Of a stretch of 64,000 nucleotides of DNA, positions 1-64,000 are shown in pieces (within the stretch, counting starts at the first letter, position 1; each line of letters opens with the position of its first letter). This DNA is from Caldisericia bacterium (GTDB lineage: Bacteria > Caldisericota > Caldisericia > JAAYUI01): positions 1,376,001-1,440,000 of the forward strand of contig OY771555.1 in assembly GCA_963674785.1 (NCBI GenBank), given 5' to 3'. A model generated the notes under the pieces. It searched no databases. It saw only the letters and a list, made by a program, of their open reading frames with translations, and was not told the origin of the DNA. The position numbers and the translations under genes are program-made.

Positions 1-1254
1 GGTGGTGCAGCTGGAATGAACGCAGCACTTGATGTTGCAAAGAACGGCTACAAGGTAACACTTGTTGAAAAAACAGATAAACTTGGTGGAAACCTTCAGC
101 ATGCAATGTATACAAATGAAATTGGAGATATGCAGGCATATCTTAAATCTCTTACATTTGATGTTGAGAGAAACAAGAATATCACTGTCAAAATGGAAAC
201 CACACTCTCTGATCTTTCAGGTTCAGTTGGAAACTTCCTGCCAAAACTGAAGGGTAAAAAAGGTGAGGAAGAGATTAATGTTGGATCAATCATTATTGCA
301 ACTGGTGCCGAACAGATAACTCCAAAGGATTATAAGTACGGAACAGATGAACGTATCATGACTCAGCTTGAGCTTGAAAGACGAATTATCTCTGGCAAGT
401 GTGATACTGACAAAATTAAATCTGTGGTTATGATTCAGTGTGTCGGTTCTCGTGGTGATGATGATCATCAGTATTGCTCCAGAGTTTGTTGTTCAACAGC
501 AATGGCAAATGCAAATCTTCTAAAGGAAGAGAATCCAGACATTGAGGTTTATGTTCTTTACAGAGACATCAGAACTTATGGATTCAGAGAGCATTACTAT
601 AATAAAGCACGTGAAAATGGTGTCACTTTTGTAAGATGGGATCCAGAAAATAGACCTGAGGTTCTTGATAAGGGTGGAAAACTCTTTGTGAAGGTTCATG
701 AGCCAATCCTAAAGGGTAGCCTTGAAATTCCAGCTGACAGAATTGTTCTTTCTGCCGGAATCAAGCCAAACGAAGATAATGAAGAGATTGCGCAGATTCT
801 CAAGGTTCCAACAAATGATGAAGGATTCTTCCTTGAGGCACATCCAAAACTCAGACCTGTTGATTTTGCAACAGAAGGAATCTTCTTCTGCGGAATGGCA
901 TATCATCCAAGAATGCTCGACGAAACAATATCTCAGGCATCTGCAGCTGCCTCAAAGGCAATGACAATTATCTCAAAACAATCACTCAAATCAGAGGCAT
1001 CTATTGCAAGTGTTAACAAAGATGTCTGCGATGGTTGTAGAATTTGTCTTGCGGTTTGCCCATACAATGCAATCAATTTGAAATTCGAAGATCGGGATGA
1101 CAAACAAGGTAAAGCTGATGTTGACCCAGCACTTTGCAAAGGTTGTGGAGCATGTGCAGCAACATGTCCATCTGGTGCAATGGAGCAACTCGGATTTACA
1201 ACTGATCAGATAATTGCTCAAATTGATTCCGCTTTGGAAGGAGTAGCTCTATGA
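1..1254 (+). CDS. hdrA: Heterodisulfide reductase subunit A-like flavoprotein, 5'-truncated by the window edge
   Basis: Frame is open from base 1 (GGAAGMNAAL, FAD-binding motif); QCVGSR, YCSRVCC, FFLEAHPKLRP; C-terminal 2x CxxCxxCxxxCP ferredoxin. Confidence 0.93.
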   Translation, partial: GGAAGMNAALDVAKNGYKVTLVEKTDKLGGNLQHAMYTNEIGDMQAYLKSLTFDVERNKNITVKMETTLSDLSGSVGNFLPKLKGKKGEEEINVGSIIIATGAEQITPKDYKYGTDERIMTQLELERRIISGKCDTDKIKSVVMIQCVGSRGDDDHQYCSRVCCSTAMANANLLKEENPDIEVYVLYRDIRTYGFREHYYNKARENGVTFVRWDPENRPEVLDKGGKLFVKVHEPILKGSLEIPADRIVLSAGIKPNEDNEEIAQILKVPTNDEGFFLEAHPKLRPVDFATEGIFFCGMAYHPRMLDETISQASAAASKAMTIISKQSLKSEASIASVNKDVCDGCRICLAVCPYNAINLKFEDRDDKQGKADVDPALCKGCGACAATCPSGAMEQLGFTTDQIIAQIDSALEGVAL

Positions 1255-1706
1255 GTGACGAAAAAACTCCATTAATCGTTGTACTTTCATGTAACTGGTG
1301 TACATATGCCGGAGCTGACCTTGCTGGTGTTTCAAGATTCCAGATGCCAACAAATTTCAGACTTATTAGGGCAATGTGTTCAGCCAGAATTGACCCCGAG
1401 ATGGTTTTAAGAGCTTTTGCAAAAGGAGCTGACGGTGTTATTGTCGCCGGATGCCATCCAGGTGACTGCCACTATATCTCTGGTAACTACAGAGAGAGAA
1501 GAAGAATAAAACTTCTTGAAAGACTTCTAAAACAGATTGGTATATCTCCAAAAAGATTTAGACTCGAGTGGATATCTGCATCAGAAGGTCAAAAATTCTC
1601 TGAAACCATGAGAGAGTTTTCAAATGAAATTGATAAACTCGGACTCTCACCTCTCAGGAAAAAGCTTATCGCAAAAAACCAGGTGAAGGAGGTTGCTCAT
1701 GTCTGA
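1251..1706 (+). CDS. mvhD: Methyl-viologen-reducing hydrogenase delta subunit ([2Fe-2S])
   Basis: CNWCTYAGAD, MCSARID, GCHPGDCHY, WISASEG; 4-bp overlap with hdrA. Confidence 0.95.
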   Translation: MSDEKTPLIVVLSCNWCTYAGADLAGVSRFQMPTNFRLIRAMCSARIDPEMVLRAFAKGADGVIVAGCHPGDCHYISGNYRERRRIKLLERLLKQIGISPKRFRLEWISASEGQKFSETMREFSNEIDKLGLSPLRKKLIAKNQVKEVAHV

Positions 1707-2715
1707 AAAGATTAGAATCGCTATAAACCGCGGTGCAACTTGCGATGGTTGCGATATGGCAATCCTTGATATTGATGGACTTCTACTCAATCTTTTTGAG
1801 ATTGCTGATATTGCGTTCGGTCCAACATATATGGATTCAAAGTATGAAGATGTTGAAAAAATGCCAGATAACTACATCACCGCAACCCTTGTACATGGAT
1901 CAATGCGTGATGAAGAAAACATTCATATGGTAAAACTTCTTCGTCAGAAATCAGCTCTTATGATCGCTTTTGGTGCTTGCTCAAGTTTTGGTGGGATCCC
2001 ATCTCTTGCAAACGCTGTTAAGGGTGGAATGCCTCGCATTTGGAAGACTGTTTATGATGAAACTGCATCAACAATCAACCCTGATGGGTTTACACCACAG
2101 TATGAGTGGACTAGCCCAAAGGGAAACAAACTCACACTTCCAAAGGCCGCAGACAAAGTCGTTCCAATGAACGAAATAATCGATGTTGATTATTATCTTC
2201 CAGGTTGTCCACCTTCCGTTGAGTCGATTTCAACATTCATCAAGCTGGTGTATGCTCATGTAAAAGAGGGTGCCCCGCTTCCACCAAAAGGAACGATTGT
2301 TGCCTCAGAAAGAACTCTTTGTGATGAGTGTTCAAGAACAAAACCTGAAAAATACAACATCAAAAAAATTGTAAGACCACACCTTGTTGATCTCGATCCA
2401 GAAAAATGCTTCCTTGAACAGGGGATCATTTGTCATGGAATCGCAACAAGAGCTGGTTGTGGTGCCCAGTGTACAAACATCGGCAACATGCCATGCAGAG
2501 GATGTTATGGACCAACTGCGGATGTTCTTGATCATGGTGCATCAATGCTTTCAGGTTTAGCCTCAGTTCTTGATATGAGAGACAACGAGCTTGACCTTGG
2601 TGAAGATGAACTTGACAAAATTGTTGGGCAGATTGATGACCCACTTGGAACGTTCTATAGATACAGCTTCGGATCTGCATTGATCAATGAAGTTGTCGAA
2701 GATGTAGAGGAGTAG
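1699..2715 (+). CDS. mvhG: [NiFe] hydrogenase group 3c small subunit
   Basis: CDGC, GACSSFGGIP, LPGCPP, CDEC...CFLEQG...PCRGCYGP; ATG at 1699 after AGGAGG. Confidence 0.92.
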   Translation: MSEKIRIAINRGATCDGCDMAILDIDGLLLNLFEIADIAFGPTYMDSKYEDVEKMPDNYITATLVHGSMRDEENIHMVKLLRQKSALMIAFGACSSFGGIPSLANAVKGGMPRIWKTVYDETASTINPDGFTPQYEWTSPKGNKLTLPKAADKVVPMNEIIDVDYYLPGCPPSVESISTFIKLVYAHVKEGAPLPPKGTIVASERTLCDECSRTKPEKYNIKKIVRPHLVDLDPEKCFLEQGIICHGIATRAGCGAQCTNIGNMPCRGCYGPTADVLDHGASMLSGLASVLDMRDNELDLGEDELDKIVGQIDDPLGTFYRYSFGSALINEVVEDVEE

Positions 2716-2720
2716 ATAAA

Positions 2721-4229
2721 ATGGCAGAACCAATCATCTTTGACGAAAAATACAAAACTGATAAGAAGCAATTGACAATTGCCCCAGGCACAAGACTTGA
2801 TGGTCACGTGAAAATTGAGATTTTCCTTGACGATAATGGCAATGTTGATGAGACCTATTTCCAGGTTGTTGAGCTTCGAGGATTTGAAGAATTCTGCAAA
2901 GGCAGACCGGCAGAGGAAATGCCAAGAATCACAACTGCTCTTTGCGGAATCTGTCCATGGGCACATCATCTTGCTTCAACAAAAGCACTTGACATGATGT
3001 TTGGCGTTGAGCCAACCAAGACTGCAAGCATGCTCAGGGAAGCTGCATATTGTGCACACCAGATTCACTCTCATGTCTCTCATTTCTACGCACTTGCTGC
3101 ACCTGACTTTGTTCTTGGGCCAGCAGCTCCAGTTGATGTGAGAAATGTTGTTGGGCTTATTGGTGCGGTTGGTGAAGAACTTGGAAAAACAGTTCTTCAT
3201 ACAAGAGTTGTGGCTCAGCAGATTCAGGAAAGAATCGGTGGAAGAGCAACACATCCTGTTCACGGTCTCCCAGGTGGAGTCAGCAAACCAATCACAAAAG
3301 AAGACAGAGAATGGATTCTTAAGGTCTCTGAACCATTTATTGGTTTTGCTCAGCTTTCACTCAAGATTCTCAATGATATGGTGCTTTCCAACAAAACATA
3401 TCTTGACATCATCTTGAACAAAGACCTTTACTATCATGACAGTTATCACATGGGTCTTGTTGATGAAAACAACAAGATGAATTTCTATGATGGTAAAGTC
3501 AGAGTAATTGATCAGAAGGGCAAAGAGTTTGCCAAGTTTGGTGCCGCTGAGTATCTTGACCACATTGCTGAACAGCCACTCCCATGGTCATACCTCAAGT
3601 TCCCATATCTAAAACAGGTTGGATGGAAAGGACTTGTTGATGGACCAGAATCAGGTCTTTCAAGATCAGCACCACTCTCAAGAATAAATGTAACAGATGG
3701 AATGCCAACACCACTTGCCAATGCTGAGTGGGATAAATACATGTCAACACTTGGTGGAACACCGGTCCAGTTTACTCTCGCAACACATTGGGCAAGACTC
3801 ATTGAAACGCTTTATGCTGCCGAGAGACTCAAAGAACTCATGGAAGATGATGCAATTCTCGACACCAATGTCAGAAATATTCCAACTTCCAACAACAAAG
3901 AAGGAATGGGTATTGTTGAGGCTCCACGTGGCACACTTGTTCATCACTACAAATCAGATGACAATGGCATGATCACAGATGTCAACCTCATCGTTGCAAC
4001 TGCATTCAATCATGGTGCAATCTGTATCGACACCGACAGAGTCGCAAAAGGTCTCATCAAAGACGGAATGGTCTCAGATGGAATCTTCAACATGATCGAG
4101 ATGGTATTCAGATGTTATGACCCATGTTTCTCATGTGCAACTCACTCACTTCCAGGTCAGATGCCAATGGAACTTGAGCTTATCCACACAGATGGAAAAA
4201 GAGAGAAAGTCACTCGTAAAGACGTATAG
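2721..4229 (+). CDS. mvhA: [NiFe] hydrogenase group 3c large subunit
   Basis: CGIC and DPCFSCATH Ni-binding motifs, EAPRGTLVHHY, cleavable C-terminal extension. Confidence 0.93.
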   Translation: MAEPIIFDEKYKTDKKQLTIAPGTRLDGHVKIEIFLDDNGNVDETYFQVVELRGFEEFCKGRPAEEMPRITTALCGICPWAHHLASTKALDMMFGVEPTKTASMLREAAYCAHQIHSHVSHFYALAAPDFVLGPAAPVDVRNVVGLIGAVGEELGKTVLHTRVVAQQIQERIGGRATHPVHGLPGGVSKPITKEDREWILKVSEPFIGFAQLSLKILNDMVLSNKTYLDIILNKDLYYHDSYHMGLVDENNKMNFYDGKVRVIDQKGKEFAKFGAAEYLDHIAEQPLPWSYLKFPYLKQVGWKGLVDGPESGLSRSAPLSRINVTDGMPTPLANAEWDKYMSTLGGTPVQFTLATHWARLIETLYAAERLKELMEDDAILDTNVRNIPTSNNKEGMGIVEAPRGTLVHHYKSDDNGMITDVNLIVATAFNHGAICIDTDRVAKGLIKDGMVSDGIFNMIEMVFRCYDPCFSCATHSLPGQMPMELELIHTDGKREKVTRKDV

Positions 4230-4238
4230 TTTAAACTT

Positions 4239-4715
4239 ATGAAAATAATTTTAGTTGGAATGGGAAACCCGATCCTGGGAGATGACAGGATCGGGGTTCT
4301 TATTATGAGGGAAATAGAAGCACTTTATAACGCAAGCCATAAACCAAATGGTGATGTTATTTTTGAAGAAGCCAATCTTGGTGGGCTTGCGTTACTCGAT
4401 ATAATCGATGGTTTTGAAAAAGCGATTCTTGTCGATTCTATATCAAGTGGGAGTTATCCAGTTGGTACACTTTTAAGACTCACCAAAGAAGATTTTACTG
4501 AGACGCGACATATCAGTAGCATGCATGATATAAATTTTGCCACAGCCCTTGAAATGGGCGATAAAATGGGTCACAAAATCCCCGTAGAGTTTGATATCTA
4601 TGCTGTAGAAATCAAACCCGCACTCGACTTTATGGCGCCACTTTCTCCTGAACTTGAGGAGATTATGCCAAAGGTTGTCAAAGAGATTGCCAAGAGGTCG
4701 TTGGGGCTTGTATAA
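4239..4715 (+). CDS. Hydrogenase maturation protease (HyaD/HycI family)
   Basis: GMGNPILGDDRIG, ILVDS, SSMHD motifs; follows the large subunit. Confidence 0.9.
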   Translation: MKIILVGMGNPILGDDRIGVLIMREIEALYNASHKPNGDVIFEEANLGGLALLDIIDGFEKAILVDSISSGSYPVGTLLRLTKEDFTETRHISSMHDINFATALEMGDKMGHKIPVEFDIYAVEIKPALDFMAPLSPELEEIMPKVVKEIAKRSLGLV

Positions 4716-4720
4716 CTATT

Positions 4721-5122
4721 CTAAATTAGTCTAGAGATTATTTGCAAAACTTCTCTAGTGTACTTGTCTGATAGCTCCTTTTCTCTTGGATCTCCAGGTT
4801 CATATCCATGCTCAATTCTGTGAGGTAATGCAACATAATTTATATTGAAATCTATTAACTTCTCTAGAAAGGAGTTGATTTCATTGATTTCGATTGCTAC
4901 TCCTGTTTCTTTTTTGAAGTTTTCTAACAACTCTATTGGTGGAGAACCAGTAGTGAATTTGGCCAAGATTTTGACAATATGTGGAGTGAGATGCCTTGGT
5001 GAAGATGTATTATCAATTCCAAATAGCTGTTTGAAGCTAAGTTTTGTTACCTGTTCAACACTTGAATCCAGGCATCTGAAGATATCGAATCCAATTTTAT
5101 CTTCTAAGTACTTTAAATTCAT
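4721..5122 (-). CDS. Hypothetical protein
   Basis: 133-aa ORF with GAGGAGG RBS upstream; no recognised motif. Confidence 0.65.
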   Translation of the reverse strand: MNLKYLEDKIGFDIFRCLDSSVEQVTKLSFKQLFGIDNTSSPRHLTPHIVKILAKFTTGSPPIELLENFKKETGVAIEINEINSFLEKLIDFNINYVALPHRIEHGYEPGDPREKELSDKYTREVLQIISRLI

Positions 5123-5274
5123 AATTCCTCCTCAATGGTATTTGATGCTTAATATGTTATTATTTTCATGAGCAAATGCAATTTGAGATGCTGAATAAAT
5201 AGTATCTGACTTTTTTACTCCCTCCTTCGTATAAGTTACCAAAGGAAAAAATCCTAAAAAAAGGAGGAGCGAAG

Positions 5275-6030
5275 ATGAAAAAGAATAAGATAGCATTAGT
5301 AACAATAATCTGTCTGGTTGCAATTTTTGTAATACCTGTAACAGGGAATGTAAATTTTGTAGACGCTGCCGATCCAATCGTAAACTGCACTTTCAGCACA
5401 ACTTGGAAGAGTAATCCATGGAACTATGAGGTTGCCGAAGGTGCCACAGCTTCGTTTAAATTAATTCTTGCCCCAACTTCGATGTGTGGAATGAGCTTCA
5501 CAATCACTCCACTTACTGAAGGATTCACATTCGATTCATTATCAACAAGCATGGTTTCCGCTCATGAGGAGCGAGAGGTTTCTATTGGTATCAAAATGCC
5601 TGAGAAAAACTATGAAAGCCAACAGTACAAGACTTTCAGGATCAAGATCAATCCATCATCCGGTAACACAAAGGTTCTAGAATTCACTGTAAACTATGTT
5701 CAGAGTTGTGGTGATTTCATTACCGGATGGACTAACAACCCATCAGGTTATGAGGTGGAAGCAGGAAAACAGGCAACATTTGAGTTTATCGTCAAAAACA
5801 GATGTGATGAGGATGATGTGGGAATCACAATTTCAACCGATGACAGATTTATCAGCTTTTCAAACAAGAAATTCAACGTCCTCGCAGACAAACAGTTCAA
5901 AATTCAGGTTTCAGTCACAATGCCACCAACCCGAAGAGGATATGAACCAGAGAGCAATACTTGGGAATTTAAAGTGAAGGGAGATAGTGGAGTCACAAAA
6001 AATGTGAAATTTAGTGTGAATTACAAGTAG
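5275..6030 (+). CDS. Secreted protein with two tandem beta-rich (Ig-like) repeats
   Basis: Signal peptide, strong RBS; FSTTWKSNPWNYEVAEGATASF repeated as FITGWTNNPSGYEVEAGKQATF. Confidence 0.75.
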   Translation: MKKNKIALVTIICLVAIFVIPVTGNVNFVDAADPIVNCTFSTTWKSNPWNYEVAEGATASFKLILAPTSMCGMSFTITPLTEGFTFDSLSTSMVSAHEEREVSIGIKMPEKNYESQQYKTFRIKINPSSGNTKVLEFTVNYVQSCGDFITGWTNNPSGYEVEAGKQATFEFIVKNRCDEDDVGITISTDDRFISFSNKKFNVLADKQFKIQVSVTMPPTRRGYEPESNTWEFKVKGDSGVTKNVKFSVNYK

Positions 6031-6051
6031 TTTTTTGCTCTTGGAGTTTTG

Positions 6052-6083
6052 AAAGGGTGAGGCGATACGCCCCACCCTTTTTT
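6052..6083 (+). terminator. Rho-independent terminator
   Basis: AAAGGGTGAGGCG-ATA-CGCCCCACCCTTT hairpin followed by a T run. Confidence 0.75.
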
Positions 6084-6115
6084 GATTTATCAATTTTTCA
6101 CATTATATTTCTCAT

Positions 6116-6658
6116 ATGACAAGACAGTCAATATATTTTATGAGTTCAGGAAGAATAGGCTTTCGCAAGTGGAGGGGGATTGATTTTGAGCTTGCGATGG
6201 AATTATGGGGTGACCATAGGGTGATGCACTTGATTGATAAAAGGTCGCCGCTTACAAGAGAGCAGATCAAAGAAAGATTTGATAGGGAGATAGAAAACCA
6301 GAAAAACTTTGGAATCTCGTATTGGCCATTTTTTGATCGCAACAGAGGAAAACATGAGTTTATAGGGGTGTGTGGGTTGAGACCTTATGGGCTTCAAAAT
6401 GTCCACAAAGAAATGGGATTTCATCTTAAACACGATGAGTGGAGGAAGGGTTATGGTTGGGAAGCAGCAAATGCTGTTATTGATTATGCATTTTCAAGAT
6501 TGAATATTGAGACATTGGTTGCGGGGCATAATCCAAAAAACTTTGCATCCAAAGGCCTGCTTACAAAACTAGGCTTTAAGCATTTTGATGAAGTGTTTTT
6601 TGAGCCAACGGGGATGGTTCACCCGATATATGAATTGAAGAAGGAAAATTGGGGGTGA
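6116..6658 (+). CDS. GNAT N-acetyltransferase (RimJ/RimL type)
   Basis: FIGVCGL, EMGFHL...WRKGYGWEAA, N-x-AS-x2-LL-x-KLGF. Confidence 0.88.
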   Translation: MTRQSIYFMSSGRIGFRKWRGIDFELAMELWGDHRVMHLIDKRSPLTREQIKERFDREIENQKNFGISYWPFFDRNRGKHEFIGVCGLRPYGLQNVHKEMGFHLKHDEWRKGYGWEAANAVIDYAFSRLNIETLVAGHNPKNFASKGLLTKLGFKHFDEVFFEPTGMVHPIYELKKENWG

Positions 6659-6776
6659 CAACCTGTCTTCCTTTCTGGGGGGGGTATAGGGTATAGAAGA
6701 ATTTTGTATGGCTGTGTAATCTCTTAGACATAAAGAGTTAATGAATCGAAAAAGGTGTGGTTCAAGAGCAACTTCC

Positions 6777-6860
6777 TGGATTCCCGATCAAGTCGGGAAT
6801 GACGACTTTTTTGCTTTCCAATAACTAGGGGTCGAGATTCCAAATCAAGTTTGGAATGAA
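6777..6860. repeat. Two REP-like palindromes (GATTCC-n3-TCAAGT-n2-GGAATGA)
   Basis: GGATTCCCGATCAAGTCGGGAATGAC (6778-6803) and GAGATTCCAAATCAAGTTTGGAATGA (6834-6859); related copy at 60814-60837. Confidence 0.65.
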
Positions 6861-6887
6861 GGGTTATAAATATTAAACAAAGTTTTT

Positions 6888-6972
6888 TGGAGCGGGAAAC
6901 GGGATTCGAAGTAGCTTTCCCTCAGCTTGGGAAGCTGATGCTCTACCCGACCTTCAGCTGTAGTTATTCCCG
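6888..6972 (-). pseudogene. Degenerate tandem copy of tRNA-Gly(CCC)
   Basis: 23-nt 3' end and 30-nt anticodon-arm block identical to 7057-7131; 5' T-stem strand replaced, about 10 extra nt in the D arm. Confidence 0.8.
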
Positions 6973-7056
6973 GAATAGCTATGTTAGGTTTGATATGAGA
7001 TTCCTAGCTATGTTTAGAATGAAAGACCTCAAACTAAAAGCTGATAAGAAGAAAAA

Positions 7057-7131
7057 TGGAGCGGGAAACGGGATTCGAACCCGCGGCCCTCAGCTTGGGA
7101 AGCTGATGCTCTACCCCTGAGCTATTCCCGC
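7057..7131 (-). tRNA. tRNA-Gly(CCC)
   Basis: GCGGGAATAGCTCAGGGGTAGAGCATCAGC-TTCCCAA-GCTGAGGGCCGCGGGTTCGAATCCCGTTTCCCGCTCCA; full cloverleaf, encoded CCA. Confidence 0.96.
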
Positions 7132-7138
7132 AATGTTA

Positions 7139-8113
7139 TTAGTCAAGAAGTCTTGTCTTCTTTGGTTTAGGTCTATTATTTTTCAAAGCTTCAAGTCTCT
7201 GGTCAACATCATCACTGTTAAGATTACCAGCCCTTTTGATGTTATCACCAATAGTTTTTGCAGCAGCCTGAACGGATTCCGCAGTTTGCTTGCCAATTTC
7301 TTGAGCTTTGCCTGATAAGAATTGACCATTAATCCAACCAAGAATTCTATCAAATATTTCAGGGTTTTGGGTGAAAATGCAAACAATAAATGAAATCACA
7401 TACGGGAGAGTCATGTAATCAAGTTTTGATGCAATTGCTGTTATATTGAAACCGGCAAAAATAATGAGTGCGAGAACAGCATATCCAACGATTTTTCTGA
7501 AACCAAGAAGAATTGCAGTTGTTGCAACAATCATAATGTAGCTTGTTATGCCGCCATCAAAGAAAGCTTTTTCATTGCCAATTATTAATCCGTAGAGAAT
7601 TGAAAAAATCCAAATATTCAAGATCATTACAATCCAACCAAGGAAATTTTTGGGTTTTTCAAACCATTTTCTCGCAATAAGAACAAGAACAACAATCAGA
7701 GCAATGATTGGACCAACAAAACCAGGAACAAAAAACTCTGTTTTCATTCCAAATGCCCACGCTAAAAATTTATCTATCCCAAGAATAGGTGTTAAACGAA
7801 CTTTTGGGATACGCCACACAGATGAGGAATATATAACAAACGCCTGAATAAGAATTATACCAATGTATCTCAAATATTGAGTTTTTGATGCTCTTTGTTT
7901 TATAAATGTGTAAAGATCGCGAACAATAAGTAGCCGTTCTGTTGCATTCGCTCTGGAGTATTTCTTCAGAAGATGTTCTCTGAATTCTAGAATATCTTCT
8001 TCTGTTGCCTCAAGAATATTCTCGTTTTTCGCTTTGAGAAACTCTTTGTACTCTTCTATTGCAAGCTTTGTTTGTGGTCTTTTTTCGATAAAAAGCTGTG
8101 TTGTTTCAGCCAT
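7139..8113 (-). CDS. Membrane protein with N-terminal integrase core-binding (SAM-like) domain resemblance
   Basis: N-term EEYKEFL...ATEEDILEFREHLLKKYS...RLLIVRDLYTFI; then about 6-7 hydrophobic segments; charged tail. Confidence 0.7.
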   Translation of the reverse strand: MAETTQLFIEKRPQTKLAIEEYKEFLKAKNENILEATEEDILEFREHLLKKYSRANATERLLIVRDLYTFIKQRASKTQYLRYIGIILIQAFVIYSSSVWRIPKVRLTPILGIDKFLAWAFGMKTEFFVPGFVGPIIALIVVLVLIARKWFEKPKNFLGWIVMILNIWIFSILYGLIIGNEKAFFDGGITSYIMIVATTAILLGFRKIVGYAVLALIIFAGFNITAIASKLDYMTLPYVISFIVCIFTQNPEIFDRILGWINGQFLSGKAQEIGKQTAESVQAAAKTIGDNIKRAGNLNSDDVDQRLEALKNNRPKPKKTRLLD

Positions 8114-8120
8114 GAATTTA

Positions 8121-8148
8121 ATTCTATATTAAATATAACCTTCGTCAA
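8121..8148 (-). promoter_or_regulatory. Sigma70-type promoter, likely leaderless
   Basis: TTGACG-16 nt-TAGAAT-7 nt-ATG, no SD. Confidence 0.65.
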
Positions 8149-8194
8149 CTTGAAATGAAAGTTTATCTATCCAAACTGTAGGTCGTATAATACT

Positions 8195-8377
8195 ATCGAT
8201 GATCAGGAGGAGTGTTGATAAACGCACTTCAGACTTCAGTTAGATATCGAATTGATGCGGGTTTGTCGCATCAGATTTCCCGTTTTAAGAAACTTGCTAA
8301 TCGAGTTTTAAGACTCAATAATCGTGTGGAAATGAAGGAAATGCCTTCACAGAAAAAATCCTAAAAGGAGTATTGAA
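8195..8377 (+). promoter_or_regulatory. Structured 5' leader, candidate cis-regulatory RNA
   Basis: TATAAT at 8186-8191 followed by about 180 nt with several hairpins (GAGTG/CACTT, TGATGCG/CGCATCA, GAGT/ACTC, TGAAGG/CCTTCA). Confidence 0.45.
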
Positions 8378-9526
8378 ATGTCAAAGATGTACAAAAAGTT
8401 GCTGTTGGCACCAGGCCCAACTCCGTTACCACCAGAAGTAAAACTTGCTGGAGCATGGGACATTGAGCATCACAGAAACCCAGCTTCAAAAAAAGCTCTC
8501 AAGGTTTGTGTTGAGAATTTCCAGTGGTTGCTTGGAACAAAGCATGATGTTCATTTACTCGCATCATCTGGTTCAGGTGCAATGGAAACTGCATTTGTAA
8601 ATACAATCAGCCCAGGCGACAAAGTTATCATCGTGAACGCTGGTAACTTTGGAACAAGATGGCTCAAGATTGCAAAAACATACAAAGCAAACATTGTTGA
8701 ACTCAAGAAAACTTGGGACAAAGTTGTAACTCCTGAGGAACTCAAAAAAGCTCTTGATGAAAACCCAGACACAAAAGCAGTTTTCTGTCAGCTTTCAGAA
8801 ACCTCATCTGGCGCATGCAGCAACGTCAAAGAATTTGCAGAAATCGTTTCAAAAACAAATGCAATCATCGTTCTTGATGGTGTTTCAGGTGTAGGTGTTG
8901 TTCCACTCGATATGGATGATTGGAAAGTTGATGTAGTCGTGGGCGGTTCTCAAAAGGGTCTCATGCTTCCACCAGGACTTGGCTTTGTAGCAATAAACGA
9001 TAAAGCTTGGAAACTTGTTGAAGCCTGCACAACTCCAAGATTCTACTTCAATCTCATCGAATCAAAAAAACATATGGATAAAGGTACAATGACTCCATGG
9101 ACTTCTGCGATCACAATCGTCAATCAGGCAAATGTAGCCTTCGAGATGATGAAAGAAGAAGGTCGCGAGGAGATGTGGAACAGATTTAAAAAACTCGCAG
9201 CAGGTCTCAGACAAGCAGTCTTTGCACTTGGGCTTAAGCTCTGGCACGAATGCCCAGGTGACGCAGTAACTGCAGTTGCAATCCCAGAAAGCCTCAAAGA
9301 CGGAGTCAAAATTCCAGCAATCATGAGAGATGAATTTGGTGTGACAGTTGCTGGTGCACAGGGTGACTATAAGGGAAAATTCATCAGAATCGGTACCATG
9401 GGTGCAATGGACTTCTATGACGAACTCTGCTGTATCGCAGCACTTGAAAAAACACTCAAAAAACTCGGATGGGATTTCGAAGTTGGTGCTGGTGTTGCTG
9501 CATTCCAAAAAGCATTGATGGACTAA
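8378..9526 (+). CDS. Class V PLP aminotransferase (serine-pyruvate/alanine-glyoxylate type; probable phosphoserine aminotransferase role)
   Basis: LLAPGPTP, SGSGAME, SETSSG, GGSQKGLMLPPG (PLP lysine), FIRIGTMG; adjacent to serA. Confidence 0.9.
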   Translation: MSKMYKKLLLAPGPTPLPPEVKLAGAWDIEHHRNPASKKALKVCVENFQWLLGTKHDVHLLASSGSGAMETAFVNTISPGDKVIIVNAGNFGTRWLKIAKTYKANIVELKKTWDKVVTPEELKKALDENPDTKAVFCQLSETSSGACSNVKEFAEIVSKTNAIIVLDGVSGVGVVPLDMDDWKVDVVVGGSQKGLMLPPGLGFVAINDKAWKLVEACTTPRFYFNLIESKKHMDKGTMTPWTSAITIVNQANVAFEMMKEEGREEMWNRFKKLAAGLRQAVFALGLKLWHECPGDAVTAVAIPESLKDGVKIPAIMRDEFGVTVAGAQGDYKGKFIRIGTMGAMDFYDELCCIAALEKTLKKLGWDFEVGAGVAAFQKALMD

Positions 9527-9538
9527 GGAGTAGTCATC

Positions 9539-10447
9539 ATGGCAAAAATACTCGTAGCAGATGCAATTGCAAAAGAGGGAATAGAGCTTCTTAAAAAAGC
9601 CGGACATGATGTAGTCGTTGAAAGTTATGATGCGGATCAGCTCAAAGTTGAGATTCCAAAATATGACGGAGTCATAGTAAGATCAGCAACAAAAATTAGA
9701 GTACCACATATTGAAGCAGCAAAGAATCTCAAGATTATTGGTAGAGCCGGTGTCGGACTTGATAATATTGATGTAAAAGATGCCGAAAAAGCAGGTATCA
9801 AGGTTGTAAATACACCAGCCGCAACATCAATTTCTGTTGCAGAGCTTGCAATTGGGCATATGATTGCTGCAGCCAGATGGATTGGCCATGGTACAGCAAC
9901 AATGCGTGAAGGTAAGTGGGAAAAGAAAAACATGAAGGGTTCAGAGCTCTTCGGTAAAACTGTTGGTGTAATTGGAATGGGAAGAATCGGTCAGGAAACA
10001 GCCAAAAGACTTCTTGCCTTTGGTATGAAAGTTATTGCTTTTGACCCATACATCAAAGTTTCACCAATTGATGGCGTTGAGATGGTTGAAAAAGACAAAC
10101 TTGTAGCTGATTCAGATATCATCACGCTCCACATCCCACACACAGATGAGACCCATTATATCATTGATAAAGCAGACTTTGACAAGATGAAGGATGGAGT
10201 AATTCTTGTAAATTGTGCAAGAGGTGGTACAGTCTCAGAATCTGCGCTATATGATGCACTCAAGTCTGGAAAAGTCGGCTCAGCTGCAATTGATGTCTGG
10301 GAAACCGAACCAGTAAAAGATGTTCATAAGCTTTCAGAATTTCCAAATGTTGTAATGACGCCTCATGTTGGTGCGTCCGCAAATGAAGGTCAGACAAGAG
10401 CTGGTATCGAAGTAGCGGAGAAATTTATAGAATTTTTTAGAGGTTAG
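9539..10447 (+). CDS. serA: D-3-phosphoglycerate dehydrogenase, short form without ACT domain
   Basis: VRSATK, RAGVGLDNID, GMGRIG, NCARGG, TPHVGAS. Confidence 0.85.
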   Translation: MAKILVADAIAKEGIELLKKAGHDVVVESYDADQLKVEIPKYDGVIVRSATKIRVPHIEAAKNLKIIGRAGVGLDNIDVKDAEKAGIKVVNTPAATSISVAELAIGHMIAAARWIGHGTATMREGKWEKKNMKGSELFGKTVGVIGMGRIGQETAKRLLAFGMKVIAFDPYIKVSPIDGVEMVEKDKLVADSDIITLHIPHTDETHYIIDKADFDKMKDGVILVNCARGGTVSESALYDALKSGKVGSAAIDVWETEPVKDVHKLSEFPNVVMTPHVGASANEGQTRAGIEVAEKFIEFFRG

Positions 10448-10450
10448 TAT

Positions 10451-11791
10451 ATGGCAGAGATAAGACCGTTTAGAGGTGTACATTTCACAGAAAAAGCTGG
10501 TAATATTCAGGATTTGATTACCCAGCCATATGATAAGATTACACCTGAAATGCAGGAAGAGTATTACAAAAAATCAGAGAACAATTCGGTTAGATTTGTT
10601 CTTGGCAAAGATCTTCCTGGTGATAATGACAGTGTAAACAAATACACAAGAGCAAATGAGTTTTTCCAGAAATTGCTTTCCGAGGGCAACCTTGTTCAGG
10701 ACGACGAGAATACAATCTACGCATATGATCAGGACTATGTGAATCCTGATACTGGCGATGTTGTTACAAGAAAATGTTTCATTGGGGCAACAAAACTCCA
10801 CGAATACAGTGAGAATGTTGTTTATCCACATGAACATACTCTCTCTGGTCCAAAAGAAGACAGATTGAATCTTACAAGAGCAATGAAGGCAAATACTGGT
10901 CTTGTTTTGATGTTCTACAGGGATAATGAATTTCTTATACAGAAGATACTTGAAGAGCAGACAAAGTCAGCTCCACTTTTTGATGCTGTGGACCATTTCA
11001 ACACTCATCACAAGATTTGGAGAATCACCGACTCAGAAGTGATCAAAAAAATTCAGAACATCATGGAAGATAAAACCATGATAGTTTGTGATGGACATCA
11101 CAGATATGAAACAGCACTCAACTACAGAAATGAGATGAGAGCCAAGAATCCTGGATACACAGGCAAAGAAGCATGGAACTACAGAATGGTTGCATGTGCA
11201 AATACTGCTGACCCAAATCTTTATGTTTTCCCAACACACAGAGTTATCAGGAATGTGGCTGGATTCAATGGTGCTGAGCTTCTTGCAAAACTTGGCGAAA
11301 TCTTTGATATTGAAGAGATTACCCCAAAATGTTGTCCAGATTCAACAGTTCTTGAGCTTGCAACCAAGGTCAAAGCAGATGCAGAAAAGCACTCATTCGG
11401 GTTATATATCAATGGTAATGAGAAGATGTATAAACTCACACTCAAAAATGATGGCATTGCAGAGGCTCTTCCAGGTGATATGTCAAATGACTGGAAAAAG
11501 CTCGATGTAACAATTCTTCATAAGCTCATTCTTGAACCAATGTTCGGAATTGGTGAAAAAGAACTTGCAGCACAGACTAATGTTGATTATATCAGAAAAT
11601 ATGAAGATGCAGCAAAACTTGTTACAGATGGAACTCATCAGTGTGTTTTCTTCATGAATCCAACACTTACGCATCACGTTGAGGCAGTTTGCAAACACAA
11701 TGAAACAATGCCACAGAAATCAACTGACTACTTCCCAAAGGTACAGTCTGGTCTTGTCATTCAGTACATTCCAGATGGCGAAGAGATATAG
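10451..11791 (+). CDS. DUF1015 family protein
   Basis: IRPFRG, PYD, PHEHT, DGHHRYETA, PTHR, MPQKSTDYFPK; commonly found beside serA/serC. Confidence 0.88.
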   Translation: MAEIRPFRGVHFTEKAGNIQDLITQPYDKITPEMQEEYYKKSENNSVRFVLGKDLPGDNDSVNKYTRANEFFQKLLSEGNLVQDDENTIYAYDQDYVNPDTGDVVTRKCFIGATKLHEYSENVVYPHEHTLSGPKEDRLNLTRAMKANTGLVLMFYRDNEFLIQKILEEQTKSAPLFDAVDHFNTHHKIWRITDSEVIKKIQNIMEDKTMIVCDGHHRYETALNYRNEMRAKNPGYTGKEAWNYRMVACANTADPNLYVFPTHRVIRNVAGFNGAELLAKLGEIFDIEEITPKCCPDSTVLELATKVKADAEKHSFGLYINGNEKMYKLTLKNDGIAEALPGDMSNDWKKLDVTILHKLILEPMFGIGEKELAAQTNVDYIRKYEDAAKLVTDGTHQCVFFMNPTLTHHVEAVCKHNETMPQKSTDYFPKVQSGLVIQYIPDGEEI

Positions 11792-11817
11792 TTCAGTTTT
11801 TAAAAAATTAGAGGTTC

Positions 11818-11848
11818 AAATCCCCCTGCGTTAACAGGGGGATTTTTT
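11818..11848 (+). terminator. Rho-independent terminator
   Basis: AAATCCCCCTG-CGTTAA-CAGGGGGATTT followed by T run. Confidence 0.85.
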
Positions 11849-11871
11849 ATTGATCTAATCAACATTTCCGA

Positions 11872-11899
11872 TTGACAGCATTTAAAATCCTGTTAATAT
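11872..11899 (+). promoter_or_regulatory. Sigma70-type promoter, likely leaderless
   Basis: TTGACA-16 nt-TAATAT (extended TG), ATG 6 nt later, no SD. Confidence 0.65.
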
Positions 11900-11905
11900 T
11901 CTGAT

Positions 11906-12919
11906 ATGAGAAAACATATCAGGAGTGTTGTTTCATCGATTCGTTCAAATCCATGGCAGTTTATTGGTGTATTTTTGATAACTCTAATACTGATCTATTT
12001 TATCTATATCACTTTTTACAGAATTTGCTATTTACCACCAGTTCAATTTGGGATAGTTATTCCGAATCCATCGATGCTTTTTTTACCAAGCGCTTTTGTG
12101 TTGCATGTTGGAGCAAACATTTTGAACATACTGTGGATTATTCTTGGGTTAGGAGTAGTGCTTGCCGTCGGTGCTTTTATTTCTGCTGGTTTTTTGCATT
12201 GTTTGGAGTTAACGGATAAAAAAGATGATTGGTTGAAGACATTTTTTGTTCAGGGAGCAAAAAGATTTCCCAAAACATTGCCGACATCAATTATAAATTT
12301 CTTGATCTTATTTGGGATCGTTGCACTTTTTGCACTTATTCCATATTTATTCCGACTCGATGTATCAGCACCTATTGTTGGTATCCTGCTTTTGGCTTCT
12401 GTTATTGTTTTATCAAACTTTTTTGTGTTCATGGTTTTTGAATCTGTGTTTTCAAAAAAATGTGTTACAAAGCTTATACCTGATGCATGCAACAAGGCTT
12501 TGAAAGTTTTTGGAAATCTGACAATTATATCGCTCATTATATGGATTCTTTTCACATCTATTATGATGATTTTTGGAATTTCAAAAATATATAATTGGAG
12601 TACTTTCTACTCACTTCTTGCTGTTGGTTCGTTGATTCATCTCCTTTCAATCGTATTTTTGTATTACCCGCTCTACAAGAATGCAACAGAATTACTAGGT
12701 GAAAAAATAGGAGAGCCAGAAAAAGTTGAATCACAAAAAACTGAAGAACCAGAAGAAAGAGTTCACAAAACAGAATACATTGGCAGTGACAATTACGTAT
12801 TCCATAAAACAACCTGCTTCCATGTAAAACAGATTGCACCTGGAACAGAGGATTATTTTGAAACCCGTGAAGAGGCAATTGAAAAAGGATATGAACCCTG
12901 CAAACATTGCAGACCATAA
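11906..12919 (+). CDS. Polytopic membrane protein with C-terminal Ada-type metal-binding domain
   Basis: About 6 TM segments; C-term YIGS..VFHKTTC...FETREEAIEKGYEPCKHCRP. Confidence 0.8.
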   Translation: MRKHIRSVVSSIRSNPWQFIGVFLITLILIYFIYITFYRICYLPPVQFGIVIPNPSMLFLPSAFVLHVGANILNILWIILGLGVVLAVGAFISAGFLHCLELTDKKDDWLKTFFVQGAKRFPKTLPTSIINFLILFGIVALFALIPYLFRLDVSAPIVGILLLASVIVLSNFFVFMVFESVFSKKCVTKLIPDACNKALKVFGNLTIISLIIWILFTSIMMIFGISKIYNWSTFYSLLAVGSLIHLLSIVFLYYPLYKNATELLGEKIGEPEKVESQKTEEPEERVHKTEYIGSDNYVFHKTTCFHVKQIAPGTEDYFETREEAIEKGYEPCKHCRP

Positions 12920-12928
12920 ATCATATTA

Positions 12929-14008
12929 ATGGGAGAAAAAATGCAAAAATATCTAAATAAAATAAACAGCAGAATTAAATCGAATCCATGGCAGTTTGTA
13001 TTGGTTTTTCTCATTGTATTACTACTCTCATCGCTATTTCATACTTTTGTAATCTCAATCAGATTTCTCGCACCAATCCAATTTGGATCAATAGTTCCAA
13101 ACATTGAATTTCTTGGCGCTGCTGGGTTGTTTTTATCCTATGGCTCGGTTCCAGAGTATCTACTTCTGTGTTTGGCGGTAGTGTTATCGATTGCCGTTGG
13201 TTCATTTCTGATTGCTGGTTATTTACCATGTTTGGATATGAGAGAAACTTGGGAAAAATCAAAAAGTTGGATTACTACTTTTTTTAATGAGGGTATTAAA
13301 AGATTTTTCAATGTTTTTGTAGTGTCAATTATAAACTATTTGATCCTTTATGTTCTTACAATGCTGTTGAGTTTTGCGATGACATTTATCGTCGTTGATG
13401 CGATTTTTGGGTCAAGCAGTTTTGGGTCGCTTATCTTTATTTTTTTGATAGTTGTAGTATTTGTTATTCTTTCTGTTTTCTTTGTTTTTATGCCGTATGA
13501 AGCAGTTTTTTCAAAGAAATCGACTGGTTCTGTTATTACAACAGCTCTCAAGAAGTCGTCAAAAGTCTTTGGAAGCTTGATTCTGGTGACTTTTTTGGTT
13601 TGGGTCTCTTACATTCTTATCTATTGGGCTTTTATTAGGACAGTGGTTTACACAACCCAATATATTGCAGTTCAGTTTTTCTTTGTTTCCTTTTTCGGAT
13701 TCCTTCTGACTGTTTTGGCAATGACCTTTTTCTATTTCCCTCTCTACAAAAAGGCATCTGCGATAGTTGATGGTGAATCTGTGCCTTTTGTTGAAGAGTC
13801 AGAAGAGACCCCACTCATAGCTTCGTCAACAACCACAGAACAAGAAAGAGTTCACAAAACAGAATATATTGGAAGCCACAACAATATCTTTCATAAAACA
13901 AACTGTTGGCATGTTGAACAGATTTTGTCTGGAACAGAAATCTATTTTGAATCAAGAGAAGAGGCAATCGAAAAAGGTTTTGAGCCCTGCAAACATTGTA
14001 ACCCTTAG
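12929..14008 (+). CDS. Paralogous membrane protein with C-terminal Ada-type metal-binding domain (start may be 12941)
   Basis: SNPWQF and P-x-QFG shared with upstream gene; IFHKTNC...EAIEKGFEPCKHCNP. Confidence 0.8.
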   Translation: MGEKMQKYLNKINSRIKSNPWQFVLVFLIVLLLSSLFHTFVISIRFLAPIQFGSIVPNIEFLGAAGLFLSYGSVPEYLLLCLAVVLSIAVGSFLIAGYLPCLDMRETWEKSKSWITTFFNEGIKRFFNVFVVSIINYLILYVLTMLLSFAMTFIVVDAIFGSSSFGSLIFIFLIVVVFVILSVFFVFMPYEAVFSKKSTGSVITTALKKSSKVFGSLILVTFLVWVSYILIYWAFIRTVVYTTQYIAVQFFFVSFFGFLLTVLAMTFFYFPLYKKASAIVDGESVPFVEESEETPLIASSTTTEQERVHKTEYIGSHNNIFHKTNCWHVEQILSGTEIYFESREEAIEKGFEPCKHCNP

Positions 14009-14009
14009 A

Positions 14010-14954
14010 TTAATCACATTTTCTAAGAATCTTGGGTAATTCCTCTTTCAGATATTTTTTTGGTTTAAAGCCGAGATATTTCTCGGCTTTACTTATATCG
14101 TATTCGTGAGAGTTGGCAAGAAGTGCAATAGTCATTTTTGATGCAAGTGGTTTTTTGCCGAACGCAAAGAAGGTGTTTATTCCCGCAAATCCTGAGGCAA
14201 TCCATATCGGGATTTTTATCCCTTTTTCACAGAGCCCGAGTGTTGAACATGCAACTTTTACAATATCTGATGCTTTCATTGGGTCAGGCCCTGCGATGTT
14301 AAATGTCATTCCATCAATCCCTACTTTTGTGCTTGCAGCAATGCAAGCATCTGATACATCATCAACATGCACAAGATGCCATATTTGCTCACCTGATCCG
14401 ATCATCCTGATTGGAGTTTTGAGGATTCCATTGATACTACTTGTATACCCCTCTTTTGGAGAATCTCCATAGATGGCGGTTGGCCTGACGGCAACGCATT
14501 CAATTCCAAGGTTTTTACAGGTCTCAAATGTGATCTTTTCTCCATCACGTTTTGAGTTTCCGTAACCAAGACCATCACCGAGTTTATCTTCCTCGGTGAT
14601 TGGTGAGTTTTTATGACCAAGACCAACTACAGATGTAGAACTGACCTGTACATACCTTTTTGCTCCGAGTTTATGGGCTGCTTCAACTAGTTTTTTTTGA
14701 AGATCAACATTGACGGACTTGAGTTTTTTATAACTCAAGTGATTTGAGATGTGACCAATGTTGTTGATGAAAACATCAATCTTTTCATCAAAACTGGAGA
14801 GAATATTTTCTTCAAATTTTTCAATTATTACTTTGCACCCAGGGATTTCTGTGTCTCTTCTGATAGGACAAATTACATCATGTCCCTGAGATACCAATTT
14901 CTTTGAAAGAGCATATCCGACAAGACCGGTTGCTCCGGTTACTAAAAATTTCAT
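14010..14954 (-). CDS. NAD-dependent epimerase/dehydratase (extended SDR)
   Basis: VTGATGLVG, SSTSV, YGNSK, RPTAIYG. Confidence 0.9.
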   Translation of the reverse strand: MKFLVTGATGLVGYALSKKLVSQGHDVICPIRRDTEIPGCKVIIEKFEENILSSFDEKIDVFINNIGHISNHLSYKKLKSVNVDLQKKLVEAAHKLGAKRYVQVSSTSVVGLGHKNSPITEEDKLGDGLGYGNSKRDGEKITFETCKNLGIECVAVRPTAIYGDSPKEGYTSSINGILKTPIRMIGSGEQIWHLVHVDDVSDACIAASTKVGIDGMTFNIAGPDPMKASDIVKVACSTLGLCEKGIKIPIWIASGFAGINTFFAFGKKPLASKMTIALLANSHEYDISKAEKYLGFKPKKYLKEELPKILRKCD

Positions 14955-14975
14955 ATTATAAAAAAACCTTTCCTA

Positions 14976-15716
14976 TTATTTTTGGAATACGGATATTAGA
15001 TGTGTTGAGGAGTCAGGTCTGAATGGCGATCCATCAAGTTCTCCATACATGCTTATGGATGAATACTTTGATCTTGAGGCGAATCTTACGAGGTCTTCTT
15101 TTCTAAAGGCCATGATTTTATCTGTTACCTCAGTCATTTTCCATTCTCCAGCTCTTTCAAGCATAAGGATTGAGAGATTTGGGTCATCTTTATTCAAGTC
15201 AAATGCTTTTATGAACAACATGTTTTCATCGTTCGATTTTATCAATTCAAACCTTTTTTGTGACCTGGACATTAGCCTGTAGTTGAGGGTTTGTATGATT
15301 AATACACCGCCAACCTTTAAAACTGTTTTTGCATCTTTAAAAAAGTCTAATGCCTGGTTTTTATCCTCAAGCATTGAGATGATGTTTCCAAGCATCATTA
15401 CAGCGTCAAAAGGTTTTGCAGGATGCTTTGCTATGTCAAGCATTGTGAGTTGGTTGAAGGTTACGTATTCTTTTTCTAGGAGAGCGTTTTTCTTAGCTTT
15501 TTTAATCAGCCTGTCAGAATCATCCATTCCAAAAACATCAAAACCAAGCTTTGATAATCCTATCGCGTGCATTCCTGTTGCGCAGCCAACATCGAGAACT
15601 TTTTTTGCTTTGTTCATTATTAGAAGTTTTTTCAGGAAAGGTATCTCAGCGTTTAGCCTTCTGTCCCAATCAACAAAGCTATCGTACTTTTCGCCTAATT
15701 CATCATAAATACTCAT
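14976..15716 (-). CDS. Class I SAM-dependent methyltransferase
   Basis: VLDVGCATG motif I, FDAV..LGN, LKVGGVLII. Confidence 0.88.
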   Translation of the reverse strand: MSIYDELGEKYDSFVDWDRRLNAEIPFLKKLLIMNKAKKVLDVGCATGMHAIGLSKLGFDVFGMDDSDRLIKKAKKNALLEKEYVTFNQLTMLDIAKHPAKPFDAVMMLGNIISMLEDKNQALDFFKDAKTVLKVGGVLIIQTLNYRLMSRSQKRFELIKSNDENMLFIKAFDLNKDDPNLSILMLERAGEWKMTEVTDKIMAFRKEDLVRFASRSKYSSISMYGELDGSPFRPDSSTHLISVFQK

Positions 15717-15719
15717 TTT

Positions 15720-16532
15720 TTACTCTCCAAGTATTTGATTTAATTGGTCATGAATTTCTGTTCCGTTGGTTGCCAGTAGCTCTCCATTAAAAATATTATA
15801 ATCAGTATCACTTTTTATGTTTGTAATTTTTCCACCTGCTTCGGTAAGAATTAGAAATCCCGCTGCAACATCCCAGGGTTTTAGTTTTAATTCCCAATAT
15901 CCATCTAGCCTGCCACAGGCAACAAATGCCAGATCAAGTGCAGCTGACCCCAGTCTTCTTATTGCATGGGTCTGTTTGATTATCCTTGAGAAATAGTCGA
16001 TGTTATCGTGTTTGCTTGTTGCTTTGTCATATGGGAATCCGGTTGCAAGCATCGAAGTTATAAGATTGGAGTGATCAGATACACTAATTTTTTTGTCATT
16101 CAGGAATGCACCACAGTCTTTTTTTGCAACAAACAACTCATCAAAAAACGGTGCATAAATAATACCCAGTTTGGGTCGCATTTGATAATAGATACCGATT
16201 GAAACGCAGAATATTGGAAAGCCGTGGGAGTAGTTGGTTGTTCCATCAAGTGGGTCAACGATCCATGACCATCCATCACCGATGTCTGTTTTTGTGAATA
16301 CACCCTCTTCGGCAAGAATTTTATCATCTGGAAAATCTCTTTGAATGGATCCTACTATCATCTCCTGGGATTTGATATCAACCTCAGTAACCAAGTCAAT
16401 TGGACTTGATTTGGTGCTTATTTTTATCTCTTCTCCCAGTTTTGTAACCTGGTATCCACCAACTTTTTTTGCAGTATCTATTGCAAGTGAAAGTCGGTTA
16501 TCTGACTCAATGGTACTTTTTTCCGTGTTCAA
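15720..16532 (-). CDS. suhB: Inositol monophosphatase (start probably TTG at 16532; alternative ATG 16577)
   Basis: DLVTEVD, WIVDPLDGTTNY, GSAALD, WDVAAG. Confidence 0.9.
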   Translation of the reverse strand: MNTEKSTIESDNRLSLAIDTAKKVGGYQVTKLGEEIKISTKSSPIDLVTEVDIKSQEMIVGSIQRDFPDDKILAEEGVFTKTDIGDGWSWIVDPLDGTTNYSHGFPIFCVSIGIYYQMRPKLGIIYAPFFDELFVAKKDCGAFLNDKKISVSDHSNLITSMLATGFPYDKATSKHDNIDYFSRIIKQTHAIRRLGSAALDLAFVACGRLDGYWELKLKPWDVAAGFLILTEAGGKITNIKSDTDYNIFNGELLATNGTEIHDQLNQILGE

Positions 16533-16966
16533 ATCGATGCCTCGGGAAGTTCTCCCGCATCTCTGAGTTCTGTCCATTTTTTCAAGGCATTTTTTAAAAC
16601 ATCTTTATCTTGAGGGAACGTCAGGAGCTTCAGTGCCTTTTGTGGAGACACAACAAGATAAAACGAAAAATACACCTCAGTTTTAACTTTTTTTGTTTTG
16701 GCAAGCATCAAGAAATACTGAACATGTTTGTCTATTACCTTGTTTTCATTCACCCTGAATTGATAACTTGTTTCGCCAACCTCGCAGATCGGTTCAGCTC
16801 TAAGGTGTGTTTCTTCAAAAACTTCACGAACCGCTGCTTCTTCATGGGTTTCCCCATTTTCAAGATGTCCCTTAGGTAGTATCCAGTTGTTATTGCTTCT
16901 CCTCTGGAGTATAACGACTTGGTCGTTTATGAATACCACTCCTCCTGCCGACTCTTCATGTACCAT
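16529..16966 (-). CDS. NUDIX hydrolase (Ap4A hydrolase-like)
   Basis: SAGGVV; Nudix box PKGHLENGETHEEAAVREVFEET; ATG at 16966 lies 8 nt after TAAAAT. Confidence 0.88.
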   Translation of the reverse strand: MVHEESAGGVVFINDQVVILQRRSNNNWILPKGHLENGETHEEAAVREVFEETHLRAEPICEVGETSYQFRVNENKVIDKHVQYFLMLAKTKKVKTEVYFSFYLVVSPQKALKLLTFPQDKDVLKNALKKWTELRDAGELPEASI

Positions 16967-17052
16967 GGGAATATATTTTACAAGTTTTTGGTAAATTATC
17001 AACGAAGAGGTGTCCGGTTCAATGAGCAAGAGCAGATTTACCTCAACTGACC

Positions 17053-17080
17053 TTGACCTTTAACTTGTCTGTAGTAGAAT
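17053..17080 (+). promoter_or_regulatory. Promoter of the str/S10 superoperon
   Basis: TTGACC-16 nt-TAGAAT. Confidence 0.65.
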
Positions 17081-17257
17081 TCGTCTTCGACTGTGTGTGA
17101 AGTTGTATGCAGTCTTTTTTGCTGGTGTATCCAGCTAGTTTTGAATGGGCATTGATAATGCTTGTGGAGAAGAGCCCTATTTCACAAGTACTCGTGTGTG
17201 TTGAGTTATGCGAGCTATGTCTTATTCAAAATTTTTAAAAAAACACACGAGGTGAAT

Positions 17258-17629
17258 ATGCCAACAATCAATCAGCTTGTTAGACATGGCAGAAAGATGC
17301 CGAAGTCTAAGTCAAAGACTCCGTCTCTAGAATCCTGTCCTCAGAGAAGAGGGGTTTGTACTGTCGTTAGAACCCAGACTCCAAAGAAACCAAATTCAGC
17401 TCTTAGAAAAATTGCTAAAGTTAGACTTACAAATGGTAAGGAAATTATCGCATACATTGGTGGAATTGGGCATAATCTCCAGGAGCACTCAGTTGTTCTT
17501 GTAAGAGGCGGTAGAGTAAGAGACCTCCCAGGTGTTAGATATCACATTGTCAGAGGAACTCTCGATTCCATGGGTGTAGAAAACAGAGCACGTGGTCGTT
17601 CCAAATATGGAACAAAACGACCAAAGTAA
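17258..17629 (+). CDS. rpsL: 30S ribosomal protein S12
   Basis: [28 protein letters not shown]; GAGGTG RBS. Confidence 0.98.
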
Positions 17630-17644
17630 GAGGTTAGTTAAGTT

Positions 17645-18115
17645 ATGCCAAGAAAAAAACTTGTAAGAACAAAAAAAGTACACCTCGATCCAATTCACAG
17701 TAACGCCCTTATTGGTCATCTCATCAAGAAGATTTTGCTTGATGGCAAAATGCTTAGAGCTGAGAAGATCGTTTATGGTGCGCTCAACAAAGTTGCCGAG
17801 AAAACAGGCAAAACTCCAGTTGAAGTGATGGAAGAAGTTGTAGATCTTTGTAGGCCACGCGTTGAAGTAAAACCTCGTCGTGTTGGTGGATCAACCTATC
17901 AGGTACCACTTGAGGTCTCAAAAGAACGTGGTGAAGCACTTGCAGTTAAGTGGATTGTTCAGTTTTCAAGAAAGAAAAAAGGCATGCCAATGATGAACAG
18001 GCTTGCCGCTGAAATGAACGATGCTCTTACTGGACAGGGTCTCGCACTCAAAAAGAAACAGGATACACATAGAATGGCCGAAGCCAACAGAGCTTTCGCC
18101 CATTACAAGTGGTAA
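17645..18115 (+). CDS. rpsG: 30S ribosomal protein S7
   Basis: RRVGGSTYQVP, HRMAEANRAFAHY. Confidence 0.98.
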   Translation: MPRKKLVRTKKVHLDPIHSNALIGHLIKKILLDGKMLRAEKIVYGALNKVAEKTGKTPVEVMEEVVDLCRPRVEVKPRRVGGSTYQVPLEVSKERGEALAVKWIVQFSRKKKGMPMMNRLAAEMNDALTGQGLALKKKQDTHRMAEANRAFAHYKW

Positions 18116-18139
18116 GAAGTTGGCCCATTAGGCCCAATT

Positions 18140-20221
18140 ATGGACAACCTTGAAAAACTAAGAAACATCGGAATCATCGCCCACATTGATGCGGGAAAGA
18201 CGACTACTACAGAAAGAATCCTCTTTCTTGCGGGTAAAATACACAGAATGGGCAATGTCGATGATGGAAATACCACAACTGACTATATGACTCAGGAACG
18301 TGAACGCGGAATCACAATCGTTTCCGCCGCAATCGCTTTTGATTGGAAAGGCTACAGAGTCAATCTTATCGATACACCTGGTCATGTAGATTTCACTGCT
18401 GAGGTAGAACGCTCCCTCCGTGTCCTGGATGGAGTTATCATGGTGGTGTGTGGTGTTGCCGGTGTTCAACCCCAGACCGAAACTGTTTGGAGACAAGCAG
18501 AGAGGTACGGGGTACCCCGAATTATCTCTGTCAATAAGATGGATAGAGTAGGGGCAAACCTTGATAATGCAGTCCAAACAATAAGCGAGAAACTTGGTGC
18601 AAACCCAGCAGTTATTCAGGTTCCAATTGGAGCTGAAGCTGATTTTCGCGGCGTTTGTGATGTGATCTCTGGGAAGGCTTATACCTGGGGAGAAGAAACT
18701 GACGGAACTGATATGGTTGAGTCAAATATCCCTGAGGATTTAGCTGAGACCGTTGAGCTGGTCAGATCAAATCTGATTGAGATAGTCGCAGAATCAAATG
18801 AAGAAGCACTTGGTAAATATATTGAGAATGGAACACTTACAAGTGATGAAATCAAGATGTATCTTAGAAGAGCGTGTGTTGCTGGGAAACTTGTTCCAGT
18901 AGTTTGCGCATCAGCTTTCAAGTACAAAGGAATTCAACCTCTTCTTTCAGCAATCACAGACTATCTTCCATCTCCACTTGACCTCCCACCAGTTGAAGGA
19001 ATTCACCCAAAAACAAAGGAAGTTATCAAGAGAAACCTTAATTCATCTGACCCAATGTCAGCCCTTATTTTTAAAACAGTCTCCGATACTTTCCTTGGCT
19101 CTATGTCTTATGTGAGGGTTTATTCAGGTGTCCTCAAAGCAGGAAGCCATGTTTCAAACTCAACAACTGGGAAAAAAGAGAGAATCATGAGGTGTCTCCA
19201 TCTCTTTGCTGATCATAGAGAAGATGTTGATCAGCTTGAAGCTGGTGACATAGGTGGAATTCTTGGTCTCAAACAGAGTCATACAGGAAACACTCTTCAC
19301 GACCCATCACATCCTATCAGCCTCGAGAGAATGGAATTCCCGGAACCAGTTATTTCTCAAACCATCGAACCACAGACCAGAGGTGAGCTTGATAAAGTAA
19401 TCAAGGTTCTCAGGTCATACGCCATGGAAGATCCAACCTTCGTGATCAAAAATGACGAAGAAACCGGTGAGATAATCATCTCAGGAATGGGTGAGCTTCA
19501 TCTCGATATAATGGTTTCCAGAATGAAGATTGAGCATAAACTCGACGTCAGAACCGGTGTTCCACAGGTTTCCTATAGAGAGACCATTGGCAAAGAGGTT
19601 ACATCGAGAGGAAGATACATCAGACAGACCGGCGGAAAAGGTCAGTATGGAGATGTTACCCTTAGAATTTACCCAATCCCAGATGGCAATCTCGAGTTCA
19701 GTTCATCAGTCGGTGGAGACAAGATTCCCGAGCAGTATCTAAAAGATATTGAGCTTGGAGTCAAAGACGCCATGATGTCAGGAAAAATTCTTGGCTATCC
19801 GGTTGTAAGACTTGGTGTTGAGGTTGTTGATGGAAGCTTCCATGATGTTGATAGTTCATCAATTGCCTACAGACAGGCTGCTTCAATTGCGATTCGAGAT
19901 GGCTTTTCCAAGGCAGAACCAGTTTTACTTGAACCAATTATGAGTCTTCAAGTTATCGTTCCTGAAGAGTATCTTGGTGATGTCATGGCTGGTTTGAACA
20001 AGAGAAGATGTAAAGTTCAGTCGATGGAACTTCAGGGAAACTCACAGGTTATCTCGGCACTTGCACCACTTTCGGAAATGTTTGGATATGCAACAGATTT
20101 ACGTTCTGCCACACAGGGCAGAGGAACTCACTCAATGGAGTTTAAAAAGTTGGAAGTTACACCACCTGATGTCAGAGACAAGGTGGTTCTCGCTATCAGG
20201 GGAATTCCCTGGCAGCAATAA
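18140..20221 (+). CDS. fusA: Elongation factor G
   Basis: [34 protein letters not shown]. Confidence 0.98.
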
Positions 20222-20265
20222 AAAAGAAAAATTACCTAAAGGATTAATGAGAGGAGCTCGAAAGA

Positions 20266-21471
20266 ATGGCCAAAGAAAAATTTGAACGAACGAAACCACA
20301 CGTCAATGTGGGAACAATTGGACACATTGACCACGGAAAAACAACTCTTACAGCAGCAATCACCCAGGTGCTTGCATCACTTGGAACAACTGAAGCAAAA
20401 AAGTTTGATGAAATTGATAACGCACCAGAAGAAAAAGCTCGTGGTGTAACAATCAACATCCATCACACAGAGTATGAAACAGCAAACAGACACTATGCAC
20501 ACATCGACTGCCCAGGTCACGCTGACTACATCAAAAACATGATCACCGGTGCAGCTCAGATGGATGGTGCAATTCTCGTAGTCGCAGCAACAGATGGTCC
20601 AATGCCACAGACAAGAGAACATCTCCTCCTCGCAAGACAGGTTAACGTTCCAAAAATCATCGTTTTCCTTAACAAATGTGACATGGTAGAAGATGAAGAG
20701 CTCATCGAACTCGTAGAAGTAGAAGTAAGAGACCTTCTCTCATCATACGAATTCCCAGGTGACGATCTCCCAGTAGTCAGAGGATCAGCTCTCAAAGCCC
20801 TCGAAGCAGAAGGTGACCTCGGACCAGACAATCCAGACACAAAATGCATTTGGGATCTTGCAGAACAGCTTGACACATACATCCCAGAACCAGAAAGACC
20901 AACAGACAAACCATTCCTTATGCCAATCGAAGACGTATTCTCAATCACAGGTAGAGGAACCGTTGTTACAGGTAGAGTCGAAAGAGGAATCTGTAAAGTC
21001 GGTGAAAAGATGGAAATCGTTGGTGTCAAAGAAGAAAGAACAAAAACAGTTATCACCGGTGTCGAGATGTTCAGAAAACTCCTCGACGAAGGTAGAGCAG
21101 GTGACAACGTAGGTCTCCTCATCCGTGGAGTCGACTACAAAGAAGTAGAACGTGGACAGGTAGTAGCAGTCCCAGGTTCAATCAACCCACACAAAAAATT
21201 CAGCTCAGAAGTCTACATCCTCAGTAAAGAAGAGGGCGGAAGACATAAAGCATTCTTCACAGGTTACAGACCACAGTTCTTCTTCAGAACAACAGACGTA
21301 ACAGGTTCAATCAAACTTCCAGAAGGTATCGAAATGGCAATGCCAGGTGATAACGTAAAAATGGAAGTCGAACTTATCGTACCAATCGCAATGGAACCAG
21401 GCCTCAGATTTGCTATCCGTGAAGGCGGCAGAACAATTGGTGCTGGTGTTGTAACAGATATACAGGAGTAA
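20266..21471 (+). CDS. tuf: Elongation factor Tu
   Basis: [28 protein letters not shown]. Confidence 0.99.
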
Positions 21472-21477
21472 AACCCA

Positions 21478-21786
21478 GTGTCATCACCAAAGATGAGAAT
21501 TAAACTTAGAGCCTTCGATCACGTCATTCTCGATCAGTCAGTTGTAAAGATCGTAGAGACTGCAAGAAGGACAGGGGCCGAAATCGCAGGTCCTATTCCG
21601 TTACCAACCAACAGGCAGGTTTTTACAGTGCTTCGTGCTCCAAACGTAGACAAAGACTCAAGAGAGCAGTTTGAGATGAGAGTTCACAAGAGACTCATCG
21701 ATATTCTTGAGCCATCAGAAGAGATCACAAAAGCACTTATGAATATTGACCTTCCTGCAGGTGTAGATATCGAAATTAAGCTGTAG
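21478..21786 (+). CDS. rpsJ: 30S ribosomal protein S10
   Basis: [23 protein letters not shown]. Confidence 0.98.
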
Positions 21787-21798
21787 AGGAGATTACCT

Positions 21799-22416
21799 AT
21801 GGCAGGTAAAGGTCTTATTACAAAAAAGATTGGGTGCACAAGCATCTGGGACGGAGACAAAGCTCTTATGGTTACTGTTCTCCAGAACCACGACAATGTA
21901 GTGCTCGATCAGAAAACTGAAGCAGACAATGGTTATACTGCAGTCAAAGTTGGTTACCAGAAACCAAAGTCTGAAAAGAAATTCGTGAAGAAGCCTGTAA
22001 GAGGTTATTACGAGAAAAGAAATCTTCCAGTTCATCTTCATATGATGGAGTTCAGAGATCTTGAAGCAGAAGTTGGTTCATCACTTTCAGTTACCCAGTT
22101 TGAAGAGGGCGAAAAAATTACTGTTCGTGGTAGATCAAGAGGTCTCGGATTTGCTGGTGTTGTCAAAAGACATGGTTTCCGTGGTGGAGAAGCTGCTCAT
22201 GGTGCGATGATGCACAGAAGAAGTGGTTCACTTGGATGTAGATTGACACCTGGTCATGTTATCAAAGGCAAAAAGATGGCTGGTCGAATGGGTTTCGACA
22301 ATATTACTGTCAAAAACCTCAAGATCATTCGAATTGATGAAGAACAGGGTTTACTTCTTGTTGCAGGAGCAATTCCTGGACCAAAGGGTGGACTTGTTGT
22401 GGTGACAGGGAAGTAG
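21799..22416 (+). CDS. rplC: 50S ribosomal protein L3
   Basis: GFAGVVKRHGF, KGKKMAGRMG, GAIPG. Confidence 0.97.
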   Translation: MAGKGLITKKIGCTSIWDGDKALMVTVLQNHDNVVLDQKTEADNGYTAVKVGYQKPKSEKKFVKKPVRGYYEKRNLPVHLHMMEFRDLEAEVGSSLSVTQFEEGEKITVRGRSRGLGFAGVVKRHGFRGGEAAHGAMMHRRSGSLGCRLTPGHVIKGKKMAGRMGFDNITVKNLKIIRIDEEQGLLLVAGAIPGPKGGLVVVTGK

Positions 22417-22425
22417 GGGATCGAA

Positions 22426-23049
22426 ATGAATATTCCGATCATAAACGTAGCTGGAGAAAAAACAGGTGAAATGTCAGTTCCAGACACCATTTGGGGTCAG
22501 GAAAGACACGAATCCTGCGAGTTTATCTCAATCCTTCAAAGCCGTGCTGGTAAGAGAAGAGGTTGTGCATCCACAAAAACACGTGCTGAGGTTCGTGGTG
22601 GTGGCAAAAAACCTTGGAGACAGAAGGGTACTGGTAGAGCAAGACATGGTTCAAGAAGATCGCCAATTTGGGCAGGTGGCGGAATCACCTTTGGGCCAAA
22701 ACCAAGATCATTTGCTTTTGATTTGAACAAAAAAGTCAGAAGATTGGCACTCTTTTCAGCTCTTTCATCAAAAGTTGCTGAAGACAACACATACGTGATA
22801 GAGGGTGTCAAACTTACAGAACTCAAAATCAAGGTTGCAACTGAGGCTATCGGTGAAAAAAATCTTGATAAAAAAACTCTCATTATCTTTGATACCGAAA
22901 AAAATGGTGACTTTTTAACTGCTTTTGCAAACTCAAAAATAGTTTCAGCAAGACCAGTAAATATGCTTTCCACTGATGAGATTCTTAACAGCAACAAAAT
23001 CATTCTCACAAGCGAAGCTGTTGAATCCATGAAGGAGGTCTGGGCATGA
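22426..23049 (+). CDS. rplD: 50S ribosomal protein L4
   Basis: KPWRQKGTGRARHGS, GGGITFGPKPR. Confidence 0.98.
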   Translation: MNIPIINVAGEKTGEMSVPDTIWGQERHESCEFISILQSRAGKRRGCASTKTRAEVRGGGKKPWRQKGTGRARHGSRRSPIWAGGGITFGPKPRSFAFDLNKKVRRLALFSALSSKVAEDNTYVIEGVKLTELKIKVATEAIGEKNLDKKTLIIFDTEKNGDFLTAFANSKIVSARPVNMLSTDEILNSNKIILTSEAVESMKEVWA

Positions 23050-23333
23050 TAGAAAGAAGAAAAATTTCAATTTTAAAGCCAATGATCTCTGAAAAAAATA
23101 CTGACCTTGAAGATATGGGTAAGTATGTCTTCCAGATTATCGAAGGTGCAAATGCAAGTTGGGTTAAGCAGGATATCGAAAAACTCTGGAAAGTCGAAGT
23201 TGAGAGCGTAAATATTTGCAGATTGCCTGGAAAGAAAAAGCGCGTGAAAAGAACTTTTAAAACAACAAGTCCAATCAAGAAAGCTATCGTTACTCTTAAA
23301 GAGGGTTACTCGATAGAGATCTTAGAGAAGTAG
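23046..23333 (+). CDS. rplW: 50S ribosomal protein L23
   Basis: [17 protein letters not shown]; synteny. Confidence 0.95.
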
Positions 23334-23341
23334 GGGTTTCC

Positions 23342-24175
23342 ATGGCTGTTAGAAAATATAAACCAACATCGCCAGGAACTAGACATAGAGTTGTACTAGT
23401 TTATGATGAACTTACAACGGATAAGCCATACAAGCCATTGACTGTTGGCATGAAGAAGACCGCAGGTCGTTCAAATGGTAAGATTGCAGTCAGAAGACGT
23501 GGCGGCGGATCCAAGAGAACATACAGAATCATTGATTTCAAAAGAGATAAAATGATTCCAGGTAAAGTTGCAACAATTGAGTACGATCCAAACAGATCAG
23601 CTTTCATAGCTCTTATCAACTATATCGATGGTGAAAAGAGATATATCCTTGCACCAGCAGGTATTAAGGTTGGAGATGAGATTGAAAGCAGTGACACCGC
23701 AGATATCAGACCAGGAAACTGTCTTCCACTTGCAAGACTTCCTCTTGGTACTGTCATCCATAACCTCGAACTTGTTCCAGGAAAAGGCGGAATCATTGTA
23801 AGATCAGCCGGTGGATCAGCTCAGCTTCTTGCAAAAGAAGGCGATATGTGTCTTGTAAGACTTCCAAGTAACGAAGTTAGATACATTAAGTCAGAATGTA
23901 AAGCAACAATTGGTGTCGTTTCAAATGGTGACCACAACAAAATCAAGCTCGGAAAAGCCGGTGCAAGAAGATGGCGTGGTAGAAGACCAAAAGTCAGGGG
24001 AGCCGCTATGAACCCAATCGACCATCCACACGGTGGTGGAACGGGTAAAGCTCCAACTGGTCACCCTGGTCCACTTACTCCTTGGGGAAAACCAACACGT
24101 GGTTACAGAACCAGAGATAGAAAGAAAGATACCAATAAGTTCATCGTTCGCAGAAGAGACGCTGGAAAGAGATAG
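23342..24175 (+). CDS. rplB: 50S ribosomal protein L2
   Basis: [24 protein letters not shown]. Confidence 0.98.
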
Positions 24176-24186
24176 GGGTCAGATAT

Positions 24187-24471
24187 ATGAGCAGATCAAG
24201 TAAAAAAGGACCATATGTTGATCAGAAGCTTTTGAAAAAAGTTGCTGATATGACAGCGTCTGGTAAAAAGAGAGTCATTAAGGTTTGGTGTAGAAGCTCC
24301 TCAATTACCGAAGAGATGGTTGGATATACAATTGCTGTTCACAATGGTAAAAACCATGTTCCAGTATATATCACCAATCAGATGATCGGACACAAACTTG
24401 GCGAGTTTGCCCATACCAGAAATTTCAGAGGTCATAGAAGACCAACTGAAAGATCAACGGCCAAGAAGTAA
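24187..24471 (+). CDS. rpsS: 30S ribosomal protein S19
   Basis: [22 protein letters not shown]. Confidence 0.98.
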
Positions 24472-24484
24472 GAGGTAAATAGAT

Positions 24485-24826
24485 ATGAAAGTACATGCAA
24501 TTCATAAACATGCGATGATAGCACCTCAAAAGGCAAGAAAAGTTATTGGTATGATCCGTGGCAAGACAGTGGAAGAAGCAGAGTATATTCTCAGAGCTTT
24601 ACCACAGAAAGCAGCACGCCTTATCCTTAAGGTGACTCTTTCTGCCAAGGCAAATGCAGTAAATAATTTTGAAATGGATCCAGATACCCTCTATGTTCGT
24701 GAAGCAGTAATCGACATGGCAAAACCATGGAGAAAGATGCTTCCACGTGGAATGGGTAGAGGTGACATCATTAAGAGAAGAACCAGCCATATCAAAGTAG
24801 TGGTTGATTCTGTCGAGGGGGTCTAA
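24485..24826 (+). CDS. rplV: 50S ribosomal protein L22
   Basis: APQKAR...IRGK, SAKANA, RTSHI. Confidence 0.96.
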   Translation: MKVHAIHKHAMIAPQKARKVIGMIRGKTVEEAEYILRALPQKAARLILKVTLSAKANAVNNFEMDPDTLYVREAVIDMAKPWRKMLPRGMGRGDIIKRRTSHIKVVVDSVEGV

Positions 24827-24828
24827 GT

Positions 24829-25482
24829 ATGGGTCAGAAAGTTCATCCATATGGTTTCAGGCTTGGCGTTATTTATCCCTGGAGATCAAACTGGTTCTCT
24901 GGAAAAAATGATTTCAAGAAGAATTTGTCAGAAGATCTAGCAATCAGGAAAATCGTTGACGGACTCGGAAACGAAGCTGGAATCGCGGAAACTGTTATCG
25001 AGAGAAGAACAGGAAAAGTAAGAGTAATTCTTAGAACCGCAAAACCAGGAATCGTGATTGGTAGAAAAGGTGCCTCTGCTGACAAGCTTAAATCAGATAT
25101 CCAGAAGATCGTCGGAGATAAAACCCTTAAGCTTGATATCGTTGAAGTCAGACAGCCAGATACATCAGCAAAACTTATTGCTGAGTGGATTGGCGATCAG
25201 ATTCAGCGTCGTATCCCCTACAAGAGAGCAATGAAACAGTCCATCACAAGAGCCATGAAGGCTGGAGCGAAGGGCATTAAGATTATGGCATCAGGTAGAC
25301 TTAATGGTGCTGAGATTGCTCGTACAGAGTGGTTTAGAGATGGTAGAGTCCCGCTTCACACACTCAAAGCAGATATCGATTATCACATCGAACACGTTAT
25401 TACAAAATTCGGTGTAATCGGTATTAAATGCTGGGTTTACAAGGGTGACAAGCCAACCACTGGACCCTACTCCCTGAAATAG
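24829..25482 (+). CDS. rpsC: 30S ribosomal protein S3
   Basis: MGQKVHPYGFRLG, GRLNGAEIARTE. Confidence 0.98.
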   Translation: MGQKVHPYGFRLGVIYPWRSNWFSGKNDFKKNLSEDLAIRKIVDGLGNEAGIAETVIERRTGKVRVILRTAKPGIVIGRKGASADKLKSDIQKIVGDKTLKLDIVEVRQPDTSAKLIAEWIGDQIQRRIPYKRAMKQSITRAMKAGAKGIKIMASGRLNGAEIARTEWFRDGRVPLHTLKADIDYHIEHVITKFGVIGIKCWVYKGDKPTTGPYSLK

Positions 25483-25492
25483 GAAGGTTATC

Positions 25493-25921
25493 ATGTTACA
25501 ACCAGAAAGAACCAAATTCAGAAAACAGCAGAGAGGACGCATGAGAGGTCGCTCAAAGGGTGGAAACACCTTGAACTTTGGTGAATATGGTATTCAGGCA
25601 ATGGAGTGTTCATGGATTACAGCAAGACAGATTGAAGCAGTTCGTCTTGTTGTTACTGGTAGAGTCCCAAACACAGGTAGACTCTGGACACGTATTTTCC
25701 CTGATAAACCAATCTCCAAAAAACCTCTTGAAACCAGGATGGGTAAAGGTAAAGCAGATACCGATTATTGGGTAGCTGTCATTAAACCTGGTCGAATCAT
25801 CATGGAATACACAGGTTGTACTCTCGAAGTCGCAAAAGAAGCAGCAAGAATTGCTGGTGCAAAACTTCCAATCAGGACACGTTTTGTCAGCAGAACTCTT
25901 GAGAAAGAGATAAGATTATGA
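25493..25921 (+). CDS. rplP: 50S ribosomal protein L16
   Basis: [17 protein letters not shown]. Confidence 0.98.
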
Positions 25922-26118
25922 AGAAGTATAAGATTCTTGCAATGAGTAAGATTGAAAAGGAAAAAGCTCTCGAAAAGATCGAAGCAGAGCTTGTTCAGCT
26001 TCTTTTCAACCACAGAAACGGTCAACTTGATAAAGGCATGAAGATCAGAGAATGCAGAAGAGATATTGCCAGACTCAAGACCTATATCCACCAGGAAGAC
26101 CTGGAGGCCGGTAAATGA
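25918..26118 (+). CDS. rpmC: 50S ribosomal protein L29
   Basis: IRECRRDIARLKT; synteny. Confidence 0.92.
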   Translation: MKKYKILAMSKIEKEKALEKIEAELVQLLFNHRNGQLDKGMKIRECRRDIARLKTYIHQEDLEAGK

Positions 26119-26384
26119 ACGAAAAATTAATCAAAAGAAGAGGTGTGGTAACATCTGATAAACCCGAAAAGAAATGTGTTGTTAGGGTAACAAGATCTGT
26201 TATGCACCCAGTCTACAAAAAAAGAGTCAAAAAAAGCAAAAAATACATGGTTCATGATGTAAACAATGATGCACATATCGGTGATACAGTTGAGTTCATT
26301 GATTGCAGACCACTCTCAAAGAGATGTTCTCACAGATTGCTTAGCGTCATTGAAAGAGCCTCAAAGGCTGAGGTATTGAAATGA
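26115..26384 (+). CDS. rpsQ: 30S ribosomal protein S17
   Basis: GVVTSDK, HPVYKK, CRPLSK. Confidence 0.96.
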
Positions 26385-26749
26385 TTATACAGTATTCAAG
26401 ACTCGATGTTGCTGATAACTCCGGAGCAAAGATTGTTGAAGTCATCGGTTTGCTTGGTGTAAGTGCAAAAAAAGTCGCGAGAGTTGGAGACAAGATCAGA
26501 ATCACTGTTAAGAAAGCAATTCCAAACTCCCCAATTCCAAAAGGATCAGTAGAAACAGCAGTAATCGTTAGAACAAAGCAGCCCGTAGTAAGAAAAGATG
26601 GTTCAAGGGTAAGATTTGATCAGAACGCAGCTGTTATTATTGATGCCGATGGCAACCCAAAAGGAACAAGAATCTTTGGTGCAATTTGTAGAGAGCTCAG
26701 AGAAAAAGGGTACATGAAGATTGTATCTCTTGCTCCAGAGGTGGTATAA
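26381..26749 (+). CDS. rplN: 50S ribosomal protein L14
   Basis: [23 protein letters not shown]. Confidence 0.98.
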
Positions 26750-26750
26750 G

Positions 26751-27095
26751 ATGAAGACTATTCCAAGAGAAAAAGTTAGCATCAGAAGCGGGGACCTTGT
26801 TAAGGTTATCGCTGGTAAGTCAAAAGGCCACAAGGGCAGAGTGAAGGATGTTCTTCCAAGCAAAAAAAAGAATCGCATTATTGTCGAAGGTGCAAACTGG
26901 ATCAAGAAGGTCAGCGTCAATAAGAGAACTCATGAGAGAGATTTTATTGAACTTGAGGCCCCAATGCACAGATCAAATGTGATGCTTGTCTGTCCAAATT
27001 GCAAACAAACCACAAGAGTTGGTCACAAAGAGCTTCCAAACGGAAGACAGGTTAGACAGTGCCGCAAATGTGGTGAAGTTGTCGATAAGATTTAA
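26751..27095 (+). CDS. rplX: 50S ribosomal protein L24
   Basis: KOW motif GDLVKVIAGKSKG, EAPMHRSNV; CPNC...CRKC. Confidence 0.96.
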   Translation: MKTIPREKVSIRSGDLVKVIAGKSKGHKGRVKDVLPSKKKNRIIVEGANWIKKVSVNKRTHERDFIELEAPMHRSNVMLVCPNCKQTTRVGHKELPNGRQVRQCRKCGEVVDKI

Positions 27096-27106
27096 GGTAG
27101 TGGATC

Positions 27107-27760
27107 ATGGCAGGAAATAAGAAAAAATCAGCAGCAAAGAAGCCACAGACTCAGTCTAACAAATCACAGGTTTCAAAGGGTGGCGTTTCTCCAAAAGTAA
27201 AGACGAAGATTGCGGCAAAAAACGATTACATCGATAAATACAACAATGATGTTGCTCCAGCTCTTATGAAGAAGTTCAGCTACAAGAGCTCAATGCAGAT
27301 CCCAAAGATAGTGAAAGTTGTATTCAATAGGGGTGTTGGTGAAGTAACATTCAATCCAAAAGCCCTTGATTCAACTGTCGATGAAATGTACTTGATCACA
27401 AATCAGAGACCAATCATCAAGCACGCAAAAAAATCAATCGCAAACTTCAAACTCAGAGAAGGAATGCCAATTGGATGCATGGTCACTCTTCGTGGAAACA
27501 GAATGTATGCTTTCATCAAGAAACTTATTGAAGAAGCACTTCCACGTATCCGTGACTTTAAAGGTCTTTCACCTCATTCATTTGATGGACGTGGAAACTA
27601 TACATTTGGTGTAAAAGAACAGCTCATCTTCCCAGAGATTGATTATGATAAAGTAGACAAAACTCGTGGTTTCAATGTTTCTTTTGTAACAACCGCAGAA
27701 TCTGATGAAGAGGCTCGCGAGCTTCTTGGTCTCATTGGATTACCATTTAGGGAAAACTGA
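27107..27760 (+). CDS. rplE: 50S ribosomal protein L5 with N-terminal basic extension
   Basis: [35 protein letters not shown]. Confidence 0.97.
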
Positions 27761-27774
27761 GGAGTAAGAAATAA

Positions 27775-27960
27775 ATGGCAAGATTAGCGTTAATTAATAA
27801 AGCAAATAAGAAACCAAAGTTTTCATCAAGAAAAATCAATAGATGTATGATCTGTGGTAGACCAAGAGCCTATTTCAGAAAATTTGGTTTATGCAGACTT
27901 TGTTTGAGAAAGCTTGCAAACGAAGGCAAAATCCCTGGGCTTGTAAAGGCTTCATGGTAG
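27775..27960 (+). CDS. rpsN: 30S ribosomal protein S14, type Z (zinc-binding)
   Basis: RCMICGRPR...[15 protein letters not shown]. Confidence 0.97.
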
Positions 27961-27970
27961 GGGGAATATA

Positions 27971-28375
27971 ATGATCACAGATCCAATAGCAGACATGATA
28001 ACCAGAATCAGAAATGCAGGAATGGTTGCGATGCCAACAACTGATGTCCCATACTCAAAAATTAAAGTTGAAATTGCAAGAATTCTCAAAGAATCTGGAT
28101 ATATCACAGACTATAAAGTAATCGAAAAAGAATCTGGAATCGGAGCAGACATAAAGGTATTCCTCAAATATAAAGATGGCGGAGAAGATCCCGTTATTAC
28201 CGGTATCAGAAGAGTTAGTAAGTGCGGAAGAAGAATTTACTATGCTCATGATAAGATTCCAAGAATCCTCAGAGGCATGGGTGTCATCGTAATGTCCACA
28301 TCAAAAGGACTCATGACTGATCATCAAGCAAGAAAAGTAAAACAGGGCGGAGAAGCGCTCATCGCTGTCTGGTAG
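27971..28375 (+). CDS. rpsH: 30S ribosomal protein S8
   Basis: TDPIADMITRIRN, STSKGLMT, GGE. Confidence 0.98.
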   Translation: MITDPIADMITRIRNAGMVAMPTTDVPYSKIKVEIARILKESGYITDYKVIEKESGIGADIKVFLKYKDGGEDPVITGIRRVSKCGRRIYYAHDKIPRILRGMGVIVMSTSKGLMTDHQARKVKQGGEALIAVW

Positions 28376-28386
28376 GAGAATGTAAA

Positions 28387-28944
28387 ATGTCACGAGTAGG
28401 AAAAAAACCAATTGAAATACCAAAAGGGGTCGAGGTAAATATCGCCGATTCTCCAGCTGGACAGAAAGTCACAGTTAAAGGTAAAAATGGAACTCTTGAA
28501 AGAGTATTCCGTCCATCAATCAATATCTCGATGGAAGATGGAATTGTTAATGTTGAGCGTACATCTGAACTCAAACAGGTGAAACAGCTTCACGGAACAA
28601 CAAGAGCTCATATTGCAAATATGGTTGAGGGTGTTAGCAATGGATTTACAAAAGTCCTTATGATCACAGGTGTTGGTTATAAAGCAAATGCCCAGGGAAA
28701 CAAGCTTGTACTCAACCTTGGGTACTCACATCCAATCGAACTTTCAGTTCCAGAGGGTTTAAAATGTGAAACTCCAAAGGAAAACAGAATTGAAGTCTCC
28801 GGTGCTGATAAGGAAAAAGTTGGAGCTTTTGCAAGAGATATCAGGCAGTTTAGAACACCAGATCCATATAAGGCAAAAGGTGTGAAGTATAAAGACGAAT
28901 TTGTCAGACGTAAGAGCGGCAAATCAATGACTTCAGGAGATTAA
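28387..28944 (+). CDS. rplF: 50S ribosomal protein L6
   Basis: [26 protein letters not shown]. Confidence 0.98.
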
Positions 28945-28946
28945 TC

Positions 28947-29303
28947 ATGATAGTTTCTTTTGAGAGAAATAAAGAGAGATTACGTAGAAAACGTACGATC
29001 AGAAAAAAAGTAAATGGTACTCCTGATAAGCCAAGGCTTACAATTTTTAGAAGCCTTAAGCATATCTCGTCTCAGATTATTGACGATACAAAAGGTGTAA
29101 CACTTATTTCAGCTAGCACAATGCAGAGTAAAGATATCAAGGGTAGTAATGTCGATTCAGCAAAGAAAATTGGGAAACTAATTGCTGAAAAGGCAATTGA
29201 AGCCGGAATCAAACAGGTTGTTTTTGACAGATCTGGTTATCTTTACCACGGAAGAGTTAAGGCTTTTGCAGATGCTGCAAGAGAAGCTGGACTCAAGTTC
29301 TAG
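28947..29303 (+). CDS. rplR: 50S ribosomal protein L18
   Basis: [30 protein letters not shown]. Confidence 0.98.
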
Positions 29304-29320
29304 GGGTTAGGAGAATCATT

Positions 29321-29854
29321 ATGCCACAGGATAACAACAGAAGAAGATTTAACAAAGAAGAGTATGATCCCTTTGAAGAACAGATTGTCCAGATCGACAG
29401 AGTCAGCAAAACTGTAAAGGGCGGAAAAAGAATGCGTTTCAGAGTTCTTGTTGTTGTTGGTAACAAGGATGAAGGAACCGTTGGTGTCGCTCTTGGCAAA
29501 GCAAAAGAAATTCCTGCTGCAATCAGAAAAGCTGTAACACGTGCAAAAAGAGACATGATCAAGGTTCCAAAAAGAGGAACAACAATTCCACATGATATTA
29601 CATCAAGAATTGGTGGAGTAAGAGTTTATCTTGCCCCAGCTGTTCCTGGAACAGGTATTATTGCAGGTGGTATTGTACGTATGGTTCTTGAGAAAGCCGG
29701 ACTTAAAGACGTTATTTCAAAAGCACATGGTTCAACAAATGCTATGAACCTTGCAAAAACAACACTTAAGGCCATCAAAGAACTCAAAGATCCAGTAGAA
29801 TATGCCAAACAGAGGGGTATTACTGTTTCCCAGATGTTTGGTACAGAGGTTTAA
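29321..29854 (+). CDS. rpsE: 30S ribosomal protein S5
   Basis: RVSKTVKGGK, PGTGIIAGG, GSTN. Confidence 0.98.
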   Translation: MPQDNNRRRFNKEEYDPFEEQIVQIDRVSKTVKGGKRMRFRVLVVVGNKDEGTVGVALGKAKEIPAAIRKAVTRAKRDMIKVPKRGTTIPHDITSRIGGVRVYLAPAVPGTGIIAGGIVRMVLEKAGLKDVISKAHGSTNAMNLAKTTLKAIKELKDPVEYAKQRGITVSQMFGTEV

Positions 29855-29855
29855 T

Positions 29856-30437
29856 ATGAACTTACATACACTTAAACCAGCAAAAGGCTCAAGAAAAGGC
29901 AAGAGACAGATTGGCAGAGGTCCAGGCTGCGGAAAAGGCAAATGCTCAGGTTACGGACACAAAGGAGCAAAAGCACGTTCAGGCCGTGGTAAGGGTTACG
30001 GAAGCGGTTATGAGGGTGGAGCAACAAGAAGTTACATGCGTCTCCCAAAGATCAGGGGATGGAGAAACAAGCTCATCAATCCTATCAAAGTCGCTGAAGT
30101 AAAACTTGCTGATCTTAATGTCATCCCAACAGGAACCGAAGTCGACTTACAGACCCTTAGAGATTTTGGTCTTGCCAGAAAAACCGATCAGGCTTACAAG
30201 ATTCTTGGTGGCTCAGAGATTACTGTTGCACTTAACTTCAAAAAAGCAAAAGCAACAAAGAGTGCCATTGAGGCAATCAAAAAAGCTGGCGGTTCAATTG
30301 AGATCGATACTTCAAAAGAGGACAGACCAGCAAGATTTGGTAAAGATGGCAAATATGCTCAGCCAAAAAAAGCTAAACCTGTCAAAGCAGAAGCACAAAA
30401 AGATGAACCAGAAGCTACTTCTGAACAAGGAGAGTAA
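29856..30437 (+). CDS. rplO: 50S ribosomal protein L15 with C-terminal extension
   Basis: GRGPGCGKGKCSGYGHKG, YEGG, RLPK, AIKKAGG. Confidence 0.96.
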   Translation: MNLHTLKPAKGSRKGKRQIGRGPGCGKGKCSGYGHKGAKARSGRGKGYGSGYEGGATRSYMRLPKIRGWRNKLINPIKVAEVKLADLNVIPTGTEVDLQTLRDFGLARKTDQAYKILGGSEITVALNFKKAKATKSAIEAIKKAGGSIEIDTSKEDRPARFGKDGKYAQPKKAKPVKAEAQKDEPEATSEQGE

Positions 30438-30439
30438 AG

Positions 30440-31756
30440 ATGTTCAAAACCATTAGAAATGCCTGGAATATTCCTGAACTAAGAAACAGGGTCTTTGTAA
30501 CACTCGGGTTATTTATCCTGTTTAGGTTGGGTAACCATATCACAATCCCTGGAATCAACAGGCTTGCATTGTATGCTATGAAACAGCAGGCAGGTTTTAT
30601 GGGTTTGATGGATATGTTCTCTGGTGGTGGACTCCTTAAGATTTCGGTTTTCTCACTTGGAGTTATCCCGTACATTAACGCATCAATTATTCTCAATCTT
30701 CTTCAGTCGGTCATTCCTGCTCTTGAGCGAATGGTTCAAGAAGAGGGCATGGAAGGCAGAAGAAAGATGGCACAGATTACCAAGTGGGTCACTGTTGGTC
30801 TTGCATCACTTCAGTCAGCATCATTTGCTTTCTTCCTCTACCCAAACATCCTTAAGGCAAATGCAGCATTTTCAGGTATTGATCTATATGCAAATCCAGA
30901 TTCGATTTGGCTGAAGATTTTTGTCACATTTGTTCTGATTGCCGGCTCATTCTTGCTTGTTTGGCTTGGTGAATTGATGACCGAAAAGGGAATCGGAAAC
31001 GGTGTCTCTCTTATCATCTTCGCCGGAATTATTGCAAGAGTTGTCCCAGGATTCCAGGTTGTTATTGAAGGAATCAAGGGTAATGCAGCATCATGGTTCG
31101 GTTTTGGAATCTATATTGCGATATTTATTGCCTTTATTGGAACAATTATCTGGGCATATGAAGCGGAGCGAAGAGTTCCTGTGCAACACGCGAAAAGAAT
31201 TGTCGGAAGGAAGATGTATGGTGGTCAAACCACATATATCCCACTTAGGCTCATTCAGGCCGGTGTTCTGCCAATTATTTTCGCATCTGCTGTAATCACA
31301 TTCCCACAGATTATCGGAAGCTTTATTGATCAGACTGCTTGGTGGAATACGGTTGTTGTTGCCAACCTCACTCAGACAAGTAAGCCACTTTACAATATCT
31401 TATTCTTCCTGCTTGTTGTATTCTTCACATATTTCTATACCGCAATGCAGTATGATCCAGAAAAACTCTCGTCTGATCTTCAGAAACAGGGTGGATTTGT
31501 TCCTGGTGTAAGACCGGGCGAGGCAACAAAGAAATACTTCCAGGGAGTTTTATCGAAGGTAACACTTCCAGCTTCAATCTTCCTTGGTTTGCTTGCCGTA
31601 TTACCAAACCTTCTGCTTGCAGGCGTTCCACAGTTTGCCAGTATGTTTATTGGTGGAACAGGAATTCTCATTGCAATCGGTGTTTCACTTGAAACCGTAA
31701 ACCAGATTGAATCATATCTCACCATGAGAAACTACGAGGGATTCTTAGGAAAATGA
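30440..31756 (+). CDS. secY: Preprotein translocase subunit SecY
   Basis: FSLGVIPYINASII, GIGNGVSLIIF, PGVRPG, GGTGILI. Confidence 0.98.
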   Translation: MFKTIRNAWNIPELRNRVFVTLGLFILFRLGNHITIPGINRLALYAMKQQAGFMGLMDMFSGGGLLKISVFSLGVIPYINASIILNLLQSVIPALERMVQEEGMEGRRKMAQITKWVTVGLASLQSASFAFFLYPNILKANAAFSGIDLYANPDSIWLKIFVTFVLIAGSFLLVWLGELMTEKGIGNGVSLIIFAGIIARVVPGFQVVIEGIKGNAASWFGFGIYIAIFIAFIGTIIWAYEAERRVPVQHAKRIVGRKMYGGQTTYIPLRLIQAGVLPIIFASAVITFPQIIGSFIDQTAWWNTVVVANLTQTSKPLYNILFFLLVVFFTYFYTAMQYDPEKLSSDLQKQGGFVPGVRPGEATKKYFQGVLSKVTLPASIFLGLLAVLPNLLLAGVPQFASMFIGGTGILIAIGVSLETVNQIESYLTMRNYEGFLGK

Positions 31757-32373
31757 GGCTAATTCTGCTTGGAGCACCCGGATCAGGAAAAGGAACCGCA
31801 GCACTTAAGCTGGCTTCTAGATTTGGTATTGAGAATGTTGTTGCATCAACACTCTTAAGAAATGTCTACGAGAGTGGTTCACCTGATGGTAGCAAGATTA
31901 AGGAGTTTATGGATTCCGGTAATCTTGTTCCCGATGAGATCGTAAACAGAATTGTTTTGGATCATCTTAAGGGTTTAAATGGTTATGTTTTAGATGGTTA
32001 TCCAAGAACAAAAATCCAGGCAGAAAAACTTGAAGAGAAGTTAGATGAAAATGGTGTGTCGATTGACAGAGCGATCTATTTGGACGTATCACTTGATGTT
32101 TCACTTGAGAGGAATATGGCAAGGATGACCTGTCCGAGCTGTGGATACTCTCCCTCAAGTGGTGTGACAGTATGTCCTGAGTGTGGTACACAACTTGTCA
32201 AAAGAGCGGATGATCAGGTTGAAACTATCAAGCATAGATTCAAGACTTATCTTGATCTGACTGAACCTCTTATCGACTACTATGAAAAAAAAGGAATACT
32301 TCTGAGAATTGATGCGAGTGCAACAATTGATGAAGTCGAAAAATCGATAATTGATGGTCTTTGTGTTAAATGA
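31753..32373 (+). CDS. adk: Adenylate kinase (zinc-type LID)
   Basis: GAPGSGKGT, LDGYPRT, CPSC...CPEC, RADD. Confidence 0.96.
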   Translation: MRLILLGAPGSGKGTAALKLASRFGIENVVASTLLRNVYESGSPDGSKIKEFMDSGNLVPDEIVNRIVLDHLKGLNGYVLDGYPRTKIQAEKLEEKLDENGVSIDRAIYLDVSLDVSLERNMARMTCPSCGYSPSSGVTVCPECGTQLVKRADDQVETIKHRFKTYLDLTEPLIDYYEKKGILLRIDASATIDEVEKSIIDGLCVK

Positions 32374-33139
32374 TTTTCATTAAAACACCTGAAGAGACCA
32401 AAAAAATGAGGGTGTTAGGCTCTGAGGCTTTTAACATCTTAAGCAGCTTGAAAAAAAGTTCAAAACCAGGAATGACAACGAGACAGATTGATGAGCTTGC
32501 TGTCATTGAAGCCGATAAGATTGGAGCAAATTTATCCAGTTTTGGATATTATGATTTCCCTGGACACTTATGTATTTCTCTGAATGAGACTGTTATTCAT
32601 GGAATCCCAGATGACAGAAAACTCAAAAAGGGCGATATGGTGAGCATCGATATGCTTCTTGATAGAGATGGTGTTTTTGTGGATACCGCAATTACTTTTG
32701 TGGTTGGTGGTGCCCCAAATAAACTCCAAAAGAAGCTTATGAATGTGACAAGGGAAGCTTTAAATCTTGGTATTTCAAACGCTGTTGTTGGAAAGTGTGT
32801 TGGAGATATTTCCACCGCTATCCAAACACATGTTGAGAAAAACGGTTTTTCTGTTATCAAGGATTTTGTTGGTCATGGAGTTGGAAGACATATCCATGAA
32901 GATCCACAGATCCCAAATTTTGGTATCAAACCTGGTCTCGGATATCCATTAAAAAAGGGTATGACGATTGCAATCGAGCCGATGGTTTCTGCGGGTGACT
33001 GGCAGGTTGAAGTGCTTGCGGATGGCTGGACTGCAAATATGGTAGATGGCTCGTTATCTGCTCATTTTGAGCATACTGTGCTTGTGACAGATAAAGAACC
33101 TGTGATATTGACGAATAAACAAAAATCAATGGAGGTTAT

Positions 33140-33143
<4 letters not shown>
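32370..33143 (+). CDS. map: Methionine aminopeptidase type I
   Basis: [35 protein letters not shown]. Confidence 0.97.
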
Positions 33144-33491
<348 letters not shown>

Positions 33492-33501
33492 GAGTATGTA
33501 A

Positions 33502-33873
33502 ATGCCACGAATTTCAGGTGTAGACATTCCAGCTAACAAAAGAGTAGATATTTCTCTTAGATACATTTATGGTATTGGTCCAGTCAATGCTCATGAAGTA
33601 GTAGAGAAAGCCGGTATTGACCCACTCAAGAGGATGAAGGATTTATCCAAAGAAGAGCTTGAGAAAATCAATGAGATATTAGCAAGTGACTATAAGGTTG
33701 AAGGTGATCTTAGAAAAGAAGTTACTCAGAATATCAAGAGATTGATTGAAATCGGTACCTACAGAGGACTTAGACATAAGCGTGGTCTCCCTGTCAGAGG
33801 ACAGAGAACTCGTACAAATGCAAGAACTCGTAAGGGCAGATCTCATTCAGTCGGCGTTTCGAGAAAGAAGTAA
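33502..33873 (+). CDS. rpsM: 30S ribosomal protein S13
   Basis: [24 protein letters not shown]. Confidence 0.98.
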
Positions 33874-33883
33874 GGGGTGAGAG

Positions 33884-34258
33884 ATGGCTAAGAAAAAAAG
33901 AGCGAAGAAGCTAGTCTCTGAAGGTAGAATCTATATTCATTGCAGTTTTAATAATTGCATTGTTTCAGTCACAGACAAAGATGGCAACGTTGTTGCTTGG
34001 TCATCTGGTGGAGAAAGTGGTTTCAAAGGAACAAGAAAAGGAACCGGTTTCGCAGCCCAGGTTGTCGCGCAGAATGCATGCAAAAAAGCACTTGATATGG
34101 GTATGAAAGAAGCGAGATTGTTTGTCAAAGGCCCAGGATCAGGTAGAGAAACTGCAATCCGTTCGGTTGGTGCCTCAGGAATCACAATTACTTCAATCAA
34201 AGATATCACTCCAATCCCACATAATGGATGCCGACCACCAAAAATCAGGAGAGTATAG
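33884..34258 (+). CDS. rpsK: 30S ribosomal protein S11
   Basis: [25 protein letters not shown]. Confidence 0.98.
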
Positions 34259-34260
34259 AG

Positions 34261-34893
34261 ATGGGAAGATATACAGGACCAGTTTGCAGACTCTGCAGAA
34301 GAGAAAAAGACAAGCTCTACCTCAAAGGGGCAAGATGCTATGGAGCAAAATGTCCGCTTGAAGGCAATTACCATATTCCAGGAATGCATGGACCAAAAAA
34401 GAGACCTCGTGAAAAGATGTCAGATTATGCACTTCATCTTCGCGAAAAACAGAAGGTTAGAAGAATGTATGGAATGATGGAAAACCAGTTCAAGAATTAC
34501 TTTGCTGTTGCAAAAGCACAGAGAGAAATTCCAACCGGTGACAAACTTCTTGAGATTCTTGAGAGAAGACTTGATAATGTTATTTATAGAGCATCACTTG
34601 CTCCAAGCAGAACATCAGCAAGACAGATCATCAATCATTCACATATTAGAGTAAATGGTAAAAGACTTGATGTTCCATCCTACATTGTCAAACCAGGCGA
34701 CACCATTGAGGTAAAACAGAAAGCAAGAAAAATTAACCTCATCGACGAAGCAATCAAGTCACCTGTTACTCCACCATCATGGATGTCTTTTGATGACAAG
34801 AATTATAAAATTGAGATTCTTAGAATTCCAACCGTATCAGACATTGACTCAACCGCAAATATTCAGCTCGTTGTTGAATATTATTCAAGGTAA
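34261..34893 (+). CDS. rpsD: 30S ribosomal protein S4
   Basis: MGRYTGPVCRLCRRE, LREKQK, LERRLDN, LVVEYYSR. Confidence 0.98.
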   Translation: MGRYTGPVCRLCRREKDKLYLKGARCYGAKCPLEGNYHIPGMHGPKKRPREKMSDYALHLREKQKVRRMYGMMENQFKNYFAVAKAQREIPTGDKLLEILERRLDNVIYRASLAPSRTSARQIINHSHIRVNGKRLDVPSYIVKPGDTIEVKQKARKINLIDEAIKSPVTPPSWMSFDDKNYKIEILRIPTVSDIDSTANIQLVVEYYSR

Positions 34894-34911
34894 GAGATAA
34901 GGGGATATAAA

Positions 34912-36480
34912 GTGTTTCCACTTGCAAGTCTTGAACTCAAGACCATCGAAGAGGATGCCTTTCTTGGTAGATATACTCTAGAACCTCTTCATCCGGGGTA
35001 TGGTGTATTGATTGGCAACAGTTTGAGGAGAGTACTTCTTTCCTCCATCAAAGGTGCTGCCCCAATAGCCCTGAGAATAGATGGGGTTCCCCATGAATTC
35101 TCCGTGATCGACGGTGTTGTAGAAGATGTCGTACAAATCGTTTTGAATTTGAAAAAGCTTGTTGTTGCCATGGATACAGATGAGATTAGAACTCTCACTC
35201 TTGATGCATCCGGTGAAAAGATGGTAACAGCTGCAGACATCATTCCAGATGTAGATACAACAATTGTTAATCCAGAACTACACATTGCCGAATTATCATC
35301 TCCAAACTCAACCCTCAGAATGGACATCATGGTTTCCAAAAAACGCGGATATGTCCCAATCGTTAAAAACAAAATGGACGGTTATCCTGTTGGAACCATC
35401 TGGCTTGATGCGATGTTTACACCAGTAAAGAATGTCAGATTCTCTGTTGAACAGACATTGATTGAGCAGTATCTTGATTTTGAGAGACTCAGCATTGATA
35501 TTCTCTGTAACGGTGCAATTGCACCAAGAGAAGCACTGCTTCAGGGTCTTCAGATCCTTTCTGAATACTACACTGTTATTGCACAACCAGAACTTCTTAA
35601 GAGAGAAGAGGAAGGTATTGAGGAGATTCTTGATGAGAAGCTCAACCAGCCTCTTGATGCTGCGGTTCCTGGGATTTCAGCAAAAACTCACCATCTTCTG
35701 GTTTATGAAGGTATTAAATCTCTCAGAGATCTACTTATGCGTGAGCAGGATGAGATTAAGGCAATCAGAGGTATCAGCACAAAAGCACTCTCTTCACTCA
35801 TGAAAGCTCTTACATCTGCTCCTGATTACGAACTTATTTCACAGTATACATTCCCGCTCTTCGGTGAGGACATGGATTCATTCAGTAATGCTGATGAGGT
35901 GGATGAGAGTCACGATACGGATGTAGTTGACGTAGATGAGGTAATCGCAGAGGTCGGTGATATTGAGGTTGATCAGTCAGAATCTAAAGAGATTTCACCA
36001 GATACACCAGCTGACGTTCCAGAAGAAGCTCTTAAGTATCAGCTTGAAGATTTATCTATCGCAAAAAGCACAGAAGGTTTCCTTGAAGATAATGGTGTAA
36101 CAACGCTTGTTCAGCTTGTTAGTAGAACAAGGGATGAGATTCATAACATGGAGGGTTTCAAAGAGAAAATCATTACTGAGATCGAAAAGAAACTTTCTAA
36201 ACTTGGTCTTTCTCTTTCTACTGATAAGAGCTTTGAAGCGATGGATCAGGCCGACCAGGAAAAAACAATCAGAGATATGTCAATCGATGTTTTCATTGCA
36301 AACGATGTTCCAATCCCAAGCACGTCACAGAAAGCACTTGAGCAGAAGGGTGTTGGTAATGTTGGTCAGATGATTGATTTGGGAAAAGCTGCCCTCAAAG
36401 GAAAACTCAAATTCTCTGGTAAGACAATAAAATCGATAGAAAAAAGACTCCAGGAGTGGGGTCTTGAACTCAAGGAGTAA
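34912..36480 (+). CDS. rpoA: RNA polymerase alpha subunit, extended (522 aa, three alpha-CTD-like domains)
   Basis: NTD EPLHPGYG..GNSLRRVLLSSI, HEFS.IDGVVED, RGYV, LDAMFTPV; located between rpsD and rplQ. Confidence 0.96.
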   Translation: MFPLASLELKTIEEDAFLGRYTLEPLHPGYGVLIGNSLRRVLLSSIKGAAPIALRIDGVPHEFSVIDGVVEDVVQIVLNLKKLVVAMDTDEIRTLTLDASGEKMVTAADIIPDVDTTIVNPELHIAELSSPNSTLRMDIMVSKKRGYVPIVKNKMDGYPVGTIWLDAMFTPVKNVRFSVEQTLIEQYLDFERLSIDILCNGAIAPREALLQGLQILSEYYTVIAQPELLKREEEGIEEILDEKLNQPLDAAVPGISAKTHHLLVYEGIKSLRDLLMREQDEIKAIRGISTKALSSLMKALTSAPDYELISQYTFPLFGEDMDSFSNADEVDESHDTDVVDVDEVIAEVGDIEVDQSESKEISPDTPADVPEEALKYQLEDLSIAKSTEGFLEDNGVTTLVQLVSRTRDEIHNMEGFKEKIITEIEKKLSKLGLSLSTDKSFEAMDQADQEKTIRDMSIDVFIANDVPIPSTSQKALEQKGVGNVGQMIDLGKAALKGKLKFSGKTIKSIEKRLQEWGLELKE

Positions 36481-36483
36481 ATT

Positions 36484-36843
36484 ATGAGACACCAGAAAAC
36501 ACACAGAAAACTCGGTGTATGGAGTTCATACAGAAAAATGATGCTCAGAAACCTTGCCACAAACCTTGTTATGTCTGGAAAAATTGAAACAACAGAGGCA
36601 AGATCAAAAGAGCTCAGAAGAAAAGTTGACAGAATTTTTGTGGTTGCAAAGAATGATGACCTTTCCTCAGTCAGAAAGGTTTATTCATTTTTTACAACAA
36701 GAGAAGCTGCAAAAAGATGCCTCGACGATGCAAAGAATAAATTTGACCAGAATAAAACTGGTGGGTTTACAAGACAGTTTAAACTTGGCCCACGCAGAGG
36801 AGATGGCGCTCCTTTAGTTTTGGTCAAACTTGACTATGCCTGA
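36484..36843 (+). CDS. rplQ: 50S ribosomal protein L17
   Basis: MRHQK..RKLG, IETTEAR, GGFTR, RRGDGA. Confidence 0.97.
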   Translation: MRHQKTHRKLGVWSSYRKMMLRNLATNLVMSGKIETTEARSKELRRKVDRIFVVAKNDDLSSVRKVYSFFTTREAAKRCLDDAKNKFDQNKTGGFTRQFKLGPRRGDGAPLVLVKLDYA

Positions 36844-37693
36844 GGAAGAAAAAGCTGAAAACGCCTTTTCACTCGTTTTTGATAAGGTAAGCTTCAGTTA
36901 TAAAAATAACGAAGAAGGAAGAGCACCTGCATTATCTGGGTGCTCTTTTGAATATGGGCAAGGAGAGTTTCTTGTTCTTGTTGGGCACAATTCTTCGGGT
37001 AAGTCAACTCTCGTAAAGATGATAAACGGTTTGTTGATTCCAGATGATGGAGATGTTCTTGTGTCTGGTCTTTCGACTTCTGATTCAAAAAACCATATCT
37101 CAATAAGAAAAGAAGTTGGGTTGGTTTTTCAAAACCCTGACAATCAAACTGTTACATCTGTTGTTGAGGATGATGTTGCCTTTGGTCCTGAAAATCTAAA
37201 TCTTGAATCGAGCGATATTCAGGAGAGGGTGACATCGGCTCTAGAAACGGTTAGCATGCTTGACAGAAGGAAGAAGCTTGTTGCGAATCTTTCTGGAGGT
37301 CAGAAACAGCTCATTGCAATTGCTGGAGTTCTTGCCCTAAGACCCAAATTGATTATTCTCGATGAGGCAACCTCCTTGCTTGATCCTCGTGGAAGAAGAC
37401 TCGTTTTAAAGAAAATTGTTGAACTAAACCGAATGGGTATCGGCATTATTATGATTACTCACAAAATGGAAGAAGTTCTTTTAGGTAATAGGGTTATAGC
37501 TCTTGAAAAAGGAAATATTATCTTTGATGGAAAATCATCTGATCTCTTTTCAAACAAAGAACTACTTCAGAGAGCTGGGCTTGAACCACCTCAGATTCTT
37601 GAATTAACAAAAGAGCTTAGAGATATCGGTTACAATATCAAAACGCCGAAAAACCCAGCTGAGATTGTGGAGGAAATATGCAAATTGAGGTGA
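36836..37693 (+). CDS. ecfA1: ECF transporter ATPase EcfA1
   Basis: GHNSSGKST, FQNPDNQ, LSGGQ, LDEATS; conserved position after rplQ. Confidence 0.92.
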   Translation: MPEEEKAENAFSLVFDKVSFSYKNNEEGRAPALSGCSFEYGQGEFLVLVGHNSSGKSTLVKMINGLLIPDDGDVLVSGLSTSDSKNHISIRKEVGLVFQNPDNQTVTSVVEDDVAFGPENLNLESSDIQERVTSALETVSMLDRRKKLVANLSGGQKQLIAIAGVLALRPKLIILDEATSLLDPRGRRLVLKKIVELNRMGIGIIMITHKMEEVLLGNRVIALEKGNIIFDGKSSDLFSNKELLQRAGLEPPQILELTKELRDIGYNIKTPKNPAEIVEEICKLR

Positions 37694-38526
37694 AGAACCT
37701 CACTCATGTTTATGATATTGGCATGCCCTTTGAGTATACTGCCCTCGATGATGTTTCAGTTGCAATTGAATCAGGGAAGATAACTGGGATTATTGGATCA
37801 ACTGGGTCTGGTAAAAGTACTTTAATTCAGCATTTTAATGCTTTGCTTTCCCCAACATCTGGAACCGTACTAGTCGATGGTGAAGATGTTAATGAAAAAA
37901 AATATGATAAGAAAATCCTGAGACAGAAGATTGGCATGGTCTTTCAGTATCCAGAATCACAACTTTTTGGAGAAACTGTTGAGAAGGATATCGCATTTGG
38001 ACCATCAAAAATGGGTCTTAACGCTGACGAAATAAAAGAGCGTGTTAAAGAATCAATCTCGCTTCTCGGGATAAGTTACGATGACTATAAGGATAGATCA
38101 CCATTCAATTTATCTGGTGGTGAAAAACGAAAAATAGCCATTGCAGGAATTCTAGCCTTACGACCAGAAGTTCTTGTTCTTGATGAACCGACTGCAGGAC
38201 TTGATCCGGTCGCCAGAACAAACCTTTTAAACCTTATTCTTTCATACAAAAAAGATGGTAAAACACTTGTAATGGTATCTCACGACATGGATGAGGTTTC
38301 AGGTGTTGCTGATAATGTAATCGTTATGAATCAGTCCAAAATTATATATTCGGGAGATACAGGTGAAGCGTTTTCTCAGCCAGCAATGCTCAGGTCGGCT
38401 GGATTGGATGTACCAATGCTTTCAGTGATTGCTGAACTTCTTCGAAAAAAAGAGTTTGATATCCCTAGAAGAACCTGGGATGCCCCTAATCTTGCAAGAA
38501 AAATTGTAGAGGAGCTGAAGAAATAA
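37678..38526 (+). CDS. ecfA2: ECF transporter ATPase EcfA2
   Basis: GSTGSGKST, FQYPESQLF, SPFNLSGGE, LDEPTAGLDP. Confidence 0.93.
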   Translation: MQIEVKNLTHVYDIGMPFEYTALDDVSVAIESGKITGIIGSTGSGKSTLIQHFNALLSPTSGTVLVDGEDVNEKKYDKKILRQKIGMVFQYPESQLFGETVEKDIAFGPSKMGLNADEIKERVKESISLLGISYDDYKDRSPFNLSGGEKRKIAIAGILALRPEVLVLDEPTAGLDPVARTNLLNLILSYKKDGKTLVMVSHDMDEVSGVADNVIVMNQSKIIYSGDTGEAFSQPAMLRSAGLDVPMLSVIAELLRKKEFDIPRRTWDAPNLARKIVEELKK

Positions 38527-39329
38527 TGGCTCTCGCAAATCTCGTTGTCGTTGGGCAGTATATCCCTATGAAAACCTTTATCCATAATATGGATTCAAGG
38601 ATAAAATTGACCATCGCAATGTTTTTCTTGATTTTCATTTTTATGGTTGGCGGGTTGGATGTACTTGGTTTCCTTTTTGTTTTGGTTATGATTTTTGCTT
38701 TTCTTGCCAAAGTACCGTTTATGCATCTTGTCAGAGGGCTAAGACCAATCCTTTTTTTAATTCTTATCACAGTCATCATACAGGTTTTTGTTACAAAAGG
38801 TGATCCAGCTTTTGAATTGTGGGGGATCGTCGTATCAAAGCAGGGTCTTTTGTATGCAGCAAGAATAGTTATAAGGCTTGTCACCCTTGTTTCTGTTTCA
38901 GTGGTTTTGACTTTTTCAACGTCTCCACTTGAGCTTACTTTTGCAATGGAGTCATTCATGTCTCCTTTGAGGCTTGTTGGATTTCCAGTTTCTGAGGTTG
39001 CCTTGATGATGAGTATTGCATTGAGATTTATCCCAACACTTTTATCTGAAGCAGATAAGATCGTTAAAGCCCAAAGCTCAAGAGGGGCTGATTTCGGCAC
39101 TGGTGGCTTAATCGCCAGAGCAAAGGCCTTTATTCCGGTAATAATACCGCTTTTCGTTTCATCATTTAGAAGAGCCGAAGAGCTTGCCCAAGCTATGGAA
39201 TCAAGATGTTTTGTAACCGGGGCTAAACGTGGCAGATTGCATGTGGTTACAATTAAGTGGTATGATTGGGTGGTTTTGTTTGTTTTGCTTGTGATGTTGG
39301 TAGCACTGTATTTGTATGCGAGAATTTAA
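38526..39329 (+). CDS. ecfT: ECF transporter transmembrane component T
   Basis: IALRFIPTL, AQSSRG, AMESR. Confidence 0.93.
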   Translation: MALANLVVVGQYIPMKTFIHNMDSRIKLTIAMFFLIFIFMVGGLDVLGFLFVLVMIFAFLAKVPFMHLVRGLRPILFLILITVIIQVFVTKGDPAFELWGIVVSKQGLLYAARIVIRLVTLVSVSVVLTFSTSPLELTFAMESFMSPLRLVGFPVSEVALMMSIALRFIPTLLSEADKIVKAQSSRGADFGTGGLIARAKAFIPVIIPLFVSSFRRAEELAQAMESRCFVTGAKRGRLHVVTIKWYDWVVLFVLLVMLVALYLYARI

Positions 39330-40068
39330 TTACAAAGCCGTAATTGCCTATGATGGGACGGATTATTATGGATTTCAAAGGCAGTATGGTCTTCCATCTA
39401 TCCAGGTTGCAGTAGAAGACGCTATTTGGGAGTCACTTGGAATAAAAACCACTGTTTATGGTTCATCACGAACTGACAGAGGGGTCCATGCTCTGGGACA
39501 AGTTATTTCGTTTTCGATAGATCAAGACATTCATCCCGCAGGAATGTTTGGGATGGTCTCTAATTATTTGCCATCAACGATTACACTTAAGTCGCTCGAA
39601 AAGGCTCCATGGGGATTTATTGCAAGATTTGCACAGCGAACAAAGGTCTATTCGTACTTAATCCATAAAGGTAAGTCCGACTCACCATTTGTCAAAAGGG
39701 GTTCGTGGATTATTCCACATCAGCATTTTAACACCAAGGTTTTAGCTGATACTTTTTCGAGATTTCTTGGGAAACATAACTTTGCCTGTTTTGGCAAAAC
39801 CACAAAAGAGGGTAACGAAAAAGACCCCAACTGTCATATACTGGAAACCGATGTTTTGGAGAAGGGTAGTTTTGTGGCATTAATATTGCGTGGTGACAGG
39901 TTTCTTCACAATATGGTAAGAAGGATGGTTGGATATTCTGTCGAGTGTGCTTTGGGCAGGGAAGACCCCGAAACTCTAGAATCAATTTTTATGGGCAATA
40001 TGCGTCCATCAGCAGGCCAAAAAGCTCCACCTCAAGGTCTTTACCTGGTCTCGGTTGACTATACATAA
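39316..40068 (+). CDS. truA: tRNA pseudouridine(38-40) synthase
   Basis: YDGTDYYGFQRQ, SRTDRGVHALGQ, FLHNMVR, APPQGLYL. Confidence 0.96.
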   Translation: MREFNYKAVIAYDGTDYYGFQRQYGLPSIQVAVEDAIWESLGIKTTVYGSSRTDRGVHALGQVISFSIDQDIHPAGMFGMVSNYLPSTITLKSLEKAPWGFIARFAQRTKVYSYLIHKGKSDSPFVKRGSWIIPHQHFNTKVLADTFSRFLGKHNFACFGKTTKEGNEKDPNCHILETDVLEKGSFVALILRGDRFLHNMVRRMVGYSVECALGREDPETLESIFMGNMRPSAGQKAPPQGLYLVSVDYT

Positions 40069-40249
40069 GCAGTATTCAAACTCACCGAAACATGATTTTT
40101 ATTTTTATATGAGTAGTCTTTAAAAGGCTCATCAAGGATTATGCTCGTAGACATAAATAATACAGGCGAGACAGTCTAAATGAGTGATCTGTTCCCAGAA
40201 TAAAAGATAACAACTAGACTAAGTACGTTATTTATCTATAATTTGGACA

Positions 40250-40900
40250 ATGAGCAATTATATTGAAATTCTAAAGCTTGCGTTTGAGGTGCTGATCGCA
40301 TTGCTTTTGCTGGGAGTATCTATTTTTTTGATTCACCATTACAGAAAAGGTGAGGACGTAACAGCGTTAACTTTTGCTGTTTCAAGTTTTTCTTTAACAG
40401 TTGTCGTCTTTGTGACTGTTGTGCTCTCTATATCCATAAACTCCTTTTCAGTCTTTTCTGATCACACATATAGATATATCCCATGGTTTTTGTCCGGAGG
40501 ATATTTATTTTTCGCAATAGGTAGCTTTGTTTCAGTCTTTTTAGCAAAAAATAAAATATCGCTATATTTCATACCAATTATCCTGCTTATGTTTGTTACC
40601 CTAGGCATTGGTTTTATTCCCGGGATAATTTCAGGATTGCCGGAGTATGCTACATCTGGCGTTTGGGTTCTAATGTTGGCTGGAATAATCTTTGTAGCGA
40701 TTTCATTGAACTACTTTTTGTATTGGGTTAGAGAAAGACAGAATTTTAGGATAATGATGTCTGTTGCATTTCTTATCCTCTCTCTATCAATGTTTTTGGT
40801 GATGTTTGTTTCTAACAACAATCTGCTTTCTGTTTTTACACACCTTCTAAGACTTGTGGGGTTTGGTATTATTTTTTATGAGTTCCAAGTTGGATTTTGA
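40250..40900 (+). CDS. Hypothetical 7-TM membrane protein
   Basis: About seven hydrophobic segments, no soluble domain; TATAAT 7 nt before ATG. Confidence 0.75.
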   Translation: MSNYIEILKLAFEVLIALLLLGVSIFLIHHYRKGEDVTALTFAVSSFSLTVVVFVTVVLSISINSFSVFSDHTYRYIPWFLSGGYLFFAIGSFVSVFLAKNKISLYFIPIILLMFVTLGIGFIPGIISGLPEYATSGVWVLMLAGIIFVAISLNYFLYWVRERQNFRIMMSVAFLILSLSMFLVMFVSNNNLLSVFTHLLRLVGFGIIFYEFQVGF

Positions 40901-40903
40901 TCG

Positions 40904-41794
40904 ATGAGGCGCTTATTATTCTTTATCATTTGCTTTTTGTTGGTTCTTGTTTTGCTTCCAGGTGTTTTTGCCTTTGAGCTTGAAGAATTTGATGAATTGG
41001 TTGAACCTGAGAAACTTGAGCTATTCCAGAAATTTGATAGGTTAAACATACTTCCGCCAAGCTTTCAACTGCAACATATTGATGAGTTGATAAGTAAAGA
41101 TGACTGCATTTCTTTGGTTGTATCAATTGCAAACTGGGGTGAAGGTCTTTGGATTGACAGGACACCTTCTTTTTTTTCAAGGACAGCGCTTAAAATCAAA
41201 AGATTTTTCAGCAGAATTAATCTAAACTTTTCTTTGAGTAAAGAGCTTTCTATAAGGGATAACGAGAACTTGTTAAAAAGTTCAGGGAGATGGGGCATCA
41301 AACTGAAGCCCTCTGAGCTTGATAATGTCGTTCTTGGATGGGAAATGCTTGATTATGAATGTGAGGTGTTGTCGAAAATGCTTCACAAGGCATCGATCCC
41401 TCGAACACTTAAGGATGAATTAGATTCAATAATGGACGAGATAAAAAGTCTTGAAGTTGAATACGAGAAGTTAGAAGTAGGTGGATTGACGGAAGATGGC
41501 AACGTGTTTGGGATTGACGAGTATGAGAAGGAAGTTTGGGGATTTTATCTTTTGGCACTTCAACACAATCTTTTAACAGGGAGTATGGTTTCTGATTCTA
41601 ATTTTTTCGACAGACAGGATCCTCAAGTTGCGTTAAATGTTGAACTTTCTATGTTTGAAGCACTTTTGTACGGTGAAAAGATGATTGATTATGTCGATTC
41701 ACTCTCTGGTTATGCGACAGGATATTTCCAAAAAACAGAAAACATTGAAAAAAGTGCTGTTTTGGTTTCGAGAAACATTTCGATGTTGTATTGA
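40904..41794 (+). CDS. Hypothetical exported protein
   Basis: Signal peptide ending VFA; 296 aa; 3 nt after upstream gene. Confidence 0.7.
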   Translation: MRRLLFFIICFLLVLVLLPGVFAFELEEFDELVEPEKLELFQKFDRLNILPPSFQLQHIDELISKDDCISLVVSIANWGEGLWIDRTPSFFSRTALKIKRFFSRINLNFSLSKELSIRDNENLLKSSGRWGIKLKPSELDNVVLGWEMLDYECEVLSKMLHKASIPRTLKDELDSIMDEIKSLEVEYEKLEVGGLTEDGNVFGIDEYEKEVWGFYLLALQHNLLTGSMVSDSNFFDRQDPQVALNVELSMFEALLYGEKMIDYVDSLSGYATGYFQKTENIEKSAVLVSRNISMLY

Positions 41795-41811
41795 TACATC
41801 GATTAAGCAAT

Positions 41812-41839
41812 AAAAAAACCCCGCAATCAGCGGGGTTTT
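41812..41839. terminator. Bidirectional Rho-independent terminator
   Basis: A7-CCCCGC-AATCA-GCGGGG-TTTT between convergent genes. Confidence 0.85.
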
Positions 41840-41863
41840 ACGGTTGCAAAAAGCTATATAAAA

Positions 41864-42052
41864 TCAAGCTACTTCTACTTTACCAGCCTTGAGGCACTTT
41901 GCACAAACTCTTACTCTCTTGACAGTGCTTCCAACTTTTGCTCTTACGGTGTGAAGGTTAGGCAACCAACGTCTCTTTGACCTTACGTGTGAATGACTGA
42001 TTGTGTGACCTGTAATTGGACCTTTGCCACAAATATCGCACTTTCTTGACAT
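41864..42052 (-). CDS. rpmB: 50S ribosomal protein L28
   Basis: MSRKCDICGK, SHSH..SKRRWLPNL, VCAKCLK; AGGAGG RBS. Confidence 0.97.
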   Translation of the reverse strand: MSRKCDICGKGPITGHTISHSHVRSKRRWLPNLHTVRAKVGSTVKRVRVCAKCLKAGKVEVA

Positions 42053-42140
42053 CTTATCTTCGACCTCCTGATTAATAACGAACATGTAATCTAACATTCT
42101 TTTTTATTCATACAAGTGAAGAAAAGGAAAATATCCGTAG

Positions 42141-42168
42141 TTGACTTATTGGTTATAGGGTATACAAT
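42141..42168 (+). promoter_or_regulatory. rplM-rpsI promoter
   Basis: TTGACT-16 nt-TACAAT. Confidence 0.65.
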
Positions 42169-42192
42169 TCATTCTTCGGTTAGGAGGATACC

Positions 42193-42621
42193 ATGGATAC
42201 AGTATTCCCGAAGATAGAAGAAAAAGACAGAAAATGGTACTTGGTTGACGCTTCTGAAGCGCCAGTTGGAAGGATCGCTGCAAAAGTGGCAAGACTTCTT
42301 ACAGGAAAAGGAAAACCAATTTGGTCACCACATATTGATGGTGGAGATTACGTTGTAGTCATCAATGCTGAGAAGTCAGTTGTGACCGGAAATAAAAGAA
42401 CAGATAAGAAGTATTATTCATACTCCGGTTATATTGGTGGACTCAAGGAAGTCCCATTCAGAAGAATGGTTTTGAGACATCCAGAACGTATAATCGAAAG
42501 AGCAGTATGGGGTATGTTACCAAAGACTAGACTTGGAAGAAAAATGTATACCAAACTCAAGGTCTATGCCGGTGAAAATCATCCGCATTCCGCACAGCAG
42601 CCTCAGAAGTTGGCATTTTAA
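42193..42621 (+). CDS. rplM: 50S ribosomal protein L13
   Basis: WYLVDA, GDYVVVINA, AVWGMLPK, HPHSAQQP. Confidence 0.98.
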   Translation: MDTVFPKIEEKDRKWYLVDASEAPVGRIAAKVARLLTGKGKPIWSPHIDGGDYVVVINAEKSVVTGNKRTDKKYYSYSGYIGGLKEVPFRRMVLRHPERIIERAVWGMLPKTRLGRKMYTKLKVYAGENHPHSAQQPQKLAF

Positions 42622-42632
42622 GGAGTTACTGA

Positions 42633-43013
42633 ATGTATAGAGCAACTGGAAGAAGAAAAACAGCTGTAGCTCAGGTCATTTTGACACATGGTGAAGGAAA
42701 TATCGTCATCAACAATAAGAGCTTGAACGATTATTACCCAAACGCCACATATCATAGGCCAATTTTTGAGCCACTTGCCGTTGTTGATCAGCTCAGAAAA
42801 TATGACATCAAGGTCAAAGTTTTTGGTTCAGGAAAGTCCGCACAGGCTGGAGCAATCAGACATGGAATCGCAAGAGCATTGGTCGTTGCTGATGCAGACC
42901 TTAAACCAAAACTTAAGGCACATGGATTGATGACTCGCGATGCTAGAAAAAAAGAGAGATGCAAAGCTGGTCTTAGAGGTGCAAGAGCAGACAGACAGTA
43001 CCGCAAGAGATAA
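42633..43013 (+). CDS. rpsI: 30S ribosomal protein S9
   Basis: TGRRKTAVA, QAGAIRHGIARAL, TRDAR.KER. Confidence 0.97.
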   Translation: MYRATGRRKTAVAQVILTHGEGNIVINNKSLNDYYPNATYHRPIFEPLAVVDQLRKYDIKVKVFGSGKSAQAGAIRHGIARALVVADADLKPKLKAHGLMTRDARKKERCKAGLRGARADRQYRKR

Positions 43014-44072
43014 GTGTACAACGCTTTTTTTTCAAATCGAATAGACGAGATTCAAAACTCCCTGGATTCTTTATCTGGGGAGTTTTCTAATTTATCTGAA
43101 GTTAGAATTTTTATCCCTTCGATATGGAGATTCTCACAGTTTCCACCCAGGGTTGAGGTTGTAAACGAGATCATTAATTACTTCAAATCAAAATCCATAA
43201 ATGTGATTGTTTCATATGATGGATTGAAGATGAATGACTGGATTAAGAGAATTGACACTGTTGGTGTTGAGCTTCAAGATTTTACAAAGACCAGGTATCT
43301 TAAAACTGACGGCATCGGAGAGCTGAATGTTCACAAGTATGGAAAACAAGATAACCTAAGGATTCCCATTCTTCAAAACCTTTATATAAATTCCGAAATC
43401 TCCGAAAGTAAAGCCATAATTCCGATTTTTTGCCCTTACCCATCCAATGTGTTTCATCTAAATGGGTGCATGAGTTCTTTTATGTCTGTGATTCCTACCG
43501 AGACAAGATCAAGAATCTTGCTTGAGGCAAAATCAGGAAAACACCATGAAGCATTGGTTGAGTTATTCTCCCTTGTATATAAAAAAATACTTTTTTCGGT
43601 ATATGATTTTTCAAATCTGTTCAGCTGGTCTGGAAATGGTGAAACTGAACCTCGAAAAAATAACTCTATTTTGGTAACAACCGATTCTGTCGCAGGTGAT
43701 TCAATGGTGTCCACCATTATCAAATGGCCAAAACTATCCATTAAGAGCATCAGGATTGCGAGTTCTTTGGGTTTTGGAGATGGAATGTTGGATAATGACT
43801 TATGGCACGAAAATAAGCCCGAAATTGCAAAAATAGACCACCTTGTTTCCGATAAGAATCATATCTTTTTCCCTGTCTCAATGATTACACGTTTTAAAAT
43901 CAGAGTTCAAGATAACTGCAATGGATGCGGTGAGTGTATCTACGCTTGTCCAAATGGCTCAATAATAATGGGCAATGGAAAACCAAAAGTGAGTCACTCG
44001 ATGTGTGTAAAATGTTTTGCATGTGTTGATTCTTGTCCAGAGTTTGCCCTCTGGATTAATAGGTCACCCTAA
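43014..44072 (+). CDS. Fe-S protein, divergent DUF362-like domain plus C-terminal 2x[4Fe-4S]
   Basis: CNGCGECIYACP and CVKCFACVDSCP; TDSVAGD resembles the DUF362 S-D-x-V-A-x-D motif. Confidence 0.7.
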   Translation: MYNAFFSNRIDEIQNSLDSLSGEFSNLSEVRIFIPSIWRFSQFPPRVEVVNEIINYFKSKSINVIVSYDGLKMNDWIKRIDTVGVELQDFTKTRYLKTDGIGELNVHKYGKQDNLRIPILQNLYINSEISESKAIIPIFCPYPSNVFHLNGCMSSFMSVIPTETRSRILLEAKSGKHHEALVELFSLVYKKILFSVYDFSNLFSWSGNGETEPRKNNSILVTTDSVAGDSMVSTIIKWPKLSIKSIRIASSLGFGDGMLDNDLWHENKPEIAKIDHLVSDKNHIFFPVSMITRFKIRVQDNCNGCGECIYACPNGSIIMGNGKPKVSHSMCVKCFACVDSCPEFALWINRSP

Positions 44073-44325
44073 ATCCAGAGTCGGCCTTTTTTTCTGGAAT
44101 ATTTGTGATTTCAACATCTCTCACATGGGAGTTATATGGACCTGTCCATAATTGTTTAACCAACTGATTTAAAGATGCTTCACCAGACTGGGCTTCAATC
44201 TCAACGTCACCATTTGGCAGATTTCTTACAAAACCTGAAATATTAAGAAGATTTGCGGTTTTGTTGGTGAAATATCTGTACCCTACTCCTTGAACAAGCC
44301 CCTTAACTATTATTTTCTGTCTCAT
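44056..44325 (-). CDS. acyP: Acylphosphatase
   Basis: GLVQGVGYR, GFVRNLPNGDVE, GP. Confidence 0.93.
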   Translation of the reverse strand: MRQKIIVKGLVQGVGYRYFTNKTANLLNISGFVRNLPNGDVEIEAQSGEASLNQLVKQLWTGPYNSHVRDVEITNIPEKKADSGFRVTY

Positions 44326-44731
44326 CTTTTTTGATGAATTCTCTATATATTCCGCCGAGAATCCCATTGATGAATCTTCCAGATTCATCACCGCCAAACT
44401 TTTTTCCTAGCCTTACTGCTTGGTCTATGATAACAGACGCCGGAGTTTCTTTTGGGTACAAGAGTTCGAAAACAGCAAGCCTTATAATGGCTCTATCGAC
44501 CAGGTGAAGTCTGCCAAGTTTCCAGTTGTCGAGTTTCTTCGAGATTATATCATCTATCGCAACTAGATTCTCGATCGTGCCATCAAACAAAGACTTAGCA
44601 AAATCCGCCACCTCAGGGTCAACCGACGAAGTTGTCAGAACATTTTTGCCCGCGTGATGGATCTCATCCTTCCAAAATGATCCGGCAAAAAGCATTTGGA
44701 GAGCCAGCTCTCTTCCAGCTCTCCTATTCAT
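44303..44731 (-). CDS. nusB: Transcription antitermination factor NusB
   Basis: RRAGRELALQMLF, DRAIIRLA, KKFG...SGRFINGIL. Confidence 0.95.
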   Translation of the reverse strand: MNRRAGRELALQMLFAGSFWKDEIHHAGKNVLTTSSVDPEVADFAKSLFDGTIENLVAIDDIISKKLDNWKLGRLHLVDRAIIRLAVFELLYPKETPASVIIDQAVRLGKKFGGDESGRFINGILGGIYREFIKKDETENNS

Positions 44732-44748
44732 TAATTAAAACCTCTTTA

Positions 44749-45312
44749 TTACTTGTTTGCACGTTCAAGATATAGACCAGTTCTTGTGTCCACTTTTATT
44801 TCTTCACCCTCTTCGATGAAGAGTGGAACCTGGCATTTGTATCCTGTTTCAAGGGTGGCTGGTTTTGTACCAGATTGTGCCCTGTCACCTTTGAAACCGG
44901 GCTCGGTTTCCTGAACCTTGAGAATGACAAAATTTGGTAATTCAATTCCGACCTGTCTTCCCTTGTAGAAAGAAACCTCAATCATTTCATTCTCTTTGAG
45001 GAAGTCTGCAGATGAGCCAAGTTCGTCTCTCATGAGTGAAATCTGCTCATAGTTGTCAGTGTCCATGAAAATATACTCATCACCCTGTGAATAGAGATAC
45101 TGCATCTTTCTGTGGTCAAGGAATGCAGGTTTGAACTTCTCTTCTGGTCTGAATGTTCGCTCAATTGTTGAGCCATTGTCTACATTTCTGATTTTCAGTC
45201 TGACGTGAGCTGTGCCTTTGCCTGGTTTGACATGATGATATTCAACACATACCCAAAGCTCTCCGTCCATTTCAAAAGTTCTGCCTGATCTTAAATCGTT
45301 TGCTGTAATCAT
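44749..45312 (-). CDS. efp: Elongation factor P
   Basis: HVKPGKG, KPATLETG, VPLFI, DTRTG. Confidence 0.98.
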   Translation of the reverse strand: MITANDLRSGRTFEMDGELWVCVEYHHVKPGKGTAHVRLKIRNVDNGSTIERTFRPEEKFKPAFLDHRKMQYLYSQGDEYIFMDTDNYEQISLMRDELGSSADFLKENEMIEVSFYKGRQVGIELPNFVILKVQETEPGFKGDRAQSGTKPATLETGYKCQVPLFIEEGEEIKVDTRTGLYLERANK

Positions 45313-45335
45313 TATTCCTCCTTGGAACAGTCGAA

Positions 45336-45405
45336 ATTATATTGAGCAACCTGTACTATGTCAACGAACCTTCAGCTTGACTATTTTAGACAAAAGAAAT
45401 ACTAT
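45336..45405. promoter_or_regulatory. Divergent promoters (efp on minus; 45414 gene on plus)
   Basis: Minus TTGACA-17-TATAAT (45364-45336); plus TTGACT-17-TACTAT (45377-45405). Confidence 0.7.
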
Positions 45406-45413
45406 CACTAGAA

Positions 45414-46241
45414 ATGCTTTATTTACCAAAGGGTGAGATAATTTTTAATATGCTTCCGGTCAATTCGGTTTCGATGGTTGAATTGTTGGATGAGGAAGAA
45501 AATTACGATCGACTTATTGAGGTTCATACCTTTAAGTCGGCAAATGCATTCATTGCAAAAGGTAAAGAGATAGTTTATGGATTCGAATTTACTGAGGAGA
45601 TGTTGCATCTTGGGGATTTGTCTATTTCCAAAATTTCTGAATACATAAAGAATAATCCGTCAAAAATCACAACAAGCAAATTAACAAATGAGCTTTCAAA
45701 ATTCTATAGTGATTTGATGATCGTTTTTCCGAAATACCGAAATCTAGACACGAGATATTTTTCTCTCTGGCGGTTTTCAGATGTGATTGCCGAAGAAGGA
45801 CTCAGTGGTTACATCAGTGTTCAGTTTACAGGCGGTACTCTCTGGTCGGCTTATTCTGATGGAGTCAATACGGGTGGATATCTTGTTTTAGAGAAGAATG
45901 GACGAACAGAAAGATTGTCTACAAAAGGTGTTTTAGAGCAGTCGGCGAAGCTTGTCGGTAGAATTGATTTTCATCAACTGACAAGAAAAGAGAAATTCAA
46001 TATCGATAGAAACTCTGTGCTCTCAAGAAGTAAATCATTTTTCGAAATTATTGATACTGATTCACAACCTCAAAGGAGAATCATCAAACAGTTTGGTGAA
46101 ATGGGTATTGAGATTGCGATGTGTTTTGATGGGAAGAGATCGATTGAAAAAATTGCAAAAGAGACAAGGGAGCCTGAAGAAAGGGTGCTTTCTCTTGCAG
46201 GATTCCTTATCCAGCTGAAAATATTGGAAATGGTGATATAA
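45414..46241 (+). CDS. DUF2226/DUF4388-like duplicated domain plus C-terminal winged helix
   Basis: LPKGE..FNML repeated as PKYRNLDTRYF...EGLSGYI; C-term FDGKRSIEKIAKET...LIQLKIL. Confidence 0.6.
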   Translation: MLYLPKGEIIFNMLPVNSVSMVELLDEEENYDRLIEVHTFKSANAFIAKGKEIVYGFEFTEEMLHLGDLSISKISEYIKNNPSKITTSKLTNELSKFYSDLMIVFPKYRNLDTRYFSLWRFSDVIAEEGLSGYISVQFTGGTLWSAYSDGVNTGGYLVLEKNGRTERLSTKGVLEQSAKLVGRIDFHQLTRKEKFNIDRNSVLSRSKSFFEIIDTDSQPQRRIIKQFGEMGIEIAMCFDGKRSIEKIAKETREPEERVLSLAGFLIQLKILEMVI

Positions 46242-46245
46242 AATA

Positions 46246-46815
46246 ATGAGTAATGAGAACTCAAAAAAAATTCAAATAAAACACAGTACTCCTGAACGCC
46301 TAGCAATGCCTTTCGTGAGGTATTTCTTCTTCAGACAGGAAAAAAGAGCATCATCGAGAGGTCTGGGGCTTATAACAAAAGGCATCTGGGAGATGTTTGG
46401 TGCAAGCAAGGCAAAATCAATTCTCTACTATGTCGGCAGACAAGCTGGAAGAGAAATCTCCGAGGCAACCGAAAAAGAGTACAACACAAAACGAGCAAAG
46501 ACATGGTCAGAGCTGCTTGGTAATATTGAAATATTCTGCGACCTTATGGCGGGAGCGAAGGCCACAATTGCGTCTGCAACAGAAACTCAGGCGATCATCC
46601 ATCTTTATGATTCACCTTCTTGCTACAAAATAGAAGGCTTTTCAGATCCTTGCTGTGACTACATGGCTGGAATCTTCGCCTCACTTCCGGCGTTTGACTT
46701 TGCTGGTGCTCAAGCAAGTTGTAAAGAGCTAAAATGTAAAGGGTGTGACCCTGATCAGAAGTATTGTGTTTTTGAGCTCAACGTAGTTTGGCCTGATGGG
46801 AAGATGCCTGGGTAA
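46246..46815 (+). CDS. V4R (4-vinyl reductase) domain protein
   Basis: ILYYVGRQAG, CCDYMAGIFA, ELKC...CVFEL. Confidence 0.8.
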   Translation: MSNENSKKIQIKHSTPERLAMPFVRYFFFRQEKRASSRGLGLITKGIWEMFGASKAKSILYYVGRQAGREISEATEKEYNTKRAKTWSELLGNIEIFCDLMAGAKATIASATETQAIIHLYDSPSCYKIEGFSDPCCDYMAGIFASLPAFDFAGAQASCKELKCKGCDPDQKYCVFELNVVWPDGKMPG

Positions 46816-46946
46816 GTAATATTTTCTCTGTAAAGTATTTCATCCATCCTTTCAGAGTCCGCGGATGTGTTAAAGCATGACACTGAAAAAACAAACAATA
46901 AAACAAACAATATTGAAGCAATCTTATAGTCTTTTCTATTAGTCAT
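46755..46946 (-). pseudogene. Probable truncated lipoprotein gene remnant
   Basis: Lipoprotein-like signal peptide (FSVSC), AGGAG RBS, overlaps upstream stop; after about 44 codons it runs antisense into the V4R gene and stops. Confidence 0.5.
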
Positions 46947-48830
46947 TATTCCATGCTCCTTTTCTGAAGTATCTGATGTAGGGGTCCTGGCCTATTTCAT
47001 GGAGAATGTGAAGTTTTAAGTCTTCTCCAATATAGGCTGTATATCTCGGTTGTGGTTCACCTGTAATAACACTACTTCTTACACAAAGATAAATTTTATT
47101 GTCAATGTTTGATGAATTGACTGAATTATCCATATAACACATTTCATCATAGCTAACAATCTTGGTTAACTTGCCAGTTTCCATTTCAAGGGCATATATT
47201 TCATCTGCAAATTCAATTTCAAAGTTTCCGGTTTCATCAGTTTCAATATTTGTTCTTCTATATCTAATGGAAAGAATAACATAAAGCTTATCATTGATGT
47301 AACCAGTGTTTCTAATGCCATATTCCTCAATTCTTCTATTTTCGAATAGTGGGATATCTAAATCTGATAATTGATGTACAGTTTTCCCATCAAGAGTAGA
47401 AACCAAAGTTGTTTGCCTAGTATCTGGCGAAAGCATAGGTAGCTCTTTGTATGTATTTAAACCCCATGGTTGCACATCTTTCGGAGAAGTATATCCAATT
47501 ACTCCTGTTGTATGGTCTGTAAAACTAACCCATTCTCTTTTAGGAATGTAATCTGTTTCTTCGATTGACATATCATTAAGCGATAGCTTGACAATCTTCG
47601 CACTAGCGTATGGTGATTCATAAAAATTGGACTCCATACTTGGGTACAAGTCGCTTTGACTTGCCTTGAAAATCTTATCTTCTTTTGTTTGTTCAAGCAG
47701 ATATGCTTCGTTGCTATTCTCCCATTTCAAAAGATAGTACCATTTCCCACTCTCTCTCATAACATGAGTAAATTCTGTTGGGGACTGTTTGTTATCTGTT
47801 ACAATGTATTTTCTGTATCTTGTTCCTAAGACATGATTAACACCGGTATTAATGTTGTATATAACGAAGTTGGTAACCCTGATACTTTTTATGAGACTTC
47901 CATCCTCTTCCAACATCAAACTTGGATCAAAAGTTATTCCATCATTGAAAGAGCCACCACTAAAGAGTATCGAATGTCGATTCGAGTACAATAGCCACTC
48001 ACCGTTGGGTGAAACTGCTATTGGGGTATTAGAACCTTCCTTGTTTTGATATTGTGCATTTGGCAACTCAAATAATGAGTTTAAAAAATCTTCATCCAAT
48101 GGAGGAATTGTAATTTTTATTTCATGTCTCTCATCTTTTCCTTCGAGGTTCCATGTGAACAACCCATCACCTCTAACCCATCCACACCTTATCTCCTCCG
48201 GGTCAGAAACATAAATCTTTTGACTGTGTTCAAGTCCGTACCTATCATATGCTTCAAGGGTAAGTGTTCCACTACTTGGGTCAAGCAAGGTAACATAACC
48301 TGTAAAGGTTGTGCCAGTTTCTTTTGAATCAAACTCAATCAGTGTTCCCTCTTGGTCTGTAACCCTTACGATTTCAAGTGGTGATTCAGAGGTAACAGTC
48401 ATCTTTTGTGATTCATCAAACAAAGAATTATCATACTCAACTTTTATCTTAGGTCTTTCCTTGATTGTCAGTGGTGCATAGATGGTCATCGCTCCACTGC
48501 CATCTTTTGGTACACCTGTTACTGCTATCTGATATTCACCAAATTCAATATCCTCAGGAACCCTCAAAACATCTGACCACTCACTTCCACTTGGTTCAAC
48601 TAGGCTTGGGATTTGATTGTTTTAAAACCAAAATCCACCGAGCTTATTTCTTTTTCAAAAATTACGTTTATTGGGATTTCAATTCCAGCATACCCATATT
48701 CCTGGATTTCAATTTTCTGCTCCAAAACATTAGCTGAATCATTTGTGTATTGATTTCCACATGAAACAAAAGAAGTGACGATCATAATAATTAAAAGGCA
48801 ACTGATGTAGATTGTTATGTCCCTCCTCAT
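46939..48830 (-). pseudogene. Lipoprotein gene split by a 1-nt frameshift near 48620 (76-aa + 542-aa ORFs)
   Basis: Signal peptide FVSC in 48830-48600; downstream frame open from 48621; one extra A in GGTTTTAAAAC joins them; paralog of 48827-50188. Confidence 0.75.
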
Positions 48831-50188
48831 CTCGCCACAAACCTTTCCTTATATGTTACTTCTGGATAGCTTAGTGGAAGTGGATAATCATCAAAGTTGC
48901 ATTGATCTAGTTTTTTTATCTCAAAATCATCCTCTATTTTTATTGTGTGGTATGTTTTTGAAATATCATTTCTTGAGATAAAGGTTACATCCTCTCTTCC
49001 TAAATCAGAAGCAATGTATGTACCAGCAATAACAAGGTTTTCATCAACATCTAGAACCTTTCGAAGTTCACCTGATTCAATATCTAGGGCATAAAGAACA
49101 GATTTTATCACTTCTGGGATGATGGGGTTTTCTTCTGTAATTTCATCTGGTCTAAACCCTTCTGAGATTTTATAACTTGCGTCAATAAAAGCGTAGAGCT
49201 TTTCATTAACATAACCTGATCCAACAATTCTTTTTGACAAAAGCTCTATTCCAATATCTTCAAATTCAAGGTCTTCCATATTCCACATCTTAGTGCAATC
49301 AAGGTTGGAGATAATCGATGGGAAAGGATTGAGGTTTGTATTTGTTTTGGAGATAATTGGTCCATCATGCATTCCAATATATCCAGTTACACCTGTTGTA
49401 TGGTCGGAATAACACATCCATGCACGTGGTGGTTTATTGAATCCATCAACCTCAGTCAGGGAAAAATCTTTCAATGAAAGTTTTACTATCTTTGCACTAG
49501 CTTTTGGTACCTGTGGGACAAAAGAATCCATGCCAGGATAAAACTTTTCCTGAGAACCATTAATCACAAACTCTTCATCTTTTGTCTGTTCAAGAAGATA
49601 TAGTTCGTCATCTCTATCCCACTTCAAGATAAAATATAACGGACCTGATTCTCTCAATTCATATTGATCATAGTATATATATTTTCTTATCCCTAGGCTT
49701 TTGATTTCATGAGTTTCAAGATTGATTATTTGAAAATCATATATGTATGTCTGACGGATCTTTCTATTGTTTATTTTATCTCTATACTCATCTTCGTAAA
49801 CAAGGTTAGATATCGCTGAAACAGCAGCATACTTTTTTGAAGGTGACAGACCTAACACATAATAAGCTGCATTAACATTGATTTTATATTCTCCTCGGTA
49901 ATCAGTATATTTGGTAAGGAACCTCTCTGTATTTTTTGTTCTGTTGAGCTCAACAACAGCTTCTTCCTCTGAATCCAATATTTGATCAGGATTTAATGAG
50001 TACAATCTCTGTTTGTACATAAGATCACCAGATTCATCTTCGAAATAATCATTACCAAATGGTTTTGGGATTGAGAGGATGCGACCTGATTTTGGAATTG
50101 ATTGAGTATTGTTTGCCTTGGGTTTTCCACAAGAAACCATGCCCACAACAACCAATAAAGTAGTTACAATGATTACAAATTTTTTCAT
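48827..50188 (-). CDS. Lipoprotein of unknown function (beta-propeller-like)
   Basis: MKKF...GMVSC lipobox; RESG..Y..LKW...YLLEQTK...ASAKIVKLSL.D...DHTTGV.GY shared with neighbour. Confidence 0.8.
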   Translation of the reverse strand: MKKFVIIVTTLLVVVGMVSCGKPKANNTQSIPKSGRILSIPKPFGNDYFEDESGDLMYKQRLYSLNPDQILDSEEEAVVELNRTKNTERFLTKYTDYRGEYKINVNAAYYVLGLSPSKKYAAVSAISNLVYEDEYRDKINNRKIRQTYIYDFQIINLETHEIKSLGIRKYIYYDQYELRESGPLYFILKWDRDDELYLLEQTKDEEFVINGSQEKFYPGMDSFVPQVPKASAKIVKLSLKDFSLTEVDGFNKPPRAWMCYSDHTTGVTGYIGMHDGPIISKTNTNLNPFPSIISNLDCTKMWNMEDLEFEDIGIELLSKRIVGSGYVNEKLYAFIDASYKISEGFRPDEITEENPIIPEVIKSVLYALDIESGELRKVLDVDENLVIAGTYIASDLGREDVTFISRNDISKTYHTIKIEDDFEIKKLDQCNFDDYPLPLSYPEVTYKERFVAR

Positions 50189-50214
50189 ATTCTCTATTCC
50201 CCAGATTGAATTTT

Positions 50215-52281
50215 CTACCAAATAAAATCTACAAGCCCACCAGCTTCATCTGAGTTTGCATCCATTCCAACTCCAACTTCAATTCCTGGTCTGGTTTTTG
50301 ATGGCTCATACCAGCTATCATCTTCCGTGCATTTTTCAAGTCCATAGGTATCGTGACCACCAATATCCAGGAAAAGTCCGAGACAGAGAATCTCGTTTCG
50401 GATGGTGTCAGGTGTAGTGTTTCCACTAATATAAGAACCACCGTACATCCTGCCACTTTTAGCATCGTATGTATCGTCTCCGCCAACGTTGACAAATATC
50501 CCTATTCCATTCTGGTTACCACAGCCAAGCATGAGTCCGCCTTCTTTTCTTACTTCCTTTCCCTCGCTGTTTTCTTCAATCCTGAAGCAGTTGTATGTGT
50601 CGTTTCCACCGGTATCAATGTGCCACGATGTCGAGAAATCATGTCCAACTCCGATTGAGGTTGCCTGTTTTGCAGTATAGGTATCATTTCCGTCCTCATC
50701 TTTGAAAAGTGAGATTGCATAGTGAGCGGTTGCTCCCTGTACATACCAGAGACCATCATATTCATCGTCACCTGATTTGTCAGAAAGCACACCCACTCCA
50801 TACCAATAGGCAACACCCTGACCAAAGACACCACATGAATAGTGGTCATCTCCAGCATCATCAACAATCAATCCGCATCCACCAGACATTGAATGACCAT
50901 CTGTGATATCTGCACGTCTTCCGAAACCACATCCCTGGCTCATCGATGTGTTGTGATTTGAGTTTTGGGCAGAAGGGTTTACAATATCTTCATCATTGGC
51001 TGTGTAGGTGTCGTTACCGTTTTTATCGTATAAAAGTCCGTACCCCTGAGTGTAACCGAAACCCTGAGAACCAAAATAACAGTAGTATTCATCATCTCCT
51101 GAATAGTCCAGGCAAAACCCGGTTCCAAAAATCCCCGCTCCCTGAGAAAGATTTACTGCGTTGTATTTGTCGTTCCCGCCATAGTCAGCCAAAATCCCTG
51201 TTCCAAAGATTCCTGAGCCTTGTGTGTTATCAAAACTTGAATATGTGTCGGAACCTTCAAAATCCAGAACCATGCCGACACCAAGAACTCCCCCACCAAA
51301 ACTTGGAAGTGAATCAGATTCAGCCTCATAGTGGTCGTCACCAGCAAGGTCTATGATCACACTAATACAGTTTGAAAGGCTGTTTGTTGCACCCATGTTT
51401 CCGAAATAGGTGTCATCACCAATTGTGTCGACAATCAACATATGGTTTTCGCCCAAATATTCATCGTTGCTTTTTGTGCCGTTTAGCGTGATTCTTCCGT
51501 ATGGTGTGAGGAAAGTCTCGTTGATGTTGGTCAGGTCGAATGTTCCGTCGAGAATCGCGTTTTTGATATTCTGAACTGAGAAAACTACCCTGCAGTTTGC
51601 CCAGAAAAGTTGTTTCATGTCAGCTTTTTCTGCAATTTTATAGAGTTCAACCATATCATCTTCCATAAAGAAATTATTCAGCTTTTGGAATAGGTTTTCA
51701 TTAAGAGTGACACCATCAAAAACCCTCTGCCTTTCAACTTGAAGATGTTTTGAAGAGAAAATGAATTCAGCAAGAAGTTTTGCTGTTTCGGGAGTTACTG
51801 AGTTTTCAAAGTTGGTTATCTTTTCTTCAAATCTGTCCGTCCAACCCCAGTTGTTGTATTCAAAAACTTCCTTTAGAGAATTTGTGAATGGCAATTCCTC
51901 ATCATACTCAAAAGCTGGTAGATACTGGTCAAAAAAGCCTGCCACATAACCGGAAATCTTGCTTGCCCCGTAGAAGTAGTTGATTTTGAGTTCGTTGCCC
52001 ATATCGCCAGAATTCCAGATTGAGATTCTATCTGTCATTTGTCTTGTGATTTGAGGAATCAAAAGTGGTTTCGACCATATCTCATTGAACCAATTAAGTC
52101 TGAATGGATCATGATTTAATCGATCCAATTTATCCATGTCCCAAGTGACATCTTCAGGGCTCAGACCTGCAGCAGAAAGAGCAAGGCTGAAGTAATCAGT
52201 TTCTTCCTCCGCTGAGAGAAAACTAAAACTTGAAAACAGGAGCACCAAAACAAGGAAAAACACAACAAATGACTTCTTCAT
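50215..52281 (-). CDS. Secreted Gly/Asp-rich repeat protein (predicted beta-solenoid, possibly Ca-binding)
   Basis: Signal peptide, GGAGGTG RBS; about 11 units of D-x2-G-x-D-x-Y...QG-x-G-x2-G-x-G. Confidence 0.8.
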   Translation of the reverse strand: MKKSFVVFFLVLVLLFSSFSFLSAEEETDYFSLALSAAGLSPEDVTWDMDKLDRLNHDPFRLNWFNEIWSKPLLIPQITRQMTDRISIWNSGDMGNELKINYFYGASKISGYVAGFFDQYLPAFEYDEELPFTNSLKEVFEYNNWGWTDRFEEKITNFENSVTPETAKLLAEFIFSSKHLQVERQRVFDGVTLNENLFQKLNNFFMEDDMVELYKIAEKADMKQLFWANCRVVFSVQNIKNAILDGTFDLTNINETFLTPYGRITLNGTKSNDEYLGENHMLIVDTIGDDTYFGNMGATNSLSNCISVIIDLAGDDHYEAESDSLPSFGGGVLGVGMVLDFEGSDTYSSFDNTQGSGIFGTGILADYGGNDKYNAVNLSQGAGIFGTGFCLDYSGDDEYYCYFGSQGFGYTQGYGLLYDKNGNDTYTANDEDIVNPSAQNSNHNTSMSQGCGFGRRADITDGHSMSGGCGLIVDDAGDDHYSCGVFGQGVAYWYGVGVLSDKSGDDEYDGLWYVQGATAHYAISLFKDEDGNDTYTAKQATSIGVGHDFSTSWHIDTGGNDTYNCFRIEENSEGKEVRKEGGLMLGCGNQNGIGIFVNVGGDDTYDAKSGRMYGGSYISGNTTPDTIRNEILCLGLFLDIGGHDTYGLEKCTEDDSWYEPSKTRPGIEVGVGMDANSDEAGGLVDFIW

Positions 52282-52342
52282 AGCGATCACCTCCGAGGTG
52301 TACACTATGATAACATAAAGTTGATATTTGCCAAAAAATCAG

Positions 52343-53179
52343 CTATTTGAATTTTACCATTTTGGTTTCGACGTATGATGCCAGAATGATTAAGAAAGAA
52401 CCTATCTGTGAAAAAATCATCATGAATGTGCTTACCATAAGGTTGCCAGTACCTATTCTGTTTGCAGAAATAAATTGGAACAGAGCGTAGTTTACCGAGA
52501 AGAAAAGGATTGCCATGATGATGATTTTCCAAGATCTGGAAAGAAGTCCCTGATAGATTTCAGATAATACTGCAATAGAAACAATCATACACGCGAATGC
52601 AAAACCAATATTCCAAATTGAGATAAATCTGCTTGGAATAGTTATTGACCCGGGGGCAAGAAATGGTGAAACAAAAGCCAGAATAATTGCATATCCAATA
52701 AGTACTGCAGGTAGACCGATTTTCATTATTTTATTGGGAGGAGAGGCAGTTTTTACAAGGTAGTATTCTCTGGATATTGCAATCAAGAGCAATGGTAAAA
52801 CCCAAAGATGACCAAACCAATCAGCAAGACTTGGGGGTCTGAAAACATCAATTCCAAAGATATACACACATACTATTGATATGAAATTTCCAAGCATGAG
52901 AAAAAACATTGATAACATCACAAAACGCCATATCTTTCTATGATAGTCTGATGGATCGTATGTGAGCATCGCTTTGTAGCTATAGTAGTATGCAGCACCC
53001 GAATTTAGAAGCTGAATAATTACAATTGGTAAATTGTTATTTATGGCAATTTTTGTGCCTGTTGCTCCACTCATTAATCTTGGTAGGAATATGAATGCAA
53101 CTATTTCAATAATGACAATAGAACCAAGGATAATCTGGATTCTATAAAATGGGTCTTTAAGGAGTTTCTGTAGTTTCAA
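52343..53179 (-). CDS. Polytopic membrane protein resembling a stand-alone sensor domain
   Basis: About 8 TM; W-x9-GN...PPSLADW motif like membrane sensors of GGDEF/HK proteins. Confidence 0.65.
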   Translation of the reverse strand: MKLQKLLKDPFYRIQIILGSIVIIEIVAFIFLPRLMSGATGTKIAINNNLPIVIIQLLNSGAAYYYSYKAMLTYDPSDYHRKIWRFVMLSMFFLMLGNFISIVCVYIFGIDVFRPPSLADWFGHLWVLPLLLIAISREYYLVKTASPPNKIMKIGLPAVLIGYAIILAFVSPFLAPGSITIPSRFISIWNIGFAFACMIVSIAVLSEIYQGLLSRSWKIIIMAILFFSVNYALFQFISANRIGTGNLMVSTFMMIFSQIGSFLIILASYVETKMVKFK

Positions 53180-55088
53180 TTGGAACCTCCTTCGATGAGA
53201 TGTTTCCTGCGAGGTCAGTTGCTTTTATCGACACGGAATTTCCTTTGTGGTTTTCGATTACTTCAAGGATTGAGCTCTGATTCATTTCAGGGTTGGTGTT
53301 GATTGCACTTTCGGAGTAATCCAAACCATTGACTTCAAACTTTGCTAAAGATTCAATAAGACCAGAGATTGTAACATTGCCAGTTTTTGGGTCCCTTGTT
53401 GCTTTTATCTTGGATAGGTCTGGAGGAATATTGTCATAAATTATGTTTATGATCTGTTTCGTGTTCTTTCCGTCTGGTGAAGTTGCGATTATCTCAAACT
53501 GATTTTCACCAGCAGAAAGCATTAGATGATAAACATCAAATGTGCCATCAGCGTTTATGGTTATATTGTTTGACCCTTCTGATAATTGTGAAACGTTTTC
53601 TACTTTGCCATGGATGTCAACACTCGACTTATTAGTTATGTTTTTGTAGTCATTAATTATTATCTTGGGTTCAGGTGTCGACCTTGCTACTTTCGTGATG
53701 ACAATCTCTTCTAGTTTTTCTTTGTGATCATCATCTTTGGCTACAATAACGATCATGTTGTCGCCATCTTTGAGCGATACATCGATTGTGTATCGACCGT
53801 CAAGTACTTTGTAGGTTTTCCCTTTAAAATATACCTGGGTTGTGTTGGCTGTTCCCGAGACCTTGATGTTTTCATCAGTGGTTGTAAATCCGTTTTCGGG
53901 TTCTTTGATTTTTAAATTTGCGGTTTTGAGTGCTTGAACTCTTTCGATGTTTCTTCTTTTTATTATTGTGTTTCCAAACTCATCCTTTGAGACTACCTCA
54001 ATAACGCTTCTTCCGATACTTAGCTGATAATTATATTCAAAAGTATTGCCTTCAAATGGTACATTGATTCCGTTGATTTCGATTTTTTCAGATCCTTGAA
54101 CTTCACCAGAGACCAGTATTGTCGGAGAATCCACAACAGAATTATCAACAGGGAAGTGAAGTTCGAGTTTGTGTGGGTTCATCTCAGCGGTTTTTTCTCT
54201 TCTTATTATCACATTTACTGAAGTCTCTCTTCCGGCATTGTCCCTTGATGTGACAATTCTTTCAACCTCTCCTACCGGATGGTCTTTGATTTCTATTCTG
54301 AAACGACCATTGCTGCTTGCAGTAACGCTATTTGTAGCATCAACAGAAATCACGTTCCCAGGATTGGAAACTCCAGAAATCACAATATCCGGTTCAAAAG
54401 ACACGATTGGATTTTCGTCAATCTCAAGTCTTGGCTTAGCCCTGAGTAATAGTGCCTTGTCTTCATTTGAGATTTTTGAGTTATTTTTTTGTATAATGTT
54501 GCCATTTTCAGTGATTTTGAGTTCAGTTTCAAACGGAACATTAATGGTTTTGCCTTTTTTCTTTACTACAACATTGCAATCTTCAGTAAGTGGCTTTATC
54601 CCATCATTAGTCAGTCTACAAACCCCTTCGGCAACACTTAACATATAGTCATTGGTGGTGATTTCGTAAAGAGATTTTTCATTATCACCAGTATTAATGA
54701 GAATGTCTCCATATTCCTTGTGAAATTGAATAACCTGCATTCCCTGCCATGGATTTGCATAAAAAGCCACTATCTCTACCGAAGTGTTTTCCTGCATACT
54801 CAAGAATGAACCATCATCAAGTCTAATTTGGGCTGTTCCGTTTGAACCCGTGATTATTTTGTTTCCTGGCGAAAGCTCATCTCCAACGTTTGCGGGTATT
54901 AGCTTTGAGGTAGACTTGTCAGTAACGTTAACGCTACCAAATTTGACATAGATAACTGATTTTGGTGTCTCTTGAGCAAGGACAAGAAAAATTACTGATG
55001 CTACCAATGTTATCGCTGCAAAGACAATCCATACTTTGTTTAGGAGCCTTTTTTTCCACAAACCTTTGATCATCTCATCTAATTCCAT
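53157..55088 (-). CDS. FecR-domain protein with several Ig-like repeats
   Basis: N-term TM; [34 protein letters not shown] (FecR); repeats SGEV..I.ING...F...L..G.N.I.V...D..GN. Confidence 0.78.
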
Positions 55089-55143
55089 AATGGATGCAAT
55101 TATACAAGATTAACAAAGTCTGTCTACAGTGGTTTTTACTTAC

Positions 55144-55171
55144 TTGATAAACAATTTGATAACAATAAACT
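55144..55171 (+). promoter_or_regulatory. clpC promoter, likely leaderless
   Basis: TTGATA-16 nt-TAAACT-7 nt-ATG. Confidence 0.5.
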
Positions 55172-55178
55172 TTCAGGC

Positions 55179-57587
55179 ATGAATTGGAATAATTTAGACG
55201 AGAAAACTCAACGTATATTCTACCTCGCTCAGGATGAGGCTTATTCGTTGGGTAATGATTATCTTGGGACGGAACATCTTTTATTGGGACTTATTCGGGA
55301 AGGATCAAGTTTTGCAGTATCAACACTCAGAGCAATGAATGTAGACTTTGGGGCTTTGAGGGATAGGATTGTTTCACTTGTAAAGGGAGTCAGAAATTCA
55401 GCAGTTGGTCCTGTTCAAAAGAGTCATATTGTGGTTTCAGCACGCGCAAAAAGAGCTCTTGAGATGGCTGACAAAGAGATGAGAAATGCTGGTGTCAGAA
55501 AGCTTTCACCTGAACACCTCTTGGTTGGAATCTTAATGGAAGCCGAAGGACTTGCAGCAAGAATCTTGCGTGAAATGGAAGTTGATATCGATTCCTTTAG
55601 AGCAAATCTTGCTGAGGAGGGAGCTGGTGATTCTGCAGGAAAGAAATCATCGATTCTTGACAAATACTCAAGAGACCTTACAAGACTTGCAAAAGAGGGA
55701 AAACTTGACCCAACAGTTGGGAGAGTAAATGAGATCAACAGATTGATCCAGATTCTTTCAAGAAGAACAAAAAACAACCCAGTTTTGGTTGGTGACCCGG
55801 GAGTTGGAAAAACCGCTATTGTTGAGGGTTTGTCTCAAAAAATCATTGACGGTGAAGTGCCTGAACCTCTCAGAGGTAAAAGGGTGCTTTCCCTGGATTT
55901 GGCTAGTATAATCGCAGGCACAAAGTACAGAGGTGAATTTGAAGAAAGGGTAAAAAATATACTTGCCGAGATTTACAAGTCCGAAGGGAAAATAATCATC
56001 TTCATTGACGAGATACACACAATTGTAGGAGCGGGTGCCGCAGAGGGTGCAATTGATGCATCAAATATCCTCAAACCCCCACTTGCCAGAGGGGAATTGC
56101 AGTGTATTGGTGCAACCACAATTGGTGAATACAGAAAAAACATCGAAAAAGATTCAGCACTTGAGCGTAGATTCCAGATGATAAAGGTTGAAGAGCCAAC
56201 AGTTGATGAAACAATCAAGATTTTGATTGGGCTTGCTCCAAAATACGAGAACCATCATAAGGTAACAATCAGCCATGCAGCTCTTGAGTCTGCTGCAAAA
56301 CTTTCGTCAAGGTTCATCTCTGATAGATTTTTGCCGGATAAAGCAATTGATTTGATTGACGAAGCTGGTGCCAAGGTTCGACTTGCAGTTTTAAATATTC
56401 CTCCAGAAATCAGAAAACTCGAGAAGCAGAGAAAAGAGATCGAACAGGACAAAAAAAGTGCCGCCGATTCGCAAGAGTTTGAGGAGGCAGCAAGACTTCG
56501 TGACAGCGAAAGAGAGATAGAAGAGCAGCTCAGACTCAAGCGTGCTGATTGGCAAAAAGAGATTGACGCTCTTGACCTCGTTGTAACACCGAATGATATT
56601 TCAGAAATTGTCTCAATGTGGACTGGAATTCCAACCACTCAACTCATCCAGGAAGAAAAAGAAAGACTTCTTTCTCTTGAAAAAATCCTTCATGAAAGAA
56701 TTGTTGGTCAAGAAGAAGCAGTTACTGCAGTTTCAAAATCTTTGAGGCGTGCAAGAGTTGGACTTGCTGGAAGAAACAGACCAATTGGGTCGTTCATTTT
56801 TATTGGGCCGAGTGGTGTTGGAAAAACTGAACTTGCAAGAGTTCTTGCTACCCACATCTTTGGTTCAGAAAAATCAATCATCAGACTGGATATGTCTGAA
56901 TACATGGAAAAGCATGCTGTTTCAAGATTGATTGGTGCTCCTCCGGGATACATCGGTTTCGAAGAGGGTGGACAGTTAACCGAGAAAATTAGAAGGAAGC
57001 CGTTCTCAGTTATCCTGCTTGATGAAATTGAGAAAGCACATCAGGATGTTTACAATATTCTACTCCAGATAATGGATGACGGAAGATTGACTGATTCCAA
57101 GGGAAGATTGGTAGACTTTAGACATTCGATCATCATCATGACTTCAAATGTCGGAACACAATGGAAAGGCGCAAAGAGTCTTGGATTCTCATCCTCAGAG
57201 GAGATGGATAAGAATCTCGAAAATAATAGGCTTGATGAAGCAATAAAAAAGATTTTCAGACCAGAGTTCCTTGGAAGACTTGATCAGATCATCCACTTTA
57301 ATCCGTTGACCAAAGAACAGCTCGGAGAGATTGCTGTCCTTCTAATAGATAAACTCAGCGATAATCTTGTTGACGAAGGGTTGAAGGTTGAGCTTACGCC
57401 AGATGCAATCAAGGCATTGGTTGAAAAGAGTTATGACCCAAAACTTGGAGCAAGACCGCTTGTCCGTGCAATCCAGAATATGATTGAAGACCCGATTGCT
57501 GAAAAAACACTTGCCGGAGAGTTTATTTCTGGTGACACAATACAAGTCGATAGCAAAGAAAACGAATTCTTTTTATCAAAAATATAG
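55179..57587 (+). CDS. clpC: ATP-dependent Clp protease ATP-binding subunit ClpC
   Basis: Clp-N repeats (GTEHLLLG), [11 protein letters not shown]-type [24 protein letters not shown]. Confidence 0.96.
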
Positions 57588-57604
57588 AAGTTGTTGAGGT
57601 AGAC

Positions 57605-59065
57605 ATGGCAGAAGAAGTTAGGGTAAGGATCGCACCATCCCCCACAGGTAAATTGCATATTGGCAACGCCAGAACTGGTTTGTTCAATTATCTTTTCGCA
57701 AGAAATGTCGGCGGGAAGTTCATTCTCAGGGTTGATGACACAGACAAAGAAAGATCGACTGAGGAATCGGAAAGAGCTATCTATGAAGGTTTTGAGTGGC
57801 TTGGAATAGATTGGGATGAGGGACCAAACAAGAGTGGGGATTATGGTCCATATAGGCAGTCCGAGCGTGGCGAACTCTACCATGATGCCATCCAGAAACT
57901 TCTTGAAAGTGGAAATGCCTATTATTGTTTCTGTTCTCAGGATGAGCTGGCTGAAAAAAGAACAGCTGCCGAAAAAGCACATGAAATCTATAGATATGAC
58001 AATATGTGTAGAGATATTCCTTTGGATGAGGCTAGAAAAAGAGTGGCTGCCGGTGAAAGGGCAGTCATTAGGCTCCGAATTCCAGATGATGTAACGATTG
58101 TTTTTGAGGATTTGGTAAGAGGTGAGATTGAAGTAAAATCAAAGGCTTTTGATGACTTCATTATTGCCAAACCAAATGGTGATCCGCTCTATAACCTTGC
58201 AACCGTAATTGACGATCACCTCATGAAAATCAGTCACATTCTCAGAGGACAAGACCATCTTACGAACACCTCAAAACAGATTCTCATTTACAATGCTCTT
58301 GGATACCCTCTTCCAAAGTTTGGTCATTTCTCCCTTATTATGGACAAGAACAGAAAGAAACTCAGCAAACGAGCAGGCGCTGTTTATATCGGGGACTTTA
58401 AAAAAGACGGTTATCTGCCTCAGGCTGTGACAAACTTCATTGCACTTCTTGGATGGTCACCTGGTGAAGACAGAGAGAAAATGACATTGCCAGAAATGGT
58501 AGAAGCGTTTTCAATGAATAGGATTCAAAAATCCGATGCTATTTTTGATACTGAAAAACTGCTGTGGTTGAACGGTGTTTATATCCGGGATATGGAACTT
58601 CCTGAGTTCCTGGAAAACGTCAAACCTCACCTTAAAGAAGCTGGTTATCCAGTTGATGATGTATCACAGGAATGGTTGAACAAAGTTGTCGCACTTGAGC
58701 AAGAAAGAATCAAGACATTCTCTGAGGCTCCCGAGGTTTTTGAATTCTTCTTTAAAGATATCCCTTATGAAAAAGAGCTTCTTACGAAAAAAACCAAAAA
58801 AACTGATGAAGAGATTGTCGGAGCACTCGAACAGGTAAAAGCCGAACTTGAAAAAGTTGATAATTGGGTTGAAGCCGAACTTGAAAAAACATGTCGTGAG
58901 TTGGTCGAAAAAATGGAATGGAAAACCGGACAACTCTTCATGCCAATCAGGGTTGCTGTAACAGGACGCAAGGCAACACCACCACTTTTTGATACGATTG
59001 AGGTTCTTGGTCGAGAGCTTAGCTTGAAACGTATTGACAAGGCAATTGAGTTGCTTAAAGTTTGA
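57605..59065 (+). CDS. gltX: Glutamate--tRNA ligase
   Basis: RIAPSPTG.LHIGN, YRQSER, KLSKR, anticodon-binding domain. Confidence 0.97.
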   Translation: MAEEVRVRIAPSPTGKLHIGNARTGLFNYLFARNVGGKFILRVDDTDKERSTEESERAIYEGFEWLGIDWDEGPNKSGDYGPYRQSERGELYHDAIQKLLESGNAYYCFCSQDELAEKRTAAEKAHEIYRYDNMCRDIPLDEARKRVAAGERAVIRLRIPDDVTIVFEDLVRGEIEVKSKAFDDFIIAKPNGDPLYNLATVIDDHLMKISHILRGQDHLTNTSKQILIYNALGYPLPKFGHFSLIMDKNRKKLSKRAGAVYIGDFKKDGYLPQAVTNFIALLGWSPGEDREKMTLPEMVEAFSMNRIQKSDAIFDTEKLLWLNGVYIRDMELPEFLENVKPHLKEAGYPVDDVSQEWLNKVVALEQERIKTFSEAPEVFEFFFKDIPYEKELLTKKTKKTDEEIVGALEQVKAELEKVDNWVEAELEKTCRELVEKMEWKTGQLFMPIRVAVTGRKATPPLFDTIEVLGRELSLKRIDKAIELLKV

Positions 59066-59068
59066 TGT

Positions 59069-59142
59069 GCGGCTGTAGCACAATTGGATAGTGCGCCTGC
59101 CTACGGAGCAGGAGGTTGCAGGTTCGAGTCCTGTCAGCCGTG
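59069..59142 (+). tRNA. tRNA-Arg(ACG), CCA not encoded
   Basis: GCGGCTG...CCTGC-CTACGGA-GCAGG...GGTTCGAGTCC..CAGCCGTG cloverleaf. Confidence 0.95.
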
Positions 59143-59152
59143 TATTTGAGGT

Positions 59153-59617
59153 TTGGTTATCCCAATGATTCCTAAGTTCATGAAATATGCTTTTGAGCAA
59201 GCACAGCTTGCTTTTGACACAGGTGAGCTGCCTGTTGGAGCTGTGGTTGTCAAAGATAACGAGGTCATTGGGAAAGGTCACAACCTAACCCTTACCACAT
59301 CTGACCCCACTGCACACGCAGAGATTGTTGCGCTTCGTGATGCTGCAAAAAACATTGGTGACTGGAGACTCTTGAATTGTTCAATTTATGTAACCCTTGA
59401 GCCATGCCCAATGTGCACAGGTGCGATTCTTTTGTCTCGAATATCAGATATTTACTTTGCAACATATGATAGCAAAGACGGGGCATGTGGCTCAAAAATG
59501 AATCTTGCTGTACACCCAATCTTTGGTCATAGAGCGAGAGTTCATAAAACCGATGGAGCCAAGGATGCCTCAAAGCTTATTGTCGATTTTTTCAAAAAAA
59601 AGAGGAATAAAAAATGA
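59153..59617 (+). CDS. tadA: tRNA adenosine(34) deaminase (start may be 59165)
   Basis: GELPVGAVVV, DPTAHAE, TLEPCPMC, DFFKKKR. Confidence 0.93.
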   Translation: MVIPMIPKFMKYAFEQAQLAFDTGELPVGAVVVKDNEVIGKGHNLTLTTSDPTAHAEIVALRDAAKNIGDWRLLNCSIYVTLEPCPMCTGAILLSRISDIYFATYDSKDGACGSKMNLAVHPIFGHRARVHKTDGAKDASKLIVDFFKKKRNKK

Positions 59618-60555
59618 ATCATGTTTATATTGATGAGCTGAAAAGTGGGATGGATATCGATGGTTATTATGTTCTTGTAAGGAAAGAAGAAAAACTTACA
59701 AAACATGGTGACCCATTTTTGAAAATGGTTTTATCAGATAGCTCTGGAAAATGTGATGCAATGATGTGGAAAGAGGGAGTTGAAAAATGGGGGACAGATT
59801 TTGAATCAAATACCGTTGTGAGAGTCAGGGGTAGAACGGAAGAGTATATCGAAAAGGTTCAGATTTCAGTTAATCGTATAGGGGTTGCTGATGAAAATAA
59901 CTATGACAAAGAGTGGTTTTTGCCTGTCGCTCCCGTTGAAATAATCGAGATATTATCCGAGATCAAAAATATTACTGATGATATTCAGGATGAAAGCCTG
60001 AAAGAACTTGTCTCTCACTTCATGTCTGATAAAGAATTATATAATGATTTCACAACAGCTCCAGGAGCTGTGAGTCTTCATCATGCCTATCTTGGTGGAC
60101 TCGCCCACCACACACTTGGCGTCATGAAGGTGTGTCTAGATTTTGCATCCAGGTATCCTGATTTAAACAAAGACCTTCTTATTGTGGCTGCACTATTTCA
60201 TGATATTGGGAAAACAAAGGAAAATAACTGGTCAATCAGTTTTGGAAGAACTGCAGAGGGTGACTTACTTGGACACATTATTCAGGGAGTTCAGATACTC
60301 AAATCAATGCTTGAAGATGTCAAACTTGAAAAAGAGATCAGATTAAACCTTGAACACTGCATGGTTTCTCACCATGGATACTATGAATATGGTTCTCCAA
60401 AACTCCCAATGACAAGAGAGGCGCTTGCGCTTCATCTTGCTGATTATGCTGATTCACACTTCGATGAGTACAATAGAATTTTGGAAAAAATTGAAGTTGG
60501 TGAAGGGACAAGTCCAATCAGATTTTTAGATGGTAGAAGGCTTTATAACCTTTAA
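59614..60555 (+). CDS. yhaM: 3'-5' exoribonuclease YhaM/CBF1 family (OB + HD)
   Basis: OB fold, HHAYLGGLAHH, HDIGK, GHI, SHHG..EYGSP. Confidence 0.88.
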   Translation: MNHVYIDELKSGMDIDGYYVLVRKEEKLTKHGDPFLKMVLSDSSGKCDAMMWKEGVEKWGTDFESNTVVRVRGRTEEYIEKVQISVNRIGVADENNYDKEWFLPVAPVEIIEILSEIKNITDDIQDESLKELVSHFMSDKELYNDFTTAPGAVSLHHAYLGGLAHHTLGVMKVCLDFASRYPDLNKDLLIVAALFHDIGKTKENNWSISFGRTAEGDLLGHIIQGVQILKSMLEDVKLEKEIRLNLEHCMVSHHGYYEYGSPKLPMTREALALHLADYADSHFDEYNRILEKIEVGEGTSPIRFLDGRRLYNL

Positions 60556-60770
60556 TCGACTAATTCTAACCAATCAAGTTGGAGTTGCTCTCCAGATTCA
60601 GAAACAATGATGTAGATGAAATTACCATTATCATTGTTTCTATATGCACAGTGCTCCCAGGGATCCATACAGGCTTTCCTGATTTCAGCAACAATAAATT
60701 CTTTTCCTTGCAGGCTTGATGGAGCATTTTTATTGCATTTGATTCTTGAACCGATTTCTGGAAGATTCAT
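60552..60770 (-). CDS. Small hypothetical protein
   Basis: 72 aa, fills the gap, preceded by TTGACG-17-GAAAAT-6-ATG. Confidence 0.5.
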   Translation of the reverse strand: MNLPEIGSRIKCNKNAPSSLQGKEFIVAEIRKACMDPWEHCAYRNNDNGNFIYIIVSESGEQLQLDWLELVD

Positions 60771-60852
60771 GCATACATTTTCTATTTTTTAAGAAACATC
60801 GTCAAGTGAAATAAGATTCCAAATCTTGTTTGGAATGGGTTTGAGAATCTAG

Positions 60853-60880
60853 TTGACTCGAAATTGTGTGTTTGTAAACT
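60853..60880 (+). promoter_or_regulatory. tRNA-Ser promoter
   Basis: TTGACT-16 nt-TAAACT, 7 nt before tRNA G1. Confidence 0.65.
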
Positions 60881-60887
60881 CTCATGT

Positions 60888-60979
60888 GGAGAGATGGCTG
60901 AGCGGTTGAAGGCACCTGATTCGAAATCAGGAGTGTGGGGTATCCTGCATCGGGGGTTCGAATCCCCCTCTCTCCGCCA
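60888..60979 (+). tRNA. tRNA-Ser(CGA)
   Basis: GGAGAGA...CCTGA-TTCGAAA-TCAGG, long variable arm, GGTTCGAATCC, ends GCCA. Confidence 0.96.
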
Positions 60980-61052
60980 GGAAGTCTGGCTGCTAAGAAT
61001 TCAGTGGTTGATGGAGTGCATGCTGAATGTGGATTGAAGACGTTCTGGGAAA

Positions 61053-61631
61053 ATGTCAAATAACATAATGAAATTCTTGAAGATAGTGGTAAAAACAATA
61101 AACCGAAACACAACACTGAAGATGATTTTAGTGTTACTTGTTTTAACTGTATGTCTTATGGTTTTCCTTTCAGTTTTAGGGCAAGAGTTTTCACGAATTT
61201 CTGATGTAGGTACTACATTAGATGTTAATTACTTCTATTCTGCCAGATACGCTCAGAGTTTTTTTGAGCAAATATCCCCAGAAGCTGTAAATCTCTATCT
61301 CTATAGATTTGCGGTAGCCGATACTTTCTTTCCGATTTGTTATTCACTCTTTTTTTCTTTTCTTATCTCACATATACTTAAGAAAAAGCAACCGAAAAGC
61401 TCCAGATCGCAATATCTTTGCTTGGTTCCGTTTGTAACGGTATTTTTCGATTATTCAGAGAATATATTTACAATAATAGCAATGCGCTCTTTGCCTGATA
61501 TCAATATGTTTCTGGTGAGACTTTTGTCGATTTCTTCATCAATCAAGTGGGTGACTTTTTTGAGTATCATCCTTGTTTTATTGTGGCTTATTATAAAAAA
61601 ACAATCCGAAACTTGTGAAACTTATCAATGA
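61053..61631 (+). CDS. Hypothetical 4-TM membrane protein
   Basis: LD..YFYS, D..FP..Y, FDYSEN, S..KW pattern of a conserved unknown membrane family. Confidence 0.7.
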   Translation: MSNNIMKFLKIVVKTINRNTTLKMILVLLVLTVCLMVFLSVLGQEFSRISDVGTTLDVNYFYSARYAQSFFEQISPEAVNLYLYRFAVADTFFPICYSLFFSFLISHILKKKQPKSSRSQYLCLVPFVTVFFDYSENIFTIIAMRSLPDINMFLVRLLSISSSIKWVTFLSIILVLLWLIIKKQSETCETYQ

Positions 61632-61701
61632 TTATAATCTTTTGGTTGGTGTGTACTTCTTTAAAAGAAATCTCGTTCTATAATTATTGCAAGGAACAAA
61701 T

Positions 61702-62283
61702 ATGAAAACAGATTTTGATAAACAGATGAAATTCATTCATGAAATTGATAAGATGAAATCCATTTTGAGAAACAACAAAACTTTTTCAACAGCAAGGCTT
61801 GAAAATGATGCCGAACACTCATGGCACATATGTGTAATGGCTTTAACTCTGATGGAGTATGCTGATTGCGAAGTTGACATTTTTCGAGTAATCAAAATGC
61901 TTTTGATTCATGATCTTGTAGAGATATACGCAGGCGATGTTATTGTCTACAAACAAAATACAGAAGAGCACCACAATAATGAGCTGTCTGCGGCAAAAAG
62001 AATTTTTGGTATTCTTCCAGAAAAACAATCTACCGAGTTTTTTTCTCTTTGGCAAGAATTTGAAAAAAGAGAGACAAATGATGCGAAGTTTGCAAGAGCA
62101 ATCGACAGATTAGAACCCATAATGCAGATTCATTATCAAAAGGGTGATGCCTGGGTCAGAAACAAAATAACATCTGATAGAATTTTCGAGGCAAACAAGA
62201 TAATTGGTGATGCCAGCCAAAGACTTTGGGAGTATGCGCAAGAGTTGATTAATGAATGTATTGAGAATGGATACATCAAATAG
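61702..62283 (+). CDS. HD domain phosphohydrolase (YfbR/HDDC2-like)
   Basis: ENDAEHSWH, LIHDLVEIYAGD, AIDRLEP. Confidence 0.88.
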   Translation: MKTDFDKQMKFIHEIDKMKSILRNNKTFSTARLENDAEHSWHICVMALTLMEYADCEVDIFRVIKMLLIHDLVEIYAGDVIVYKQNTEEHHNNELSAAKRIFGILPEKQSTEFFSLWQEFEKRETNDAKFARAIDRLEPIMQIHYQKGDAWVRNKITSDRIFEANKIIGDASQRLWEYAQELINECIENGYIK

Positions 62284-62328
62284 AAAAATCCGATATTTTG
62301 TTATACTTAGTTTTGAGGGAGATAAGAT

Positions 62329-63114
62329 ATGAACTCGATTTATGGAAGATGGTACGCCAAATGGTACGACAGTATTGAAACCCAGACAAATGATGTCGAG
62401 TTTTTTATTGAGCTCCTAAAGGGAAATCCAAAAAGAGTTTTTGAAATCTGTTGTGGGACGGGCAGGGTTCTTCTTCCTCTAGCAAGAGAAGGTCACGAAA
62501 TGCATGGGATCGACATGAATAATTTCATGTTGGAGAGATTGTTTGGGAAAGCTTCTGGACTTGAAAATATTCATGTATTGCAGGCGGATGCCTTAAGTGC
62601 CGATTGGGGTGATGGTTTTGATGCTGTGCTTATGGCTGGAAATATTCTCATCAATATTGAAAATGCGTTTACAAGAGAGGATTATATCAAAGCACAGAAG
62701 CTCTTTATGAAAAAGTCTTTCGATGCGCTCAAACCGGGTGGTTTGTTTATTATGGATAATGATATCAGTAGTGAACCAGAGAAGTTTTTTAGACCTTCAG
62801 GTGAGCCAAAAACAAGAAAAATCCCTGCAAATGACGATGGAATTTCAGCAGAAATTACTTACAAATGGTCAAAATACAATAATGAAACCCGGGTTTGTAC
62901 AGGTGAAAATCTTCTTGTTCTTTTTGATGACCAAGGTAGCGAGATAACCAGACACACTAGGAAATATTTGAAGTATTTCCCGACACTACAAGAGCAAACT
63001 GAATGGGTCAAAAACATTGGTTTTAAGTTAGTTGATAGGTGGGGTGATTACAAAAAATCTGCTGTCAGTGATGAAAGTGGTAGGGTGGTGCACTTTGCCA
63101 AAAAACCCGAATAA
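62329..63114 (+). CDS. Class I SAM-dependent methyltransferase
   Basis: FEICCGTGR, GID, LKPGG. Confidence 0.88.
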   Translation: MNSIYGRWYAKWYDSIETQTNDVEFFIELLKGNPKRVFEICCGTGRVLLPLAREGHEMHGIDMNNFMLERLFGKASGLENIHVLQADALSADWGDGFDAVLMAGNILINIENAFTREDYIKAQKLFMKKSFDALKPGGLFIMDNDISSEPEKFFRPSGEPKTRKIPANDDGISAEITYKWSKYNNETRVCTGENLLVLFDDQGSEITRHTRKYLKYFPTLQEQTEWVKNIGFKLVDRWGDYKKSAVSDESGRVVHFAKKPE

Positions 63115-63130
63115 GATTTTGTATTGATAA

Positions 63131-63160
63131 ATGCCTAAATATTACCTATAATTACCTAAA
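63131..63160 (+). repeat. Three 10-bp-phased direct repeats, candidate operator
   Basis: ATGCCTAAAT / ATTACCTATA / ATTACCTAAA overlapping a TATAAT upstream of the HTH gene. Confidence 0.55.
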
Positions 63161-63180
63161 ATGATTTTTGAGGTGCGATT

Positions 63181-63630
63181 ATGGATAACAAGTTCTATTC
63201 AGTGGAAGAAATTTCTAAAACGCTGAAAATGCACGAAAAAACCGTTCAGAGATATATTAGGGAAGGGAAGATAAAGGCGGTTAAGGTTGGGAAGGCATGG
63301 AGGGTAAAAGAAAGTGATCTGAATGCTTTCTTGAGAGAGAATTCCAGCAAAATACATGAGGATTTAAAAACATTTGATCAAGAAACAAGGGAAAACAATA
63401 GAATCAAAATATCTTCAGTTATCGATATTGATGTAGACAGTGTTGACGAAGCAATCAGGATTTCAAATGGTATAACCGGCTCACTAAATTCAAAACCAGA
63501 TGAGTATGGTAAAACATCCTTGAGTATTCAGTTTCTAGAATCAGAAAGAAAACTGAGGATGATGTTTTGGGGCAATTTGAGAATCACAAGAATTCTAATG
63601 GAGATGTTGGAAGGGTATATTGGGAAATAG
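63181..63630 (+). CDS. Excisionase-like (HTH_17) DNA-binding protein with C-terminal domain
   Basis: YSVEEISKTLKMHEKTVQRYIREGKIKAVKVGKAWRV. Confidence 0.85.
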   Translation: MDNKFYSVEEISKTLKMHEKTVQRYIREGKIKAVKVGKAWRVKESDLNAFLRENSSKIHEDLKTFDQETRENNRIKISSVIDIDVDSVDEAIRISNGITGSLNSKPDEYGKTSLSIQFLESERKLRMMFWGNLRITRILMEMLEGYIGK

Positions 63631-63716
63631 TTCTTAAGTCATAACTCTTGAACACTTCTAATAATTACTTATAGTTTCTAAGAAGGTAATAATAGGAATT
63701 AGACAGGAGGATTCTC

Positions 63717-64000
63717 ATGAAAGATTCAAGAGTTTTTAAAAGTGATGAAGGAAGGGATAAGATTCTTTCCTTCTACAGGAAGATTCTCTCTCAAGTTGAG
63801 TTTGAATATGAGGAAAGATTTATTGACACCTCGTATGGAAAAACATATCTGTTGACTGCAGGTGATAAAAGAAATCCTGTTTTAATGCTTTTCCATGGAT
63901 CATGTAGCAGTAGCATCATGTGGCTTGGTGATATGGGTTCTCTTTGTAAAGATTTTTTTGTGGTAAGTGTTGACGTTGTTGGTGAGGCTGGAAGTAGTGA
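63717..64000 (+). CDS. Alpha/beta hydrolase, 3'-truncated by the window edge (not in ORF track)
   Basis: AGGAGG RBS; MKDSRVFKSDEG...TSYGKTY...LMLFHGSCSSSIMW...VDVVGEAGSS. Confidence 0.85.
   Translation, partial: MKDSRVFKSDEGRDKILSFYRKILSQVEFEYEERFIDTSYGKTYLLTAGDKRNPVLMLFHGSCSSSIMWLGDMGSLCKDFFVVSVDVVGEAGSS

What the first reader, a model, noticed from the sequence alone, without database searches (positions are those of the whole stretch)
35641..36480. RNA polymerase alpha subunit with three tandem, divergent CTDs and an acidic linker
Seen: rpoA in its normal rpsD-rplQ position is one 522-aa ORF. After the NTD come three units with the alpha-CTD pattern (L-x2-h-D...h-x7-L-x2-G-h-x2-h-x2-L...G-L-x-L): about aa 244-300, 374-435 and 453-520, with a roughly 55-aa Asp/Glu-rich spacer between units 1 and 2. 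Known: typical RpoA is about 310-340 aa with one CTD that binds UP elements through E. coli R265/N268/N294/G296/K298/S299 and also contacts activators and NusA. By my manual alignment no unit keeps this set (ISAKTHH/RGISTKA; IAKSTEG/EGFKEKI; IPSTSQK/LKFSGKT). Inference: each core enzyme would carry six CTDs, possibly a rewired protein-docking or DNA-contact surface, with the acidic linker as a DNA mimic. This is the best candidate for an undescribed transcription system here.
Basis: partly seen in the sequence, partly recalled or inferred. Interest (0 to 1): 0.85.

Follow-up and report, generated by a model that had tools for sequence, protein, structure and literature searches.

The report
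RNA polymerase alpha with three CTDs
The RNA polymerase alpha subunit of this uncultured Caldisericia bacterium carries three copies of the small C-terminal domain that normally occurs once, so its polymerase may contact promoters and regulators in a way that has not been studied.

Summary
rpoA (window 34912..36480, +, 522 aa) lies between rpsD and rplQ. It encodes a normal alpha N-terminal domain followed by three alpha-CTD-like helix-hairpin-helix domains (aa 244-303, 372-437, 458-522). A 54-aa, 39% Asp/Glu, predicted-disordered spacer separates domains 1 and 2.

All three domains match a canonical alpha-CTD profile (hhalign 95-98%). None keeps the E. coli UP-element residue set; only K298 survives in all three.

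It is not an assembly artefact. The genome is one 2.23-Mb contig with a single rpoA. The same architecture occurs in 11 of 11 genomes of its family (three genera) and in 20 further metagenome protein clusters. The domains evolve under purifying selection (dN/dS 0.00-0.14) while the spacer drifts.

Three sister families have RpoA frames of 374-464 aa. Every member I inspected carries two CTDs, and in two of these families the first CTD is fully canonical. The likely history is stepwise duplication and divergence.

The function is inferred: extra, flexibly tethered contact modules, with DNA-backbone contact slightly favoured over regulator docking. The DNA-mimic idea has little support.

Six literature searches found no description. 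I rate it a new variant of a known kind, of moderate to high interest.

The parts
34912..36480 (+). rpoA, 522 aa plus stop; the only rpoA in the genome
   Evidence: Searches give the ORF. NCBIfam RpoA equivalogs score over their cut-offs: NF003519 311.8 bits against 277, TIGR02027 286.6 against 227.8. PF01000 matches once in G000.
34912..35607 (+). alpha N-terminal domain (aa 1-232): dimerisation and insert domains
   Evidence: PF01193 covers aa 24-218 and PF01000 covers aa 55-170. Mean pairwise identity among 21 homologues is 83% over aa 36-232. dN/dS is 0.01-0.03.
35608..35640 (+). ordinary NTD-CTD interdomain linker (aa 233-243)
   Evidence: It lies between the Pfam NTD and the first CTD match. 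Mean pairwise identity is 52%.
35641..35820 (+). CTD unit 1, proximal (aa 244-303); K258/H261/K291 stand where E. coli has R265/N268/K298
   Evidence: PF03118 E 1.7e-4 and HHH_5 E 1.4e-4 on the piece alone. hhalign 95.1% to canonical CTDs. pLDDT 83-87. Residue mapping.
35821..35862 (+). conserved tail motif after unit 1 (aa 304-317, consensus DYxxISQYxFPF); S310, Q311, F314 and P315 are invariant in 21 sequences
   Evidence: A similar (R)FPL/LPL-hydrophobic motif follows the first CTD in the 5 genomes seen from genera g17 and g18 (families f5 and f6) of the 6 inspected. Function unknown.
35863..36024 (+). acidic disordered spacer (aa 318-371)
   Evidence: 54 aa, 39% D/E, net charge -20. Net negative in 21 of 21 homologues, length 54-92 aa. 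pLDDT below 50. Identity to other genera 7%. No Pfam match on the aa 313-364 piece. No DNA tandem repeat.
36025..36222 (+). CTD unit 2 (aa 372-437)
   Evidence: PF03118 25.1 bits, over the cut-off. Gapless alignment to mycobacterial alpha-CTD chains at E 2.2e-5. hhalign 97.8%. Modelled at pLDDT about 80-87.
36223..36282 (+). short connector between units 2 and 3 (aa 438-457), partly helical
   Evidence: Mean pairwise identity 34%. A helix is modelled at aa 446-454.
36283..36477 (+). CTD unit 3, distal (aa 458-522), ending GLELKE like the single CTD of related genomes
   Evidence: PF03118 on the piece alone gives only E 0.069. hhalign gives 96.1% to canonical CTDs and 97.2% to unit 2. The unit 3 profile finds alpha-CTD chains in the PDB at E 0.004-0.03. 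pLDDT 80-88.
34228..34893 (+). rpsD (S4), upstream neighbour
   Evidence: PF00163 and PF01479. The true start is probably the internal ATG near aa 12 of the listed frame.
36484..36843 (+). rplQ (L17), downstream neighbour; it starts 4 nt after the rpoA stop
   Evidence: PF01196; coordinates.

Best explanation
SHOWN. This is the organism's only RNA polymerase alpha subunit. It has a normal, highly conserved N-terminal assembly domain followed by three alpha-CTD-fold helix-hairpin-helix domains. The architecture is fixed in one Caldisericia family (three genera) and is kept by purifying selection. The spacer between units 1 and 2 is a fast-evolving, net-acidic, disordered tether.

INFERRED, history. 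An ancestral CTD was duplicated in tandem, giving a proximal and a distal CTD. Three sister families still have this two-CTD state, and two of them keep a fully canonical proximal CTD. In this family the distal CTD most likely duplicated again to give unit 2. The proximal CTD then drifted from R265/N268 to K/H.

INFERRED, mechanism. Alpha dimerises through its NTD as usual, so each core enzyme carries six independently mobile CTD modules. Unit 1 sits where the ordinary CTD sits and probably still touches promoter-proximal upstream DNA and sigma, with altered or weaker sequence preference. Units 2 and 3 hang on a 54-92-aa tether and act as extra reach modules. Their invariant polar residues lie at positions homologous to the E. 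coli DNA-contact face: unit 2 T387, K417, K419 and E423; unit 3 K474, K500, K504 and T505. But they lack the minor-groove arginine. I therefore favour sequence-unspecific contact with the DNA backbone further upstream, stabilising or wrapping promoter complexes. The same face could instead dock a regulator (see the first rival).
For: Gene and context.

Three CTD-type domains:
- Pfam PF03118 with 3 stretches, and each piece alone.
- hhalign 95-98% to canonical CTDs.
- PDB sequence hits for unit 2 at 2.2e-5 and for the unit 3 profile at 0.004.
- AF2 pLDDT 75-88 for each unit.
- Foldseek top hits are alpha-CTD chains, TM up to 0.91.

Not an artefact:
- The genome is one contig of 2,233,174 bases with one PF01000 match.
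- Full-length matches to units 2+3 occur in 11 of 11 family genomes, including this one.
- 20 further protein clusters of 519-559 aa come from independent assemblies.

Constraint:
- Mean pairwise identity is 0.54-0.57 for the units against 0.21 for the spacer.
- dN/dS within genera is 0.00-0.14 for the units against 0.11-0.20 for the spacer.

History:
- RpoA frames are 374-409 aa in 9 of 9 f2 genomes, 426-430 aa in 2 of 2 f5 genomes and 437-464 aa in 13 of 13 f6 genomes. They are 305-338 aa in f3, in f7 and in 22 of 23 f4 genomes.
- Two CTD domains were found in all 9 inspected members of f2, f5 and f6.
- In the domain tree, first domains group together (85/86), last domains group together (90/79), and unit 2 is their sister (82/87).
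- The proximal CTD of f5 and f6 reads R/N/N/G/K/S.
- A similar FPL-type motif follows the proximal CTD in this family and in the 5 inspected g17 and g18 genomes of the 6 from f5/f6.

Conserved face: maps the invariant residues to E. coli positions 265, 268, 294, 296, 298, 299 and 302.
Against: - No experiment or binding prediction supports any function.
- R265, the residue I recall as most critical for UP-element binding, is absent from units 2 and 3. It is only a lysine in unit 1.
- The units are not strongly basic: net charge is -3 to +8, and unit 3 is -1 or -2 in six sequences, five of them from one genus.
- Positions 265 and 268 of the distal CTD vary between families. That would be odd for a conserved DNA-reading surface.
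- The domain tree rests on 69 columns with moderate support. An AU test does not reject unit 2 grouping with unit 3 (p 0.43), nor with unit 1 (p 0.12).
- The NTD tree leaves the families as a polytomy, so a single origin of the two-CTD state is not shown.
- Which of units 2 and 3 Foldseek aligned is not reported, and its E-values are only about 1e-3.
- Unit 3 alone is below Pfam's cut-off.
Confidence: 0.45

Rival explanations
1. The extra CTDs are protein-docking modules. Units 2 and 3 (and perhaps 1) have given up DNA reading. They serve as additional, far-reaching landing pads for activators, sigma region 4-like domains, NusA-type factors or other partners, which multiplies the regulatory inputs per polymerase.
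For: - All three units lack the full DNA-contact set, and units 2 and 3 lack R265.
- Unit 2 keeps an invariant Asp (D380) at the position of E. coli D259. As I recall, that residue is part of the patch that touches sigma region 4.
- This family alone also encodes a free alpha-CTD plus sigma-region-4 protein: full length in 10 of 11 family genomes and in 0 of 82 other genomes of the phylum.
- Canonical alpha-CTDs are known protein-contact hubs (recalled).
Against: - No partner is identified.
- The co-occurrence with the free alpha-CTD/sigma-4 protein is a single clade, that is, one evolutionary event.
- Invariant lysines and a threonine sit on the face that contacts DNA in E. coli.
Confidence: 0.3
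2. The acidic spacer is a DNA mimic or autoinhibitory element. It occupies the DNA-binding faces of the CTDs (or of sigma or core) until displaced, as acidic tails do in some other DNA-binding proteins.
For: - The spacer is net negative in 21 of 21 homologues (-4 to -28), and in this genome it is 39% D/E.
- It is flanked by domains with conserved lysines.
Against: - The sequence is essentially unconserved: 7% identity between genera and 21% mean pairwise.
- Its length varies from 54 to 92 aa. Other genera have 12-23% K/R and up to 20% Pro in it.
- In the two-CTD sister families the equivalent spacer ranges from -13 to +5, and family f2 has almost no spacer at all.
- dN/dS is the highest of all regions.
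- This pattern fits an entropic tether whose charge merely keeps it extended and off the DNA.
Confidence: 0.07
3. The extra CTDs are decaying, functionless duplicates, a neutral accretion on an essential gene.
For: - They have lost the canonical residue set.
- Unit 3 scores below Pfam's cut-off.
Against: - All three units are as conserved as each other (0.54-0.57 identity) across three genera.
- dN/dS is 0.00-0.14, with zero non-synonymous change in the closest pair while dS is 0.05-0.21.
- 13 to 14 invariant residues per distal unit, including surface lysines.
- No frameshifts or stops in 11 of 11 genomes.
Confidence: 0.03
4. The long ORF is an assembly chimera or a gene-call fusion.
For: Many RpoA-like proteins over 550 aa in the protein database are single-member clusters on one contig, fused to unrelated domains such as S4, L17 and various enzymes.
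Against: - The genome is a single contig.
- Composition is even across the gene, GC 0.38-0.44.
- The same architecture occurs in 11 of 11 family genomes and in 20 other clusters from several sources.
- The extra part is itself alpha-CTD-like and under purifying selection.
- Read mapping could not be done because the tool was unreachable.
Confidence: 0.01

Closest known systems
Canonical bacterial RpoA (E. coli, 329 aa: NTD, flexible linker, one CTD)
   Same: - Same gene position between rpsD and rplQ.
- Same NTD families.
- Scores over the cut-offs of NCBI's RpoA equivalog models.
- Each extra unit has the alpha-CTD sequence profile, and the modelled units 2 and 3 match the alpha-CTD fold.
   Different: - Three CTDs instead of one.
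- None has the R265/N268/N294/G296/K298/S299 set.
- A 54-aa acidic disordered spacer and a conserved DYxxISQYxFPF motif lie between units 1 and 2.
Two-CTD RpoA of sister Caldisericia families
   Same: - Proximal CTD, then spacer, then a divergent distal CTD ending in GL.LKE or a similar sequence.
- Proximal and distal domains group with units 1 and 3 in the domain tree.
- A similar FPL-type motif follows the proximal CTD in the 5 inspected g17 and g18 genomes of the 6 from f5/f6.
   Different: - Only two CTDs.
- In families f5 and f6 the proximal CTD is fully canonical, R/N/N/G/K/S.
- Family f2 has almost no spacer.
Non-RpoA proteins with tandem arrays of alpha-CTD-like (PF03118) domains
   Same: They have head-to-tail repeats of the same domain type. 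Of the best 150 database matches to the unit 2+3 profile, 148 have no alpha NTD, and 149 of the 150 carry 2 to 13 CTD-like domains. The 10 checked with Pfam show 2 to 11 PF03118 stretches.
   Different: - They are not polymerase subunits: they have no alpha NTD.
- Some carry sigma-70 region 4. Precomputed Pfam lists of other long alpha-CTD repeat proteins include SNF2-type helicase families.
- Their function is unknown to me.
NusA C-terminal acidic repeats AR1/AR2 of E. coli (a tandem helix-hairpin-helix duplication in a transcription factor; recalled)
   Same: It is a lineage-specific tandem duplication of a small HhH domain, on a flexible tether, in the transcription machinery. It is used for protein contacts, and AR2 binds alpha-CTD.
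   Different: - A different protein and a different HhH subfamily. The match here is only a weak sub-threshold hit of unit 1 to TIGR01954 (E 0.085).
- This is a functional analogy, not membership.
Lineage-specific insertions in RNAP beta and beta' (recalled from the comparative RNAP literature)
   Same: They are clade-restricted extra domains on a universally conserved polymerase subunit.
   Different: Those are insertions in the large subunits. I know of no catalogued equivalent for alpha, and six literature searches found none.

Membership tests
Bacterial RNA polymerase alpha subunit (RpoA) | N-terminal dimerisation and insert domains (PF01193, PF01000), and a score over the cut-off of curated RpoA models | tested here: met
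   PF01000 8.9e-27 and PF01193 1.1e-13. NF003519 311.8 bits against a 277 cut-off, TIGR02027 286.6 against 227.8.
Bacterial RNA polymerase alpha subunit (RpoA) | Conserved position in the S13-S11-S4-RpoA-L17 cluster, and the only copy in the genome | tested here: met
   One search identifies the neighbours. One search finds one PF01000 match in G000.
Alpha-CTD domain (PF03118), unit 1 (aa 244-303) | Sequence-profile match to alpha-CTD, and a helical HhH fold | tested here: met
   Alone it scores 21.7 bits, just under the 23.8 cut-off. hhalign gives 95.1%, E 3e-8. RpoA equivalog models align through aa 302. It is modelled with five helices at pLDDT 83-87.
Alpha-CTD domain (PF03118), unit 2 (aa 372-437) | Sequence-profile match to alpha-CTD, and a helical HhH fold | tested here: met
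   25.1 bits, over the cut-off. PDB alpha-CTD chains at 2.2e-5, aligned without gaps. hhalign 97.8%. Foldseek TM up to 0.91 to alpha-CTD chains for the unit 2+3 model.
Alpha-CTD domain (PF03118), unit 3 (aa 458-522) | Sequence-profile match to alpha-CTD, and a helical HhH fold | tested here: inconclusive
   It is below Pfam's cut-off (13.3 bits, E 0.069). But hhalign gives 96.1% to canonical CTDs and 97.2% to unit 2, and its profile finds 18 alpha chains among 29 PDB matches, the best at E 0.0043. It is modelled as a helical bundle at pLDDT 80-88. No fold search was run on unit 3 alone. I accept it as a divergent member.
UP-element-binding alpha-CTD ('265 determinant', E. coli; residue list recalled) | R265, N268, N294, G296, K298 and S299 conserved | tested here: not met
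   Unit 1 reads K/H/G/S/K/A, unit 2 S/G/G/K/K/I and unit 3 T/K/K/S/K/T. Only K298 is kept in all three. Sister-family proximal CTDs read R/N/N/G/K/S.
UP-element-binding alpha-CTD | Binds A/T-rich DNA upstream of the -35 element | not testable with these tools
   This needs biochemistry.
Acidic DNA-mimic or autoinhibitory tail | A conserved acidic segment that contacts a DNA-binding surface | tested here: inconclusive
   Net negative in 21 of 21 homologues, but the sequence and length are not conserved, and it is not acidic in all sister-family genomes. Contact was not testable.

The most novel reading that the evidence does not exclude
This Caldisericia family may have rebuilt upstream-promoter recognition. 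Its polymerase carries six tethered HhH modules, none of which reads UP elements in the E. coli manner. A family-specific free protein joins a more canonical alpha-CTD (R/T/H/G/K/S at the six positions) to a sigma-region-4-like helix-turn-helix. That protein may work with, or compete against, the polymerase's own CTD array as a trans-acting promoter adaptor. This would be a mode of bacterial promoter recognition or activation without a described precedent.
Probability: 0.1. Interest if true: 0.8.

Novelty: new variant of a known kind. Interest (0 to 1): 0.55.

Why it matters
The alpha-CTD is the textbook contact point for UP elements and for class I activators. Models of bacterial transcription activation assume one CTD per alpha, so two per enzyme.

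A lineage in which the essential alpha subunit carries three CTDs would show that this module can be multiplied and re-specialised. The case is stronger because sister lineages carry two CTDs and show the intermediate steps.

It gives a natural series for study: one CTD; two CTDs with the canonical set kept; three CTDs with the canonical set lost. That series could be used to ask what extra CTDs buy a polymerase, for example longer upstream reach, DNA wrapping or more regulatory inputs.

It also flags a large and uncharacterised pool of non-polymerase proteins built from alpha-CTD-like repeats.

Tried and rejected
- Complex prediction of units 2+3 (alignment A3) against the family-specific 255-aa alpha-CTD/sigma-4 protein (alignment A4). 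The verdict was no answer, score 0.00 in two runs, and the controls were not run. It counts neither for nor against binding.
- Fold search with the full-length model. It returns RNAP alpha chains, but TM is only 0.12-0.14 because the NTD was poorly modelled from a shallow 21-sequence alignment. It says nothing about the extra units.
- Read support and expression. The look-up of sequencing runs was unreachable six times, so read laying was never called.
- NTD tree, to ask whether the multi-CTD families form one clade. The families form an unresolved polytomy.
- AU tests on the origin of unit 2. Neither a unit 2+3 clade (p 0.43) nor a unit 1+2 clade (p 0.12) is rejected.
- Search for extended RpoA elsewhere.
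  - One search lists 120 proteins over 550 aa. Four of them are clusters of this family, already known to carry three CTDs. One search examined the other 116: 93 have an alpha NTD, and only P0289 (an NTD-CTD-NTD-CTD fusion) has two or more CTDs.
  - Most of these long proteins are single-member clusters fused to unrelated domains.
  - RpoAs of 340-550 aa in other phyla were not surveyed, so rarity outside this phylum is not established.
- DNA tandem repeats in 35600-36500: none.
- The promoter and terminator scan around the gene gave nothing beyond chance for promoters: 7 found against 10.7 expected.
- Two family-f2 loci (L030, L031) were dropped from the domain counts because my script's motif filter did not find the RpoA frame there.
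- L022 was fetched and not used.
- Literature. Six searches were read only as listings and abstract starts. No paper was opened. Supplements are closed and none was relevant.
Full report
**What is there**

The window holds a single 522-aa ORF at 34912..36480 on the + strand. It sits in the usual S13-S11-S4-RpoA-L17 cluster and is followed by two ABC ATPases.

Pfam finds the alpha dimerisation domain (PF01193), the insert domain (PF01000) and three separate stretches of the alpha C-terminal domain family PF03118. NCBI's RpoA equivalog models score over their cut-offs and align to aa 8-302.

The genome that holds the window is a single contig of 2,233,174 bases and has only this one rpoA. Names attached to near relatives in the protein database read 'Caldisericia bacterium'.

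**Are the three units real alpha-CTDs?**

Scanned alone against PF03118:
- Unit 1: E 1.7e-4, 21.7 bits, just under the 23.8-bit cut-off.
- Unit 2: E 1.5e-5, 25.1 bits, over the cut-off.
- Unit 3: E 0.069, 13.3 bits.
- The spacer piece matches nothing.

I built profiles of each unit from 20-21 homologues and compared them with a profile of 99 ordinary RpoA C-termini. The results were 95.1% (3e-8), 97.8% (7e-13) and 96.1% (3.4e-9). Unit 2 against unit 3 gives 97.2%, unit 1 against unit 2 gives 94.1%, and unit 1 against unit 3 only 43%.

Unit 2 aligns without gaps to mycobacterial alpha-CTD chains in the PDB at 2.2e-5.

A profile of unit 3 finds 18 alpha chains among its 29 PDB matches, the best at E 0.0043. 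The three top rows are concatenated RecA constructs in which no single stretch passes, so I read them as an artefact of summed weak matches.

The AF2 model of the whole protein has a poor NTD because the alignment was shallow. It still gives three helical bundles at pLDDT 75-87 and a spacer (aa 322-368) below 50. A separate model of units 2+3 has mean pLDDT 79.4 and pTM 0.52, so there is no confident packing between the two units.

The best PDB fold matches of the unit 2+3 model are almost all RNAP alpha. TM is 0.70-0.91 against isolated alpha-CTD chains, and rmsd is 0.9-1.2 A for the closest ones. The E-values are only about 1e-3, as expected for a 60-residue domain, and the output does not say which unit was aligned.

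I conclude that units 1 and 2 are alpha-CTDs and unit 3 is a divergent one.

**The spacer and the residue set**

Residues 318-371 are 54 aa, 39% D/E and 2% K/R, with net charge -20.

I took E. coli RpoA from the K-12 record and aligned it with all the domains. At E. coli positions 265/268/294/296/298/299 the residues are:

| Domain | 265 | 268 | 294 | 296 | 298 | 299 |
|---|---|---|---|---|---|---|
| E. coli | R | N | N | G | K | S |
| Unit 1 | K | H | G | S | K | A |
| Unit 2 | S | G | G | K | K | I |
| Unit 3 | T | K | K | S | K | T |

The list of DNA-contact positions is recalled from the E. coli literature and was not taken from a call. Only K298 is retained throughout, as the invariant K291, K419 and K504.

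**Not an artefact, and under selection**

A search with units 2+3 over 93 genomes of the phylum gave full-length matches (E 1e-28 or better, no stops) in 11 of 11 genomes of the window's own family (three genera, this genome included). The other 82 genomes gave only weak single-domain matches or none.

Twenty further protein clusters of 519-559 aa from several sources share the whole architecture.

Mean pairwise identity among 21 sequences:

| Region | Identity |
|---|---|
| NTD | 0.83 |
| Unit 1 | 0.57 |
| Unit 2 | 0.54 |
| Unit 3 | 0.57 |
| Spacer | 0.21 (0.07 between this protein and other genera) |

Nei-Gojobori dN/dS in the unsaturated within-genus pairs is 0.00-0.14 for the units and 0.11-0.20 for the spacer. 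The closest pair has no non-synonymous change in any unit.

A conserved motif, DYxxISQYxFPF (aa 304-317), follows unit 1. Its residues S310, Q311, F314 and P315 are invariant.

**The wider picture in the phylum**

Stop-to-stop RpoA frames in 92 of 93 genomes (G012, 75% complete, had no match):

| Family | Frame length (aa) | Genomes |
|---|---|---|
| f1 (own) | 528-554 | 11 of 11 |
| f2 | 374-409 | 9 of 9 |
| f5 | 426-430 | 2 of 2 |
| f6 | 437-464 | 13 of 13 |
| f3 | 305-316 | 25 of 25 with a match |
| f4 | 313-338 | 22 of 23 (one frame of 429) |
| f7 | 314-336 | 9 of 9 |

I inspected 28 RpoA sequences with a CTD profile:
- Three domains in 11 of 11 f1 genomes.
- Two domains in 3 of 3 f2, 2 of 2 f5 and 4 of 4 f6 genomes.
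- One domain in 1 of 1 f3, 2 of 2 f4 and 5 of 5 f7 genomes.

The f1 units were part of the profile, so their scores follow by construction. The second domains of f2, f5 and f6 were not part of it (E 1.3e-13 to 5.9e-4). For the other members of f2 and f6, two CTDs are inferred from frame length only.

In f5 and f6 the first CTD reads R/N/N/G/K/S, fully canonical, and the second CTD is divergent.

A maximum-likelihood tree of the domains (64 rows, 69 columns) gives these groupings:
- The first domains of f1, f2, f5 and f6 group together (85/86).
- The last domains group together (90/79).
- Unit 2 of f1 is sister to the last domains (82/87).

AU tests do not reject unit 2 with unit 3 (p 0.43), nor unit 2 with unit 1 (p 0.12). 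The NTD tree does not resolve the families.

A similar FPL-type motif follows the first CTD in f1 and in the 5 inspected g17 and g18 genomes of the 6 from f5/f6.

My reading is as follows. One tandem duplication produced a proximal and a distal CTD. A further duplication in f1, most likely of the distal one, produced unit 2. The proximal CTD then lost R265 and N268 in f1. This is suggestive and not proven.

**Mechanism (inferred)**

The NTD is intact, so alpha should dimerise and assemble the core as usual. That gives six CTD modules per enzyme.

The invariant or near-invariant polar residues of each unit map to the E. coli DNA-contact face:
- Unit 1: K258=R265, H261=N268, K291=K298.
- Unit 2: T387=S266, K417=G296, K419=K298, E423=E302, and also D380=D259.
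- Unit 3: K474=N268, K500=N294, K504=K298, T505=S299.

The conserved face is therefore the same, but arginine and asparagine are replaced by lysine and others. I favour extra, sequence-unspecific DNA-backbone contacts at long reach, made possible by the 54-92-aa tether (confidence 0.45). Regulator docking on the same face is the main rival (0.3).

The DNA-mimic idea for the spacer fits poorly. The spacer is unconserved in sequence and length, is mixed-charge in other genera, and is net +5 in one f6 genome.

**Other alpha-CTD repeats**

The unit 2+3 profile was searched against 1.84 billion representative proteins. It found 735 proteins at E 1e-3 or better. Among the best 150:
- Only 2 have an alpha NTD. 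One is the representative of this family. The other is P0151, an RpoA with a canonical CTD inserted inside its NTD plus a terminal one.
- The other 148 are non-polymerase proteins.
- Across all 150, 149 carry 2 to 13 CTD-like repeats and one carries a single domain.

Ten were checked with Pfam. All show PF03118, one of them together with sigma-70 region 4.

One search lists 120 RpoA-like proteins over 550 aa. Four are clusters of this family, already known to carry three CTDs. Of the 116 others, 93 have an NTD and only one has two or more CTDs. RpoAs of 340-550 aa in other phyla were not surveyed.

**A possibly linked gene outside the window**

The best PF03118 match in the genome is not in RpoA. 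It lies in a 255-aa protein at G000:C1:1264975-1265742, with alpha-CTD at 49 bits and sigma-70 region 4 at 37 bits. Its CTD reads R/T/H/G/K/S at the six positions.

Full-length copies occur in 10 of 11 f1 genomes. The exception is a genome that is 69% complete. None occurs in the 82 other genomes of the phylum. This is one clade and so one event, and a complex prediction gave no verdict. I record it as a lead.

**Literature and novelty**

Six full-text searches were seen only as listings and abstract starts. None returned a paper on a multi-CTD alpha subunit. The proteins are in public databases under the routine name 'DNA-directed RNA polymerase subunit alpha'.

I class the finding as a new variant of a known kind. 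It is a real, conserved and unusual architecture of a textbook protein, with its function still open.

Noticed in passing
Outside the window: G000:C1:1264975-1265742 (+); L001 1468-2235: A 255-aa protein joins an N-terminal alpha-CTD (PF03118, 49 bits, the best match in the genome) to a sigma-70 region 4 helix-turn-helix and a conserved C-terminal part. Full-length copies occur in 10 of 11 genomes of the window's family and in 0 of 82 other genomes of the phylum. Its CTD is more canonical (R/T/H/G/K/S) than any CTD of RpoA..
   Followed up: partly
Proteins P0122-P0270: There is a large pool of non-polymerase proteins built from alpha-CTD-like repeats. Among the best 150 matches, 148 lack an alpha NTD, and 149 of the 150 carry 2 to 13 repeats. 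P0129 also carries sigma-70 region 4. Precomputed Pfam lists of other such repeat proteins include SNF2-type helicase families. Function unknown..
   Followed up: partly
Protein P0151 (409 aa): An RpoA from another lineage has a canonical alpha-CTD inserted inside its N-terminal domain (aa 110-176) as well as the usual terminal CTD..
   Followed up: partly
Protein P0022 (539 aa): An RpoA-like protein has two complete N-terminal domains in tandem and a single CTD. It could be a single-chain alpha pseudo-dimer. It is a single cluster from one source..
   Followed up: partly
Protein P0289 (664 aa): Two complete alpha subunits (NTD-CTD-NTD-CTD) lie in one predicted protein. A real fusion and a gene-call artefact were not distinguished..
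   Followed up: no
window 35821-35862; L024, L026, L027, L032: A short conserved hydrophobic motif follows the proximal CTD: DYxxISQYxFPF in this family, and RFPL or LPL plus hydrophobic residues in the 5 inspected genomes of genera g17 and g18 (families f5 and f6). The other inspected f6 genome (L023) does not show it clearly. It looks like a docking or capping element. Its function is unknown..
   Followed up: partly
L028 (G048, family f4): The RpoA open frame is 429 aa, where the other 22 genomes of that family have 313-338 aa. The extra length lies upstream of the NTD and may simply be stop-free sequence before the true start..
   Followed up: no
window 34228-34258: The longest rpsD frame overlaps the end of rpsK by 31 nt. 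The Pfam S4 match starts at aa 14, so the real start is probably the internal ATG (MGRYTGP...)..
   Followed up: no
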